Shown: positions 1 to 64,000 of the stretch, piece by piece | Layout of the letters: each line of letters begins with the position of its first letter | Numbering within the stretch: position 1 is the stretch's first letter | From: Candidatus Geocrenenecus huangii | GTDB lineage: Archaea > Thermoproteota > Nitrososphaeria_A > Caldarchaeales > Wolframiiraptoraceae | Length of the DNA: 64,000 bases | NCBI GenBank assembly: GCA_023254095.1 | Contig: JALNLM010000001.1 | Location: 32,001 to 96,000, forward strand | Direction of reading: 5' to 3' | Translations under genes and position numbers: made by a program | Notes under the pieces: generated by a model | Told to the model about the DNA's origin: nothing | The model's input: only the letters and a program-made list of their open reading frames with translations | The model's database searches: none

Positions 1-608
1 CCCAGAGTACCTATCTGACCTATTCCTCTATTCTTAGCTGTAGGGCTGACGAGCTTCGGGTCCGCACCCTCCATTGCACCTTCTTCTTCGCAATGTAATA
101 TGTCTTCATGCCATCCTAGACCAAATTTCTCAACAATGTATCTTGCACCTTCAATAGCAATCCTGTCTAAATCACTCATGGTAATACTGAAATCTTTTCT
201 CCTTGAACCTAGGCCTGAAGGAATATTCCCAAATAAGACGTTGATCAGTTCCACGATCCTTGGTCTGACGTCTTTCTCATCTAGATTGGTAACCATTAAT
301 CTAACTCCACAGTTGATATCGTAACCTACGCCTCCCGGCGATATCACACCTTCATCGTAGTCTGTTGCTGCTACTCCTCCTATTGGGAATCCATATCCTT
401 CATGTGCGTCTGGAAGAACTACGCTGTGTTTTAATACTCCTGGTAGGGTTGCAACGTTTACTCCCTGGTCCAGTGTTCTATCCATCTGCATCTTCTCCAA
501 CAATTCCTCCGAAGCAAATATCGTTACAGGGATTCTCATATCGTTTCTATAGCTTTCCGGTATCTTCCAGATGTATTGATCTATTTTTTGGATAGGTATT
601 CTAGGCAT
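1..608 (-). CDS. rtcB: RNA-splicing ligase RtcB (5' part; runs off window start)
   Basis: Not in ORF track. Manual translation from ATG 608: MPRIPIQKIDQYIWKIP...VVLPDAHEGYGFPIGGVAA...SPGGVGYDINCGVRL...QIGTLG; hallmark RtcB motifs, no intein at the GYDINC site. Confidence 0.96.
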   Translation of the reverse strand, partial: MPRIPIQKIDQYIWKIPESYRNDMRIPVTIFASEELLEKMQMDRTLDQGVNVATLPGVLKHSVVLPDAHEGYGFPIGGVAATDYDEGVISPGGVGYDINCGVRLMVTNLDEKDVRPRIVELINVLFGNIPSGLGSRRKDFSITMSDLDRIAIEGARYIVEKFGLGWHEDILHCEEEGAMEGADPKLVSPTAKNRGIGQIGTL

Positions 609-769
609 CTCAGACCCACATTCATGAAGGGTGGAGGCTTTATTTAATCTATTGGTTCTTACATCGAGTATGTTAAAGCTCCTATCTATACTTCTGAAAA
701 TTTCCTAAAGCCTCAAGGTCTGAATAGAATAGTTCATCTTAAGCGTCTCTAATAATAGATTTAAACTAT

Positions 770-3700
770 CTATTGTCCTTCTCGCTCAAGCTGTTTTCGA
801 CTAATGATGTATAAGAGATAAGCTGCTCTAGCTTCGTTTTCAACGAATTCTATTAATTGACGTGAACGTATTTTCGAGATGTATTCTATAAGTTTTATGC
901 CTGGAACTATCCTTTTAGCGTCATCCAATATCTTCATTATCTCTCCTATACTAGATACATGCAAACCGAGGACCTTCTTAGCATCTTCCAATTCTATTGA
1001 GTATCCCAACGCCCTAAATACTAATTCATGAGAATCAATAAGCAAGCCTGCGGATTCTAATCCTTTAATCAACGTCTTCAGACTCTTTAATCCAGCAGAG
1101 TCAAGATAACTGTACAATAAATTGATGTTATATGTTACTAAATTGAATCCCTCATCTATTAGCTTTGAGAGATTTTCCTGGAGTTTGAGATAATCTTGGC
1201 CTGGCTTGCCGAGTTCTGTGACCCCACAGCAGCTAGAATATTCCTCGCCATCATACATCGATAGAGCGTAAATACCTGAGTTGAAATCCTCTCTAAGCTG
1301 GAGATAAAGAGCTTGGATAGACGCTATCTTAAGGCTCCTGGACGGTTTAGGGACCTCTAATGTCTTGCCCATGAATTCAAAGATTATCCTTTCTCTTCTC
1401 CTAATATAATCGAGAGCCCGTAAAGCATATTCTTTAGCTATCTCCCAGTCCAGTTTAAGAGATATGAACGCCGAGTAAGAATATTCATCCAATTCTTCGA
1501 GAAGTATTTCATCGATCTCGTCTGGTGTATAGTTTTGAACCCCTCTATAGACTTCAGTCCAATCCAGTTTCTCCAGCAATCCAGCACTCTCGGGTTCGTG
1601 AAGAGCTATGAATTTTCTTTCTCCCAGCCTGATAACGCTATACATTATCGTTTCAAGAGGTACGCCGAACATTCTTCTCAAGACTATCATAATATACGCT
1701 AAGCCTAACTTAAGTAGCTCCGGATCTTCTTCTAAACCAACTTCGATCACTTTTCCATAAGTGTAGTCTTCGTATTTTCCGTAGGTTGGAGCGGCTACAA
1801 CTATGGGTCTTTTATCTCTATAGAATAGTGTTTCATCGTTTCTTCTTATCATTTTCTTCCTCTCACCTATGACAACCCATTCAACTCTATTGGGTATTTT
1901 GACGTATTTGCCGAACCCTTCCATTGGTGGATGGACGACGCAGAATACCCTTGAATGCAGTCTACCCAATACGTAGTCCCTCCATATGTTAGGTTCTTCC
2001 CCCCAGCTTTCTTTTATCCTGTCATATTCTTCTAGGGCGTATGCTGTTCCTTCGTATCTCCTCAGGATCCTCTCTCTTAATGGTTCGACTATGACCGATG
2101 TAACAGTTCTGCCTCCTCCAAGTCTATGATTCGTTACTATACTGTCGCTGGTATAGTCTATGGAGCCCGGCTGGAATTTTTCAACAAGGTCGCAATGACT
2201 GATGTCTTCAAGCCTAGAAGTCGTCCCGTCTTCATTTATCTTTATCCTCTTTATACCATATGGCGGGGCATATTCATAGAAATTCATCTGTCTCCAAACT
2301 CTCTTCCCGGCTCTAGTTACTTCTACTCCGTCGAGGAGTCCCAGGTTTTTCAGGAATTCCAATTCTTCTCTAGTCAAATCTTTTCTCATGAATGGAGATT
2401 GGACTTTCGATAATGCTTCAAAAAGCATTGAATACTTGTTTTCAGGATTTACAACTATTTTTTCGAGAAACATGTTAAGCCATTTTTCTACAGTTTTTGC
2501 ACCTCTTGAGAGCAGGTCGTAATCCCATGATCCTTGAGGGATTATAACGGTCTCTGTAAATTCAGTTCCCTTTCTCCTACCTTTCCTTCCTTCTCTTTGA
2601 TAAAATTCTCTTATTGTATCAGGTAAACCTATGTGTACAACTCTCAGTACCTCTCCAATATCTATTCCTTGCGATAAGGTTCTAGGAGATACGAGGATTT
2701 TTATAAGCCCAGACCTTACCGCGTCCTCGATCTCTCTTCTTGTCTCTCTAGATACTAGGTGATGGTGAGAGGCAACTCGTTCCCTCCTCCCAGTCCTCTC
2801 AATAATTCTTCTAGACAGCTCTTCCGCTTTCTCAATGCTCCTAGTGAAGACTAACGTAACTGCTTCATCGAATACATATTCTGACAGAATCTCAGCCGGG
2901 TCCGACCATGGCTCAGGGGCGGCCACACCTACATATCTTAGAGCATCCCAAACTCTGTAGACGTTCTGCTGGAAGAGCTTAAACTCTTCAAGTGATCTTA
3001 GTATGTCTTCTCCTACTCCTGCTTCTTCTAGTCTATCTTTGAATTTTCTAGCTTCCTCCCACAACCTCATAAGGTTCTTACCTAAAACGATGTATACTCT
3101 ATTCTTTGCCTTGAAAGCTTTTCCTGAAATAATTCTTGTTTTTCTACCGTTTATCCTTGTAAGATATTCAGCTACTTCCTCAGGATTTCCAAGCATAGCT
3201 GTCATGAAGGCAAACTGAATATTGTTTCCAGTAACCCTTACAAGTATCTTCAACATCGAGAACAGCAACGAAATCTCTCTCGGACCATAAAAATCAAAAT
3301 CGTCAATAACTATCAACCCCATTTTCTCGAAGAATGGGGAAAGCAGTCCATCACGTTGTAGAGAAATCTTCTTAACTTCATTAAGTAGAAATGCCGGATT
3401 CGTGACGATGAGGTCTGATTCAGAGATCATTTTTCTAACATTCTTTAATCCTTGCCTGGAAATCAGTTCTTGCTTCTTGGCAGCATCGAGGACCATTATC
3501 TTCATGTCTAAGTCTAGACAATATTGGTTGAGCCTATTCAACTGGTCGTAAGCTAATGCCAGAGTAGGGTAAACAGATAACGTTTTACTCTTCCCCTCAA
3601 CAGTGTATAAGAACCAGGCTTCAGTCTTCCCTGAGCCTGTTCCAGACTTCAATATTATATTCGACCCCTCTCTCAAAGCGTTAAGAGATTCCAGTTGATG

Positions 3701-3883
3701 TCTATAGAGCTTCTTACCGATTAATTCTCTTGTTTTCCTGGTTGAGCCATCCTTTAATCTTGGGATAAGATCTTCGAACGATTCCTTAACATACTCTGGA
3801 GACTCCTCTGGCTGGTCGAAGAAATAGTAGCTGTATCCTAGCATGTCTAATAGGCTTCCAGTCTCAATTCTCGGTTTCGCCAT
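770..3883 (-). CDS. SF2 helicase, Hrq1/SftH/MrfA-like, with C-terminal extension
   Basis: LYRHQ Q-motif, SGTGSGKT, YPTLALAYDQ, TNP, motif II DDFD, SQGIDIG, QREGRKGR; 1037 aa. Confidence 0.85.
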   Translation of the reverse strand: MAKPRIETGSLLDMLGYSYYFFDQPEESPEYVKESFEDLIPRLKDGSTRKTRELIGKKLYRHQLESLNALREGSNIILKSGTGSGKTEAWFLYTVEGKSKTLSVYPTLALAYDQLNRLNQYCLDLDMKIMVLDAAKKQELISRQGLKNVRKMISESDLIVTNPAFLLNEVKKISLQRDGLLSPFFEKMGLIVIDDFDFYGPREISLLFSMLKILVRVTGNNIQFAFMTAMLGNPEEVAEYLTRINGRKTRIISGKAFKAKNRVYIVLGKNLMRLWEEARKFKDRLEEAGVGEDILRSLEEFKLFQQNVYRVWDALRYVGVAAPEPWSDPAEILSEYVFDEAVTLVFTRSIEKAEELSRRIIERTGRRERVASHHHLVSRETRREIEDAVRSGLIKILVSPRTLSQGIDIGEVLRVVHIGLPDTIREFYQREGRKGRRKGTEFTETVIIPQGSWDYDLLSRGAKTVEKWLNMFLEKIVVNPENKYSMLFEALSKVQSPFMRKDLTREELEFLKNLGLLDGVEVTRAGKRVWRQMNFYEYAPPYGIKRIKINEDGTTSRLEDISHCDLVEKFQPGSIDYTSDSIVTNHRLGGGRTVTSVIVEPLRERILRRYEGTAYALEEYDRIKESWGEEPNIWRDYVLGRLHSRVFCVVHPPMEGFGKYVKIPNRVEWVVIGERKKMIRRNDETLFYRDKRPIVVAAPTYGKYEDYTYGKVIEVGLEEDPELLKLGLAYIMIVLRRMFGVPLETIMYSVIRLGERKFIALHEPESAGLLEKLDWTEVYRGVQNYTPDEIDEILLEELDEYSYSAFISLKLDWEIAKEYALRALDYIRRRERIIFEFMGKTLEVPKPSRSLKIASIQALYLQLREDFNSGIYALSMYDGEEYSSCCGVTELGKPGQDYLKLQENLSKLIDEGFNLVTYNINLLYSYLDSAGLKSLKTLIKGLESAGLLIDSHELVFRALGYSIELEDAKKVLGLHVSSIGEIMKILDDAKRIVPGIKLIEYISKIRSRQLIEFVENEARAAYLLYIISRKQLEREGQ

Positions 3884-3969
3884 CTAGATTACTAGATATA
3901 TCATCCCAATATAAAAGTAAGATTCATGAAACAAAATCGTTTATAAGATTCTGTGACTAAACCTCCTAC

Positions 3970-4734
3970 GTGATGAAGATTAGAATTGGATGCTGCGGAT
4001 GGTGTGTTAAAGGTGGTAAGAAAGAATATTGTAGGATGTTTGAAACAGTAGAAGTCCAAGAAACATTCTATAGACTTCCCAGAGTTGAAACTGCTAGAAG
4101 ATGGAGGGATGAAATGCATCCGGAATTTATTTTTAATATGAAGGCATGGCAGGTCATTACTCATCCGCCGAGTAGCCCAACTTGGAGAAGAAGCGGATTA
4201 AGAATATCTGGCTCTAAAAGTAATAGGTATGGTTTTCTCCAGCCTACCGAAGAGAATCTTAAAGCTTGGGAGAAAACGTTAGAGGTAGCAGAAGCCATAA
4301 ATGCTAATGTTATAGTTGTGCAGACTCCTGCATCTTTTAACTATAGTAGGGAAAATATTGAGAATATTGGAGGATTCTTCTCTACGATTAGGAGAGGCGG
4401 GAGCCACATTGGTTGGGAGCCTAGAGGAGATTGGAGAGAACACTTGGACGAGGTTAGAAACATTTGTATGAGGCAAGACATCCTACACATCTCCGACCCA
4501 TTTAGATGTAATAATGTCTCCGCACATAATATTAGGTATTTCAGACTACATGGAATAGGGGGTAAAGAAGTAAATTACTCATATAGGTATACTGCTGATG
4601 ACTTTAAAAGGTTGGTCGACCTACTCAAGGCGGAAAAAGATAGGGGCGTGGAGGAAGTATTCTTAATGTTTAACAATGTTTCCATGATGGAGGATGCAAT
4701 GAAATTTAAGATATTTCTCTCAAGCTATTTTTGA
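3970..4734 (+). CDS. DUF72 (YecE-like) protein
   Basis: IRIGCCGW, VEVQETFY, KAWQVITH, QTPASF, WEPRG, YFRLHG, FNN motifs; start GTG 3970 or ATG 3973. Confidence 0.9.
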   Translation: MMKIRIGCCGWCVKGGKKEYCRMFETVEVQETFYRLPRVETARRWRDEMHPEFIFNMKAWQVITHPPSSPTWRRSGLRISGSKSNRYGFLQPTEENLKAWEKTLEVAEAINANVIVVQTPASFNYSRENIENIGGFFSTIRRGGSHIGWEPRGDWREHLDEVRNICMRQDILHISDPFRCNNVSAHNIRYFRLHGIGGKEVNYSYRYTADDFKRLVDLLKAEKDRGVEEVFLMFNNVSMMEDAMKFKIFLSSYF

Positions 4735-5465
4735 GCTTTTAGGATTATAGCGGAGCCCATGAGTTTCTCAACTATCATGACTTGGTGAAAATATCTTCGG
4801 TAAATCTTTACTAGCTGACTGGTCACCGGGTAGGATTTCAAAGTTTTCATGATCTTTATGCTTTCCAGCCCTCTAGTCCCGAGTCTGAGGAAAGCGTGAA
4901 GGGGGGCAATAACAATCCAGTAGAAACTTATCAAACATCTCTTTAGAAGATTGTCAGGCTTACCTAAATCTACTACTATTAGCCTCCCCGATTTTCTCAA
5001 CACATTACTGACCTCGGCCAATGCTTTTTCTAAATCTCTTGCATCACGTAGCGAGAAAGCTGCTAGAACATGATCGAACAAGGAGCCTCTGAAAGGAAGA
5101 TACTCGAATACTCCCTGAACCTTTTCTACATTCGGAGTCTTTCTAGCTTTACTCAGCATCTCCGAGAGAACATCCAGCATTATTATCAATTCGATGCCAG
5201 GATATTCATTACATGCTACTTCGGTAAAAGAGCCGTCTCCAGCCCCAAGGTCCAGCACCATCTTCGGTTTATCCGATAAATCCTTTACCGCCTCCCTTCT
5301 AATCTCGACATCTTTTCCAAATGATAAAACCCTGTTCAATTCTCTATAGTAGCCTGAGATCTTAGAGAGTGTGTCGACTATATCTGACCATTCCTTTCCA
5401 AGTCCAATAATATTTGGATAAGGTATTAATTTACTCTGGGTTGAATTTTTCGATGCTTTTTTCAT
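4725..5465 (-). CDS. UbiE/MenG-family SAM-dependent methyltransferase
   Basis: YRELNRVLSFG, VLDLGAGDG, LPF, FSLRD motifs. Confidence 0.8.
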   Translation of the reverse strand: MKKASKNSTQSKLIPYPNIIGLGKEWSDIVDTLSKISGYYRELNRVLSFGKDVEIRREAVKDLSDKPKMVLDLGAGDGSFTEVACNEYPGIELIIMLDVLSEMLSKARKTPNVEKVQGVFEYLPFRGSLFDHVLAAFSLRDARDLEKALAEVSNVLRKSGRLIVVDLGKPDNLLKRCLISFYWIVIAPLHAFLRLGTRGLESIKIMKTLKSYPVTSQLVKIYRRYFHQVMIVEKLMGSAIILKAQK

Positions 5466-5568
5466 TCAGCATCTAAGAATCTTATCTAACATGATAATAT
5501 AAACTATAAGAAGTGAAGGCGTTAAGAATTCTTATATGTACAATATTGACTTGTAAACTGGAAGTGCT

Positions 5569-5850
5569 TTAAGAAAATATGGCATGTTGATCGACGTTGA
5601 TGAATGTTATGGTCCCATGCCTCACGTAATTACATGCTCAGCAGAAAATAATGCTCAACTCGTAAAATTCAGAACCCGGGTAGAATACGGTGGAAAAGAC
5701 TCAATGAAACAAGAATTTTCCTCTCCAAGCAATGTAACATGTGTTCCATCTTGCCCTGGAGGTTGACATCTACTCTACCTGATCTATCCGCAAAGCCGAA
5801 ATAACAGACTAGACATATTGGACGTAAAGCCCCTTATCGAGAGACTGGTA
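5569..5850 (+). pseudogene. decayed 4Fe-4S subunit of NrfC/PsrB/DmsB type
   Basis: RKYGMLIDVDECYGPMPHVITCSAENNAQLVKFRTRVEY, then after a frameshift RIFLSKQCNMCSILPW; resembles YGMxIDxxxCxGCxACxxACxxEN...FRTxV...FxPxQCNHCxxPPC with lost cysteines; 3' end approximate. Confidence 0.7.
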
Positions 5851-5863
5851 AGTGATGAGACCT

Positions 5864-6874
5864 CTATATCATTCTCTTCTCTGAACTATGTCCAGGGAAG
5901 ATGCTGGATCGCGGATCAATATAGTTCTTAGCCATATTGACTGCTATCGCAGCTTGGGCAAATCCTATAACTATTAGATTTAGCTTTATAGAGTCTACTG
6001 GGTATGCGATATCTCCTGCAGCATAGACTCCCGGGAGATTCGTCTCCATTCTTCCATTCACCTTGATATGATTATTGATCATCTCTAACCCCCATCTCCT
6101 GAATATTGATGAATCGATCTCATATCCAAGCTGTAATATTAATGCATCTACCTTGAATTTCGCCTCTTCCCCAGTCTTATTATTGAAAATTAGGACAGAT
6201 TCAAGTTTATCATGTCCGTAAGCTTCCCTCACCTCATAAGGAACCATAATCTTTACTGGTGAATGAAATAATTCTAGAACACTCCCTTCATGTGCTCTAA
6301 ACTCAGTCCTCCTATGAATGAGTACAACTTGACTCGCAATATCTTTTAACTCTAAAGCCCAGTCTACTGCTGAGTCCCCTCCTCCAACTATCATCACGTG
6401 TTTTCCTTGAAACTGCCACTTATCTCTTACCTGATAATACACCCCCTTGCCCTCAAGCCTATTTACGGATGGGTTATCGAGCTTTCTAGGCTTGAAGAAA
6501 CCTCTTCCTCCACAAATCAATACTGTCCTGGTATAATGTATATTCTTGTCTGTTTTCAACCTGATTATCCTATCGTCTAAGTAAGATAATTCTTCAACAC
6601 GTTCTCCAAGTACTCTCGTCACGTTATATGAAAAGGCTTGATATTCTAACTGCCTGACAAGATCCTTTGCGAGGATTTTCGGAAAGCCGGGCACATCATA
6701 GATATATTTATCGGGATACAATACGGTAAGTTGTCCTCCCACATTATTGAGCGCTTCTATAATCTTCGTCTTCATGCTCCTCATACCCGAAGCATAGAAA
6801 GCAGCAAATAATCCAGTAGGACCAGCCCCGATAATAGTGATATCGTAAACATCTTCTATTGTATTATTAGACAT
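5864..6874 (-). CDS. ferredoxin-NADP+ reductase, TrxB-like (YumC type)
   Basis: GAGPTG, GGQLTVLYPDKYIYDVPGFP, GGGDSAVDWA, HRR, AGD, C-terminal GHSS, no CxxC; likely start ATG 6874 (ORF-track extension overlaps the CBS gene). Confidence 0.9.
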   Translation of the reverse strand: MSNNTIEDVYDITIIGAGPTGLFAAFYASGMRSMKTKIIEALNNVGGQLTVLYPDKYIYDVPGFPKILAKDLVRQLEYQAFSYNVTRVLGERVEELSYLDDRIIRLKTDKNIHYTRTVLICGGRGFFKPRKLDNPSVNRLEGKGVYYQVRDKWQFQGKHVMIVGGGDSAVDWALELKDIASQVVLIHRRTEFRAHEGSVLELFHSPVKIMVPYEVREAYGHDKLESVLIFNNKTGEEAKFKVDALILQLGYEIDSSIFRRWGLEMINNHIKVNGRMETNLPGVYAAGDIAYPVDSIKLNLIVIGFAQAAIAVNMAKNYIDPRSSIFPGHSSEKRMI

Positions 6875-6992
6875 CCTAGAAATCTTATCCTTCCTTGGAA
6901 TATAAGCATTATTCGCTTTATCATAGACGGAATATTTCAGAGTGGCTAAATCGTGAAAAGTTAAATAAACTGTGAGAAAATATCTTAGTAAT

Positions 6993-7388
6993 ATGAGTGG
7001 TCTGACTTCTGTAAAGGTATCGGACATAATGAGTAAGTATATCCTAACGATCCCTCCAGATCTATCTCTGAAAGAAGTAGCAGAGAAGATGTTAGAGAAA
7101 AATGTGGGAAGCGCCATAGTGGTGGATGAATCTAGAAAGTGTTTAGGGATAATAACTGAGAGAGATTTTTTGAGATTGTTTAAAGAAGGAGTAAACCGTT
7201 TCAGTCCAGTTAAAGAACATATGAAGATAAATCCTATCATGATAAGAGAAGATAAAAGCCTAAATGAAGCAAGAAATATAATGATCACACATCAAATCAG
7301 GCACTTACCAGTAATAGATTACGATGAGCGCGTGGTTGGAATCCTATCTTTCAGAGATATCTTTGAGAGGATAGAAAAGATAATCTAG
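6993..7388 (+). CDS. stand-alone CBS-pair protein
   Basis: Two CBS repeats (GSAIVVD...GIITERD; RHLPVID...GILSFRD). Confidence 0.9.
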   Translation: MSGLTSVKVSDIMSKYILTIPPDLSLKEVAEKMLEKNVGSAIVVDESRKCLGIITERDFLRLFKEGVNRFSPVKEHMKINPIMIREDKSLNEARNIMITHQIRHLPVIDYDERVVGILSFRDIFERIEKII

Positions 7389-7845
7389 GGATACTTTATA
7401 GTATTTTACTAGAATATTACATACGATATATCTCTCAGGACTAGGTGTGCTCCCTAAATCGAAAGACCATATAAGAGGCAAGAAAATCTAAAAAATCTAA
7501 TGGGCATGTGGGTTTCCTAAATATGGTTGAAGAGAGAAAAGGGGAAGTCCCAATGAGAACACAACCTTTTCAAATGATTCGCATTGTTAATGGAAGATTA
7601 CTCCAAGACTGTTAATCTTAGGGATTCATCTTCAAAGAGTGTAGCTTGCTCGCTAGTTTCGCACGCGAATGGACGTAGTGCGCTCCAGACTTCTTATCGA
7701 ATTCTTCAATGACCTCTTTTCTCCATAATATTACGCTGGTTTCCAAGACTTATTACGAAACTTGAAGGCCTGCCCCATATCCAAATATACATGTATCTTA
7801 GAACCCTCTATCATTTACCTATCAGGAACCACGGGTTCGGGAAGT

Positions 7846-10023
7846 CTATGAAATGTATGCCATGGATTTTTTAAATTCAGTCAGGATCCTTTCGTACTCG
7901 CGTTTCTGTTCAGGCGTTATGCTAGGCTTAATCTTCTCAAGAGCCAATAGGAAATGTCTCATGGATATCTTCTCTATGTTGATGTTCTCACGCATAGCGA
8001 TGATGGCCGCTTCCCTGCATACTGCCTCGATGTCCGCTCCCGTGTATCCCTCCGTCATTGCTGCAAGCTTACTTAAGTCGACGTCATCCGCCAGCGGCAT
8101 CTCACGAGTGTGTATCTGGAATATCTGATATCTTCCATCAGCATCTGGCGGTGGAACGAATATAACTCTATCGAATCTTCCAGGTCTAAGTAGTGCTGGG
8201 TCGAGTATGTCAGGTCTATTCGAGGCCCCTATGACTACGACGCCTTTCAGCGTCTGGATTCCATCCATCTCTGTAAGTAGCTGGTTAACGATTCTATCCG
8301 TCACGCCTGCATCTGCGTGTAAGCCTCTCCTAGGAGCGATCGCGTCAAGTTCATCGAAGAATATTATACATGGCGCGGTTTCTCTAGCTTTCCTAAATAT
8401 CTCCCTAATCGCTTTCTCGGATTCTCCAACCCACTTACTCAATACTTCAGGACCTTTTACACTGATGAAGTTAGCTTCAGACTCCGTGGCGACGGCTTTA
8501 GCGAGAAGAGTTTTGCCCGTTCCAGGCGGACCATACAATAGGATACCTCTCGGAGGTCTTATACCGAGTCTCTTAAAGACCTCGGGATACTTCAGGGGCC
8601 ATTCAACAGCTTCTTTGAGTTCCTGTTTAACAGATTGAAGGTTCCCTACATCCTCCCATTTAACGTTGGGGATCTCTAGAATTACTTCTCTAAGAGCTGA
8701 CGGCTGAATCATTCTTAGAGCGTTCGCAAAGTCTTCTCTCGTAACCTTTAGTTGTTCAAGTATCTCTGCGGGTATGACTTCCTTCTCCAGATCTATCTTC
8801 GGCAAGAATCTCCTAAGAGCGTTCATCGCCGCTTCACGGCATAATGCTGCGAGGTCTGCTCCCGTAAATCCATGAGTTATATCCGATATCTCGTCGAGGT
8901 CAACATCTTCTGAGAGAGGCATTCTACGTGTATGTATCTGTAGTATCTCTTTCCTTCCATTTCTATCCGGTACGCCAATCCTTATTTCTCTATCAAATCT
9001 TCCAGGCCGTCTTAAGGCAGGATCTATAGCTTCTATTCTATTGGTTGCTCCTATAACTATTACTTGACCTCTCCCTTTCAACCCATCCATCAATGCTAGT
9101 AGTTGTGAGACAACTCTTCTCTCAACTTCTCCTGTTACCTCGCTTCTCTTAGGAGCGATCGCGTCCAGCTCATCAATGAAGATAATGCTCGGAGCATTCT
9201 GCTCGGCTTCCTGGAAGACCTCTCTAAGCCTAGCCTCACTTTCACCATAGAATTTGCTCATGATCTCTGGTCCATTTATGGAGATGAAGTGGGCTCCTGT
9301 CTCGTTGGCTATAGCCTTCGCGATCAAGGTCTTGCCTGTTCCAGGCGGACCATAGAGTATTACGCCTTTAGGCGGATCTATGCCTAGATGTCGGAAGAGT
9401 TCCGGATGTTTCAATGGTAGTTCTATCATTTCCCTAATCCTTTGTAGCTCTTCATGCAGTCCACCTATGTCTTCGTATGTGACTCCAGTTGTCTCTTCAA
9501 GTCTCTTAACTGGAGAGGTGCTAACCTCTACAATCGTGTTCTCGGATACTATTACGGCATTTGTAGGAGATGTCGATGTTACTTTGAGCTCTATTCCCAT
9601 GCCCAATATAGGGACTACTACCGTATCTCCTTTCATTACAGGAAGATTCAGCAACTGGCTCTTCACTATTCTTGCAAAGTCTCCTACGAACGGGAGGGTC
9701 TCATATGGAGCGAGAACTATCTTCGCAGCCGGTTTAGCGTTTGCTTTAGAGATTCTCACGTATTCGCCTACTGATACACCTGCATTTCTCCTAACCTCAC
9801 CATCAATCCTCACTAGACCCATACCATCATCTTCTTTATATGGTGGCCATACGATGGCTATCGTCGTCCTCTTACCTGTAATCTCAACTAGGTCACCTGG
9901 GCTGAGATTGAGCTCTCTAAGAGCTCTACTATCGACTCTGGCTATCTTTCTCCCGATATCCCGCTGCCTAGCTTCGGCGACTCGAAGCTGAACTTCTCTC
10001 TTTCCTCCACTGTTACTCCACAT
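7846..10023 (-). CDS. cdc48: CDC48/VCP AAA+ ATPase
   Basis: N-domain plus two AAA modules (GPPGTGKT x2, DELD x2, RPGRFD x2). Confidence 0.97.
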
Positions 10024-10242
10024 ACCTTTATTCTGTTATACTAGATGTCGAAACAACCATATAATGATTTTCCCTCAACATCATCTTCGACTAATACATG
10101 AGCTATTAACCTGTAAAGATATAGAGAATATAGAGACGTAAGCATTGAGATCAAGATCATTTAAAGATTTAGGCTATCTTATCCTTGTGTGTGGATTTTA
10201 TGGAAGAAGTTTAATACGAGTAGTTTATCTTCTCTAACAGAA

Positions 10243-10656
10243 TTGGGTGTAGATTTTTCAGAAGAATGGCTTAGAAACCAGCTTAGAGAATTGAATAGGG
10301 ATCTTCCTAGAGTTAGGGTTCCCCTCGCACGTCTACTTGAAATGGATAACCCGTCAGTCGAAACCGTTGGAGGAGATATCCATTACTTTGATAAAAGAGA
10401 ATTGAGAGAATTAGCAGAAATCTTGCCCAGCGAATTACATGAGAAACTAAAGCTACCGCTAGTGTTTAGGAGAAGTTTGGAGGTAGGGGAAAGCATCTAT
10501 TTTCTAGATGGGGGAGGAGCAGAAGCCGAAGTCTTGAAAAAGCTTCTAGGATTAGAATTTACACCATCCATTCAGCAGAGATACTATACGTATAAACCGG
10601 TTATCACTAAGCTGATTTCTAGATTCCCCTCTATAGTAGTTATTGGAGTCATCTAG
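10243..10656 (+). CDS. DUF61 (UPF0216) protein
   Basis: LRELNRDLP...LARLL...P...GDIHYFDKREL...LKLPL pattern; start uncertain (10189-10249). Confidence 0.75.
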   Translation: MGVDFSEEWLRNQLRELNRDLPRVRVPLARLLEMDNPSVETVGGDIHYFDKRELRELAEILPSELHEKLKLPLVFRRSLEVGESIYFLDGGGAEAEVLKKLLGLEFTPSIQQRYYTYKPVITKLISRFPSIVVIGVI

Positions 10657-11365
10657 TTGAAAGTTTTTTCACGGCTCGGTACAGCGGTATTGCTACAGCC
10701 ACTCCGATTACTACTTGACCAAAATTAACTGGTAATTCACCGAGTGCATAGTATCCTAATATGAATTGCTCGTATACGAAGTAGCCTGAAACCATTATCA
10801 ATCCTGAGAGTAGTAATACCAGCAATAGTAATCCATCGGCTTTCCTAGACCTTACAGTCAGATACAATGGTGTTGCAATTCCTAGAACTGCCAGAGGATA
10901 CCATATAAGTGGATGGATAACCCCTGCTATAGACATAAGCAGAGTGAATGAAGCTTCGAACTCTCCAGAAAGAATGTATAGCCCAACTAAGAGAATTGCG
11001 AATAGATATCCAGCAGATACGATTAAGGATAGAATAAATATTCTAGATGTTTTTTCTCTACCTGTTAGCTTTAAAGCCAGATACCCTGCAGCCCATCCCT
11101 CTGCAGCTTTTATCAAGAGTGTGGCTGGAGCATAGATATGGTATCCTAGGATGACGTCTGCTAGAGCTGAACCTACACCTCCTGCGAAGGCACCGACAAG
11201 TGGACCAAAAAACAGAGCAGTGAAATAGATCATGGTTTCTCCTAAGTTAAAATATCCTCTCGTAGCCGGAACATATACTGTAAAGACTATAGTTGCGGCA
11301 GTCACTAACGCTGTGGATAATGCAAGCCTCGCTGTCTTTAAACCCAAGTATGAAGTAGATTCCAT
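10649..11365 (-). CDS. ECF transporter S component
   Basis: VPATRGYFNLGE, GGVGSALAD, APATLLIKAAEG, NFGQ; multi-TM. Confidence 0.9.
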   Translation of the reverse strand: MESTSYLGLKTARLALSTALVTAATIVFTVYVPATRGYFNLGETMIYFTALFFGPLVGAFAGGVGSALADVILGYHIYAPATLLIKAAEGWAAGYLALKLTGREKTSRIFILSLIVSAGYLFAILLVGLYILSGEFEASFTLLMSIAGVIHPLIWYPLAVLGIATPLYLTVRSRKADGLLLLVLLLSGLIMVSGYFVYEQFILGYYALGELPVNFGQVVIGVAVAIPLYRAVKKLSTR

Positions 11366-11370
11366 TCTCT

Positions 11371-11419
11371 TTTATCTAGGTTCTGAAAGCAATATATAAG
11401 ATAAACCCTACATATAGGG
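11371..11419. promoter_or_regulatory. divergent promoter with TATA and two inverted repeats
   Basis: 56-bp intergenic; TATATAAG 11393-11400; TTTATCT(11371-77)/AGATAAA(11399-405); CCCTA-cata-TAGGG (11406-11419). Confidence 0.45.
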
Positions 11420-11421
11420 AG

Positions 11422-12861
11422 ATGAGGATCGAGTTAACCTGCCCTAGATGTGGTAGAAAGAAAGAGTATGATGCATTTAGCGGAAATCTTTGTAGTTGTA
11501 GAACTCCCTATCTAATCGATTATCCCGTCTTCGTAAAGTATGGTTCTGAGCTTTCAAAACTATTTGCTTCAAGACCTAAAGGTGTCTGGAGATATCTAGA
11601 GCTTCTACCTCCTACTACGATTAGCCCAATATCTATGGGTGAGGGTGGAACATATTTTCATCATTCAGAAGGTCTTGGTAGACAGATTGGTTTAAGAAAA
11701 CTATACATAAAGAATGAAGCTACAAATCCTACAGGCGCATTTACAGATAGGGGGGCATCTATTGAATTAACTAAGATCGTTGAGATAGGCGTTCGAAAGA
11801 TTCTGTGTGTGGCGGCGGGGAATCTTGCTGTCTCTATAGCTGGATACTCTGCTAAGGCAGGGATCCCTTGTTCAGTCTACCTGAAACATGGAGTAGAACA
11901 GGTGAAAATATTACAGGCACTTGCATACGATGCAGAAGTATATTTCACTAATGATCCTCAGATAACGATTAGGCTGCTCGGAGAATCTTCTAGCCAATAC
12001 ATAGTTACATCCTTAAGCCCTCTACTAATAGAAGGATACAAGACATGCATCCTCGAAATTCTAGAACAATTTGATTGGAATTCTCCTGACTGGGTCTCTA
12101 TACCTATTGGCAGTGGATCGCATATCACAGCATGCTGGAAAGCATTAAGAGAAACTGAGAAACTGGACTTAGTAAAAAACAGTCTACCAAAGATCTTGGG
12201 AGGACAGATCTCCTCATGTGCACCGATCGCTGAAGCATTCATGAAGAATAAAGAAGATGCAGAGCCACTACAAGTAGATAAAACAATATTTCCCGAGATC
12301 TCTGATCCTAGCCCAGCCTGGGCTTATACTGCTCTTAGAGCCGTAAGAGAACTGGGTGGAGCAATAGTTAAGGTAGACGAAGAAGAATTGATGAAAGCCA
12401 TCAAACTGCTTGCAAAAAATGAAGGAATACTAGCTGAGCCGGCGTCTGCCGTAGCACTAGCATCTATGATAAAGGCAGTAGAACTCGGAGTAATAAAGAG
12501 AGATGAATCGGTTGTCTATATTGTTACAGGATCTGGAATGAAGGATCCCTCGATCATAAAAGTAGTAACTGAAAGCAGGAACTTTTCAGAGATGGGAAAA
12601 GAGAAACGAATAGGATTCACTAAGATGAAGATCCTAGAATTATTGTTCGAGAAGCCTCTCCACGGATACGCAATCCAGAAAGAACTAGCTCTTAGGCATG
12701 GTCTCAAGATAAGCCTTCCCACTACCTATGAACATTTAAGAGATCTCCAGACAATGGGTCTAATACAACAATCTCTAATATCGAGGAATAGAGAAAAGAG
12801 GCTTAGGAAAAAATATATTATAACTGAGAGAGGGAAATGGTTTCTTAGAAGAACCGTCTAA
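11422..12861 (+). CDS. threonine synthase-like (fold type II) protein lacking the PLP lysine, fused to C-terminal PadR-like winged HTH
   Basis: N-terminal Zn ribbon, GEGGT, NPTGAFTDRG (canonical NPTGSFKDRG), EGILAEPASA, TGSGMKDP, then KILELL..PLHGYAI...TTYEHLRDL..GLI...RKKYIITERG. Confidence 0.88.
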   Translation: MRIELTCPRCGRKKEYDAFSGNLCSCRTPYLIDYPVFVKYGSELSKLFASRPKGVWRYLELLPPTTISPISMGEGGTYFHHSEGLGRQIGLRKLYIKNEATNPTGAFTDRGASIELTKIVEIGVRKILCVAAGNLAVSIAGYSAKAGIPCSVYLKHGVEQVKILQALAYDAEVYFTNDPQITIRLLGESSSQYIVTSLSPLLIEGYKTCILEILEQFDWNSPDWVSIPIGSGSHITACWKALRETEKLDLVKNSLPKILGGQISSCAPIAEAFMKNKEDAEPLQVDKTIFPEISDPSPAWAYTALRAVRELGGAIVKVDEEELMKAIKLLAKNEGILAEPASAVALASMIKAVELGVIKRDESVVYIVTGSGMKDPSIIKVVTESRNFSEMGKEKRIGFTKMKILELLFEKPLHGYAIQKELALRHGLKISLPTTYEHLRDLQTMGLIQQSLISRNREKRLRKKYIITERGKWFLRRTV

Positions 12862-13145
12862 TATAGTATCGAGAACTCTTTGAATTCTCCTACGTATTCT
12901 TCCCATTCAACCTCTATGTTTGTTACCTTTGCTCCAGATGGACCTATCCAGCACCATGATAACAATTTCTTAATATCTTCTTTCTCTCCTTCAAATACTG
13001 CTTCAACTCTCCCATCAGGTAGATTCCTGATCCAACCTTTCACACCAAGCTTATCAGCCATCTTTTTAGTATTCGACCTATAGAAGACACCTTGAACTCT
13101 ACCTTCGATAATAACATGAGCTCTCGCTTTCAACAGATTCACCAC
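12858..13145 (-). CDS. acyP: acylphosphatase
   Basis: GRVQGVFYR, GWIRNLPDGRVEAVFEG. Confidence 0.95.
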   Translation of the reverse strand: MVNLLKARAHVIIEGRVQGVFYRSNTKKMADKLGVKGWIRNLPDGRVEAVFEGEKEDIKKLLSWCWIGPSGAKVTNIEVEWEEYVGEFKEFSILY

Positions 13146-13255
13146 TTCCCGCTAAGAATATTGTCTGATTATGTTATTTTTAGTCTTTCACTTTAATGGG
13201 AGTACGTAAACTCCAGGAAAACATATTTACAGAGAATTAACATTAATTCTCTGGA

Positions 13256-14401
13256 ATGAAAGTCGACGTAGTAGTCGTAGGAGGAGGAGCCATTGGCTTA
13301 ATCGCTGCTAAGACGTTAGCTGAAAACAATGTTGAATCTACACTGATTGAAGAACATGAGGAGGTAGGTCTCCCGGAACATTGTGCTGGACTATTCAGTC
13401 TCCTTAATTTTAGAAGGCTAGGTCTTCCGACAATGGGAAAACATGTTGAGAATATAGTGAGAGGAGCGGTCTTTCATTCACCTAAAGGTAGAGAAATTAT
13501 GTTAGATGCTGGGAAGACGATAGCAATTGTTACTTCTAGAAAAATGTTAGACTCTTTCTTAGCACATGAATATGAACGGAGAGGTGGAGAGCTTATCTTG
13601 GGGGAGAGAGTGGTAGACCTATCTTTTACTAACGAACTTGTAAGAGTGAGGACAAAAAGCGGCTTAGAGGTAAGAGCAAAGAAAGTAATAGACGCTGAAG
13701 GTATGGTTTCTGCTTTGCTTAAAAAAACGTTAAAGAAAACTACCGAGAGGAAGATGTGGATCCCTATAATACAGGTATGGGTAGAGAATCATTCACTAGA
13801 CCCGAGATACGTTTATCTATTTTTCGAAGAATATCTTCCAGAATTCTTTGCCTACATAATCCCAGTAGATGATGAAGTAGGAAAACTTGGAGTAGCATCG
13901 AGAACTTGTTTGAAAATGAAATTAGAGAAATTTATCACAAGGAGGACTCCAGGTTTAAAGATCATTCGAAGTGTCTCACACGCAGTTTACACGGGTAGAC
14001 CGTTGAGACCCGACTCAAGCTCTATGATTATTCCTGTTGGAGATGTAGCTGGACACGTTAAGGCTAGTACGGGTGGAGGAGTAGTAATGGGTGGCCTAAT
14101 AGCAAGGAGCATCTGTAGGATCATCGCCTCTCAGCTTGCAGGAGTATCGGAGACAGCTAGCCAGGATAAGAGAACAATAGGTTATCTCATAAGAGAATTA
14201 AACAAGATCGCAAGCTTTATGAAATTATTCAGAAGCTTGCCCATTCATATTATTGAGAGATTATTCGAAATCATCGATAAAAGTAACCTCGTTGAAGAGT
14301 TATCTAGGAAGGCAGACATGGATTTCCAATTTACGTCGATCTCAAGAATACTTATGAGTCCAGGTATTTTGGCCAGACTTCTATTCGCTTCTTTAACCTA
14401 A
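13256..14401 (+). CDS. geranylgeranyl reductase-family FAD oxidoreductase
   Basis: VVVVGGGAIG, PEHCAG, DAEG, VGDVAGHVKASTGGG. Confidence 0.85.
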   Translation: MKVDVVVVGGGAIGLIAAKTLAENNVESTLIEEHEEVGLPEHCAGLFSLLNFRRLGLPTMGKHVENIVRGAVFHSPKGREIMLDAGKTIAIVTSRKMLDSFLAHEYERRGGELILGERVVDLSFTNELVRVRTKSGLEVRAKKVIDAEGMVSALLKKTLKKTTERKMWIPIIQVWVENHSLDPRYVYLFFEEYLPEFFAYIIPVDDEVGKLGVASRTCLKMKLEKFITRRTPGLKIIRSVSHAVYTGRPLRPDSSSMIIPVGDVAGHVKASTGGGVVMGGLIARSICRIIASQLAGVSETASQDKRTIGYLIRELNKIASFMKLFRSLPIHIIERLFEIIDKSNLVEELSRKADMDFQFTSISRILMSPGILARLLFASLT

Positions 14402-14431
14402 ATTAGAGACCTTGCTTTAATCTCTTCTACT

Positions 14432-14683
14432 TTATTCTAGCAGTGAAACAGACTTCAACTTACTAATAAGATTGATTATTGGTTCTCTTACTTCTTCCGC
14501 AGGCATATTGCTAACTTCTGAGAAGTGATTAACAACCTCATCGGTTGTTTTTCCATCACTAATACTCCAGATATATGCAACTACTTCATCTACCCCGAAA
14601 GCTTTGTCTTCCTCGTTTACCAATACTATCGAATCACCCTCTCTTACTAATGCACCTTTACGTTTTAATCTAGCTTCTTCCAT
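14432..14683 (-). CDS. stand-alone PqqD-family (RRE-like) protein
   Basis: 83 aa; beta strands then VAYIWSISDGKTTDEVV...EEVREPIINLISKL..LLE, the PqqD three-strand/three-helix pattern. Confidence 0.75.
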   Translation of the reverse strand: MEEARLKRKGALVREGDSIVLVNEEDKAFGVDEVVAYIWSISDGKTTDEVVNHFSEVSNMPAEEVREPIINLISKLKSVSLLE

Positions 14684-14727
14684 GACTTCTTTTCCATAAC
14701 CTTGTATATAAGTATTCTTAAAGGATG

Positions 14728-15789
14728 TTAAACCCGTATATTCTCGATCAACGAAGGTAATTGATTGATATCTTCTATAATAGCATCCGCACCCCTGACC
14801 TCGAACTCTCTCGATAAATCTTCATTATTTGATACTGCTACGAATCCAACTTCTAATCCTTCTCTACAAGCTGCCTGAGACATGAGGAGATCTTCCATTG
14901 AGTTTCCAGCATATATCAATTTCTTGGTTCCAAGAGACTTTGCAGATTCTATCAGTGCTTTTGGACGGGGTTTCTCATACTCTAAGCCTTTGTCAGCTGT
15001 GAATATTGATGCTTCCATATTGAAGTACTTTAAGACCCGGCTAAGAGTCTTCTCAGTCTCCCATCTTCCTCTACCAGTAACTATTGCAATTCCTTTAGGT
15101 AAATAGCGGGCAAGTCTTCTTATCGATTCTTCACTTATTAGAAGTATCTCGTTTTCCAGAGTACCCTTGTAAAGGACATATCGAGGTTTCCACGAATACT
15201 TTTTTTCCACGCCTTCGCTCCCCAAGAATATTTCATCAAACAATGTTGCGAAAAAGCTTTCTCCAAAATTTCCAGGATATCCTAACATGGATCTTATTTT
15301 TGAAAGTCTATGATGAGTTTTGAGACTCGAAGCCTTAACATCTAGTAATTTCTCAACTTTATTTAAGTCGAAATATTCTTTCTTAGTCTTTAGCTCATTG
15401 CTTAACCATTTAAACGCTTCATGAACATATTCAGGATATGATTCAGATCCCTCTATTGGTTTGGTGTATTTATCGACATCCTTGACTGTATCCCATTTTT
15501 TAAGCTTGATATCTAGTGTGGATGGTAGAAAGATGCAGATGGTCTGGATGAGAGCCGAAGCAGAATCTGAATCGTTGTTGAATCCGCCCGTCATCCTCAA
15601 ACTAGCTAGAACGTCTTCGAAATCTTTGCCCAGCCTAACTTCGATATTGAAAAGCTTGTCAATCATGAGAGCTATGGATACCCTCATCGCTAGTTCATAG
15701 GAACCAGATGTATCAATTATCGTGCCATCACAATCGAATATGGCAGCTTCTGCATTCAGTATTCTCTCAATTCCGGCCAATATCCTCAT
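14728..15789 (-). CDS. HAD-superfamily hydrolase with large cap
   Basis: IFDCDGT, GGFNND, IVTGR, EKPRP, YAGNSMED; start uncertain. Confidence 0.85.
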   Translation of the reverse strand: MRILAGIERILNAEAAIFDCDGTIIDTSGSYELAMRVSIALMIDKLFNIEVRLGKDFEDVLASLRMTGGFNNDSDSASALIQTICIFLPSTLDIKLKKWDTVKDVDKYTKPIEGSESYPEYVHEAFKWLSNELKTKKEYFDLNKVEKLLDVKASSLKTHHRLSKIRSMLGYPGNFGESFFATLFDEIFLGSEGVEKKYSWKPRYVLYKGTLENEILLISEESIRRLARYLPKGIAIVTGRGRWETEKTLSRVLKYFNMEASIFTADKGLEYEKPRPKALIESAKSLGTKKLIYAGNSMEDLLMSQAACREGLEVGFVAVSNNEDLSREFEVRGADAIIEDINQLPSLIENIRV

Positions 15790-15856
15790 TCTAAAATTTT
15801 CATCATTCCAAAGCTTGGTTAAAAGTTTATCTATTGATATGCAGTTCTTAAAAGAC

Positions 15857-16240
15857 ATGGTTAAAGAGATAATATACACTGGGAAGGCTCCTAAACCTGT
15901 TGCATCCTATTCTCAAGCAATTAGATGTGATAAATTATTGTTTATCTCTGGACAGCTGGGGATAGATGTATCTACTGGAAAGCTGGCTGAAGGGTTCGAA
16001 GAACAAACAAGAAAGGCTTTCCAAAATATCAAGACAATACTTGAATCAGCTGGATACAAGATCGAAGATGTTGTCAGAGTCACGATCTATCTGAAGAGTC
16101 AAGAATACTTTAAGTCAATGAATATTCTTTATGAAGAATTCTTCAGGAACCATAAACCTACTAGGACTACTATTATTGCATCTCCACCGCTTCAAGATGC
16201 TTTAATAGAAGTAGACGTGATCGCTTATAGGGAAGATTAG
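15857..16240 (+). CDS. ridA: RidA/YjgF enamine-imine deaminase
   Basis: APKPVASYSQA, FISGQ, KPTR (catalytic Arg), LIEVD; start ATG 15857. Confidence 0.92.
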   Translation: MVKEIIYTGKAPKPVASYSQAIRCDKLLFISGQLGIDVSTGKLAEGFEEQTRKAFQNIKTILESAGYKIEDVVRVTIYLKSQEYFKSMNILYEEFFRNHKPTRTTIIASPPLQDALIEVDVIAYRED

Positions 16241-19200
16241 GCTTCAACTTTAATCATCTTGATCTCCTCAACCTGTTTCCTTAATTCTCTCAGTACATGT
16301 TGATAGTCTAGATCTCCCATCTCGATCTTATCCATGGTCAGCTCAAGCTGCCTAGTCACTTCTTCTGAAACGTATTCTCCAAAATATTCTTTCAAGTACG
16401 AATAAATTGATATCCCCTTGCTTGTAGGAATAAGCTTACCTTTCTTCTCGAAAACATAACCTCTATCAAACAAGACTTGCACAATCCTACTATATGTACT
16501 AGGCCTACCTATCCCTCTTTCTTTCATTAAAGCTATTATGTCTCCTTCACTGTAGAGCCAAGCTGCCGGGATCTTCCTTACTTCAACATTTTTGACATTA
16601 TATTCTCCCTCAACTATTTTTCTCCCTGTTCTTATTATTGGAAAAACCTTGTTGAAGCCGTGCTCAACTATCTCTACATTTTTATCGACTTCGACTTCCA
16701 TCCCATCCAATTCCACCTTGTACCTCTGGATAACTAGTCTAGCAGCTGGGAGTTGGCTGGCTATGAATCTTCTAAAGATCAATTCGTAGAGTCTTAAGTG
16801 ACTATTGGTTAGTTTGACTGATGGTTTTATCAACCCTATCCTGACGTAGTGGGATAGCTTGTTCACATCAATTGGTTTAACAGGTCTAATGCATTCATGC
16901 GCTCCTTCTCTCCAATATGTTTTGGGAGTGAAAACTCCAATATTCATCATTTCTATGTATTCTTTGGCTACGTTCAAACCAGTCGTTGAGACAGTAGTAG
17001 AATCTGTTCTATGATATGTTATGAGACCGCTCTCGAAGAGATCTTGGGCAAGTTTCATAACCTCGACTACTGGGAGACCTAGCTGAGTAAAAGCATCTTT
17101 TAAGAGAGAATCAGTAGTGTATGGGGGTAATGGTGGAACTTCCACTATTTCTTCTCTCAAGTCTTTTACTAGTGCTTTAAGCTCTCCACGCTTGTACTTC
17201 TCTAGGACGTACTCCAATCTAGACGGGTTCTCGAAAATTACTTCTACCCCATTCTCCAATAAGGCATATAGGAGAATCTTCTTGTTCCTATGTTGTTTGT
17301 ATCTTTCGATTATCCATCCCAGCACAGGTGTTTGAACCCTGCCAGCCGACAAGGTCTTTATCTTAAATCTGTCCCATAGCTTCCTACTTAGTTCAAATCC
17401 AAGCCATCTATCTTCTATCCTTCTAACTAGCTGGGATTCAACCAGCGGGATAGAGATTTTCGACTTATTGTTTAATGCATGGATTAACGCTCTTCTCGTG
17501 ACCTCGTGGAATTCTAACCGATATATGTTTGGATTATAGGGGGCTATAGATGAATAAATATCGTATGCAATCTTCTCTCCCTCAGCATCGGGATCCGTTG
17601 CGATATATACTTCATTAACCTCCAGAGCAATTTTTCTCAAAGCATCTATGATGTCTTTTTTTGAACTAATATCATCTGAGTTGCATGAGGGGCAACTATC
17701 GCTTTCTACAAATTGGTATCCGCACTTATTGCATTTCTTGATCGGCGCGAATACCGGGATGTATTTATCATACTCTTCTAAGACTCCGTGAAATCCGGGC
17801 ATTATAGATAATTCTGTTATATGACCCATACTTGCAGCGACCTGTATTACGAGGTTTGATGTACTTGTTTCATAGACAGGTATGCCTTCAACCTCTCTTC
17901 TATATGGTCTACCAAAGAATCTTGCGAACGTTTTTGCCTTAGTAGGGGACTCAACAATCATCAAAGCCATCTTCATAATATCTTTAGATGGGGGAACTAT
18001 CTTTCCAGCTATTATGTCCTTGATGAGCTGCCTATCCTTATCAACCTCCTTAAAGATTCTCTCGGCTTCTTCCTCACTGTATTTAACCCATTCAAAATCA
18101 TCTAAGAGTATTCGAAGCCTTCTAGTTAAAACCGTGAAGGTTTTCGAGTCGTCAACTAAAACGATGCTTACTCCCTTTGAGATTCCACCTGCATATAGCC
18201 TAGACGTTCTACCGGAAGCCTGGATATATCCTGAAGTATCCGGAATTATCAATGAGAAACCATCATCGTGGAGTTTGACCAGTATCTCCGTTTCTCTTAC
18301 TATCTTTTCTACGAATTCTTGTGTCAAGATCTTCTTCAATGTTCTTCTAGATTGTTCAACTAATTGCTGTACGTACCCTGCGTAGCCTTCAAGTCTAGCT
18401 CCTTTCTCGAACGATTCCTGGATCTTCGTAACTATTTCTTTAGGGACTGGGACTATATTCTTCAGCTTCTGGATTATCTTCATAATCTCCATCTTCAACG
18501 GCTCATCCAATATCTCTACAATATTCGTTAAGAGAGCGAAGATCTTGTTCGGGTTTTCTTCATCTTTTTTTATCTTTATCTCCCTCCTAGGTACACCTAC
18601 GAAGACCGCGTATCTAATTCTTTCAGGTAAATCTATCCCTCTCGCCAGCGGGCTACGGCTGCTCGATATACCTACCAAGACATCATATTCTCCTCTAGTA
18701 AATTTTTCAAGAATATCTTCTTCCATAACTTCGTAAAAGTATGGCTTGATACCTGATATTCTGAGCTTCTCAGATAATTTCCTTGCGTAATCTCTTCCTA
18801 ACGCTGAAGGAACAAAAATGAGGGCTCCACCACCATGTTCTTTCACTAATTCTATAGTCTTCTCTTCAATGTCTCCCTCGACGTTCATGTAGAAATCCAC
18901 TATATTCCTAATGAATTCTGGTTTTGTTCCAAGCTCGAATCCTAGGAGCTCTGAGAATATGTATATACGCTTCGTTTTTCTAGGGCGTATAGTTGCGCCT
19001 GTGACTACAAGTATCCCATGCCTTTTCTGTCTTTCTCTAATGATTTCATTCCTCAATTCTTCATATTCAGCTATGAGATCACTACTGCTCTGATGGGCTA
19101 ACCTCTTCTTAACCTCTACGAGTCTCATAACTGTGTCAATTATCTTGGGGTCGAACCCTAATAATGAAACAACCTTATCGATGTTTTTCGGAGACTTCAA

Positions 19201-19860
19201 GAAAGAGTCTACGTCATCTACAAAAATGTAGTCGAAGTTAGCGTCGTTGAGTAGGTCAATCCTGTCAACTAGGAATCTATCAGTTGTAATAAGTAGCTTA
19301 TAATCTTTTGACTCAATTTTTCTTAATGCTTCTTCTCTCTTATTCCTCGGCATACCTGCATGGTAGTAGACTATGTAGTCGGTTGGTATATCCAGCTTCT
19401 CAGCCATGGCGATAGCTTTCTCTGATACTTGCTCAACCAGCATAGAGCTCGGCAGCATCAGGTAACATCTACTCTTCTCGTACTTTACAAGATGCAGAGC
19501 CATGACAGTGCAGAAGACTGTCTTACCTATTCCTGTGGGAGCCACGATAGTGAAATTTTCTTTTAGGAATACTCTCCTAGCCCAAACCTCCTGTAAAGCC
19601 CACGGCTTAAAGCCAGTAGCTTTTGTAAAAGTTTCCCTAAACTTCTCCGTTAAATCTTCAATCTCAGCTATGATTCTGTATTTACGTAGTTTCCTGGTTT
19701 TCCTAAGAGCTTCCACTACGTCTGATGGTGAAAAACTATCAAGATGGCTTGGTAGGCATTCTCTACATACTCCGACCGTCTTTAAACGAGCATCATCTAT
19801 GCCTCCACCGCAGTTAGGACATAGATCTTGATAGATTATCCTAGTTTCTGATTCATCCAT
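16237..19860 (-). CDS. rgy: reverse gyrase
   Basis: N-terminal CPNC..C Zn finger, APTGIGKT, DDVD, QASGRTSR, TOPRIM VESPTKA/TDPDAEGE, SAGRVQ, ITYHRTD. Confidence 0.98.
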   Translation of the reverse strand: MDESETRIIYQDLCPNCGGGIDDARLKTVGVCRECLPSHLDSFSPSDVVEALRKTRKLRKYRIIAEIEDLTEKFRETFTKATGFKPWALQEVWARRVFLKENFTIVAPTGIGKTVFCTVMALHLVKYEKSRCYLMLPSSMLVEQVSEKAIAMAEKLDIPTDYIVYYHAGMPRNKREEALRKIESKDYKLLITTDRFLVDRIDLLNDANFDYIFVDDVDSFLKSPKNIDKVVSLLGFDPKIIDTVMRLVEVKKRLAHQSSSDLIAEYEELRNEIIRERQKRHGILVVTGATIRPRKTKRIYIFSELLGFELGTKPEFIRNIVDFYMNVEGDIEEKTIELVKEHGGGALIFVPSALGRDYARKLSEKLRISGIKPYFYEVMEEDILEKFTRGEYDVLVGISSSRSPLARGIDLPERIRYAVFVGVPRREIKIKKDEENPNKIFALLTNIVEILDEPLKMEIMKIIQKLKNIVPVPKEIVTKIQESFEKGARLEGYAGYVQQLVEQSRRTLKKILTQEFVEKIVRETEILVKLHDDGFSLIIPDTSGYIQASGRTSRLYAGGISKGVSIVLVDDSKTFTVLTRRLRILLDDFEWVKYSEEEAERIFKEVDKDRQLIKDIIAGKIVPPSKDIMKMALMIVESPTKAKTFARFFGRPYRREVEGIPVYETSTSNLVIQVAASMGHITELSIMPGFHGVLEEYDKYIPVFAPIKKCNKCGYQFVESDSCPSCNSDDISSKKDIIDALRKIALEVNEVYIATDPDAEGEKIAYDIYSSIAPYNPNIYRLEFHEVTRRALIHALNNKSKISIPLVESQLVRRIEDRWLGFELSRKLWDRFKIKTLSAGRVQTPVLGWIIERYKQHRNKKILLYALLENGVEVIFENPSRLEYVLEKYKRGELKALVKDLREEIVEVPPLPPYTTDSLLKDAFTQLGLPVVEVMKLAQDLFESGLITYHRTDSTTVSTTGLNVAKEYIEMMNIGVFTPKTYWREGAHECIRPVKPIDVNKLSHYVRIGLIKPSVKLTNSHLRLYELIFRRFIASQLPAARLVIQRYKVELDGMEVEVDKNVEIVEHGFNKVFPIIRTGRKIVEGEYNVKNVEVRKIPAAWLYSEGDIIALMKERGIGRPSTYSRIVQVLFDRGYVFEKKGKLIPTSKGISIYSYLKEYFGEYVSEEVTRQLELTMDKIEMGDLDYQHVLRELRKQVEEIKMIKVEA

Positions 19861-19975
19861 TCCCTATCATGAAAGATAGAATTATGATTAAAACTTTCCT
19901 AGATCTTCCGAAACATTAAATGACTGCATATATTGAAGAGAAGCATTTATTTATTTCCTCAGACATATAAATTAC

Positions 19976-20215
19976 ATGCCTTCAGCGTTCGTATTGATAA
20001 ATACTGAGATCGGGGCAGAAGAGGAAATACTTCAAGAATTGAAGAAGATACCTAGTGTAAAAGAGGCTTACGTTGTTTACGGAGTATACGATATTATAGC
20101 GAGGGTTGAAGCAGAAAACATGGATAAACTTAAAGAAATAATATCATGGAAGATAAGAAGACTGGATAAAGTTCGAAGTACACTAACAATGTTGGTAGTT
20201 ACTGGAGAGAGCTAA
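19976..20215 (+). CDS. Lrp/AsnC ligand-binding (RAM) domain-only protein
   Basis: AFVLIN...VYGVYDII...VRSTLTM; no HTH. Confidence 0.9.
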   Translation: MPSAFVLINTEIGAEEEILQELKKIPSVKEAYVVYGVYDIIARVEAENMDKLKEIISWKIRRLDKVRSTLTMLVVTGES

Positions 20216-21454
20216 AGGCTTCGATAAATGTCTTCTAGCTGAAGCAGGTACTTCATAGATGCCTGGAGAGATTTTCCTCCGTATCATAATAACTTCCTGA
20301 CTGCTTGAAAGAGTCTTACAAGCCTTACATACGTATCCTTGCTCATTAATCTTCTCCATCCTTTTTCTACATACAGGACATCTCGGCTGCCTAACGATAC
20401 TTAACTCTACCAGAGACTTAACATGAATCTTCTCGAGATTTAATGTAAAAGCTTGAGTTTTCCTCTTCACTGCGCCGTAGACTGTTATTCTATCACCAGG
20501 CTCTAATTCCACAATCACGTGTCTGAAGCTCTTTGTCGGCTCGTAGGCAGCGCATGTTATCTCTCCCGTTTCATCTTCTAGGGTAAAGAAGACGTGGCCC
20601 CCCATTGTAAACCTTGGTTTAGTCTTCACAATCCCGTCGATGATGACTGAAATGTTTTCTCTGACGTCGGCTATCTTCATTGGTTGGAGATGAGCGTCTG
20701 TTCCCTGGTTAGTTTCGAAGATTGTATAGAACTCGACAGGCTCGTATATTCTCAGCATCTTGTATGCTTCCTCCACGATGCTAGGTGTTACCCCCCTAAT
20801 GCCGAGAAGGACAGGGCACGGAGTATGAGGGGTGATTCTTATTTCTCCTGTCTCCTCATCAACATTATCGAATGTTAGAGGATATGTTTTCTCATTCATC
20901 AACCATACACTCTTCGGGTCTACGAGTCTAACCGTCCCCCAGTATTCCTTCTTTCTATGAGCAATCAGCTCGTACGTCTTCTCCATAGTTAGGTCAGCGC
21001 CTATAGCTGCAAGAGCACCTATAACTCCTCTACCCTTATTCCATCTAAGTAATCTAGTCTCATTATTCAAGGCAATCTTCTCCGCTTCTTCTATCGTAGA
21101 AAGATCTCTAACGACATGCCAGTAATATTTTCTAATCTCCTCACTTGGCTCACCGACCAAGATTATGGCCCCCGGGTCTGTTCCCTCGATATCGAGGTCA
21201 GCGTATTCTTCGATTACCTTAAACACTAGGTCTTCAAGTAGTTCAATCTTGTCTGCCCGAACAGGTAACGCTACAGCCGCATTCCCTCTAGTCTTGTATG
21301 GACAGTTCGGGTTAAGCCTAATAAGCCTGGGATAACCATCCAACCCGTATCCTGCATCTTCTATCCTTCTGATAAGTACTGCTCCAACGTAGGTTGTACA
21401 TCCACCTCTCCTGGAATCAGTATCATCTATCCCTATCCAGACCCTCTTCTCCAT
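20183..21454 (-). CDS. tiaS: tRNA(Ile2) agmatinylcytidine synthetase
   Basis: GIDDTDS..GGCTT, RLNPNCPYKTRGN, TNQGTDAH, OB fold, C-terminal CPVC/CKAC, RRHLSKP. Confidence 0.96.
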   Translation of the reverse strand: MEKRVWIGIDDTDSRRGGCTTYVGAVLIRRIEDAGYGLDGYPRLIRLNPNCPYKTRGNAAVALPVRADKIELLEDLVFKVIEEYADLDIEGTDPGAIILVGEPSEEIRKYYWHVVRDLSTIEEAEKIALNNETRLLRWNKGRGVIGALAAIGADLTMEKTYELIAHRKKEYWGTVRLVDPKSVWLMNEKTYPLTFDNVDEETGEIRITPHTPCPVLLGIRGVTPSIVEEAYKMLRIYEPVEFYTIFETNQGTDAHLQPMKIADVRENISVIIDGIVKTKPRFTMGGHVFFTLEDETGEITCAAYEPTKSFRHVIVELEPGDRITVYGAVKRKTQAFTLNLEKIHVKSLVELSIVRQPRCPVCRKRMEKINEQGYVCKACKTLSSSQEVIMIRRKISPGIYEVPASARRHLSKPLALSSNYQHC

Positions 21455-21598
21455 CCTAGTCTTTCATCATTATCACCTCTAAGGAAATTAATTAAGATAG
21501 AATATCAGTGGCCCAGCCCTCCTACTTAAACAGTAGAGTTTCGAGAACATTAATATCATTCTCATGAAAACATTTTAATGGATTGTAGATGAAGCTTC

Positions 21599-22492
21599 AT
21601 GAAGGTTAAGATCGCCTTTTTAGCTCATAGAATAGAGTTCCTAGACCTTCTCGAAAAAGAGATCGGTGAATGTGATTCCATAATTCTAGAGGAGCCGAGT
21701 GATCTCTATCTGGAGAGATTTCTAAATGGAGATATAAGCGTAGAGGAATACGTAACATACTCTGATGCAAACTTTCCCCGCTACATGTTTCACCAAGCAC
21801 AACTTTTAAAGAATCTCTACATTAAGGGTTTAAAGATATTGCAGGTCGAGCCTTATCTAGAGATAATAGAGAGAATACATATGTCGATAAAAGTGGGAAA
21901 ATTCAAAGAATATACTAGCGACCCAGAGGTCGGGAGAGTTCTAAGAACTGAGAAGGAAGCAGTTGGAAAACTCATCGAGTTTCAAGAAGAATTGATGAGG
22001 GGAAAATTTGATCATGTAGTAGAAAAGGTGATACAATTCGTTATCAAAGATTCTGAGAGATTTAAGTTAAGAGATTACATGAGAGCAGCCGCGATCTCTA
22101 AGCTTGAGGAAGATGGAAGAGTCCTTGTTGAGGCTGGATATCTACACGTACTCTTACCAGTATTCCTGGAAAAATTAAACATAGAAGTAGAGACTGTAAA
22201 CTTGGTTGAGAAGGCGTGCAGAATAATAAATCAAGAGTACTGTGAGAATCCGGGCGATAGTCTTACTAAAGCATTTATTTTAAACCAGACGATAAGCGGA
22301 GATGCAAGACTACTGGCTGCTCAATCACTAGTATACACATCTCTTGTAAGTAAAGATGAAAAACTTCCAACACCTGAAAACCTCTTTCCTCATCTGGTAG
22401 AAGAGATCAATCTAGCAAAAAAGATAAGGAAGATGAATTATGATGAGTGCAAAAGAGAATTCCAAAAATTATTTAGAAGAAATCAATCTTAA
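21599..22492 (+). CDS. hypothetical protein
   Basis: 297-aa ORF with protein-like composition; family not firmly recognised. Confidence 0.75.
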   Translation: MKVKIAFLAHRIEFLDLLEKEIGECDSIILEEPSDLYLERFLNGDISVEEYVTYSDANFPRYMFHQAQLLKNLYIKGLKILQVEPYLEIIERIHMSIKVGKFKEYTSDPEVGRVLRTEKEAVGKLIEFQEELMRGKFDHVVEKVIQFVIKDSERFKLRDYMRAAAISKLEEDGRVLVEAGYLHVLLPVFLEKLNIEVETVNLVEKACRIINQEYCENPGDSLTKAFILNQTISGDARLLAAQSLVYTSLVSKDEKLPTPENLFPHLVEEINLAKKIRKMNYDECKREFQKLFRRNQS

Positions 22493-22550
22493 GCATCGAA
22501 GATGTAACCTATATTAAGACCCCCACAATAATATATTTACTGGAGGAAAA

Positions 22551-22626
22551 AGCGGGGTAGGGTAGCCAGGGCGAACCCGCCGGGCTCATAACCCGGAGAA
22601 CGCTGGTTCAAATCCAGCCCCCGCTA
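22551..22626 (+). tRNA. tRNA-Met (initiator, CAT)
   Basis: AGCGGGG/CCCCGCT acceptor (A1-U72), anticodon arm CCGGG-CTCATAA-CCCGG, T-loop TTCAAAT; CCA not encoded. Confidence 0.95.
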
Positions 22627-22770
22627 ACTACTTCATGTTAACTAATGCCGCCATGTAAAAATTATGAGTTGTCCTTTCTTAAGATATTTAACTTTCTGAG
22701 TCATCCTCTTGATAAAGAGGTTGGAGAACTCGGTTGACTTATAATTTTAAATTCAGTCTATCCATTATCT

Positions 22771-23298
22771 ATGAGTGTGGTAATGAGTGTTGAGCCATTA
22801 CATGCACAAGCATTTTTCAGAGTAGATACTTCGGGACTTTTCTCAGAGATACTAATCTTTGACTATTATGATAATGCGCATTACTACTATAGTCTAATTG
22901 AAGATGAAGATGGATATGGAAGGGAGATGGAAAGACTCCTAAACGTTATGAATGAGTTTTTAAGAGAAGAGAAAGTGCTGGTGAATGACGAGGAGGTAGG
23001 AGTCGAGGCATTATTGGTAGACCTAGATTTTAGAGGCTCTCCCGAACTCCCAACTATAACCTACCTGATAGAATTCTACACCAAGTTGTGCAGTGGGTTA
23101 AACAAGTATGAGTGCCATTATGAAATGGGATTAGCCGAATATGATTATGAAGTTTACTGGATCCTACCTTCTGAGGCGAGAATAGTGGAAGTAGAAATAT
23201 CTGGAGAATATGAGATATTAGATGATAGGATAATGGTCGCGAAGATGAGGAGGGGAGAACCCTACAACGGATATGAAAAGATAGTATTCAAGCTTTAG
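22771..23298 (+). CDS. hypothetical acidic protein
   Basis: 175-aa Glu/Tyr-rich ORF with upstream AT-rich TATA-like element. Confidence 0.75.
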   Translation: MSVVMSVEPLHAQAFFRVDTSGLFSEILIFDYYDNAHYYYSLIEDEDGYGREMERLLNVMNEFLREEKVLVNDEEVGVEALLVDLDFRGSPELPTITYLIEFYTKLCSGLNKYECHYEMGLAEYDYEVYWILPSEARIVEVEISGEYEILDDRIMVAKMRRGEPYNGYEKIVFKL

Positions 23299-23329
23299 AA
23301 AATCATATACATTATTAGTAAAGAAGTAT

Positions 23330-24403
23330 TTATCGTTTTTCAGCTTCTTTTATTCTCTTCATGATCTCCTCGATCCTATTCTTTGGAAGAGTTAATGCAG
23401 GCTTCTCTGGTAGAAGTCCCTGAGGTCTAAATAACACCATCACTATAATTACCAACCCTACTAAGATGTACTCAAACCATTGAGGGCTGATAGGTATGAA
23501 GGCCGTCATCTCCGTCTTGTATGAATATATCATTGTTCTCAATACTGAGAAGGCGAATACTCCAACCAGCATGCCTAAGTTGTTCCCTGTGCCTCCAAGC
23601 ATCATGTAGGCCCATGGCCAGAAAGTCCATGTAAGCCTAGTGTACGTTACTGCTTTGAAGCTACCAGTATATAGAGCCCATAGAGCTCCGCCGATAGCGG
23701 CGAGAGCTCCACCAACAATTAATGCTTGCGCTCTTAATCTAACAATATCCTTACCGTATACTGCTGCTGCAATCTCGGAATCTCTCATTGCTTTTAATGC
23801 TCTCCCAAAAGGAGACCTTATCAGTCTTTCAACAAATATGAACGCTAATAATCCGAATCCGATTAGGATTAGGATTACTCCAAAGTATCTTTCTGGGCCT
23901 ACACCAATCCATCTGAAAACGTCTGGTACGTTTACTCCCTGTGTCCCTCCTGCTATCGATTCAACATTCCATGCTATAGTATTCAGCACGTCTCCAAAAG
24001 CGAGCAAAGTTATTCCTAGATATGCTTCTTTCAATCTTAGAGCAGGGTAAGAGCATATGTATCCTATTATACCACCTAAGATAGCTGCAACAACTAATGT
24101 TAAGAATAGCAGACCGATAGAGAGTGATAAGTTCACCGCTAAAATTCTATTTATCTGGTCAACTATCTTGTAGTTTATCATGTGGTCTGCATACTCGGCT
24201 CCAGCAGGTAACCCGAACATTGAGGCGAGTATCCTTCCGGGAATAGCTGCAGCGACTATTGCACCAGTAATTACTGCAAGAACTCTTCCAAACTGAGATA
24301 TCCCAGCTATTCCAACTTCTAAGTTTAAGCTAACTGTAATTATCAATCCTATCGCAAAGTTTACTAAGATGTTGAGTATTATAGGATGAATCTCTAATAC
24401 CAT
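23330..24403 (-). CDS. livM: branched-chain amino acid ABC permease (LivM type)
   Basis: SLNLEVG, LRLKEAYLGITLL, GGTQG, SPFGRALKAMRD, LGGTGN, RPQGL. Confidence 0.9.
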   Translation of the reverse strand: MVLEIHPIILNILVNFAIGLIITVSLNLEVGIAGISQFGRVLAVITGAIVAAAIPGRILASMFGLPAGAEYADHMINYKIVDQINRILAVNLSLSIGLLFLTLVVAAILGGIIGYICSYPALRLKEAYLGITLLAFGDVLNTIAWNVESIAGGTQGVNVPDVFRWIGVGPERYFGVILILIGFGLLAFIFVERLIRSPFGRALKAMRDSEIAAAVYGKDIVRLRAQALIVGGALAAIGGALWALYTGSFKAVTYTRLTWTFWPWAYMMLGGTGNNLGMLVGVFAFSVLRTMIYSYKTEMTAFIPISPQWFEYILVGLVIIVMVLFRPQGLLPEKPALTLPKNRIEEIMKRIKEAEKR

Positions 24404-24407
24404 TCTT

Positions 24408-25376
24408 TCACACCTCCTCTTTCATTATACCTTGAGGGGGCTTAACCCTAGTAGATTGTGAAGAGAGCCTCTTAATCTTTATACCAGCTAGACCTTGAGG
24501 ATAAAGAAGAAGAGTCAGAACCATTGCGGCTAAGGGTATAACCATTCTGTAGGCCAGAATCCATCCTCCAAGAGTTAATGAAAGCCCCGTGATCCCGAGA
24601 TACTCGCTTAACCCCACTAGGAACCCTCCGAAAAGGCTTCCGAAAACACTTGTTAATCCACCGACTATTGATCCCGCGAACATCGTTACAATGATGGTCA
24701 TGCCGATTACAGGGTAACCGCTTATCGTAATGGATAACAAGCCTCCCCCTAATCCTGCAAGTGCTCCTCCTAGAAACCATGAGAGAACATAAACCTTCTC
24801 TGGATTAATTCCTAGGATAGTAGCTAATGATGTATTCTCAATCGTTGCCCTAACAGCGATACCGAACTTCGTCCTCGTCAAAAACAGATGTAATCCCACA
24901 ATCGTCAAGACAACAACAATTATAGTTATGAACGGGATAGCACGAATACTTGTGCCGTTTACCTCTCCTAGCGAGATGTCTTTTAACTCTAGAACAAAAT
25001 ACCTTGCAGCAAGTTTATGAACTTCGGTCAAGTAATCTGCAAAGATGTTTATGGATGCAAGTAGTATCAGGTCTACGCCTAGAGTAGACATCATGAGTGT
25101 AATCGGCGATGCACCTACCTTTAGTAAATACCTGTTAACTCCAAAGTAGATTATAACACCTATAAGTCCAGAGAATAATGCAGCAAGTGGAACATAGAAG
25201 TAGGGTGTACCTCCAAGTAGAGAGTAACCAGCAAACACTATGTAGAATCCCCATCCAACCATTGATGCATGCGCGAAATTAAATGTTCTCGTCGCCATAT
25301 AGATTAAAGTAATGCCTGCCGCTGTAAGAGCTATCCCTCCAGAATATGCAAAAGCTTTAAGAACTAAGTCAAGCAT
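24408..25376 (-). CDS. livH: branched-chain amino acid ABC permease (LivH type)
   Basis: GITLIY..TRTFNFAH, TKFGIAVRATIEN, IVGGL.S, PQGL. Confidence 0.9.
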   Translation of the reverse strand: MLDLVLKAFAYSGGIALTAAGITLIYMATRTFNFAHASMVGWGFYIVFAGYSLLGGTPYFYVPLAALFSGLIGVIIYFGVNRYLLKVGASPITLMMSTLGVDLILLASINIFADYLTEVHKLAARYFVLELKDISLGEVNGTSIRAIPFITIIVVVLTIVGLHLFLTRTKFGIAVRATIENTSLATILGINPEKVYVLSWFLGGALAGLGGGLLSITISGYPVIGMTIIVTMFAGSIVGGLTSVFGSLFGGFLVGLSEYLGITGLSLTLGGWILAYRMVIPLAAMVLTLLLYPQGLAGIKIKRLSSQSTRVKPPQGIMKEEV

Positions 25377-25547
25377 TTCGGGATTACCTCAACTTTCATT
25401 AGGATTAGATATTTCATCTAAGCTATAAGAATAGCGTTGACCCTTTGCGTGCACAGATTTCAATCTCTAAGTTCAAGAGGTCAAAAGAAGAAAAATTTTT
25501 AAGCGACGCTTATGTCTCATATCACAAGAAAAGATTGGTGATGAATT

Positions 25548-26867
25548 ATGAATATAGCGGGAGTATCTAAAGCGATGGCTATCGTTCTCCTAGTAATAGG
25601 GTTGATAATAGGAGTTGCTGTAGGATACGTAGTAGCCGGACTTACTGCTGCACCGACTCAGGCAACAGCCGTAGCTCCAGCCTTAAAAGGTGAGGTTGCT
25701 GTAGGTGCTCTTCTTCCGCTTACGGGGGTATTGTCAAGCTACGGAGAAAATGATAAAGCTGCTTTGGAGCTTGCTGAAAAAGAAATAAACGATTGGCTGA
25801 AAGCGAGAGGTGAAGAATGGTATATTAAGCTCTATGTAGAAGATACTGCAACAGACCCTAAGACGGCACTTGATAAATTGATGACCCTACATGGGAAGGG
25901 CATCAAGTTCATAATTGGACCGATGAGTAGCGCTGAAGTCAGTGAAATCAAATCTTATGCAGACACTAACAAGATATTGGTTATTTCTCAATCTTCAACT
26001 AGTCCTGCACTGGCAATCGAAGGCGACTGGGTGTATAGATACATTACGACCGACCTAATACAAGGCCCCGCTGCTGCTAGAGTAGCTTACGATCAAGGAG
26101 TTAGATACTTAGTACAAGTATGGAGAGGAGATACATGGGGAGACGGTCTGGCACGCGCTACTCGTGAAGCCTTCCTGAATATCTTGAAGAAGACAGGAGA
26201 AGCGGGCGATGTTATAGAAGGTGTAAGATACGACCCAGCTGCGAAAGAATTCTCCGCAGAAGTCGCAAAGCTTTCAAGCCTAATAACTGATCTTGCTGGA
26301 AAGTATGGGAAAGATAAGATAGGTATAGATGCTGTGGGATTCGAAGAGATGGTTGCGTTCATAGCTGCAGCGAAAGCATATCCAATACTTTCAGAGGTTA
26401 AATGGGTTGGGTCCGATGGGACCGCGGGCGTTAGCGGTCTAGTTAAAGAAAGAGAACTGGCAGAATTCTGTATCAAGGTCCAGTTCCTCAGCCCTATTGG
26501 CACACCAGGCGTCTCACCGCATACGGAGAAAGTGAAAAAATATGTTAGGGATAAGCTTGGCAGAGATCCAGAACCTTATGCGTACAATTCGTACGATGCA
26601 TTGTGGACTATAGCTTTAGCGATAGATCTTGTAGATAAATACGATTCAGAAGCGGTAAAAGCAATACTCCCCGAAGTCGTAAAGAGGTATATAGGTGCTT
26701 CAGGGTCATTCGAACTCGACAAAGCGGGTGATAGAGCTTATGCAGACTACGAGTTATGGATTCCTTGGACGACCGATACAGGATACGATTGGAAGATAGC
26801 GGGCGTATGGCGGGGAGCAACGGATAAGATAGAATGGGCTGACTGGTGGCTGGCGGCCGTAAAGTAG
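25548..26867 (+). CDS. ABC substrate-binding protein (LivK/LivJ type) with N-terminal membrane anchor
   Basis: GALLPLTG, EDTATDP, IIGPMSS, SSTSPAL, YDA, GASG...GDR. Confidence 0.9.
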   Translation: MNIAGVSKAMAIVLLVIGLIIGVAVGYVVAGLTAAPTQATAVAPALKGEVAVGALLPLTGVLSSYGENDKAALELAEKEINDWLKARGEEWYIKLYVEDTATDPKTALDKLMTLHGKGIKFIIGPMSSAEVSEIKSYADTNKILVISQSSTSPALAIEGDWVYRYITTDLIQGPAAARVAYDQGVRYLVQVWRGDTWGDGLARATREAFLNILKKTGEAGDVIEGVRYDPAAKEFSAEVAKLSSLITDLAGKYGKDKIGIDAVGFEEMVAFIAAAKAYPILSEVKWVGSDGTAGVSGLVKERELAEFCIKVQFLSPIGTPGVSPHTEKVKKYVRDKLGRDPEPYAYNSYDALWTIALAIDLVDKYDSEAVKAILPEVVKRYIGASGSFELDKAGDRAYADYELWIPWTTDTGYDWKIAGVWRGATDKIEWADWWLAAVK

Positions 26868-26929
26868 CATGCGTGGAAGGTACTATCAATAAAAAGATAC
26901 TTTTAAATCCCAATTTTTTTAATTGATGG

Positions 26930-27700
26930 TTGAGATTTATGGATGCAAGTAAACGAGTTTTGTGGACAGAAGGTCTAACAAAATCATTCGGTGGGCTGTT
27001 AGCTGTAAATAATGTTGACATAAACGTATTAGAGAAAACAATAACTATGCTTATTGGACCTAATGGTGCAGGTAAGACAACATTAGTAAACCTGTGTACG
27101 GGTGTTCTTAAACCAGACTCGGGTAAGATATACTTCCTCGGTAAAGATATTACGGGATGGCCTTCCCATAAGATATATAGAGAGGGGTTTGTTAGAACTT
27201 TCCAGATACCTCAACCTTTCCTAAAGCTTACAGTATTAGAGAATGTGTTGGCTTCTCTAAAAAGTGATGCTGAATCACCTATCAAAGCTCCGTTGAGAAT
27301 GACATGGCTAAGCCGAGAAGAAGAGAGTATTGAGAGAGCCTTCAAGATACTCGCCAAGGTTGGTCTAGACGATTTGTGGTATTATGAAGCTTTCAAGCTC
27401 GGAGGCGCTCAACTCAAGATGCTTGAAGTTGCTAGAGCATTAGCTACCGGGGCTAAGCTTATCGCTTTAGATGAACCCATCGGAGGTGTAGATCCTGCAT
27501 ATGCTGGAGACATACTTGGATACGTTAGGAACATTAAGGAAACATGGAATGTAACCTTCCTGCTCATAGAGCATAGAATTGATATTGCTTTACCCTTTGC
27601 AGACTACGTGTATGTTATGGATCGTGGTAGCGTGATATTTGAAGGCTCGCCGAGCGAGGTCGAGAAGAATCCGAGAGTGATAGAAGTGTATCTGGGGTGA
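26930..27700 (+). CDS. livG: ABC ATPase LivG type
   Basis: KSFGGL.AV, GPNGAGKT, RTFQ, LDEP, IEH, VIEVYLG. Confidence 0.92.
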   Translation: MRFMDASKRVLWTEGLTKSFGGLLAVNNVDINVLEKTITMLIGPNGAGKTTLVNLCTGVLKPDSGKIYFLGKDITGWPSHKIYREGFVRTFQIPQPFLKLTVLENVLASLKSDAESPIKAPLRMTWLSREEESIERAFKILAKVGLDDLWYYEAFKLGGAQLKMLEVARALATGAKLIALDEPIGGVDPAYAGDILGYVRNIKETWNVTFLLIEHRIDIALPFADYVYVMDRGSVIFEGSPSEVEKNPRVIEVYLG

Positions 27701-27712
27701 AGGAGTACGGCA

Positions 27713-28420
27713 ATGCTTGAGACTTCTTCACTCTATTCTGGATATGGAAAGATAAAGGTTTTATTCGATATAAATTTCAAGGCTGAAGAAAAGAAGATAA
27801 CGGTTGTGGTTGGTCCGAATGGTGCTGGTAAGACAACTCTCCTAAACAGTATAATGGGTTTGGCTACGATACATGATGGCAGCATTTTTTTCGAAGGAAA
27901 GAAATTGAATGGACTACCAACTTATAAGATCGCAAAGATGGGATTAGCTTATCTACCTCAGATGGGTAACGTTCTCTCAGAACTAACGGTTGAAGAGAAT
28001 TTGAAAATTGCTGGATATCTCCTGCCCTCAAATGAAGTAAAAAACAGAATGATGGAGATACTCGATATGTTTCCCGTTTTGAGAGATTTTATTCAAAGGA
28101 AGGCGGGCACCTTGAGTGGTGGAGAAAGACGGATGCTTGCAATAGGTATGGCGTTGATGAAGAGACCAAAGATCCTGCTACTCGACGAAATGTCTACAGA
28201 TCTAGCGCCGATAATGGTCAAAAAAGTAATGGAGAAAGTCACACAACTTAGAGACGAGCTCGGATTGACCATAGTCATGGTTGAGCAAGTAGCTAGAAAA
28301 GCATTGGAAATAGGTGATAAGGCATATCTGCTTGTAAGTGGCACCATGAGGTTCGAAGGTTCGGCACAAGAATTACTACATCATCCTGAATTAGCCAAGA
28401 TGTATCTTGGAATAGCTTAA
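27713..28420 (+). CDS. livF: ABC ATPase LivF type
   Basis: GPNGAGKT, AGTLSGGE, LLDE, VEQ, YLG. Confidence 0.92.
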   Translation: MLETSSLYSGYGKIKVLFDINFKAEEKKITVVVGPNGAGKTTLLNSIMGLATIHDGSIFFEGKKLNGLPTYKIAKMGLAYLPQMGNVLSELTVEENLKIAGYLLPSNEVKNRMMEILDMFPVLRDFIQRKAGTLSGGERRMLAIGMALMKRPKILLLDEMSTDLAPIMVKKVMEKVTQLRDELGLTIVMVEQVARKALEIGDKAYLLVSGTMRFEGSAQELLHHPELAKMYLGIA

Positions 28421-28560
28421 AGAATAGATCTAAAATGTTTATGACTTTGCCGCCAGCAGGTATTCTCCAAGACATTTGTAGAGTGACTGACATCGTGTTT
28501 AGGAGTTGGCTTTAGTGTTAACTTTACGGTTTCAATCTCTGTTATGATTTACCCTTCTTC

Positions 28561-29361
28561 AGGCATGATAGCTGCTTCACATTATATCGAGGATTCCAGG
28601 TACTAGCAGACACAGAGTTTCAGAAAACCGGTAAACCAGCTAGAATAATCCCGCAGCCATATGCAGAATCTATTTACTCAACGGAGATACCTGACCTAGA
28701 CGAGACAATAGGAGGATACGGTAAAGGCTCCACTGTCCTTCTGGAGATACAGCCCAAAGTAAGTAGAGAACAATATAGGCTGATAGTATGGCCTTGTCCT
28801 GCTAGCTTTATTTCAAAGGGTAGGCCGGTGATAACTCTTCCAGGAATGGGTAGCACACTGAGAGATCTAGATGTATTTAATGAGAACTTCTTAATCGCAG
28901 AAGAAGAAAGAACCAGGCTTACTAGATGTTTCTTACAGAAAGATGCGTTGGAGGAACCCTATAAGAAATATGTAGTAGCTTATGATCCACTAGAAGGCAT
29001 AGGATACTTGGTGGATAAGCTTAAAGAGACCGCTGAATCCCTTTACGAGGCTCCCGGTAATCCTCCCAACATTCTTCTAAGTATAGATTCTTTATGCTTT
29101 AATTATATGTGTGAGGACGCCCTGAAGTTACTCTCTAGAATATCTGCGTGGACAAGGAGGAGGAACGGACTTCTATTATTTCTCGATAAATCTTCCCATC
29201 CTAGAGTTACTGTTAAACTCTCCTCTATAGCTTATGTACACCTGAAACTCTTAAGGATGCATGGATGTCTGATGCTTTTCGGGGTCAATCCTAGAACCCA
29301 CCTCTACGCATTACAAACCAAGAAAGAAACTCTGATGCCTCAACTAATACCAATAGTCTAA
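28561..29361 (+). pseudogene. 5'-truncated GvpD/KaiC-like RecA-superfamily ATPase
   Basis: Frame open from 28522 with no ATG/GTG/TTG until 28828; reads FTLYRGF...YSTEIPDLDETIGGYGKGSTVLLEI..., i.e. linker plus second domain; first domain absent. Confidence 0.65.
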
Positions 29362-29515
29362 GAAGTCAGCAGAATAGACCATCTGGTTAATGATTGTTGT
29401 TCATACTCTACGCCGTATCATAGCAGAATGAAGATGTTGACGATGCTTACCTAGAAAGCGTCAGATTCTCAGAACTAATACTTATTAACACGTTTCTTCC
29501 TATTTCTCTTCGACG

Positions 29516-30256
29516 ATGACTCAGGAATTCATCATTGTTACTATTGGTTTACTCATTCTTGCTACGATCTCAGGGATGCTAGGGCTTGGCGTTGCTTTTG
29601 CAGCGGTGCCATTCCTTGGACTATTTCTTCCCGACCTTATTCATCAAGTACAGCCCCTCAGCCTTCTGTTGAATGGTGTAACTGCAATGTTTTCTGCATA
29701 CGGTTTTGCGAGCAGCGGCTTTGTAGACTGGAGGAAGGCTGTCACACTGGCGATCGTAACAACTCTATCCGCGCCTATCGGAGCTTATCTCGTACAGTTT
29801 ATAGACCAGATCTACGTGTGGCTTGTCTATTTTGTCTCAGTTATGTACCTTGCATATAGATTGTTCAAGCCTGTTAAAGAACGCATGGGTAAAGAGAATT
29901 TCAGAGTAGCAATTATACTCGCCATCCCCATCTCAATACTCTCTGGATTTCTCGGCGTCGGCCCTGGATTTCTACTTATGCCCACTCTTATCCTAGTTGG
30001 ATTTGACCCGAAGAGGGCTGCCGGCATAAACGCGTTTGCGGTAACTCCTCCTTCATTTTCATCTCTCATACCGCATTTACCGGCTGCCCAATGGAATATC
30101 ACGTTAACATTGCCACTCCTCATAGTAGGAGCACTTGGGTCTTTTGCTGGTGCAAGAATTACGAGTCTTTATATTCCGAGTAAAAGAGTTAAACAAATCT
30201 TCGGGATCCTCATAGTGGTCATGACGCTCTACAAGATATATACTCTAATCAGATAA
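29516..30256 (+). CDS. TauE/SafE-family (TSUP) membrane protein
   Basis: SGMLGLG and SGFLGVGPG repeated halves, about 8 TM. Confidence 0.88.
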   Translation: MTQEFIIVTIGLLILATISGMLGLGVAFAAVPFLGLFLPDLIHQVQPLSLLLNGVTAMFSAYGFASSGFVDWRKAVTLAIVTTLSAPIGAYLVQFIDQIYVWLVYFVSVMYLAYRLFKPVKERMGKENFRVAIILAIPISILSGFLGVGPGFLLMPTLILVGFDPKRAAGINAFAVTPPSFSSLIPHLPAAQWNITLTLPLLIVGALGSFAGARITSLYIPSKRVKQIFGILIVVMTLYKIYTLIR

Positions 30257-30356
30257 CACTCCTCAACCATAAGGCATGTATGAAATCTTCAAATCATCTA
30301 GCGTCTTCTTAACCTAGTTGCTTATCTTGATAACCGAAGGCATACCACTAACGGTG

Positions 30357-30418
30357 TAGATCAGCGCTCAAGATCTCAATCATCCCTTAATGGTCAGCCT
30401 GGTCAGACACATCATCTA
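30357..30418 (-). ncRNA. candidate box C/D guide sRNA
   Basis: Minus strand: C ATGATGT, 11-nt guide, D' CTGA, C' ATGATTG, 12-nt guide, D CTGA; terminal TAGA/TCTA stem; TATA-like CTTAATAA upstream. Confidence 0.65.
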
Positions 30419-30538
30419 ATTTAGTTTCTTGCTTCTTCATTTATTAAGATTTTCTATGTCAGCCCTACTTGAGGTATTCATGGTTTTTTGTACATTAAGT
30501 ATTTTTATTCTCCCTTCATATATGTTATGACCGGCGGT

Positions 30539-30922
30539 ATGAAGATTAGGATTGAGGCCGAGGTTTACCCTACTGAAAGTAGTGAAAAAGTCATCCAGGC
30601 GGCGAAGAACTTGTTCCCAACCATTAATTTCTATCTAGAGGATAGGGGAGGTGTACAGATCGTAGTCGGCGAGGGAGCCGGTCTAGAATCTCTAGAGAAT
30701 TTAAAGAACATGTTTAGGAACAGGAGGATTAGAGCTGCTGCGAGAAGTATTCTGAGACAGTCTAACCTTAATGGCAGAATGGTATTCCATATGAATAAGC
30801 AGGCAGCCTATGCTAGGCAGGCATCTTTCACTGAACCTTTTACGGAATCTCCTCTACCTCCGATAAAAGTAGAAGTAGAAGCCGACGACATAGATAAGTT
30901 GATTGAATGGTTAACCGAGTAG
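30539..30922 (+). CDS. DUF54/UPF0201 putative RNA-binding protein
   Basis: EAEVYPTE..EKV..A..NLFP, IRAAAR, NKQAA, ESPLPPI, LIEWL. Confidence 0.88.
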   Translation: MKIRIEAEVYPTESSEKVIQAAKNLFPTINFYLEDRGGVQIVVGEGAGLESLENLKNMFRNRRIRAAARSILRQSNLNGRMVFHMNKQAAYARQASFTEPFTESPLPPIKVEVEADDIDKLIEWLTE

Positions 30923-30944
30923 GATAAGAGCGGGTTCCGACGAT

Positions 30945-31865
30945 CTAATCAGTGTATGGGACCTCATATACATGGAAGTCTTCTGCAAGAAACGTCTCGG
31001 GGAATATCCTTAAAGCTTCTAGAAGTAGCTTCTCTGAATTGTTTTCGTATCGAGGGCTTATATGGAATAAATATAGCCTTTTCACTCTTGCTTTTCTAGC
31101 AATCTCAGCCGCTTGTCTTGAAGTTGAATGTCCCTGTTCTGCAGCTTCTCTCTCATAACTTGAATCAAACGTTGAGTCATGAATCAATACTTCCGCTTCT
31201 CTCGCAAATTCAGCAATCCTCTCATCAGGAGAAGTATCTCCTGTATAGACTATCTTTCTACCGGGACGTGGCGGTCCGACAGCTTCTTCAGGCATAATAG
31301 TCTTTCCACCCCATTCAACCGGTTCTCCTCTCTGAAGCCTCCCCCACAAAGGTCCTCGAGGTAGCCCGACGCTTTCAAGAAAACCTACATTCATTCTTCC
31401 AACCCTACTCTTCTCTCTAAACATGTAGCAGAAGGCCTCGATCGTGTGATTAGACCTAATGGCCTCAACTTCATACTCTTTCGATTGATGTATTAATCCC
31501 TCACTACATCTTTTAACTTCTACTTCAAACTGTATTTTTCCATATCTAGTTTCCTCAAACATTTCTATGAGGTCTTCTATCCCTCTAGGTCCATAGACTG
31601 TGATGGGTTCTTTCCTATTCAGCATAGAGAGAGTATAAAGTAGGCCTGGCAGGCCTAATACGTGATCTCCATGAAGATGTGTTATGAATATGGTGAATCT
31701 GCTCTTGAATCCTACGCCTGCTTTCATCATCTGCCTCTGGGTTGATTCTCCACAATCGAATAGTATAAGCTCCCCACCATAGTTTACAGCGATTGATGGG
31801 AGACTCCTGCTAACGCTTGGAGTACCCCCGCTTGTACCGAGGAAAGTAAGCCTCAACGTACTCAT
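30945..31865 (-). CDS. rnz: ribonuclease Z
   Basis: FLGTSGGTP, FDCGE, THLHGDHVLG, GP exosite, YTGDT, HDST, GHST, HISPRY. Confidence 0.97.
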   Translation of the reverse strand: MSTLRLTFLGTSGGTPSVSRSLPSIAVNYGGELILFDCGESTQRQMMKAGVGFKSRFTIFITHLHGDHVLGLPGLLYTLSMLNRKEPITVYGPRGIEDLIEMFEETRYGKIQFEVEVKRCSEGLIHQSKEYEVEAIRSNHTIEAFCYMFREKSRVGRMNVGFLESVGLPRGPLWGRLQRGEPVEWGGKTIMPEEAVGPPRPGRKIVYTGDTSPDERIAEFAREAEVLIHDSTFDSSYEREAAEQGHSTSRQAAEIARKARVKRLYLFHISPRYENNSEKLLLEALRIFPETFLAEDFHVYEVPYTD

Positions 31866-32893
31866 ACATACACCATTATTTTTCTTATCAGACTTCTATG
31901 TATTCTTATCTTATAATATTCTTGTAACCTGTATCCTGCGTCCGTTGCAATGTCCTCAATGCTTATTTCCTCAGGTGTCACCAAGGCTATTGTGCTTTCA
32001 TCCTTAAGGTGTTCTTTTGCTTCGAAGAAAAATGCTTCTAGTAAGTTGGTTAAAGAATAACCTAGTACCGTTGTTGACCTTCCATAGGGCGGGTCTGTAA
32101 CCACACTATCAAAGAATCTCCTAAACATTAGTTTCCTAGCGTCTCCTACAATTATGTTTTCTAGACCCGGAGTGTAGTATCTTAGATTTCTTAAAGATCC
32201 CAAAGCTATCCACTTCTTCAGTTCTACGCCGTAGACTTCGTATCCGAGAAGTATCGCTTCGACCATTATTCCTCCTGTCCCAGAGAATGGATCTAGTATC
32301 CTACCACCGATCTTCGTTCGACTTAGATTGACTAAACATCTTGAAAGGTCGGGTTGCATAGCAGAGGGTAGTGTGAATGGCCTTCTCCCCGCAACCCTAT
32401 AGTAGAAGAATCTTTTAGGTTTAGTCTTTCTTATTACTCCTATGTATGTTTTTTCAGGAGATGAAATGAACGTTACTGTGTAATCCGGATTTCTTAGATC
32501 TACTTTTAGATCAGGTATGCTATCGATTATTAGGCTTCCAATCTCTTTCTCAAGCTCTGTTTTTCTAAGGCTTACACCATCTATGGTTACCCCCCTCACG
32601 AGTATGGTCGAATCGGATTGGACAATATCTTTAATTGTGGAAATATCAACTGCAGATAAGATGTCTTTTTCAGTAGTCTCCGTCTCGAATAGTAGCTGAG
32701 CCGACATCTTCGTATACGCAGTTCTATCCACGACCTCTCCTGCAACGCTGCCTAATGTTTCCGCGATGAGTATTCTTCCTTCTCTCTTGAGTATCTTATG
32801 CTGTGGGTGGAGTAGAGATAATACTGCTTTAATCTCTCCGAAAGGTAATTCTTTATCAACACCTGATAACAAGAAAAGATATCTTTCATCCAT
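31862..32893 (-). CDS. tRNA G10 N2-methyltransferase (Trm11/TrmG10, THUMP + MTase)
   Basis: VDLRNPD, RRPF..PSAM, LDPFSGTGG, TDPPYGRS. Confidence 0.9.
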   Translation of the reverse strand: MDERYLFLLSGVDKELPFGEIKAVLSLLHPQHKILKREGRILIAETLGSVAGEVVDRTAYTKMSAQLLFETETTEKDILSAVDISTIKDIVQSDSTILVRGVTIDGVSLRKTELEKEIGSLIIDSIPDLKVDLRNPDYTVTFISSPEKTYIGVIRKTKPKRFFYYRVAGRRPFTLPSAMQPDLSRCLVNLSRTKIGGRILDPFSGTGGIMVEAILLGYEVYGVELKKWIALGSLRNLRYYTPGLENIIVGDARKLMFRRFFDSVVTDPPYGRSTTVLGYSLTNLLEAFFFEAKEHLKDESTIALVTPEEISIEDIATDAGYRLQEYYKIRIHRSLIRKIMVYV

Positions 32894-33776
32894 ACTTTTT
32901 CTTTAGTTCCTCGGAGATTATGCCTGCAACCGTGTATTCCGTAAACCTGTTCGGGACGGTGTCCGATGCTATTATCCTATCAGCGCCTGCGTTAAAGATT
33001 CTCTCGACTGCGTTACCAACTAACAGAGCATGAATACATGTTGCATAAATCTTCTTGAAGCCTCGCCTTTTCAGGAGCTTGATTAATTCAACCATCGTCC
33101 CACCCGTACTTATTATGTCGTCGACCACTATTGCTTCTATTCCTGGAAGACCGTCAAGTTCTACTTTTACCTGACCTGTGACCCTATCCCTTTCGGATTG
33201 AGCTGAAGCATATTCTACTCCTAGTTGTTCTGCTACCATCTTGGCCATATCTAGACCTTTCTTCCCGACGGAGATTACGACTGGCTTACTAAACCTGTGC
33301 TCCTTAATATGAGCCGCCAGAGGTTTCTCCCCTCTCAGGTCTATGATAGGGGTCGGCGATTCCTGGATTATCCAAGGACAATGAATGTTTACCGTGTATG
33401 TTTTCTTTAATCCTAGCTTGTGCAGTATCTTCAACAATGTCTTGAAGCTAACTGCTTCGCCATCTAAGAATCTCTTATCCTGCCTGGTATAAGCGAGATA
33501 AGGTGAAACTAGCTCAACTGAACTCGCCCCCAAGTCTAGTAAGGTATCAATAAGCAGAAATGTCTGGATTATGTGTGTATCCTGCGGTGGATGCATGCCT
33601 TGTATTATGACTACGTCCTCATTTTTCACAGATTTTTTTATCCTAATATAACTTTCAGAGTCTGGGAAGAATTTCTGTTCAACTTCTATAAGGTCTGCTT
33701 TCAAGATATTTGATATCTTGTAAGCGATTTCAAGAGATGATGGGCCAGCAACTAGCTCCATACAATATCTCTCCAC
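32886..33776 (-). CDS. prs: ribose-phosphate pyrophosphokinase homologue (atypical active site)
   Basis: FPDSESYIR, PYLAYTRQD, VDDIISTGGT, CIHAL, SDTVP. Confidence 0.88.
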   Translation of the reverse strand: MERYCMELVAGPSSLEIAYKISNILKADLIEVEQKFFPDSESYIRIKKSVKNEDVVIIQGMHPPQDTHIIQTFLLIDTLLDLGASSVELVSPYLAYTRQDKRFLDGEAVSFKTLLKILHKLGLKKTYTVNIHCPWIIQESPTPIIDLRGEKPLAAHIKEHRFSKPVVISVGKKGLDMAKMVAEQLGVEYASAQSERDRVTGQVKVELDGLPGIEAIVVDDIISTGGTMVELIKLLKRRGFKKIYATCIHALLVGNAVERIFNAGADRIIASDTVPNRFTEYTVAGIISEELKKKYG

Positions 33777-33780
33777 GGAT

Positions 33781-34485
33781 TTACATTAAAACTATTTCTA
33801 ATCTCTTATTGAACTTTCCTTTGTTGACGGTTTTTAATATCTTTATTCTCCCCACTTCTCTGGTATTCGATACGTGTGTTCCACCATCTAGTTGAGCGTC
33901 GAATCCTTCTATCTCAACTACTCTCAAGACAGGCAGATTCGGTATAAGCTCAGGTCTTATCCGAATCAGCTGGAGATTATTCACTAATTCTTCCCTCGGT
34001 ATAAACTTAATCTTGACATCTCTACCTTCATCTACAATCTTGTTCGCCTCAAACTCTATCCTCTCAACTTTTTCTTTACCTAGATCTTCTAAAGTGAAGT
34101 CTATTCTAGCTTTATCTTCACTGATCTGGCTTCCCGTTATGGTGGAATTGTATAAATGGTATACGACTCCTGCAAGAATATGTAACGCTGTATGATAACG
34201 CATGTGCTTGTATCTTTTCTCCCAATCTATTATGCCTCTCACTAACGTACCCTTACTAGGCATCAGCCCTTCTACTACGTGATATACATGCTCGTCTTTC
34301 TTTAAGACATTCTTGACCTGCGACCGATGCATCCCCCATTTTATCCAGCCTGAATCACTCGGTTGACCACCGCCTTCAGGATAAAATGCCGTCTTATCAA
34401 GTACGATACCTTCATCCTTCACGTTTATTACTATTGCTTCGAACTCACGAAGATAGCAATCTCTCAAGTAAAGAAGGTCGGTCAT
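33781..34485 (-). CDS. alanyl-tRNA editing protein AlaX-M
   Basis: LLYLRDCY, TAFYPEGGGQPSD, HTALH, DGGTHV. Confidence 0.93.
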   Translation of the reverse strand: MTDLLYLRDCYLREFEAIVINVKDEGIVLDKTAFYPEGGGQPSDSGWIKWGMHRSQVKNVLKKDEHVYHVVEGLMPSKGTLVRGIIDWEKRYKHMRYHTALHILAGVVYHLYNSTITGSQISEDKARIDFTLEDLGKEKVERIEFEANKIVDEGRDVKIKFIPREELVNNLQLIRIRPELIPNLPVLRVVEIEGFDAQLDGGTHVSNTREVGRIKILKTVNKGKFNKRLEIVLM

Positions 34486-34589
34486 TCCAGAAAATGTTGT
34501 TAAAGCTGGATGAAAAATATTTCCCACACATAGTCACTACAGCATGGAAAGAGATATTATATTTTAGTACCTTCTCTAAAAGATAATCT

Positions 34590-35090
34590 ATGAGCTTGGC
34601 GGGAGACGTATATAGAAGGATAAGATCCATCTTTGAAGATACGCCACACCGTTTCGGCTGGATAGATGAATATGTTGCAGGCTCAGGTAGACCCATAAAC
34701 TTCGACCAAGTTAAATGGGTGAGGGAAAAGGGAATCACCATGATAATATCATTAACTGAGTCGCCTTTACCGGATGAATGGACGAGAACTCTTAGCATAA
34801 AGTATATGCATTTTCCGATAAAAGATCACTCGGCTCCTTCCGTAGAGGTCTTGGAGAGGATAGTCAATGAAGTAATAAAGGAGGTTGAGGCTGGGGGCAG
34901 AGTGCTAGTTCATTGTGCAGCCGGTCTAGGTAGAACAGGGACGGCTCTTGCATCATACTTGATAGCTAAGAAGAAGATCCCGCCTGAAGAAGCTATAAGC
35001 ATTATTAGAAAGATTAGACCTGGTTCAATTGAACAGAATCAAGAGAAATCGGTATACGAGTTCTATAGGAGATTGAATGAGCTTAGATAA
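34590..35090 (+). CDS. dual-specificity protein phosphatase
   Basis: HCAAGLGRTG P-loop, PIKD, RPGSIE. Confidence 0.93.
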   Translation: MSLAGDVYRRIRSIFEDTPHRFGWIDEYVAGSGRPINFDQVKWVREKGITMIISLTESPLPDEWTRTLSIKYMHFPIKDHSAPSVEVLERIVNEVIKEVEAGGRVLVHCAAGLGRTGTALASYLIAKKKIPPEEAISIIRKIRPGSIEQNQEKSVYEFYRRLNELR

Positions 35091-35104
35091 TCTATCGATC
35101 TTGT

Positions 35105-37240
35105 CTAGACCTGTTCAAGTATCTTCTCAGCTATCCTTCTACCTATTCCCAAGACTCTCGTTAAGTCTTCGACTGTTACAGCTCTAAGCTTTTCTATAGA
35201 TGTGTATCCAGCTCTGTATAATGCTCTCGCTCTAACTCTTCCTATGCCCTTCAATCTAGTAAGAGGTAAGAGTTCTTCTCTAACACCGTGCTTGATCCTC
35301 TCCGACAGCTTCTCGAAAGGTATGACGAACCTTGTATTTCCAGAAACCTTAGCTATCTGAGATGCTGAGTATGCAATCCATTCAGCGGTTTCTCTTAAAG
35401 CGGCCATGTCTCCAGGCTGTACACCGAATCTATCGTATAGCTCCGCTTCCGGAAGTTCTTCTATCCATCCTTCTAGCACCATTGATAGCCTTACGGCATC
35501 GAGGTATTCATCATAATTGGGGTCATCGGCATCTGCTGGAGGAATAATCATCCCATCTCTATATTTCTCTACATACTCTTCTAGAATTGAGGTGCTTAAT
35601 TTCTTCATGGGTATTCTTGGGACCTCAGGAGTAAAAGCAATTAGATGCAGCATCCCGAACGTGTTCACTATGGAGCCGGCTTTCTCAAAATTTTCAAGCA
35701 ATATCTTAGCTGTTAGAGGATCAATGTACAGTTGGGAGACCCTAACTCCAAGCTTCGTAGCTCTTAAGCGATTTCCATCTATCTCAATAAATCTATATGA
35801 CTTCAGAAACTCTAGAGTTGACTCTATCTTGCTCCTTACAACCCTTGAACCGTATAGGTAACCTAGGTAGGTTTCTTCAAAGAATCTCAGCAGGTTGGAG
35901 ATACTTTCAACCTCAGCCGAAGATATTATCGCCAGAACATGTGTTCTCAAATGCTTTTCTGAAGATAATCTAGAAACGATCTTCTCAAGCTCGCCGTTGA
36001 CGTATTCTTGGATAATGTAGTTCTTTTCCTCTTCCGTCCTAGATATTGTTACAGCGTATCCTATCTCATCGTATCTAGGTCTACCAGCTCTACCGCAGAA
36101 TTGTTTATACTCTATCACGGGGATCTTCTGGTATCCATATCCGGGAACATACCTCTTAACCTCAGTTATCAAGACCATTCTAGCAGGGAGGTTTACTCCC
36201 GCAGCCAGAGTTGGCGTGGCTACGACGGTTTTCAAAACCCTGTTTCTGAAAGCTTCTTCAATTATCTTTCTATGATAAGAGGCCAACCCAGCGTGATGGA
36301 ATGCTGCACCCGCTTCTACAAGCCTAGCTAGATTTTCAGTAAAGCCGCTTCTCTCTTCCGATATTAGTTCAGTTGAATATTCTCTAAGCATCTCTCTTTC
36401 CTCCCATGAAATTATGTCTAGTCTTTCATTAAATGCTTGAGCTATCTTGTATGCGTAGTCTTCAGCTTTCTTTCTCGTGGAAGCGAAGACTAAGACTTGA
36501 CCACCCTCCTCGACTATGTTTAGGATAGCATTTACAACCACATTCTTGTGGAGGACATTCAATTCCTTGATTTCTCCATCTTCGAATTCGATCGTAGAAT
36601 CAGTCAATACTCCTTCCTTCAACGGGACAGGCCTCCAATCTGACTTGATAACCTTTGCGTTTAACCATTCACCTAAGTCCTCTGCATTGCTTATCGTTGC
36701 GCTTAACCCAATATACTGAGCTTTAGGCAGTATTCTTCTAAGTCTCGTTATTACGATCTCTAATGTGGGGCCACGTTCACTATCATTTACTAGGTGGAGT
36801 TCATCTAATATAACAAGTGATATATCTTTGATCCATTGAGCTCCATGCCTTAAGAGGCTGTCAGCTTTCTCGTTCGTTGATACAATAATATCGAATGTTT
36901 GAAGCCATGGATCTGAAGAATCATAATCACCTGTAGAGATGGCTGACTTAAAACTTGAGCCAGTACATAAGATATCGTTAATCTCTACGATTTTCTCAGA
37001 TGCTAGAGCTCTTAGAGGGACTAGATATAGGACTTTACCCCCTCTAGATAGATGGGTCGATGCAGCGAGGAGAGCGGCTAAAGTCTTACCTGAAGCGGTT
37101 GGAGTAGAAAGTATGATATTCTCTCCTTCAAGTATTCCTGCTTTAATAGCTTCTTCCTGAGGGGGATAAAGTTCGGTAACGTTTTTCTTAGCGAGATTGT
37201 CCAATACGTATTTCGGGACAGGCAGTTCTCTTAGGTTCAA
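35105..37240 (-). CDS. hel308: Ski2-like DNA helicase Hel308
   Basis: LYPPQ, PTASGKT, DELH, HHAGL, TPTLAAGVNLPA, GRAGRP, GIGRVRARAL. Confidence 0.95.
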   Translation of the reverse strand: MNLRELPVPKYVLDNLAKKNVTELYPPQEEAIKAGILEGENIILSTPTASGKTLAALLAASTHLSRGGKVLYLVPLRALASEKIVEINDILCTGSSFKSAISTGDYDSSDPWLQTFDIIVSTNEKADSLLRHGAQWIKDISLVILDELHLVNDSERGPTLEIVITRLRRILPKAQYIGLSATISNAEDLGEWLNAKVIKSDWRPVPLKEGVLTDSTIEFEDGEIKELNVLHKNVVVNAILNIVEEGGQVLVFASTRKKAEDYAYKIAQAFNERLDIISWEEREMLREYSTELISEERSGFTENLARLVEAGAAFHHAGLASYHRKIIEEAFRNRVLKTVVATPTLAAGVNLPARMVLITEVKRYVPGYGYQKIPVIEYKQFCGRAGRPRYDEIGYAVTISRTEEEKNYIIQEYVNGELEKIVSRLSSEKHLRTHVLAIISSAEVESISNLLRFFEETYLGYLYGSRVVRSKIESTLEFLKSYRFIEIDGNRLRATKLGVRVSQLYIDPLTAKILLENFEKAGSIVNTFGMLHLIAFTPEVPRIPMKKLSTSILEEYVEKYRDGMIIPPADADDPNYDEYLDAVRLSMVLEGWIEELPEAELYDRFGVQPGDMAALRETAEWIAYSASQIAKVSGNTRFVIPFEKLSERIKHGVREELLPLTRLKGIGRVRARALYRAGYTSIEKLRAVTVEDLTRVLGIGRRIAEKILEQV

Positions 37241-37432
37241 TTAAGTCTTCCTCCAAATATTTTCTGAGTTGCTATGAGTAGATAAAGTATTTCCATCGTT
37301 TCTCATATAGTCTTCTACCGGAAGTTCCTCATGCTCTCTCGGTAAGTAATCTGAGAAGACGCTGGCCAGAGTTTTATCCAAACTATTAAGAACATGGATG
37401 TCTCCATTCTCAGAGAATCCCAGTATTTTTGT

Positions 37433-39454
37433 TTATGTCAATCTGTATATTCCAGGTTTAGGAGTGAATAGTTTTCCGTCGCTAAGCAACCTGTTTAAGA
37501 TCATCTTGATCTCTTGATCATCTATTCCGTACTCTTTTAGAGCTTCTCTAAGTTCGGCATCTTCCACGTATCCTTTCTTTTCCTGGATCTCTCCTATGAT
37601 CTTCAGGACAGTGCTAAACTTGTCTCTAATGCTCTTCGGCTTCCCGGTCAATATAACATCTATATCTGGTTTTCCCGTCTCGACATCTATGCCAACCTCT
37701 GACAAGCTTTTCTTCATTAGGTCAATAACGTCTAGTGCATCTTCTTCGGTAACGTAATCTCTTAGAGCGGCTCTAGCTCTTGCTTCAGCTAACCGGATCA
37801 AGGATTCGAGTTGACGAGCTGTAATAGCTATGGTTGAAGTCTGCTGGTATATGCTTCTCATCTGAAGATAGAAGTTTTCTATGAGTTTAGCTGCACGTGG
37901 AGATAACTCAGGCTGAATCCTCTTAGCGTATGCAATATATTTTTTCAAGACTTCAGGTTCTATCGGAGGCTCCGAGGATGGCGTAGACCTACTCTGTAAG
38001 CTGAGAATATGTGTAGCGATTTTCTGATCCTGCTCTGGGATAGGCTCATCCCTAAGCACGAATATCAAATCGAATCTTGACAGTATCGTGATTGGTAGAT
38101 TGACGTTGACGGTGAAGGATTCGTAGGGGTTGTATCTTCCAAGCTCTGGATTCGCTGCTGCAAGTATGGAGGTTCTAGCATTTAAGGTGGCCACGATTCC
38201 TCCTTTCGCGATGCTGATCGTCTGCTGTGCCATCGCTTCATGTATAGCGACTCTATCTTCAGGCCTCATCTTGTCGATTTCATCTACGCAGCAGACACCC
38301 ATGTCGGCTAAGACCAGAGCGCCAGCCTCCAAGATCATGTTTCCTCCCTTGTCTTTTACAACAGCTGCTGTTAATCCGGCTGCTGTAGACCCTCTACCTG
38401 ATGTGTAGACTCCTCTGGGCGCTATCTGTGCTGCGTATCTTAATAGCTGGCTCTTACCTGTTCCAGGATCTCCGACTAGTAGAACATGTATATCTCCTCT
38501 TACTTTTACACCATCTGGGAATTGTTTCGTCCTTCCACCGAAGAGTGCTAGCATTATTGCCTTCTTGATGTGTTCTAAACCATATATGGATGGAGCTATG
38601 CTTTCTATAAGTTTTTGATGTATGTCTGGAGAACGGGACATTTCTCTAAACATTTTTTCTTCTTCGGGAGTTATCTGGAGTGCCTCAGGTTCCTTGCTTG
38701 CTGTCTCTATACTTACTGCTTCAAGATACATTTTCGAGGTCCTTAATGGTGCTTCGACCGCCCTCTCTTGTATTGCATAAAGTATTCCCGTTACTATTAC
38801 TCTGTCGCCTGGTCTAGCTTTATCTACTAAGTCCCCCCTTAACCCTATGTCCAAACTTCTAGGCAGCTGGCCAGGCGGCAGGTCTTCCGGCTTCTCCTGA
38901 ACACCAATTATTTGGTAGTCATAGTATTCACTCTTATCTTCTAGTAACTCGAATTTCTGCTTTCTTCCTCTACACTTTATACTATTACATGATTCGGGTA
39001 GGATTAGTCTCTGACCATCTTGTGAGATAGTCTGTTCAGTGCCGCATGCTCTACATTTGAAGACGGCGGTCTTTATGATAGGCTTAACTGAGCTGGCTCT
39101 CACAACCAGTCCATCGACAGCGATGAGTTTTCTCAAATGTGATGTTCTTATATCTCTAATCAACATAACCTCCGGGATATTGTATATTCTTACTTTGAAT
39201 TCCTTGACCTGACTAGCGTACTCGGGATCTTCTATTCTCAGTTGATTCCATGCGGCCTTCTCGAGTAGAGGCAGGTACTTCAATGGTTCGTTCACGACTA
39301 GGTGACTTAATTCTTCATCGAAGATTATTAAGTCGTTGAAGTCTAGAGCTATACTCGTCGCTCTCTGAGCTGCAGACCTCGCTATTATTGAACGGTATTT
39401 CTCCTGCTTGAAGAACTCATTAATCCTGTCTTCAATACGTGCGATGCTACTCAT
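37433..39454 (-). CDS. mcm: replicative helicase MCM
   Basis: Zn finger, GDPGTGKSQ, AAGLTAAV, DEIDKM, SRFD, TARQLE; start ATG 39454. Confidence 0.98.
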   Translation of the reverse strand: MSSIARIEDRINEFFKQEKYRSIIARSAAQRATSIALDFNDLIIFDEELSHLVVNEPLKYLPLLEKAAWNQLRIEDPEYASQVKEFKVRIYNIPEVMLIRDIRTSHLRKLIAVDGLVVRASSVKPIIKTAVFKCRACGTEQTISQDGQRLILPESCNSIKCRGRKQKFELLEDKSEYYDYQIIGVQEKPEDLPPGQLPRSLDIGLRGDLVDKARPGDRVIVTGILYAIQERAVEAPLRTSKMYLEAVSIETASKEPEALQITPEEEKMFREMSRSPDIHQKLIESIAPSIYGLEHIKKAIMLALFGGRTKQFPDGVKVRGDIHVLLVGDPGTGKSQLLRYAAQIAPRGVYTSGRGSTAAGLTAAVVKDKGGNMILEAGALVLADMGVCCVDEIDKMRPEDRVAIHEAMAQQTISIAKGGIVATLNARTSILAAANPELGRYNPYESFTVNVNLPITILSRFDLIFVLRDEPIPEQDQKIATHILSLQSRSTPSSEPPIEPEVLKKYIAYAKRIQPELSPRAAKLIENFYLQMRSIYQQTSTIAITARQLESLIRLAEARARAALRDYVTEEDALDVIDLMKKSLSEVGIDVETGKPDIDVILTGKPKSIRDKFSTVLKIIGEIQEKKGYVEDAELREALKEYGIDDQEIKMILNRLLSDGKLFTPKPGIYRLT

Positions 39455-39456
39455 TT

Positions 39457-39987
39457 CTACTTCACCCCTACAGGCGAGGCCGACTTCAACCATTCGTCGA
39501 TTATATTCCTTAAAGTATCATAGAGCAGCTCTTCTTCTCTCGTAAGATTTTCAACCAAGCTTACGTCAATCCTCTTAGATGCGAATCCAAGTATCTTGTT
39601 AAGCCTTAAAGAGATTATATCAACTATTATGTTCTTTGTATTCTGGTCTAGCCTATCCATGTCTTCTCTGGACATTAGATAGAAATATCTGGGTAGTTCT
39701 TGTAATTCTCCAGGATTGTTTTTCTCCTTCCATTCTAACTGTATCAGGGTCTTCAAATCCATGATCTTGTCTCCACACTCTACTATCCCTGCTTCCTCGA
39801 GTTTAGATGCCGCCCACTTGCTAATCGTCAAAGTGGCCCCCTTCCTCAGGTTCTCGAAGACTTTTCCAGGTAGAACGAGCCGCTGAACATCCTTCAGTAA
39901 CGTAACCTTCTTTTCAGAATTATCGTATTCCAGTTTTACTAACTCGAGCTGTTTCCTGAATTCTTGTATAATGGCTTCGACCCCCAT
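39457..39987 (-). CDS. GINS subunit (Gins23 type)
   Basis: W.A..L...G B-domain then LQELP..FY, R..KI, NLT.EE..LY; immediately upstream of mcm. Confidence 0.8.
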   Translation of the reverse strand: MGVEAIIQEFRKQLELVKLEYDNSEKKVTLLKDVQRLVLPGKVFENLRKGATLTISKWAASKLEEAGIVECGDKIMDLKTLIQLEWKEKNNPGELQELPRYFYLMSREDMDRLDQNTKNIIVDIISLRLNKILGFASKRIDVSLVENLTREEELLYDTLRNIIDEWLKSASPVGVK

Positions 39988-40149
39988 CTTCCCTGTAAAA
40001 AGTTGTAGGCAGTAGGATTTATCTAAGAGAGAGTACGCTGAAAATGAATTAGACAACAGTATTCGCTAAGAAATACTTTGAAATGACTTGGAATCCCAGA
40101 TAGAATAAAGTTAAACAAAAATACAGGCTTTACATAGAATATTCGTAGT

Positions 40150-40246
<97 letters not shown>

Positions 40247-40464
40247 TCCACTTCTGTAACCTATTTTGACATCTAAAATCACTCAAGAGATGATCTTTTG
40301 TCTACTTACTTCCATGATCTACCTCTACGAGGTCTTCCGGTAGAATATGTTTTATCGCTTTTTCATGATTTTCCATGCTTTATTTTATTGAGTCAGGGTG
40401 CATTTAGGGCATTCTACATAGTTTTCTCATGATATTGGATATAAGCAGGCTTGCTATCTATTTA

Positions 40465-40520
40465 GTTGATGATTGGAGTCCGGGTTCTGAAGAAGATGAT
40501 GAAGCCTGAAAGGGATGAAC
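40465..40520 (+). ncRNA. candidate box C/D guide sRNA
   Basis: C TTGATGA 40466-72, 14-nt guide, D' CTGA 40487-90, C' ATGATGA 40496-502, 12-nt guide, D-like ATGA 40515-18; TATAAG about 25 nt upstream. Confidence 0.6.
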
Positions 40521-40599
40521 CACATATTAGAAGACAAAACTCCTACTTAGCCTTTTTCCAAGCCAGTTAATCATTGAAGAGACATAGATATATTGAATG

Positions 40600-40715
40600 C
40601 GGGCCCGGCGGGCTTTGAACCCGCGACCCCCGGGTTTCTTCAACTCTAGGTTAAAAGCTTCACCAGAAGCTTCCCAGCTTCTTCCGGTGCTCTATCCTGG
40701 CTGAGCTACGGGCCC
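40600..40715 (-). tRNA. tRNA-Lys(TTT) with two introns (30/31: 40659-40683; 37/38: 40636-40651)
   Basis: Removing 25+16 nt gives a 75-nt cloverleaf GGGCCCG...CCGGG-CTTTTAA-CCCGG...CGGGCCCG. Confidence 0.92.
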
Positions 40716-40779
40716 CATCTACAATGCTAGATATAATGATTCAAATAAATATTTCTCTACATGGATCTGTTATGAATCT

Positions 40780-41347
40780 GAGATGTCAAGAATCTTAGGA
40801 TTATCTGGTTGAGGCTATTCGAAAAAATAGGGACTATAGTAAGTGTTTAGGGATGAACGTTATATCGTATAGCCCTCGAGCTAGACCTGAAGATGCTGCG
40901 AAAATAGGTGTCAAGCTCGTGTCACTGGAGGAACTCCTAAAAAACTCCGATATCATAGTGTTAACTACATCATACTCTCCTGAAAAGTATCATTTAATAA
41001 ACGAAGAAAGACTAAGAATCATGAAGAAGAATAGCTATTTAATAAATGTAGCACGAGGCGAGCTAATTGATGAAGAAGCATTAGCTAAAGCATTGCAGGA
41101 GAATTGGATAGCTGGAGCTGCATTAGATGTCATGGAGAAAGAACCTCCTTCACCCGATAATAAGCTATTACAGCTTGACAATATCGTCATCACGCATCAT
41201 ACAGCATCTCATACACTAGAAGCTCTTAAGAATATGGGAGACATAGTTACTGAGAATATCCTTCTAGCCCTGGAAGGGAAAACACCAAAGAATATCGCTA
41301 ACCCAGAAGTTCTCGAAAAGCCTAATCTTAGAATAAAAATAAGGTAG
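40780..41347 (+). pseudogene. truncated D-2-hydroxyacid dehydrogenase
   Basis: ORF 40853-41347 has SDIIVL, LINVARG, AGAALDV..EP, THH; upstream Rossmann motif decayed (KNLRIIWLR, frameshifted); N-terminal domain absent. Confidence 0.8.
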
Positions 41348-41480
41348 AACATCTTCTCTCATTGCTTTACTGGGAGAGAACATGCGCTCCGGATAAATGT
41401 CTAAGTTAACAGTTTAGAAGAAATTTGGAGAAGACCACAGCCTGATGAAATTTAATTGTAGTTACGCATGAATCAAACAA

Positions 41481-41747
41481 CTACAACACATGCGTGAAAA
41501 ATACTGTTATCAACACTGTGGAAAATGCTGATGATGCAATCTACTTGTATACCCTGGAATATTCAGGCCTATAGTATTCCACCGTCATAACCAGACAAGG
41601 ATGAAAAGGGCTAAGAAGGTGGCCTACATATACTCCTAGGAATGGGTAGATGAATAGTTGGGCTGGTAAAGAAGTCCCTAATATCGAGAAAGATAAAGCC
41701 ATGCTAACCAACTCTATTCCTATTACAAACTGGGTTTGAATATATCC
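41481..41747 (-). pseudogene. C-terminal remnant of DUF401-family membrane protein
   Basis: Manual translation: ...FLGVYVGHLLSPFHPCLVMTVEYYRPEYSRVYK*IASS...; matches the DUF401 G.llSP.H.Cl..t.eY motif; internal TAG at 41541-43. Confidence 0.7.
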
Positions 41748-41815
41748 TTATTATCGGATTTCTATAGCATGTCATTGAATTTTGAATCTGTGTCAATTAT
41801 GTGAGGGTTAGAATT

Positions 41816-42109
41816 TTATGCTTTCTGAATCATTTTCGAGATATCTATCATGATCTCATCTAAGGTCTTTGAGAACTCTTCCTCATCTGCCAGCACTAGG
41901 CTTCTGGCTTTTTCTATCTTTTTTCTTATTTCAGAGAGTTCTTGTATCTCCCCGAATTTTCTTATGATTATGTTGATTGTCTTCTCGGCTGCATCGATCA
42001 ATCTGAGAGAACCATATATTGGAGGTTCATCTAGGCATCCTCTAGCAGACGCTAACAGGAAGGCTAGTAGCTGGAAATTTTCATCTTCCAGGATGTTTTC
42101 CGTAGCCAT
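41816..42109 (-). CDS. small helical protein (DUF6092-like)
   Basis: FQLLAFLLASARG..DEP..YG..RLIDAA; overlaps nitroreductase 3' end. Confidence 0.7.
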   Translation of the reverse strand: MATENILEDENFQLLAFLLASARGCLDEPPIYGSLRLIDAAEKTINIIIRKFGEIQELSEIRKKIEKARSLVLADEEEFSKTLDEIMIDISKMIQKA

Positions 42110-42608
42110 TTAGATGCACCACTTCTTCTAATGGTCTCCTAGCGGGAGGACTTGGCCATTCACTTGGGTAGCCTAAACTGATCATTAAAACTGGGTCGAC
42201 TTCTTCAGATATATTGAGTAGATGTTTTAAGCCCAGCTTATTAAAAGATGCGATTGGGCAAGACCCTAAACCTAGAGAATAAGCCATCAACATCATGTTT
42301 TGCGCAGCCATCGAGATATCCATAACGGCTAAGCTTTCACCCTGCCTCCCAGCTTTCTCTGATTTCTTCTTGTTGACACATAAGATCACTAAAGCCTTCG
42401 GGAAACCATACAGTCCAGGAGATAAAAGCTTAATCTTCTTAATTAGTGTAGCATCATCAATTAATATGAATTCCCAAGGCTGAATATTGCTTCCTGAAGG
42501 CGCCCATATCCCTGCTTCGAGAATAGTTATCAAATGTTCACGGCTTACCTCCTTATCTAGGAAGCTTCTAACAGATCTTCTACCCTTTATAATATTCATC
42601 AAGTCCAT
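42081..42608 (-). CDS. nitroreductase-family protein
   Basis: RRSVR.F, WAPSGSNIQPW, AAQNMML.A..LGLGSC, LGYP. Confidence 0.93.
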   Translation of the reverse strand: MDLMNIIKGRRSVRSFLDKEVSREHLITILEAGIWAPSGSNIQPWEFILIDDATLIKKIKLLSPGLYGFPKALVILCVNKKKSEKAGRQGESLAVMDISMAAQNMMLMAYSLGLGSCPIASFNKLGLKHLLNISEEVDPVLMISLGYPSEWPSPPARRPLEEVVHLNGYGKHPGR

Positions 42609-42813
42609 ACCGTAAACCTCATCGAGTTACTTTATTTCTGACAAGATAAACATTTCCAATATTCTGATTTCGACGAAGCTGGAATATCCTATTCTAGTAC
42701 GACTAAATACTAAAATGTCCTAAATGTTTCTTCTCAAAAAGACTTATTAGAAGCAGAGAAACATCTTAAGAGTGTTGAGAGGTAAGGATAAGGAGTGTAG
42801 TCGAGGTTCCAGT

Positions 42814-43065
42814 ATGAGTAGCTCGGCTTTACCTAGTAGGGAACAAGCAAAGACCATTCGTGATTTAAGGGAGAGCCTTGAATTGATAGTTTCTGGAACG
42901 GGCTTGGTTCATACTGAGTATGGAGGATTCATGATTGAAGTCATAGATTTCGCACGTTTCCCCTACGGTGATGTTATTACAACCTTGATAAAACATGGTT
43001 TCGAGATTTGGATCACTCTAAGAGATGACAGGCCACAAATAATTGCTTGTGTCAAAGGAGATTAA
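42814..43065 (+). CDS. hypothetical protein
   Basis: 83-aa ORF with GAGGT upstream of ATG 42814. Confidence 0.55.
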   Translation: MSSSALPSREQAKTIRDLRESLELIVSGTGLVHTEYGGFMIEVIDFARFPYGDVITTLIKHGFEIWITLRDDRPQIIACVKGD

Positions 43066-44462
43066 GCAGACATTAAAGGAAGCTGGATCAACACGATTAA
43101 CATAGCAAGTAAGACTGTAGGTATTGTGACCGCGACCCCGTAGGGTATCCAGTATCTTAAAGTAAGATGTACACCTATTCTTTTCTCCAATGTACCGATC
43201 GCGACGATGTTAGCCGTACTACCAATAAGCGTTAAATTACCCCAGAATGTCCCCGTAAATAGAAGTGACCACCAAAGTGGATAATTATTTACGCCTAGCT
43301 CTCCTATTGTTTGGATAATCGGTATCCATGTAGCAACTGCTAGAACATTATCCATGAAAGCTGTCATTATCCCCCCAGCAAGAAAAACACTCAATATAAT
43401 GTTTTCGAGCACCCCGTTTGTCGAATTATATATTATCTCTGCTAATACTTTTACGGTTCCAACATGCTTCAATGTGCCTACACTTGCAAAGAATATCAAA
43501 AAGAAGATTAGCGTCCACCAATCAATCCTTCTCTCTACGATCTCCCTCGCATGCTCCTTCTCTAAGAAGAGTACTATTCCAGCAAAGAAGAAAGGTATTC
43601 CTAGTAGCATGGAATTCTTAGTAAGTCCGAGTAATTCTTCTAATGGTGTATGGAATACTAGACCTAGGATGGTGGCAAGAAATATTAAAGCAGGTATACG
43701 TATATCAGGCGCCTCTTTAACAACCTCTTCCATTTCCTCAATTTTGGCTCTTTCATTTCTTACCGCCTTCTCCAGTTCCGTTATCTCTTTCTTGAACACT
43801 ATACGGCATATGACTAAAACCAGGAATAAAGAGATTATAGCTGTCGGCGTAGCCCATCTGAGAAACTCCGTGAAGCTTAATTTTGCATTGAAAGCTATCA
43901 TTACTCCTACAGGGTTTCCGACGACTGTCGCAGAACTTCCTATGTTTGTTGCAAATATAGACATGACAATGAAGGGGACGGGATTAATCTTATACCTTGA
44001 AGTATAGTCTAGGATCACTGCAACCATTATTAATATAGAAGTAACCTCATCTACTAGCGCAGCGAGAAGAGCTGACATCACCAAGAAAAAGATCATGACT
44101 ATGTTAGGTCTATCTCCAGTAAACCTCACGACCCTATCAATTAGCACTTCGAAGAATCTTTTTTCCTCAAGGTATCCGACTATAACCATCATAGAGGCAA
44201 GGAAAAGAATTGTATCGAGTTGCGCGAAATCCTTAATCGATCTTACATCTATCAAATTTACACCTAACATGAAAGATAAGGCAATAAACGCGAAGAGAAC
44301 TCTATATCTCCAAAACATCAAAGTTGCACCGACCATACTTCCTAACACTAGGAGAGAGAACATCTGTAGATTATTCAAGCCTAAAAGATTCGAAAGTAAG
44401 ATTAGACTTATAAGCAGGCCTACAAACTTAACCACCTGACCAGGGAACTTCATGCTCATCAC
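43062..44462 (-). CDS. ArsB/NhaD/SLC13 (ion transporter superfamily) permease
   Basis: ALVDEVT, TNIGSSATVVGNP, IDWWTLIFF, FMDNV, GNLTLIGSTAN. Confidence 0.9.
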   Translation of the reverse strand: MMSMKFPGQVVKFVGLLISLILLSNLLGLNNLQMFSLLVLGSMVGATLMFWRYRVLFAFIALSFMLGVNLIDVRSIKDFAQLDTILFLASMMVIVGYLEEKRFFEVLIDRVVRFTGDRPNIVMIFFLVMSALLAALVDEVTSILIMVAVILDYTSRYKINPVPFIVMSIFATNIGSSATVVGNPVGVMIAFNAKLSFTEFLRWATPTAIISLFLVLVICRIVFKKEITELEKAVRNERAKIEEMEEVVKEAPDIRIPALIFLATILGLVFHTPLEELLGLTKNSMLLGIPFFFAGIVLFLEKEHAREIVERRIDWWTLIFFLIFFASVGTLKHVGTVKVLAEIIYNSTNGVLENIILSVFLAGGIMTAFMDNVLAVATWIPIIQTIGELGVNNYPLWWSLLFTGTFWGNLTLIGSTANIVAIGTLEKRIGVHLTLRYWIPYGVAVTIPTVLLAMLIVLIQLPLMSA

Positions 44463-44513
44463 TTAGTAACTATAATCATTCAGACACCTTATCTCTTAAT
44501 TTTACTTATGAGA

Positions 44514-44587
44514 TGGGCCCGGTGGGATTCGAACCCACGACCAACGGGTTATGAGCCCGCTGCTCTACCAGGCTGAGCTACGGGCCC
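44514..44587 (-). tRNA. tRNA with CAT anticodon, probably tRNA-Ile2 (TiaS substrate)
   Basis: GGGCCCG acceptor typical of archaeal Ile tRNAs; GCGGG-CTCATAA-CCCGT; discriminator A. Confidence 0.88.
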
Positions 44588-44718
44588 TATTCTCTACATG
44601 TTTACTGGTTGAATTTAATTGTTATCCGTATCCTACCGAGGTAGCGTCCCTATTTTACTTTTCCATCGTTTTAGCTTGTTGAAGTTTAAATTTGGATGTT
44701 TCAACATAATTTTCAAAG

Positions 44719-45768
44719 TTGAGAATCGCTGTAGTAGGGGTTGGTGTAGCAGGTTCATATCTTCTATCCAGGCTTAGAGACCAGTATAGAGTTGATGGAT
44801 ACGAGATGCTTGCCCGTTCCAGGTACTTCCCTATCTGCGCCTGGGGTACTTCAAGAAACATGATGAAGAATTTCGCGAACAAAGTTGGTTTAAACTTTGA
44901 AGAATATATACTACATACCGGTAAAGAGTTGATAGTTGATCTCGGTAGAGAACTCCACCACATAAAGTTGAGAGGACTTTGTACATTTGATAAGAAGAGA
45001 TTCGAGGAAGACTTGTTAGAAGACTGTGAAGTAAGATTTGGGAGTAGAATAACATCTATGCCAGACGGATATGACTTAGTAATCGATTCAACTGGATTCA
45101 ATAGATCTCTTTTACCAAAAGTGAAGAATGATTATTTTATCCCAACAGTAGAATATCGTGTTAAATTCAGTAATCCACCTTTCGACGATTTCTACATCAA
45201 GCCATTTAGAGAACTTTCTGGATATCTTTGGTACTTCCCTCTAGGTGGAAACCTGTATCATGTCGGCGCAGGCGACTACTTCAAAAGACATTCCAGAACT
45301 GTTGATGAATTCGTTAAGAAGTATGGTGGAGAAGTTCTAATGAAGATCGGTAGACCAGTAAGGATTACTCCTCCTTTGTATTGTCAGCCAATATATATGG
45401 AAAAGATAGTAGGAGTAGGTGAATCGATCGGAACAGTATTTCCAATGTTGGGAGAGGGAATAATTCCAAGCCTATATTCTGCGGAGGCCTTGGTCGAGAA
45501 CCTTTACAATATTGAAAGATACAGGAAAACCATTCTACGGATGTTTAAGCCATTTGGCACAGTCTTCGAGTTCATCCATAGAGCATTGACTCGAAACATA
45601 GACCTTAAGAGGGATTGGTTCATCCTATTCAAGATATATCTACATATGCGGTTTAGAGAGGAAAGATATGGCGTTCAAGCAAGGATAAGAGACTTCCTAA
45701 AAGTAGTTGGCGCTGCACGTCAAAGTAATATAATGTTTTGTGAGAAGCGTTCATCAGTAGAAGTGTAA
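44719..45768 (+). CDS. geranylgeranyl reductase-like FAD oxidoreductase
   Basis: GVGVAG, ICAWG, GYLWYFP, VGESIGTVFPMLGEGI. Confidence 0.82.
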   Translation: MRIAVVGVGVAGSYLLSRLRDQYRVDGYEMLARSRYFPICAWGTSRNMMKNFANKVGLNFEEYILHTGKELIVDLGRELHHIKLRGLCTFDKKRFEEDLLEDCEVRFGSRITSMPDGYDLVIDSTGFNRSLLPKVKNDYFIPTVEYRVKFSNPPFDDFYIKPFRELSGYLWYFPLGGNLYHVGAGDYFKRHSRTVDEFVKKYGGEVLMKIGRPVRITPPLYCQPIYMEKIVGVGESIGTVFPMLGEGIIPSLYSAEALVENLYNIERYRKTILRMFKPFGTVFEFIHRALTRNIDLKRDWFILFKIYLHMRFREERYGVQARIRDFLKVVGAARQSNIMFCEKRSSVEV

Positions 45769-45777
45769 GAGTGATAT

Positions 45778-46914
45778 TCATCCTGACAAGATCCTCTCTA
45801 ATATCCTGGAATATATCTTTGAGGCTCTATCTAGCTCACATATTTCGATAGATTCATCAATAGTGTGTGCTTGTTCTATTCTTCCTGGACCTAGAATAAT
45901 TGTAGGTATTCTTGCTTGATTGACTATGAAGCTCATATCACATGTAGCTTTGAAACCTTTCACATTTCTTCTCATTCCTAATATTTCTAATATCGATTGC
46001 TGCGCTACTTTTACTAAGAAGTTCCTTCTCGGAGTTTCCGCTGATGGAATGTAATTCACCACTCTGATATGATAGTTATCTCTAGGTACGTCTCTCCTTA
46101 CTATCTTCTCCAAACTTCTAATTGTTTTGTCGAGCTTCATCGATGGAGGCATCCTCACGTCTAGGGTTATCGTACATTTATCTGGGATAACGTTATCCTT
46201 AATCCCGCCTCTAATCATGGTGACAGTATAAGTTGGATATCCTAAGAGAACGTGTTTCTCTCCAAGTTTTACTGTTTGAATTCTTTCTATAAATCTAGAC
46301 GCATAATATATTGCATTTACGCCCTTAGAAGGTGTACTCGCATGCGTTGAACGTCCATGAAAATCTACTTCAATCACTAGTCTACCTTTGTGAGCTGTAC
46401 AAACACTCAATGAAGTTGGTTCTCCAACTATTGCGTAGTCTGTTCTTAAACCGCTTGCAACCAACTTCTTAGTACCTTTACCTTCGACTTCTTCATCTGC
46501 TACAGCAGCAAGGATTATCCTACCTTTAATCGGCCAGCCTTTATCAGCGAGCTCTCTTAATGCCCCGAGAAAAGCGGCCAAGATACCTTTAGCGTCTACG
46601 GCTCCTCTACCATATATTCTGCCTCCTCTTATTTCTCCACTAAATGGGGGGAAACTCCATTTTTCTCTATCTCCGGCTGGAACAGTATCTAGATGGGTAT
46701 TCAGCATTATGGAGGGGTGCTGATATTCTTCTCCATATACTCCAATAACATTGGCCCTAGACTCTTCAAATCTATCGATCGTAGTCTTCATGCCTATTTT
46801 TGCTAATTCATCTGCTATGAAGCTAGCTGTTTCAAATTCTCTTCCGGGAGGATTCTCACTATTAATCCTAATCAATTTAGATGCGATGTTTACGACGTAA
46901 TTAAGTGCAGCCAT
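45778..46914 (-). CDS. M20 metallopeptidase, ArgE/DapE family
   Basis: HLDTV, GRGAVDAKG, DEE, GEPT, AHTIDE. Confidence 0.92.
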   Translation of the reverse strand: MAALNYVVNIASKLIRINSENPPGREFETASFIADELAKIGMKTTIDRFEESRANVIGVYGEEYQHPSIMLNTHLDTVPAGDREKWSFPPFSGEIRGGRIYGRGAVDAKGILAAFLGALRELADKGWPIKGRIILAAVADEEVEGKGTKKLVASGLRTDYAIVGEPTSLSVCTAHKGRLVIEVDFHGRSTHASTPSKGVNAIYYASRFIERIQTVKLGEKHVLLGYPTYTVTMIRGGIKDNVIPDKCTITLDVRMPPSMKLDKTIRSLEKIVRRDVPRDNYHIRVVNYIPSAETPRRNFLVKVAQQSILEILGMRRNVKGFKATCDMSFIVNQARIPTIILGPGRIEQAHTIDESIEICELDRASKIYSRILERILSG

Positions 46915-47016
46915 ACCCTTATTCGCATATAATATAAAGAATTATTCGTAGAAATATATTGTTCCCTGGTAATACTGATGTTCTCCGACCTTTTCTGAAT
47001 TTGTCGATAAAGTCCT

Positions 47017-47259
47017 TTACTCTCGTCTTGTCTCTACGGTTACTTCTAATTTACTAGCTTCTTTCTCGATCTCCGGTGGAACCCTCACAACTTTCGTATT
47101 TCTTAGAGATTTCTTCTTTCTAGGCGAATTTCTCAATAATATTCCACAGTAAGGACATCGTACACTTTCTGTCAAATAGTAGACTCTACATCTTGAACAG
47201 TACTTGTAGCCGTTGGCGTAGCTCCTTCTTAAAGACATTTTCGGTTGCTCCAACAACAT
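47017..47259 (-). CDS. small basic zinc-ribbon protein
   Basis: YCSRC...RCPYCG..LR.SPRKKK. Confidence 0.75.
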   Translation of the reverse strand: MLLEQPKMSLRRSYANGYKYCSRCRVYYLTESVRCPYCGILLRNSPRKKKSLRNTKVVRVPPEIEKEASKLEVTVETRRE

Positions 47260-47347
47260 TCTTCTCCCGCCTCCGCTATATGAGTGTAACTACACTCTCA
47301 TAAATCTTATCTAATAGATGTATATAGGTCTATATAGGCGAAGGAGC

Positions 47348-48385
47348 TTGGAGGCCAGTAAACAATATAGGAGAATCCAGCAAGTAGGTGAGGGAACATA
47401 CAGTATAACGCTCCCTAAGCATTGGATTGTCGAGAAGGGATTAAAGAAAGGTGATCTACTGACTGTTATTGAAGAATCTGATGGTTCTTTGAAGATCCAG
47501 CCGCCGGTCAAATTTCAGAAAGAGTTATCGGCGACCATTAACGCTGAGCTATGTACTTCATCTGTACAGCTTACCAGGATGATAATTGGATGCTACGTCC
47601 AAGGATACGATGTTGTTAAGATACAATCGATGAAAGGTTTTACAGGGGAGCAGCTAGAAGAGATATCGAAGACTATTGATAGATTGCCAGCTTTCGAGAT
47701 AGTTGAACATAACCCTCAGAGAATAGTGATCCAGAGCTTCATAGATCCTGGGAGATTCCCGATAGAAGGATTGTTGAAGAGGTTCCAAGTTATGGTTTCA
47801 TCGATGTTGAGCCAACTTGCAGACTTGCTAAGCATGGGTGATGAAAACATTATAAAGAGTATCGAGAAACAGGAAGAAAGGGTAGATGAATTATACTTCC
47901 TTATAGTAAGACTGCTCTTTACTTATCTGAGGAGGAGGGAACTGGGGAAGGTTCTCGGCATAGATAGCCCAATCTACGTAGTCGGAGCGAGATTGGTGAC
48001 CAAGTCTCTTGAAGAGATCGCAGATTATGTCTATGATGTTTCAATGGAATGCTTAAACTTGAGGAGAAGAGGGTTATGGCTTGATAAGAACACTACTGTG
48101 GAGCTTTCCAAGAATGCAGAGAGAATTCAAGATATATTTGATAAGTGTATGACGGCTTTCTTCAGCTTAGAGATCAATGTTGCTGATGAGGTGCTCAACG
48201 AGATCAGTGAAAGTATTACCTTAAGTAAGGCTGGTCAAGTACTGGCAGGAGATCCAAGAATTCTCCCATCGGCCAGATATATCTCATGGGCTCTTGGATA
48301 CATAGCTAATGAATGCAAAGTTATCGCTGAAATAGTCTTTAACAGATTTGTTAGAGAAGATACACCTATATGCAGTACTAGCTAA
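47348..48385 (+). CDS. AbrB-PhoU phosphate uptake regulator
   Basis: RRIQQVG..TYSITLPK.W AbrB domain; E..VDELYFL and LEEIAD PhoU repeats; AGGAG before TTG 47348. Confidence 0.9.
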   Translation: MEASKQYRRIQQVGEGTYSITLPKHWIVEKGLKKGDLLTVIEESDGSLKIQPPVKFQKELSATINAELCTSSVQLTRMIIGCYVQGYDVVKIQSMKGFTGEQLEEISKTIDRLPAFEIVEHNPQRIVIQSFIDPGRFPIEGLLKRFQVMVSSMLSQLADLLSMGDENIIKSIEKQEERVDELYFLIVRLLFTYLRRRELGKVLGIDSPIYVVGARLVTKSLEEIADYVYDVSMECLNLRRRGLWLDKNTTVELSKNAERIQDIFDKCMTAFFSLEINVADEVLNEISESITLSKAGQVLAGDPRILPSARYISWALGYIANECKVIAEIVFNRFVREDTPICSTS

Positions 48386-49518
48386 TGAGGCCTGTTAGAG
48401 ATCTTCATTAGGAATATTAACGGTGAAGCTGACAAGATTATGAGAGAGGTAATGGTGAAAGCAATCGAGACATTGAGATGATCTAATAGTAAGCCGATGA
48501 AAGGTGGTACAACGATAAAACTTAGACCTATTATACTCTCGAGAAAACCAATCGATATACTTCTATATCCTGATTCTACTTTTTTACTTATTAAGCTGAA
48601 GGATGCTACAAAATAAGCTCCATTAATGAGTCCCGCAATCGTTAAAGTGGGGAAAATTATCTCTGGTAGAGCATATACGTGGAGGAATATCACAAGAGAC
48701 TGCAAAACTAGTGATAGAATCAGGATTTTAGCTTCATCTATTATTTCAAGCCTGCTCACCAGCATGTATGCAGCCGTCCTCGCTACCCCGAATACCGTGA
48801 ATAATGCTCCAACCATGAAGTTACTCCATCCAGATTCATATAAGTATGAAGGAGAGATGAGAATATAGCAAGCCATACCTATCGTAAAGAAGAAGACCAT
48901 AACATATAGAGGCCAGATACTAGTTAATCCTCCTGCTTTAAAGCTGATCTTGATACTTTCCCTCAAACGTAGCTCCCCCATCAAATAGATAAATGGGATA
49001 GCCAGAGCACATACTATTCCCGAAATAGCGAATAACATTCTAAGGCTAGTTAATTCAGCGATTACTCCTCCTAGAATAGGGCCTACAAAGTAGGCGGTAG
49101 ACCATGAAGTCGAAAAACTGGAGTATACTTTCCACCTCGAGTTCTCTGGGAAGAATTCAGCTATGATAGATTCTGCAATAGGCCAGTAGAACACTAACGA
49201 TACTCCGAGCAGAAAGTTTGCTATTCCTATCTCTATGTAGTTATGCGAAAAAGCTAGAGATAGGAGCCCTATGAAGGATAGAAATGAGCTGAAAAGATAC
49301 AATTTCCTCATATCATGTTTACCCATGACCAGTCCTATCAGTATTGGCAGAACTGCGTAGGGAGTTGACCTAACACTTCCAATAACTCCGACTATAGTAT
49401 AGCCGGCTCCGAGTCCCTGAAGAAATATTGGTATGAAGTAAGCTGGGCTGGATAATCCAAGCCCTATTATAAAAGCGGAGATATGTAATTTTAATTCAAG
49501 AGAAGACATCTTTCTCAA
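48382..49518 (-). CDS. MFS transporter
   Basis: About 12 hydrophobic segments; GPILGG motif. Confidence 0.85.
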   Translation of the reverse strand: MRKMSSLELKLHISAFIIGLGLSSPAYFIPIFLQGLGAGYTIVGVIGSVRSTPYAVLPILIGLVMGKHDMRKLYLFSSFLSFIGLLSLAFSHNYIEIGIANFLLGVSLVFYWPIAESIIAEFFPENSRWKVYSSFSTSWSTAYFVGPILGGVIAELTSLRMLFAISGIVCALAIPFIYLMGELRLRESIKISFKAGGLTSIWPLYVMVFFFTIGMACYILISPSYLYESGWSNFMVGALFTVFGVARTAAYMLVSRLEIIDEAKILILSLVLQSLVIFLHVYALPEIIFPTLTIAGLINGAYFVASFSLISKKVESGYRSISIGFLESIIGLSFIVVPPFIGLLLDHLNVSIAFTITSLIILSASPLIFLMKISNRPH

Positions 49519-49558
49519 GGACGATCTCTCCCTGACATGTCTCCGTCAGACCTACCAA

Positions 49559-49702
49559 CTAGTACAATTCACATAATATGTATGCTAGGAAAGCAGCGAT
49601 AATCATTGCTGAATAATCAGATAAGGTACTCCAGTTAACTAATACTCCTACACTTATTATGGTGACTGCGATTAACCTCTTCAACAACTTTGAAATATTC
49701 AT
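49559..49702 (-). CDS. small two-helix membrane protein (47 aa)
   Basis: Below ORF-track cutoff: MNISKLLKRLIAVTIISVGVLVNWSTLSDYSAMIIAAFLAYILCELY; TTTATA about 25 nt upstream. Confidence 0.55.
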   Translation of the reverse strand: MNISKLLKRLIAVTIISVGVLVNWSTLSDYSAMIIAAFLAYILCELY

Positions 49703-49792
49703 GAATTATCTCAGATTTCTTCATCATATAAACTTATAAAGGAAAAACCTCTATTAACTCGAGGATAATGAAGAGATTTATAAATAGTCGAT

Positions 49793-50452
49793 CTACATCT
49801 TCTCGCTCTCTCTATACAATCCCCTATCACCGACAAATGGGTTATAGATTTTCTCTACACCTATAGTTGTTGATGGGCCATGACCTGGATATACCGAGTA
49901 ATCTTCTGGCAGACTTAGCAGTTTATTTAATGAGTTGAGAAGCTGCCTTAGATTTCCTCCAGGTAGATCATGTCTACCGACTGCGCCGGCAAATAGTGTA
50001 TCTCCCGTAAACACTGCGCCATCTAAGACGTAAGACACGCTTCCAGGAGTATGTCCTGGAGTATGCAAAACCTTTATCTCGCTACCGCCTATTTTCACTA
50101 TATCTCCATCCTTTATGTATTCATCAGGAGCAGGGGGTTCAAGGCATCTTTCTCCAGTGATCTCTTTACAGGCTATCGTGGCCTTCATGAGTATGTCTAA
50201 GTCTTCTCTATGGATATAGAACTTGCATTCCAGGTATTCTTTGAGTTCTCTAACCGCTAATACATGGTCGAAGTGCCCATGTGTAGCATATATCGCTTTT
50301 ACCTCAACCCTGTTCCTTTCAATATTCTTGAAAATCTTTTCTGCTTCATCTCCAGCATCTATCAAGATACCTTCTCTTATTACTGGATCAAAGACCAAGT
50401 AGGAATTACTCATCAATAGCCCAACTATTATCCTGTCGACCATCAACATCAA
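49793..50452 (-). CDS. MBL-fold hydrolase (glyoxalase II-like)
   Basis: THGHFDH, HTPGHTPG, FTGDTLF, PGHG. Confidence 0.93.
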   Translation of the reverse strand: MMLMVDRIIVGLLMSNSYLVFDPVIREGILIDAGDEAEKIFKNIERNRVEVKAIYATHGHFDHVLAVRELKEYLECKFYIHREDLDILMKATIACKEITGERCLEPPAPDEYIKDGDIVKIGGSEIKVLHTPGHTPGSVSYVLDGAVFTGDTLFAGAVGRHDLPGGNLRQLLNSLNKLLSLPEDYSVYPGHGPSTTIGVEKIYNPFVGDRGLYRESEKM

Positions 50453-50569
50453 TTGGCGCCCCCTAATGACTACGTTATCATCGAGATTTATTCATTTACC
50501 TTGATTAAAACGTGTGTGGGTAGTTCGACAAAGCTTAAATTCCGAGTAGAGATATCGTTGGTGGATGTT

Positions 50570-51124
50570 TTGAAGCCTACTGATATTTTGAAGAATGAGC
50601 ATGTCGAGATAAAGAAGGCACTCTCAATATTGAACGTCATAGTAGAGAAGATAGAATCATCGGAAAAAGTCTCTATAGAGGACCTAGAGAAGATCATCAA
50701 TTTCATCAGAATATTCGCTGATAAGTGTCATCATGGAAAAGAAGAGAAGATTCTTTTTCCAAAGCTAGAGGAGGCCGGCATTCCCAGATATGGCGGTCCG
50801 ATCGGCGTGATGTTGATGGAGCATGAAGAAGGTAGGAGATACGTTAAGAATATGGTTGAAAACATTGAGAATCTCAAGAAAGGAGTGGAGACGGCTCTGG
50901 ACATTTTTAAGGATAATGCAGTAAATTACGTGGCCTTACTAGAGAATCACATCTGGAAAGAAGACAACATACTGTTCCATTTAGCTGACCAACATATTTC
51001 TCCAAGCAAGCAAGAAGAGTTACTCCTCATATTTGAAGAGTTTGAAGAAAAAATCATTGGGGAAGAACACGAGAAGCAGCTCGAAGCACTCAGGAAGCTC
51101 GAGGAAACATATCTGAAAAAATAG
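50570..51124 (+). CDS. hemerythrin/HHE-domain protein
   Basis: EH, DKCHHGKEE..LFP, MLMEHEEGR, HIWKEDNILF; start uncertain. Confidence 0.9.
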   Translation: MKPTDILKNEHVEIKKALSILNVIVEKIESSEKVSIEDLEKIINFIRIFADKCHHGKEEKILFPKLEEAGIPRYGGPIGVMLMEHEEGRRYVKNMVENIENLKKGVETALDIFKDNAVNYVALLENHIWKEDNILFHLADQHISPSKQEELLLIFEEFEEKIIGEEHEKQLEALRKLEETYLKK

Positions 51125-51284
51125 TTATCAAATTCTGATAATCAAATTCTACGATTACGTTCATAAAATATTGCTGAGAACATGTTGAAGACTTTATCCC
51201 AGCTGGTAAAGGTATTATCCAGCATCGCATGTTTCTCACTAAATAGAGAAACTTAATAATCACTGAGTATGTGATATTTCCAGT

Positions 51285-51563
51285 ATGAAGGTCCCAGAGT
51301 CCATTAATACTTATTGTCCGAGATGCCGTAAATATACTGAGCATAAGGTAACATTATATAAGAAGGGTAAAGATAGAGCTTTAGCTGAGGGTGCGCGAAG
51401 ACATGAGAGAGAACTGCACGGGTATGGTGGTCAGAAGTATCCTCTACAAAGGAAGAAGTCGAAGACTACTCAGAAGCAGACTCTTAAGCTAATCTGTAAA
51501 GAATGCAATTACACTATCCACAGGGAAGGCGTGAGATTGAAGAAACTAGAGATAACACGTTAG
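51285..51563 (+). CDS. rpl44e: ribosomal protein L44e
   Basis: TYCPRC...HKV..YKKGK, GYGGQK.P, CKEC. Confidence 0.97.
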   Translation: MKVPESINTYCPRCRKYTEHKVTLYKKGKDRALAEGARRHERELHGYGGQKYPLQRKKSKTTQKQTLKLICKECNYTIHREGVRLKKLEITR

Positions 51564-52894
51564 AGTTTCTCCCTAGCCTTATACAATTCGTCCAGCTTAG
51601 CTTCTAGAATCTCCAAGCCTCTCTCTAACAATTCCTCTCTCATATTTAGAGGTGGGGAGAGAACTATGATAGATTCTCTTTCTAGTCTCAGCAGCAAGCC
51701 ACTCCTAAAACATTCATTGATAAATTCCTTGGCAAGAGCTCTTGAAGACCTATATTTATCGACAAACTCGAAGCCTACATACATCCCCTTCCCATTCACT
51801 TTAGTTATGAATTCAAGTTCCTCGGCAATTTCTTCGATCTTCTTCTTTATGTTTCTACCAATCCTTTCTGCTCGTTCAATCAAACCCTCATCTTTCAATA
51901 TCTCTAGGACTGTAGATGCCATGGTTATTGTAAGAATATTTCCACCTATCTCAGGGTCAATATATTTTGGCTCGAGGTCAAGTAGTCTACTTCTAGCTAC
52001 TAGGAGACCCAGAGGCTGTCCTTGAGAAATCTGCGAACCGAGAATTACGATATCTGCGTCAACGTCATAATAATCGAGGATAAACCATCTACCAGTCCTA
52101 GCCGGAGCAGATATAGATTCATCGATGATTAACAATATTTTATTCTGTTTACAGAATTTCTTTAAGTCCTTTAGATATTCTTCAGGAGGTGATACACCAT
52201 CACTCCTCAATGGTTGCATGATTATGGCCCCGGCATTCTCTAGGATGCCTTGGGATAGCATGTCCTCTAGGTAGCCAAGGCAATCTACTTCACATCTACT
52301 TCTTCCATGTTTTAGGAGACATCTTGAACATTCAGGGTAAGGAACACGTACGAAGCCGGAAGCTTCTTCAAATCTTCTCCACTTAGTAGCTATATCAGTC
52401 GATATAGATTGGGCTCCAAGAGTTAAACCATGGTAAGATCCTGTGAAGCCTACTATTATTCTCCTGCCAGTATTTAGTCTAGCTATCCTTATAGCTGATT
52501 CTACGGCCTCGGACCTTGAATCAAGCATCAGTATACGACCTTCATCTCTTATAGGGGAAATTCCAAGCAATCTTTCTGCGAACTCTATGAATTCTTCACT
52601 ATATGATTTCTGGAAAGTAAAGAATCTTCCATCCTCTATTAATCTTGAAATAGCTTCGGAAATTCTTGGATGACTCCCACCTAGTAGTAGGCTTCCTCCC
52701 CCTGATGTGAAGTCTAGGTAAGTGTTCTCATTCGGGTCTGTTACAACTCCTTCATCTATCTTCTTAACAATTAGAGGATATGGAGGTTGAAAAGAACGAG
52801 AAAAGAGCTTACATGTTTTCTCAATAATTTTAGATGAATCATTCGAGGAAAACTTTTTAAATCCTTCATTGTTTTCCCGAGTCATTTCACTCAA
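51560..52894 (-). CDS. class-III aminotransferase homologue lacking the PLP lysine
   Basis: YLDFTSG, SEAVESA, GSYHGLT, LLIIDE, RTG.W, DIVILGSQISQGQPLG, PPL. Confidence 0.85.
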   Translation of the reverse strand: MSEMTRENNEGFKKFSSNDSSKIIEKTCKLFSRSFQPPYPLIVKKIDEGVVTDPNENTYLDFTSGGGSLLLGGSHPRISEAISRLIEDGRFFTFQKSYSEEFIEFAERLLGISPIRDEGRILMLDSRSEAVESAIRIARLNTGRRIIVGFTGSYHGLTLGAQSISTDIATKWRRFEEASGFVRVPYPECSRCLLKHGRSRCEVDCLGYLEDMLSQGILENAGAIIMQPLRSDGVSPPEEYLKDLKKFCKQNKILLIIDESISAPARTGRWFILDYYDVDADIVILGSQISQGQPLGLLVARSRLLDLEPKYIDPEIGGNILTITMASTVLEILKDEGLIERAERIGRNIKKKIEEIAEELEFITKVNGKGMYVGFEFVDKYRSSRALAKEFINECFRSGLLLRLERESIIVLSPPLNMREELLERGLEILEAKLDELYKAREKL

Positions 52895-52960
52895 CTAGTA
52901 AGCCTCTTCTAAATCTATAACCATTTGCCTATATGATGTAAGAAACTTAAATGTTCCAGG

Positions 52961-53230
52961 CTATTTTGTTATAAGTATTTCGATGAAGCTTACATATCTT
53001 TTCTTATTCTCGTCTAACTCTGCTTCATCATATCCTATGGCGATATCCTTTATTTTCAGGTTTGAATAGAAACTTTTTTTGAGAAGGAATGCAACGTCTA
53101 CACAATTACTGATACTTCTCCCCCGGGCTCTGAGGAGAATTTCCTTCTCACCTCTATTAAATAAGGTTATGCATGCCGTAACATATCTCATCTTAGGCTT
53201 TTTCCCAACTATGACCATGGCTCTACCCAA
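52961..53230 (-). CDS. albA: DNA/RNA-binding protein Alba
   Basis: VGKKP.M.YV, LRARGRSIS..VDVA, VSFIEI. Confidence 0.93.
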   Translation of the reverse strand: MGRAMVIVGKKPKMRYVTACITLFNRGEKEILLRARGRSISNCVDVAFLLKKSFYSNLKIKDIAIGYDEAELDENKKRYVSFIEILITK

Positions 53231-53315
53231 GACTTCCTAACCTCTTCTAACAAATCCGAATTGAGCGAAATAAAATTTATCCTTTATCCAGAAACTCCTG
53301 ACTCAAAGACTCAAG

Positions 53316-55085
53316 CTATAATAATAGAAGAGTAATTATCCCTGAAAAGATTAAAGAAGCCAGTATTGCTAATAAGAACAGTCTAAGAGATTTGAAAGAT
53401 TTTTCTGCTGCTTCTGCTAGAAAATCATTCGACATAACCTTAACGTTCTCGAATCTCATCGAAACTCTTGAGACCTCCATATTCTTCAAATTTGATAAAG
53501 CTTTCTTCAATGCCTCGATTGCAGAAGATGATATAACTTCAACTGGTATCACCTCGCCGAGAGGATGATAGCCTCTACCTCCAAGCTTTAATCCATTCAC
53601 TATATGAGTATCAGTCGTCAAGACTTCGCAGTAATCGAAGCCTAGCTTTCTAGCTTCTTCACTTATCATGCCTCTAACCTCGGGCACAGCGTTATTACTA
53701 TCAATAACGATAAGGGCCGTCGATAGACCATCCTCGTTCCTGAATGTTAAGACTCTTATTCCTAGCGGACCTATTCCATCTTCTAGACCATAGTCTTCTA
53801 TCATGTTTTCACCGTACCCGACCAGTAGCAGAGACCTTCCATGAATAGTCATCTTCAAAGCTTGAGCTACTACGTTTTTTATATCTCTAAAACCATCTCC
53901 ATCAAGTTCTTTGACGTCTTCCGAGAAACTGTTATGCGCATCCACTATGATTACGTCATCCCTCTCTATCCCATCCATTACACTCGGAGGTATATCTTCC
54001 ATACCTTTAGGATGGAGAGTTACTACTACCAGTGTGGAGCTGCCTACTTGGATAACGGAAGCTGTGGCAGACCCATACTTTAAGATCTTCGTGGAACCAA
54101 TTAACTCAGAATAGCTAGAGTCGTGGGTTAATATTTTTCTCGAGATCTCTTCAGCTATAAATTCACAATCTCTCCTGGATATAATATTCTTTGAATGATC
54201 TGAGAGCCCTCTGGCGATGACCACTTTTACCCCTTTCCGTGAAAGCCTTTCTTCAATCAAATATGGTAGTATACTGCTACCGAAATCTCTGAACGGTCCA
54301 GGATGAAAACCTGGAATTATAAATGCTATCTCTACATTCTTCCTTCCTGCTTCTCTGAATATTAGACAGTCAACTTTAATTTCGGAGGTGTTATTTAGCT
54401 TCTCAGCTAATTTTTCTAGAGAGTCTTTTCTACCATCAAGGAATATCGCTAACATTGCTGATAAGAGTTTTAGAGGCTTCAATCCATGAATTTTGTAAAA
54501 ATAATTTATGTAGGAAGAGTAGAGGAGGTGTAGAGCATTTCCGATCACTTGCCCAATGATCATCGGGGTTAGAAGATAGTTTAAGGCAGGATCGAGAAGA
54601 GGGGATGTCATGAGCGTTGAGATGATGCACGTATACTTTAACGTGTAGGATAGATCATCTTCTGTGAGGACCCTTATTATTAAGCCTCTAAGTAGTGTAG
54701 CTAATGCTATAAGTGATGAGAAGAATACCAGGCCGATTACTCGGGAGTTCGCAAGCGCGTCCGCCATATACATGATTGATAGCCCGATGCTATTCAGTAG
54801 CATTTCTACTATTGTTAATCCATTAAGTCTCCTAAAATTTACTAAGCCTACTCTAATACTAGAGAATAGAAAGTTAACGATGATTATCGAGTAGAAAGAT
54901 AAGGCAGGTATCCATATTCTCGACAAGTCGGTCAACGATAAAAGAACTACCGAAAGAGCGATAAACAGTGTAAGTAAATGTAACAGATTCCCTCTACCCG
55001 GCAGTCCTTTTATATACGGGTAGAGCGAGGCCAACCTCGATGTATGATTTAACTTCTTCAAACTTTTCATGATTCCTCTAGGCAT
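53316..55085 (-). CDS. DUF2070-family membrane protein
   Basis: N-terminal TMs; HPGPF..GSS.LP, EDIP, VDAHN, DSNN, TTDTH. Confidence 0.85.
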   Translation of the reverse strand: MPRGIMKSLKKLNHTSRLASLYPYIKGLPGRGNLLHLLTLFIALSVVLLSLTDLSRIWIPALSFYSIIIVNFLFSSIRVGLVNFRRLNGLTIVEMLLNSIGLSIMYMADALANSRVIGLVFFSSLIALATLLRGLIIRVLTEDDLSYTLKYTCIISTLMTSPLLDPALNYLLTPMIIGQVIGNALHLLYSSYINYFYKIHGLKPLKLLSAMLAIFLDGRKDSLEKLAEKLNNTSEIKVDCLIFREAGRKNVEIAFIIPGFHPGPFRDFGSSILPYLIEERLSRKGVKVVIARGLSDHSKNIISRRDCEFIAEEISRKILTHDSSYSELIGSTKILKYGSATASVIQVGSSTLVVVTLHPKGMEDIPPSVMDGIERDDVIIVDAHNSFSEDVKELDGDGFRDIKNVVAQALKMTIHGRSLLLVGYGENMIEDYGLEDGIGPLGIRVLTFRNEDGLSTALIVIDSNNAVPEVRGMISEEARKLGFDYCEVLTTDTHIVNGLKLGGRGYHPLGEVIPVEVISSSAIEALKKALSNLKNMEVSRVSMRFENVKVMSNDFLAEAAEKSFKSLRLFLLAILASLIFSGIITLLLL

Positions 55086-55172
55086 GGGGATTTATTAATT
55101 GTTCGTTATCTCTACTAAATAAATTGTTAGAAGAAAATATTAAGAACATCCACTAAATTAATAGAGCATAGA

Positions 55173-56162
55173 TTGAATGCATTAAGGATACGCGGAGGTA
55201 GCGGTCTCACTCTGGAAACCAAGAATTCAAGACTAGTCTTCGATACTAAGCCACTCGGCAACAGTATCCAGTTTATCTCCCACGCACATCTCGACCACGT
55301 CTACAATCTGTCTATGAAGGACGTAGTAATGAGTGAAGAAACCGCCTCTATACTGAAAGCTGTGCATAGGAGAGGTGAATGGACTAAACTAAAGTACAAA
55401 GAAAAATTTAGAATTGGAGACTGCCTGGAAATATCGATGGAGCCGGCTGGACACGTTCTAGGCTCAACCCAATACATAATCGACGTTAATGGTTTAAGGA
55501 CAGTCTATACAGGAGACTTCAACATCTATGATAGCTTGATACATCAAGGAGCTAAACCAGTGGAATCCGATATACTCATAATAGAATCAACATATGGGAT
55601 TCCCTACTATAGATTCCCAGCTAGGGAGAAAACATATGCTGATATTGTTAGATGGGTTCTTAAGACTATTTCTTCAAACGAGATACCCGCATTCAAAGTC
55701 TACTCACTTGGGAAGAGTCAAGAAATTATACGGGTTATAAATACCTACCTAGATATTCCAGTGGTTGTAAGCAAGCCGGTTTCGAAGATATCTGATAAAT
55801 ACAACGAACATGGCATACCTCTCGAATACGTCCCGATAGATAAAGTTGAAGGCTTAGAAGTTTTAAAACAAGGGGAATGCGTATACGTTTCAAGCTATAG
55901 AGAAAATGTACCGACGAATAAGAAGGTTCGATGGGCTGTGGCCACTGGATGGGCCTTAAGATACCGTCACTCAAATTATGACATCTCTTTTCCCCTTAGT
56001 GGACACTCCGACTATTATGGATTAGTAAAGTATATCTTGGAGAGCCGGCCGAAACAAGTATACACGATTTACGGCTATGCTAAAGAGTTCTCCACTAATC
56101 TTAGAAGAATAGGGATCAACGCTAAACCCGTTTATGAAGCAAGCCAATCCACTCTTGACTAA
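55173..56162 (+). CDS. beta-CASP MBL-fold nuclease
   Basis: SHAHLDH, AGHVLGS, YTGD, IESTYG, YSLGKSQE, ATGW, LSGHSD. Confidence 0.88.
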   Translation: MNALRIRGGSGLTLETKNSRLVFDTKPLGNSIQFISHAHLDHVYNLSMKDVVMSEETASILKAVHRRGEWTKLKYKEKFRIGDCLEISMEPAGHVLGSTQYIIDVNGLRTVYTGDFNIYDSLIHQGAKPVESDILIIESTYGIPYYRFPAREKTYADIVRWVLKTISSNEIPAFKVYSLGKSQEIIRVINTYLDIPVVVSKPVSKISDKYNEHGIPLEYVPIDKVEGLEVLKQGECVYVSSYRENVPTNKKVRWAVATGWALRYRHSNYDISFPLSGHSDYYGLVKYILESRPKQVYTIYGYAKEFSTNLRRIGINAKPVYEASQSTLD

Positions 56163-56242
56163 CGTCGAATCTCCCATTATGTTAAAGGTGAATGAAAGTA
56201 TTTATTAGCGAGTTGTCAATTCTAGTAAGTGGTGTAGAGTAG

Positions 56243-56410
56243 ATGAGTGTTAGGAGGAGGCGGAGAGAAGCACCAATGCCTCAATCGGCTGCAGGGCTCT
56301 TAAGATTCTTTGAAGAAGAAATTAAAGGTATAAAGATTAGAGCCGAGCTTGTCCTAATACTTGCAGCTTTGATGGTCGCTATTGTAATCATTGCGAACAT
56401 CTTCTTCTAG
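56243..56410 (+). CDS. secG: preprotein translocase subunit Sec61beta
   Basis: Below ORF-track cutoff: MSVRRRRREAPMPQSAAGLLRFFEEEIKGIKIRAELVLILAALMVAIVIIANIFF. Confidence 0.92.
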   Translation: MSVRRRRREAPMPQSAAGLLRFFEEEIKGIKIRAELVLILAALMVAIVIIANIFF

Positions 56411-56417
56411 TACTTAA

Positions 56418-56684
56418 CTATGCTTCTTCAATAGCTTTTTGACCTATACCCGTAACCATCCACAAGAGTCTCCCCTTGTATTTCTGCGATCTAACTATTC
56501 CTTCAGCCTCCATATTCTTTAAATGTCTCCTTATCGATGAAGCACTTCTACCAACTCCTTCCGATATTTTCCTGATCGTTAATGGTTTCGATTTTATCAA
56601 GTGGAGGATTCTTGAACGAGTATCCAGTCCCTTCTTGACATTCCTTATTCTGTATAGATACGCTCTTGGATTAACCTCTGACAT
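56418..56684 (-). CDS. ArsR-like winged-HTH protein
   Basis: TRSRIL..I...PLTI..IS..VG.S.SSIRRHL..ME.EGIV. Confidence 0.85.
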   Translation of the reverse strand: MSEVNPRAYLYRIRNVKKGLDTRSRILHLIKSKPLTIRKISEGVGRSASSIRRHLKNMEAEGIVRSQKYKGRLLWMVTGIGQKAIEEA

Positions 56685-56736
56685 CCAAACTAGAATGCGT
56701 TAATCCTCTAGATAATCGTTATCTGGTTTGGCCATA

Positions 56737-59700
56737 CTACATGAACTTTTCAAGCGAGACTTGTCTTCCAGCTACTTCACCATCTTCTTCTTTTGTAAAC
56801 ATTTTCTTTACACCATCTATAGCTAGGAGAGCTTGTTCTCTTAGATACTGGTTTCTAACATACTTTCCCAAGAGTTCTTCAGCGAGCTCAACATATTTTT
56901 CTATAGCTCCTCTGAAGACTGTTTGTTTTAGGTCGGCTCCACAGTTATGACATCTCCTAGTTAATGGAGGCCTACGGTATTTTGACCCGCACTTCTTACA
57001 TCTAAACTCTTGTGTAAAGAATGCTCTAGCATTCCCAACTATATCTGGGAGTAGATGAGTCTCCATAATCTTCTCCACCATATGGGTTACATCTACTCCG
57101 GTCAATTTTTCAACAATATCTATCTGCCCAGCAATCTTGCTCAGCATAGATGAATGTTTCTTGTAAGACGATTCCTTCACAGTGGATATCAACGAATTCA
57201 ACGGGTGGGTGAATTTACATCCAGCAAACGCTTCAGGTCTCCCCAAGTAGTTCTTAATAGTTGGGATTATACTGGCGATGGTAGATATGTGTTCACCATT
57301 CTTCGCTTTTCTATAGAATTCTAGAGGATACCTATCTATTACATCTAGGTTATGTGCTTGTTCATCAACTTCTTCTGGGTATACTATAGAGGTTATCAGG
57401 AGGGGGGAATCCATCTTACCGCCAACTCTATTCGGCAAATAGAGTCTTGAAAAATTGATCAGAGGGTCTAGTAATAACATAATACTATCTTCGTCTCCAT
57501 CGCAATCTCTTCTCTTCGCTGCATGGAGGACTGGATGAGCAAAGCATACGAGCCCATCGATTATACCTATCACTCTCGTAACCGACCCGACGTACGTGTG
57601 TGGAGAAAGCACCAGCACGAGTTCTCCTATAATGTCCTCAGGTTTCTCGAAGTTGTAATAGGTGTCCATGCCTGCAAGCTTCTTAAGTTCATCATCTATG
57701 AACTTAGATACTCTAAGTAAGTGTTCTGCGGCTCTACGGGGGATAATTATGTCTTGGATTCTAAGTTCTAGAATTTGGTTGGGAGATGTAAGAGGCTCCC
57801 CAAATATATCGTGAGTATAGCCTAGTTCTCTTAACTTATCTATAGGTGTTCCTATCTGGCTTGGTTTGAAATGTGTTAGTGGAGCATTAGTCGCATCAAA
57901 TCTTATAGTTCCATCTTTATATACATAGAGTTCGTATCGAGCTCTTAGGATACCTTTAGCTAAATCTTCAGGGGTTTTTGTCAAACTATTCAATCCCTTA
58001 ACGCCTTTGATCCTTCCTGGAAGAGGCATATTGATCTCCCTAGACACTTCGTATAGTTTCTCTGCGACATTTATCACGAATTTCTCATAGTAGCTAACGT
58101 TGCCACCACATTTTTCACATATCGTTTCTTCATCGTATTTCTTCTCGGACCCACATGAATCACATTCTCCAATTATATCTGTAGGTATTCTACATTCAGG
58201 GCATTTATGAATCCACGTCTTCTTACCACAGTTCGGACACCTTCTCCTCACAAGCTCGACTACAATCTTCTCATCTTCATTCAATACGTTTATCAAGTCT
58301 CTCGAGGGGCCACCGCTCGATCCTGCTGGGAACAGGATATTGACCGGCGGGCTCATCTCTCTCATAGCAGCTTTTTCCGGCCTACCCATCCTAGCACCTA
58401 TAAATGTTCCAGCTTTGTCTTCGATGATTATTCCTGAAAGCTTGCTCAAAATATCTAGAATATCTCCTCTTGCTGGTTCAACATGATCGAACGGTCTAAG
58501 TATTGCCATTAGGGTCTTGAGCCAGTCAATCGATAGAACTACCTTGTCTAATTCAACTCTATGCTCTATGAGTAACCTTGTTAGTATGTCTTTGGCTTTT
58601 TCCGACTTCGGCAGATACACTTCTCCATTCTTATGTATTAGATTCTTTACGGAATTCTTTAACCATTCTCTCAGGATGAACGCTTCCTCTATCACGATAT
58701 TTCTCCAGAATGGCGTATATTTTGGATGAAGTGGAACGCCGAGCTTTAAGCTAATCAATAATGCCTCTCTCACTGTCGGCGTGCTATTGAAGGGATCGCT
58801 CAACACTCTCTCAATCTTTTCATACAGTTCTTTACCGATATTTGATGAGGCGTTCCTAGATATCCTTAGTCGGAGCTCTTCACACCACCATTCTTCGCAA
58901 AATCCAGGTCTATGAATTTTCACATTGTTTTCGATTAAATCTCCTACAGATACTAGTATATCTCCTAGAAAGAGTATTTTCTCTATCTTATCCTTGATTT
59001 TTTCATATTTCGTATGATTTTCTAATCTGGCTACTTCACCATCTACAGTCAATACGACAGGTGGCTCAATATATTCCACTACGGATACTATCCCTCCCTT
59101 CCCCGGGTAGTCGAGCTTCAGCTGAGTTCCAGAAACGATATACCAATTGAGGATCTCAAGTGTCACGGGGTGAAGTCCAACTGAGGCTAACCCGGTAGAT
59201 GCAGTTCTCCCATATCTAATCCTCAATCCCCCAAATCTGTCTTGCACAGATATTACTGGTCTTCCACCAACTACTTCATCAAGGTATCCTTCATCTTCAT
59301 TCTTGACGGAATCCATTATTTCTATTACCCTTCCAATCCATTCCCATCCATCTAGGCCTATCTTCTCTACGAATTTTAGAACCTTCTTGGCTCTCCCTGC
59401 AATCCCGTCATTTATAACTCTGAGGGCTCCACCTCTTAGATAATTTGTCTCGATCCTCGGTAGATTGCGGAAAGATGAAACAAGTATTTTGTCTGTGGGA
59501 ATACCTGTAACTTCTACGGGCAGGTTCTTCAAAACATACTCTATTACATCGTCTGGGACATTATACTGGAATCTTGAGACCTTCCGTTTATACAATCTTA
59601 ATTCTTCTATGAATCTCATCACTTCTTCATAGGTAGGCTTGTATCTATCTAGGCCTACAAGCCTTCTAACATAATCCGCTAAGACTACTACTGCTGCAAG

Positions 59701-60162
59701 CTCGGTTCCTCCTGCAGATCTTATCGGTCCAGCGAAATATATTGCTAGATACCTTGAGCCATCGAAGTTCTTCTTTATCTTTACATCTACAACCCCCTCG
59801 GTTGGAGCAGCAGTTATACATGGTGGAGTCAATATAGCCAAGGACGTCCTAATGGCTTGTAGCAGTATCCGATTATCGATTTTCTCTTTTCCATGTTCTT
59901 CAATTATGTCTTTCGCGAGTTTTAATGCTAGCTTCTCTAACGACATTTTACCGAGTGAACTTCTTATCTTATCAGCCACCCCCCTCGGTCCAACTAGGAG
60001 TTCGACTCTCTCCGCTAAATCCCTAGCGAAGAATACCTCGATGTAGGGTGTTGGAGAAGCTATTCTCTTCCTAGCTTCGATAGCTATCTTCTTCTGATGA
60101 ATTATCTTATCCGACAATTCTTTATAGTATTTAGCTAATTCTTTAGAGCCCCTTTCACTCAT
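56737..60162 (-). CDS. polC: DNA polymerase D large subunit DP2
   Basis: FAGPIRSAGGT, GARMGRPEKA, KDGTIRFD, AKRRDCDGDED, Zn fingers, C-terminal PIP-like QVSLEKF; no intein. Confidence 0.98.
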   Translation of the reverse strand: MSERGSKELAKYYKELSDKIIHQKKIAIEARKRIASPTPYIEVFFARDLAERVELLVGPRGVADKIRSSLGKMSLEKLALKLAKDIIEEHGKEKIDNRILLQAIRTSLAILTPPCITAAPTEGVVDVKIKKNFDGSRYLAIYFAGPIRSAGGTELAAVVVLADYVRRLVGLDRYKPTYEEVMRFIEELRLYKRKVSRFQYNVPDDVIEYVLKNLPVEVTGIPTDKILVSSFRNLPRIETNYLRGGALRVINDGIAGRAKKVLKFVEKIGLDGWEWIGRVIEIMDSVKNEDEGYLDEVVGGRPVISVQDRFGGLRIRYGRTASTGLASVGLHPVTLEILNWYIVSGTQLKLDYPGKGGIVSVVEYIEPPVVLTVDGEVARLENHTKYEKIKDKIEKILFLGDILVSVGDLIENNVKIHRPGFCEEWWCEELRLRISRNASSNIGKELYEKIERVLSDPFNSTPTVREALLISLKLGVPLHPKYTPFWRNIVIEEAFILREWLKNSVKNLIHKNGEVYLPKSEKAKDILTRLLIEHRVELDKVVLSIDWLKTLMAILRPFDHVEPARGDILDILSKLSGIIIEDKAGTFIGARMGRPEKAAMREMSPPVNILFPAGSSGGPSRDLINVLNEDEKIVVELVRRRCPNCGKKTWIHKCPECRIPTDIIGECDSCGSEKKYDEETICEKCGGNVSYYEKFVINVAEKLYEVSREINMPLPGRIKGVKGLNSLTKTPEDLAKGILRARYELYVYKDGTIRFDATNAPLTHFKPSQIGTPIDKLRELGYTHDIFGEPLTSPNQILELRIQDIIIPRRAAEHLLRVSKFIDDELKKLAGMDTYYNFEKPEDIIGELVLVLSPHTYVGSVTRVIGIIDGLVCFAHPVLHAAKRRDCDGDEDSIMLLLDPLINFSRLYLPNRVGGKMDSPLLITSIVYPEEVDEQAHNLDVIDRYPLEFYRKAKNGEHISTIASIIPTIKNYLGRPEAFAGCKFTHPLNSLISTVKESSYKKHSSMLSKIAGQIDIVEKLTGVDVTHMVEKIMETHLLPDIVGNARAFFTQEFRCKKCGSKYRRPPLTRRCHNCGADLKQTVFRGAIEKYVELAEELLGKYVRNQYLREQALLAIDGVKKMFTKEEDGEVAGRQVSLEKFM

Positions 60163-60349
60163 CTACCGACCTTTACTTCATCTTCCACATTATTATATCT
60201 GATTACTGACAGATGGTAAAATATTATCTTAATACTTTTAATGACGTTTAGGTAGACTTATTTGGCCATGTCAAGCCTAACCAGCATGGATATTGCTCGA
60301 TAATCTAAATCTCCTTGGGTCTAAACAAGATAGTAACACCATCGTGAAA

Positions 60350-60730
60350 TCAACGGCTTGGAGAAGTAGCTTTCATCCATTCTTCTACTAAATCGTAGCC
60401 GAGTAGCTTCTTTAATGCTTCGCGACCTTCCGGCGTTATTCTTAGAGGCGTCCATGGAGGATCCCACACAAGACCTACATGGACTTCTCTTGCCTCAGGC
60501 ATGTTTTCCTTGATAGCTAATTCAGCGGATGCTAGTACCATTCCAGCTATGGGGCATCCGGGAGCTGTCAACGTCATTTGAATATTTACTCTACCTTCTT
60601 CATCTACATCTACATCGTAGATTAGACCCAGATCATACACGTTTACCGGAATTTCAGGATCATACACTGTCTTCAAAACTTCTATAACCTTGTTTCTTAT
60701 AGCTTCTCTTTCTGAATCTGTTAAACCCAT
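60350..60730 (-). CDS. DUF59/SufT (MIP18) Fe-S assembly protein
   Basis: VYDPEIPVNVYDLGLIY, MTLTAPGCP, VWDPPW. Confidence 0.93.
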   Translation of the reverse strand: MGLTDSEREAIRNKVIEVLKTVYDPEIPVNVYDLGLIYDVDVDEEGRVNIQMTLTAPGCPIAGMVLASAELAIKENMPEAREVHVGLVWDPPWTPLRITPEGREALKKLLGYDLVEEWMKATSPSR

Positions 60731-60932
60731 TTTCTCCTCTCTCAAAGATAATCAAGCAAATACCCCCTTTTATCTATATCCAACTTACAAAAGGATCAAA
60801 CTAGAAGCAGTTAAATGAGTATCATCTATATCAAATTTTATCTTCTCATCGAGGGGCTTCTCGAGTATTAAATCACGTGGTTGGATTCAATATAGAAGTA
60901 TTCACGGATATCTATGCTATAGGATAGGGAGT

Positions 60933-61739
60933 CTATAATTCGAGAGATGCTGTATCTATGTATTCGGAGAGTGGCTCTTTTATGACTATTCCTTCTTCAG
61001 GTCTTATCTCGAAGGTATAAATCGCGGAATCAGCTAGAGACCACCGCATCTTTCTCACATAGATCGTTTTCAAGAGTTTGCCTCTAAACCTTACCACACC
61101 TAAGACTATTACTCCAGACGATAGAAATTCTTCAAAACCGAATCTGCTTAGTTTCTTAGAGGCTGTCGGTATATCACATGTTAAAAGTGTTGTTGCACCC
61201 ATTTTTTCCTCTAGCATATTTATGATCTCTCTTAGATATTCTCTGACGATGAATTCTTCTTTTGCCCCTAGAGCTAATGCGGATATAGGGTCTAGAACGA
61301 TTCTGCTTATAGGCCTTCCTTGTGCAATCTTCTGTATCGCCTCTACGAAGGCTCTACTCTCTTTCCCGAATCTCTTTAAATCTGATGTAAATAATCTAAA
61401 TTCAAATGGATGGAATAGCCCCATCTGTATGTACTCCCATAAATCCCATCCAAGAGATAGTGCTCCATTAAGGACGCCGTCAATTCTCTCATCTAGAGAT
61501 ACGTAGATAGCAAACTCATTCTGCCTTAAACCTTCTAGTATGAATTGTAGGCTTAGTATAGTCTTGCCTACTCCCGTCTCACCTGTAACCAAATAAGTTC
61601 TGCCTTTAATCAATCCGCCTCCAAGCATCTGGTCAAGCTTCACTATCCCCGTAGAGACCCTATCAAAGTATCTAGACAAATCTCCTCTACCCGATATAGA
61701 AGTTAAAGTCTTCAATATATTTTTTACCATTATCAACAA
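60933..61739 (-). CDS. KaiC-like RecA-superfamily ATPase (single domain)
   Basis: STGI..LD.MLGGG, GETGVGKT, YVSLDE, RIVLDP, EEF, KMR. Confidence 0.9.
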   Translation of the reverse strand: MLIMVKNILKTLTSISGRGDLSRYFDRVSTGIVKLDQMLGGGLIKGRTYLVTGETGVGKTILSLQFILEGLRQNEFAIYVSLDERIDGVLNGALSLGWDLWEYIQMGLFHPFEFRLFTSDLKRFGKESRAFVEAIQKIAQGRPISRIVLDPISALALGAKEEFIVREYLREIINMLEEKMGATTLLTCDIPTASKKLSRFGFEEFLSSGVIVLGVVRFRGKLLKTIYVRKMRWSLADSAIYTFEIRPEEGIVIKEPLSEYIDTASLEL

Positions 61740-61771
61740 TATTCGAGAAGATCGATGATCTCCCTAAGATC

Positions 61772-62542
61772 CTACTCTCTTCTAAAACTCTTCACCGTGG
61801 CAATAATCTTCTCTAATTTTTCGGGATCTTCCTCTGCAATCGTGCCTGTCACTATGATATCCGCACCTGACTCTAACGTCTGGCGAACATGTTCTACTGT
61901 TCTTATTCCTCCCCCAACGATTAGCGGTATGTTTATAGAAGATTTTACAGTTTTGATTACGTTTGGAGGGATTGGTTCAGCTGCTCCCGACCCTGCTTCT
62001 AGGTAGACAAATCTAAATCCGAGAAATTGTGCTGCTAAGGCATATGCTACGACTACTTCTGGATGGTTGGTGGGGATAGGTAGGACTCTACCTATAGCTG
62101 AGACGGCGGTATCTCCTCTGAAAACAATATACGCTAAAGGTATCGCTTCGATCTGGTATTTCTTGATAAATGGTGCAGCCTGCATCTGTGCTCCAATAAT
62201 ATAGTACCATTCCACAGAGTTTAGTAGAGACATATACCATACAGCATCAGCATGTTTAGTTAACGCTTGAACGTTATTCGGGAAAATTATTACAGGTATG
62301 CTTATACTCTTCTTCAGAGTTGCTATGAATTCATCCATCTCGTTTTGAGAAGCGATAGTTGAACCTCCAACCATGATTGCCGAGCTCCCACAAGATTCAA
62401 CCTTCTTAGCAACTTCAACAGCTTCCTCTATTACCATATTTTGAGGATCTAACAACGTCATATGTATTGGTCCTTTTTCAAGCCTCTCCAATAGGTAACT
62501 CTCTGTTTTCCCTACTCTGAGAGTCTTAACCGATGAAGGCAT
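61772..62542 (-). CDS. geranylgeranylglyceryl phosphate synthase
   Basis: HMTLLDP, IMVGGS, SLLNS, YLEAGSGA, IVGGGIR, VTGT. Confidence 0.95.
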   Translation of the reverse strand: MPSSVKTLRVGKTESYLLERLEKGPIHMTLLDPQNMVIEEAVEVAKKVESCGSSAIMVGGSTIASQNEMDEFIATLKKSISIPVIIFPNNVQALTKHADAVWYMSLLNSVEWYYIIGAQMQAAPFIKKYQIEAIPLAYIVFRGDTAVSAIGRVLPIPTNHPEVVVAYALAAQFLGFRFVYLEAGSGAAEPIPPNVIKTVKSSINIPLIVGGGIRTVEHVRQTLESGADIIVTGTIAEEDPEKLEKIIATVKSFRRE

Positions 62543-62599
62543 TATCGATCACTATTATATCCATCCATAAATATATTGCCCATCCTTGAAAGTGACAAC

Positions 62600-62986
62600 T
62601 CAAATTTCATCTGTCCTGCCATCTTCATCGGATTTTCCCAACTGCTCAACATCGACACTCCCTGAGTCAACACTGTTTTCATTAGTACCTTGCAAATCTT
62701 CTTGTCGTGTACTCTGAGTTTCTGCAACTACCTCGAGTTTCTTCCTACCGGTAACTGTATCATAGAACTCAGAGTATGCATCAACTTCACTATACGCAGG
62801 ACACCATTTAACTTTTACTTTTGTCTTACAGTTTGTGCATACCACTTCGGCATGCTCATCTCCTTTCTGATGAAGAACCGTGACTGCTTCAACATTACAT
62901 ACTGGGCATAGGAAGATCTTTGGAGGGGGCTTCACAACTTTCTTTTTAACAATCTTCCTCCGTCGACGACCCACTTTAACCACCAT
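62600..62986 (-). CDS. elf1: transcription elongation factor Elf1 with acidic tail
   Basis: GRRRRK, FLCPVC, CTNC, VDAYSEFYD. Confidence 0.88.
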   Translation of the reverse strand: MVVKVGRRRRKIVKKKVVKPPPKIFLCPVCNVEAVTVLHQKGDEHAEVVCTNCKTKVKVKWCPAYSEVDAYSEFYDTVTGRKKLEVVAETQSTRQEDLQGTNENSVDSGSVDVEQLGKSDEDGRTDEI

Positions 62987-63270
62987 ATCTAAGTTGGAAC
63001 AGAACCTATTAAGTTATTAATTCAAGACAGCGTCAAGCATCTTAGGTATAGACTAATCTTTCTTGAAGGAATTTCTAGAAGAGGGGCGAACAAAACATCA
63101 CATATAGAAACTTTGAATGAAGTCCGGGGATAAGCAGGGAAGAATTATGATAATGATCTGATTGAGAAAAAATAGAATAAGACGGCGAGAGGTTCGGGAA
63201 TCTTTTAAAGAAGGCTTTTGAATTTATGAAGTTGAGGGTTATTAAAGGCTTATCCCATGAGTTTGATAGA

Positions 63271-63927
63271 ATGAAGAGGGTTGTCGGGCTTGTAACGATG
63301 GACATGAAGTTTGCAAGCTTATTTAGAGAGTCAATGTCTAAAATGGGTGTAAAGACGATCCATACGCTAAGTACAGACGAGTTACCGTTCTCCGTGGATG
63401 TCGTGGTCACTAAGAAGGGAGAGCTTCGTGGAGAAATATCAAACCGAAAGATACTTTACTTAGAAGATTATCGAGACCTAGATGAACTTGCCGAGAAAGT
63501 CTTAGAGATATTGAAGGGCGTTGAATCGTATCGAAGCATATTGATAGGAATAGACCCTGGTAAGACTATTGGTGTAGCATTCTCTGTCAACTATAAAATT
63601 ATAAGGACTCTGAAATATTTTCATGAAGAGAAGATGATTGAAGATGTAAAAGCATTTATTGAAAGACATAGAGAGGCAGAAGAAAAAATCATCGTGGTGG
63701 GCTCGACGACAACCGAGGGAGAATCATCGAGATTACAAAAAATCTTGACAAAACGACTTGGAGATATTGAGAGGTTGAAGATCGAATTTATAGATGAATC
63801 TAGAACCACTAGAGGATTAGTTCCCAGAGAGAAAAATTTAAGCAAAGACGAATATTCAGCGATATTGTTATCGCTTAGGAGGTCTAGATTCAAGAAAGGT
63901 GGGAGTTTATGCCGGTACATCAATTAA
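63271..63927 (+). CDS. hypothetical protein with RNase H-like (YqgF-type) domain
   Basis: ILIGIDPGKTIGVA, IVVG, FIDES.TT, DEYSA. Confidence 0.7.
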   Translation: MKRVVGLVTMDMKFASLFRESMSKMGVKTIHTLSTDELPFSVDVVVTKKGELRGEISNRKILYLEDYRDLDELAEKVLEILKGVESYRSILIGIDPGKTIGVAFSVNYKIIRTLKYFHEEKMIEDVKAFIERHREAEEKIIVVGSTTTEGESSRLQKILTKRLGDIERLKIEFIDESRTTRGLVPREKNLSKDEYSAILLSLRRSRFKKGGSLCRYIN

Positions 63928-64000
63928 GAGCTGAGAAAACACTGGTTGTTAATGGTCCAGCATCGATAAAGCTTCTAGAAGGTAAAGCATCAATCCTCGG
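63909..64000 (+). CDS. probable Clp1-family polynucleotide 5'-OH kinase (N-terminus; runs off window)
   Basis: MPVHQLRAEKTLVVNGPASIKLLEGKASILG resembles archaeal Clp1 N-terminus; only 30 codons visible. Confidence 0.6.
   Translation, partial: MPVHQLRAEKTLVVNGPASIKLLEGKASIL

Follow-up and report, generated by a model that had tools for sequence, protein, structure and literature searches.

Introduction

Among the closest described counterparts of the locus analysed here is PdxR, a MocR factor. According to the sections of PMC5320631 drawn on here, which treat bacterial MocR factors and describe them as distributed in Bacteria, apo-PdxR occupies the spacer between pdxR and pdxST, where it activates pdxST and represses pdxR, with PLP counteracting its action. 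The architecture behind this control is a PLP-enzyme fold that serves as a sensor and is coupled to a winged helix in one polypeptide (PMC5320631 and PMC11619246, in the parts used). Regulators of the PdxR type act in bacteria on pdxST, pdxK and pdxU. The literature searched, which took in few subscription journals and no supplementary tables, contained neither a B6-responsive archaeal regulator nor a ThrC-PadR fusion, and the comparative study PMC9997740, in the part used here, leaves regulators aside.

We analysed a 64,000-nucleotide stretch of DNA from the archaeon Candidatus Geocrenenecus huangii (the window), in which a threonine synthase-like gene is divergent from a gene for an ECF S-component (Table 1). 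The locus resembles PdxR in several respects. In both, a PLP-enzyme fold is joined to a winged helix, genes for B6 uptake or synthesis (predicted ones here) lie in divergent orientation next to the regulator gene, and the operator, here a candidate, falls within the spacer between them, at a position that implies autorepression. Where the bacterial regulators act on B6 genes, the gene in the window adjoins a predicted PdxU/HmpT-like ECF-S gene, and its relatives elsewhere adjoin pdxS, a parallel that we draw by analogy. The two systems differ in their parts. In PdxR the aminotransferase domain is of fold type I and the GntR winged helix-turn-helix (wHTH) is N-terminal, whereas the archaeal protein combines a ThrC-like domain of fold type II with a PadR wHTH at its C-terminus and has lost the lysine. 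There is no sequence homology between them, which argues for convergence and not for membership of the MocR group.

Table 1. Features of the locus, in coordinates of the window.
Feature	Position	Strand	Basis or detail
ECF-type S-component gene, candidate B6 importer, presumed target	10649..11365	-	238 aa, PF07155 E 7.1e-27
Divergent promoter region common to both genes	11366..11421		56 bp, read directly
TATA-like box AATATATAAG	11391..11400		ATATATAAG-like conservation in aligned spacers
Candidate operator, palindrome CCCTACATATAGGG	11406..11419		core CCTAYATATAGG at 11407-11418
Regulator gene	11422..12861	+	intact ORF, 479 aa: Zn-ribbon, Lys-less ThrC-like PLP-fold domain, PadR wHTH
N-terminal Cys4 zinc-ribbon (C7, C10, C24, C26)	11440..11499	+	translation and homologue alignment
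Fold-type II PLP-enzyme domain, presumed sensor	11629..12531	+	residues 70-370, Pfam PALP (PF00291) E 2.9e-62
Thr108 in Schiff-base lysine column	11743..11745	+	codon ACA, motif NPTGAFTDRG
PadR-type winged helix-turn-helix	12631..12849	+	residues 404-476, Pfam PF03551 E 4.9e-11, 42.9 bits vs cut-off 27

Results

A Lysine-Less Threonine Synthase-Like Protein With a PadR Domain

A preliminary description of this locus had reported an intact ORF with Thr in place of the Schiff-base Lys, a VAAGN loop in place of ASTGN, a PadR-like wHTH at the C-terminus and a short divergent promoter shared with an ECF S-component gene. Translation, direct reading of the spacer and the matches to PF03551 and PF07155 bore out each of these, with VAAGN at residues 130-134 where canonical enzymes have ASTGN. 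The best PDB match of the regulator was threonine synthase 2zsj (E 3.5e-54, 187.6 bits, residues 56-384). It shares with ThrC (TIGR00260; PDB 2zsj, 6cgq, 2d1f, 1uim) the fold, the archaeal-type zinc ribbon and most conserved motifs; it differs in that the Schiff-base Lys is missing, the ASTGN loop is altered and a wHTH has been added. The Cys4 zinc-ribbon, in which C7, C10 and C26 were nearly invariant in the homologue alignment, is found in canonical archaeal ThrC too. The TIGR00260 score of the regulator was just above the cut-off (169.4 vs 167.1) and its scores on NF004170 (255.9 vs 421) and NF006050 (249.9 vs 303) were under theirs, while a Pfam scan gave no match to a GntR or aminotransferase domain. 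As for the PadR family (PF03551), the wHTH scores over the Pfam cut-off and a palindrome, here a candidate site, stands at the protein's own promoter; the difference lies in the sensor, here presumably a 380-aa enzyme-derived domain N-terminal to the wHTH.

A separate canonical thrC was sought and found elsewhere in the same genome (G000:C8). Its product bears the Lys (NPTGSFKDRG), has the ASTGN loop and scores 292 bits on TIGR00260 against the cut-off of 167, and by sequence the regulator is its paralogue. Logan contigs from four runs of four studies covering 10649-12861 were invariant at the Thr108 codon and differed only at 10835, 11102, 11240, 11285, 11376, 11420 and 12729; such contigs may lose rare variants. 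As no variant of the codon occurred in the contigs of any of the four runs, ACA is no assembly slip. No RNA runs carrying the stretch were listed.

Loss of the Lysine Accompanies the Fusion

The preliminary description had suspected that the architecture might not be new, and the fused architecture is in fact a large family, not unique to the present genome. When the Lys column was scored in homologues, all 23 PadR-bearing proteins of the first search (36-80% identity) lacked the Lys, the column holding 14 Thr and 10 Leu with the query included, and all 10 unfused ThrCs of the same alignment kept it. Half of the best 150 cluster representatives (75) carried a wHTH, and only two of these kept the Lys, the other 73 having Leu (23), Ile (21), Val (9), Arg (6), Met (5), Thr (4), Asn, Phe, Ala or Ser (one each) or a gap (one); 73 of the 75 representatives without a wHTH kept it. 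The Lys was likewise absent from 84 of 85 scored wHTH-bearing ORFs at genome loci and was kept in 4 of 26 fused named loci. In a FastTree phylogeny, for which only local support was calculated, one clade of canonical enzymes stood opposite the Lys-less fused family, which made up the remainder of the tree. Among records with names the fused family was found in archaeal records only, every source name listed calls it threonine synthase, and the NCBIfam equivalog model NF004170 accepts a member with Arg in the lysine position.

A set of columns reached at least 85% conservation in 73 canonical ThrCs, and from this set only K108, S131 and T288 were lost in 76 fused proteins. Conservation of at least 90% in both the canonical and the fused group was seen at N102, P103, T104, F107, D109, R110 and G133, and likewise at K207, E212, E339, T369, G370 and G372. 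From this conservation and from known fold-type II residue roles we infer that the cofactor pocket is retained apart from the Schiff-base lysine; N134, the G230-x-G232 loop and T369 presumably have the roles that they have in other fold-type II proteins. The parts of PMC9081730 drawn on here give no residue-level PLP contacts for ThrC. The variation in the lysine column suggests an evolutionary series that may have run from a fusion with Lys, still seen in a few Bathy-, Loki- and Hermodarchaeota members, by way of Arg to hydrophobic residues or Thr.

The Neighbouring S-Component and Its Probable Link to Vitamin B6

PF07155 takes in both PdxU and PdxU2/HmpT (PMC9997740, in the part used), and the sole PDB relative of the S-component was 4hzu_S (HmpT/PdxU2; E 1.4e-9), a protein that carries pyridoxamine (PMC4860826, in the sections used). 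HmpT is 166 aa long and the S-component 238 aa, with an insert of ~73 residues between two aligned blocks. Of the HmpT residues that these sections of PMC4860826 name (Glu41, His84, Gln43), Glu aligned with Glu and His84 with Lys, and Gln43 could not be placed by count on the printed alignment.

PF01680 (the PLP synthase PdxS) and PF01174 (PdxT), the families sought for de novo PLP synthesis, had no match in the present genome, which is 96% complete. Across the class an orthologue of the S-component was found in 2 of 29 PdxS-positive genomes and a homologue in 43 of 47 PdxS-negative ones, and genus g5 had it in all four of its PdxS-negative genomes. A phylum sample of 401 genomes contained 26 with both, 156 with PdxS only, 179 with ECF-S only and 40 with neither, these phyletic figures being raw counts without correction for relatedness. 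As a control for riboflavin, DMRL synthase was found in only 1 of 76 class genomes, so riboflavin cannot account for the pattern. A second S-component is encoded at G000:C17 together with a two-domain ABC ATPase (484 aa) and CbiQ/EcfT (240 aa), and a predicted energising EcfA/A'/T module is thus present elsewhere in the genome. The PF08543 scan of the genome picked out no B6 salvage kinase: its only strong match was a ThiD/ThiN-type HMP kinase, with an NAD(P)HX dehydratase as a weak second, and no salvage kinase was therefore assigned. It is most likely, judging from family membership and distribution, that the S-component imports a B6 vitamer into a host with no detected PdxS or PdxT.

Synteny with ECF-S genes was also checked. 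An ECF-S gene adjoined the regulator in 24 of 26 class loci, where the remaining flanking genes varied, in 23 of 40 phylum loci, and in 17 of 26 named records, Thor- and Hermodarchaeota among them. The regulator was adjoined by pdxS in nine genomes or records: G308 (Pfam 4.6e-97), G334, all five PdxS-bearing genomes of genus g21, one Thermoplasmata record and one Nitrososphaerales record. No B6 gene stood beside it at 15 of the 40 phylum loci and 7 of the 26 named loci. Threonine-pathway genes were absent from its side except for canonical thrC in four Bathyarchaeia loci. An ECF-S homologue was present in 97 of 110 regulator-bearing genomes, and the regulator in only 4 of the 156 genomes having PdxS alone. 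Many genomes (genus g6, genus g5, two g3 genomes) have the S-component and no regulator.

The Shared Promoter and Its Candidate Operator

Full spacer sequence was available for 21 class loci; 20 of them had spacers of 52-61 bp, and that of L016 measured 137 bp. The element AATATATAAG, which we take to be a TATA box from archaeal promoter geometry, is centred ~26 nt upstream of the regulator ATG and ~30 nt upstream of the ECF-S ATG, and may on these distances serve both directions. Of 24 class loci, 20 had the 12-mer CCTAYATATAGG, with at most one mismatch, at a distance of 14-17 nt ahead of the start. TATA box, 6-8 nt, CCTAYATATAGG and regulator start form a recurrent module in Thermoproteota and Thorarchaeota, which was seen in Thorarchaeota, Bathyarchaeia, Nitrosopumilales and Nitrososphaerales records and which also precedes pdxS-linked regulators. 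PadR and LmrR operators are of the ATGT-N8-ACAT type, whereas the candidate palindrome here reads CCTA-N4-TAGG. The palindrome could in part be a core promoter element, because TATATATA lies within it.

The exact 12-mer occurs once in the 1.6-Mb genome, with no second exact site there to mark a wider regulon. With one mismatch it had 22 sites in the genome against 25 for a reversed control, which is chance level. In a scan of five other genomes, extra exact CCTAYATATAGG sites were found in G290 and G295, within ORFs. In G131 a copy of the palindrome with two mismatches lies downstream of a TATA box, and unlinked ECF-S genes of genus g21 are preceded by a different inverted repeat, CCTTA-N3-TAAGG. 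An inverted repeat TTTATCT/AGATAAA in the present spacer was rejected as a candidate, being absent from the spacers of relatives. A scan for bacterial sigma-70 promoters and terminators was set aside as irrelevant to an archaeon, and its one 'terminator' was the palindrome itself.

Discussion

We consider it probable that the regulator is an archaeal fold-type II analogue of PdxR, and that it takes PLP or a related vitamer as its signal, represses its own gene and governs B6 uptake or synthesis. The 479-aa protein would then be a one-component transcription factor rather than a threonine synthase, and its ThrC-derived domain would reversibly bind PLP, a close B6 vitamer or a PLP adduct as the signal. 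The PadR wHTH would bind CCTAYATATAGG, presumably as a dimer since the site is a palindrome. Bound there, downstream of the TATA box and ahead of the start of its own gene, the protein would block RNA polymerase, and this position should give autorepression. The palindrome also lies just upstream of what would be the TATA/BRE for the divergent ECF-S gene, so that B6 status may thereby set importer expression, with the same module wired in other archaea to pdxS(T). By analogy with bacterial apo-PdxR, we favour a scheme in which the apo-protein sits on the DNA, keeping its own gene off and the target on, and PLP releases it.

The preliminary description had left the signal as either an amino acid or B6. 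Its proposal of a one-component regulator on a type II fold that controls the adjacent transporter is supported by the loss of the Lys with the fusion, the ECF-S adjacency, the palindrome and the candidate B6 partner genes; the signal can be narrowed to B6, and the amino acid has no support from gene context. We regard it as unlikely that the protein responds to a metabolite of an amino-acid pathway, be it threonine, O-phosphohomoserine or a PLP-amino-acid adduct, and that the S-component imports a compound other than B6. The descent of the domain from ThrC would fit such a sensor, as would the ability of Lys-less fold-type II proteins, such as tryptophan synthase beta K87T, to hold PLP-amino-acid external aldimines, and PF07155 by its family name includes transporters of other substrates. 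However, S131 of the ASTGN loop and T288, strongly conserved in canonical ThrCs, are lost in the fused proteins, the S-component has a distribution complementary to that of PdxS, and the neighbours of the regulator include pdxS in nine genomes or records and, from the threonine pathway, nothing but the canonical thrC of the four Bathyarchaeia loci.

Also unlikely, in our judgement, is a ligand-independent transcription factor in which the dead ThrC domain serves PadR only as a dimerisation scaffold. The PadR family usually has a C-terminal dimerisation helix, which the PadR part of the regulator (~75 aa) lacks, and ThrC-type enzymes are often dimers (PMC9081730, in the part used). Yet even among members at 30-40% identity conservation of the pocket motifs does not fall below 90%, with relaxation confined to the lysine and two other positions, and a mere scaffold would need no pocket motifs. 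It is very improbable that the protein is still an enzyme, a threonine synthase or related lyase working through another residue or free PLP, with the HTH for autoregulation. The TIGR00260 score barely over its cut-off, the source names and the few fused members that keep the Lys (2 of 75 representatives, 4 of 26 named loci) speak for it. Fold-type II chemistry, however, requires the Schiff-base Lys, and family-wide the column holds Thr, Leu, Ile, Val, Met or Arg; the same genome has a canonical ThrC, and the cut-offs of NF004170 and NF006050 were missed.

The PdxR-like reading can be extended from this locus to the whole family, and here we lean only somewhat towards the view that it is the long-missing archaeal B6 regulator, an independent reinvention of PdxR on fold type II with the almost invariant operator CCTATATATAGG beside a shared TATA box. 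A duplicated threonine synthase would first have acquired a PadR domain and afterwards lost the Schiff-base lysine, and with that loss a cofactor once bound covalently would become a ligand that is sensed reversibly. Through this operator the family would direct B6 import or pdxST in lineages ranging from hot-spring Thermoproteota to Thorarchaeota, and one bound dimer might switch the direction in which a bidirectional archaeal promoter is read.

The locus offers a candidate B6 regulator for Archaea and, if the reading is true, a defined sensor-operator pair for archaeal B6 homeostasis. The widespread archaeal ECF S-component family would gain a role in predicted B6 import, and many lineages, the present one included, would be flagged as predicted B6 auxotrophs. 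Labelling the Lys-less fused proteins threonine synthase would be an annotation error. The family lays out the evolution of a pseudo-enzyme stepwise, and a near-identical candidate operator across phyla gives a rare handle on the geometry of regulator and promoter in archaea.

A lysine-less threonine synthase-like protein with a PadR winged helix

The candidate regulator gene lies 56 bp from a divergent ECF S-component gene, and threonine synthases (ThrC) are the nearest solved structures to its product (2zsj, E 3.5e-54). At the Schiff-base lysine motif the protein reads NPTGAFTDRG, with VAAGN in place of the ASTGN loop, and it falls below two of three threonine-synthase equivalog cut-offs and narrowly above the third. 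All elements of the preliminary description (threonine at the lysine position, altered loop, winged-helix (wHTH) fusion, divergent S-component gene and 56-bp spacing) were recovered where it had placed them.

Features of the regulator locus (window coordinates unless residues are stated)
Feature	Position	Strand	Details
ECF S-component gene	10649..11365	-	238 aa; PF07155, E 7.1e-27
AATATATAAG	11391-11400		within 56-bp spacer
Palindrome CCCTACATATAGGG	11406-11419		six bases past AATATATAAG; ends 2 nt before regulator ATG
Regulator ORF	11422..12861	+	intact, 479 aa
Thr108 codon (ACA)	11743-11745		Schiff-base lysine position
PALP fold-type II PLP-enzyme domain	residues 70-370 of regulator		Pfam E 2.9e-62
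PadR winged helix	residues 404-476 of regulator		Pfam E 4.9e-11

The concern that codon 108 might be a base error was not borne out in public data: contigs of four hot-spring runs from four studies, in which rare variants can stay hidden, differed at seven sites, none of them in this codon. Window position 11420, which directly follows the palindrome and precedes the regulator ATG by two bases, was G instead of A in three of the four runs. Lysine was absent (Thr or Leu) in all 23 PadR-bearing homologues of the first protein search and present in all ten unfused ThrCs of the same alignment. A separate canonical thrC, which the preliminary description had proposed to look for, is present on another contig of this 96% complete genome, with NPTGSFKDRG and ASTGN (TIGR00260, 292 bits; cut-off 167). 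The genome also has a second Lys-bearing ThrC-like gene, and the regulator is thus a paralogue. This second gene (G000:C1, L002 43-3866) is flanked by a CysM/SbnA-like PLP enzyme and a ThiF/MoeB-like E1 protein (ORF 2796-3866 of L002, named from its sequence), and may belong to a sulfur-carrier-linked pathway.

Lysine loss and the cofactor pocket across the family

A full HMMER search covering 1.84 billion cluster representatives gave 150 best matches, which a local HMM for the wHTH region divided into 75 with and 75 without it. Lysine was retained in 2/75 fused representatives compared to 73/75 unfused ones, which bears out the loss for homologues of the fusion generally. The other fused representatives carried Leu (23), Ile (21), Val (9), Arg (6), Met (5) or Thr (4), with Asn, Phe, Ala and Ser once each and one sequence ending short of the column; the two unfused representatives without lysine, one of them a fragment, were nested among fused sequences in the tree. 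Among 88 genome-derived loci (seven repeating a genome, three without a match to the motif pattern), lysine was absent in 84 of 85 scored wHTH-bearing ORFs. The fused gene was present in 26 of 80 named records, and the four that kept lysine form one subgroup (N-P-T-N/S-S-F). In a FastTree analysis of 111 PALP domains with the lysine column taken out (unrooted, local support only), all 33 canonical enzymes formed one starred clade (97), adjoined with weak support by an Arg/Lys/Ser subgroup. A single fusion event with the lysine lost afterwards would fit these sequence data. An Arg-type regulator directly adjoins a canonical Lys-bearing thrC in four Bathyarchaeia records (L175, L177, L190, L195), an arrangement consistent with tandem duplication of thrC as its source.

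In fold-type II enzymes, PLP is contacted at O3' by the Asn of the S/T-x-G-N loop, at the phosphate by the Gly-rich loop (G230-S-G232 in the regulator) and at the ring nitrogen by the Thr that precedes G-x-G-x-K. Of the columns with 85% or higher conservation among canonical enzymes, only K108, S131 and T288 were relaxed in the fused family; N102, P103, T104, F107, D109, R110, G133, K207, E212, E339, T369, G370 and G372 were at least 90% conserved in both groups. We read this conservation as a pocket that appears to have been retained for the cofactor, with catalysis given up.

Gene neighbourhood of the regulator

Synteny with ECF S-component genes, raised in the preliminary description, held in 24 of 26 fused loci of the class, with the S-component divergent and adjacent; other neighbours (DUF61, acylphosphatase) were common to close kin only. 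Elsewhere in the phylum, 23 of 40 loci from further families had an S-component homologue within 2.5 kb (divergent, downstream or convergent) and two more had pdxS, either divergent and followed by a PdxT-sized ORF (G308; Pfam 4.6e-97) or directly downstream (G334). PdxS was present in 5/17 genomes of genus g21, divergent from the regulator in all five. An S-component lay by 17 of the 26 fused loci of named records, including four Thorarchaeota, one Hermodarchaeota and one Nitrosopumilales, and pdxS by two more (one Thermoplasmata, one Nitrososphaerales). Neither gene was beside the regulator in 15/40 phylum and 7/26 named loci, some of them cut by contig ends. Across the phylum sample, 97 of 110 regulator-bearing genomes had an S-component homologue.

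The S-component also occurred without the regulator, in genera g6 and g5 and in two g3 genomes. In g5 (L050-L052) and g3 (L056, L057) an acylphosphatase gene abuts the S-component at the regulator's place, so the regulator was lost or never inserted there. Two fused regulators occur in one genome (G293; L111, L154): the first has a perfect palindrome and faces a GNAT acetyltransferase gene in divergent orientation, and the second stands directly upstream of the S-component gene. G103 (L135) and other PdxS-less g21 genomes retain the regulator with a perfect palindrome; a GH18 glycosidase gene occupies the pdxS place of their five PdxS-bearing relatives, and their S-component gene, located on a separate contig, is preceded by an inverted repeat of another kind. 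The regulator frame of G308, including the first Zn-ribbon Cys pair, has no preceding ATG, GTG or TTG (L107 2497-2562), perhaps owing to a non-canonical start or to an error in sequencing.

A candidate operator in the shared spacer

In 20/24 class loci a copy of the palindrome core CCTAYATATAGG with no more than one mismatch begins 14-17 nt ahead of the inferred start; in three others it begins 26-32 nt ahead of an uncertain one. Locus L016, with a 137-bp spacer, has a perfect copy ~41 nt from the S-component start, as in compact spacers, and a second copy with two mismatches by the regulator start. The 1.6-Mb genome contains a single exact copy of the motif, and its one-mismatch copies showed no excess over a reversed-motif control. 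Regulators facing pdxS display the same layout (pdxS start, ~27 nt, ATGTATAAG, 6 nt, CCCTATATATAGG, ~10 nt, ATG), with the variant palindrome CCCATATATGG in G308, and the TATA/palindrome layout was also found in Thorarchaeota, Bathyarchaeia, Nitrosopumilales and Nitrososphaerales records. The palindrome lies between TATA and the regulator start, and immediately past the divergent gene's TATA/BRE. From archaeal promoter geometry, this position suggests autorepression of the regulator together with control of the target gene. Being AT-rich in its centre, the palindrome may also be partly a core promoter element.

The S-component and vitamin B6

The sole relative of the S-component among solved structures was 4hzu chain S (E 1.4e-9), which is Lactobacillus brevis HmpT, with pyridoxamine identified as its substrate (PMC4860826). 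PMC9997740 places both PdxU and PdxU2/HmpT in PF07155 and gives PdxS/PdxT as the sole route in Archaea. A stretch of ~73 residues (98-170), enough for two extra membrane helices, separates two blocks of the S-component that align to the 166-aa HmpT.

No match to PdxS or PdxT was found in the 96% complete genome of the window. PdxS was present in 29/76 class genomes, and a strong S-component orthologue in two of these 29, one of which retains only a 44-residue PdxS remnant that carries a stop codon. An S-component homologue occurred in 43 of 47 genomes negative for PdxS. Within genus g5 the orthologue was present in 4/4 PdxS-negative genomes and absent from most PdxS-positive ones. Among 401 phylum genomes, 26 had both, 156 PdxS only (four regulator-bearing), 179 ECF-S only and 40 neither; a Fisher test on this table ignores relatedness and has no weight beyond the counts. 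The riboflavin enzyme DMRL synthase, taken as a control from another vitamin pathway, was found in 1/76 class genomes; an absence so uniform cannot account for the patchy presence of the S-component. An ECF ATPase/T module is located elsewhere in the genome. At G000:C17:120500-127500 (L146), a second, shorter PF07155 S-component (187 aa) is encoded in an operon-like arrangement together with CbiQ/EcfT and an ABC ATPase of two domains, and given the near-total lack of DMRL synthase it may be a riboflavin importer. A search for a salvage kinase found only a ThiD/ThiN-type kinase.

A probable B6-sensing pseudo-enzyme

The preliminary description had proposed a one-component sensor-regulator, an interpretation that the partner genes and the PdxS complementarity support and sharpen to vitamin B6. 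The organism would be a B6 auxotroph in which the S-component brings in a B6 vitamer via a shared ECF module. The ThrC-like domain would bind PLP or a related vitamer non-covalently, and the regulator, bound to the palindrome as a dimer, would change its DNA affinity on ligand binding. What the computations show is the domain architecture, the loss of lysine throughout the family in step with the wHTH, the conserved pocket, the conserved and genome-unique promoter palindrome, the linkage to PdxU-like S-components and pdxS, an S-component distribution complementary to PdxS, and the separate ECF ATPase/T module.

In bacteria, apo-PdxR represses pdxR and activates pdxST from a shared spacer, and PLP counteracts this (PMC5320631). 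The placement of the candidate operator in the shared spacer mirrors that arrangement. The regulator would work like MocR-type PdxR yet is not a member of that group, having another fold type, another DNA-binding family, reversed domain order and no lysine; nor does this ThrC homologue have the defining catalytic feature of ThrC. Most likely it is a pseudo-enzyme that senses vitamin B6 and acts as a regulator, an archaeal counterpart of PdxR with a type II fold. Within an incomplete literature collection, nothing describing a ThrC-PadR fusion or a B6 regulator in Archaea was found. Among records with names the family was seen in archaea only, and all its listed source names are threonine synthase. 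The NCBIfam equivalog NF004170 (PRK05638), a model of 442 positions that includes the wHTH, accepts protein P0166, which has Arg in the lysine column (451.6; cut-off 421), and labels pseudo-enzymes as enzymes.
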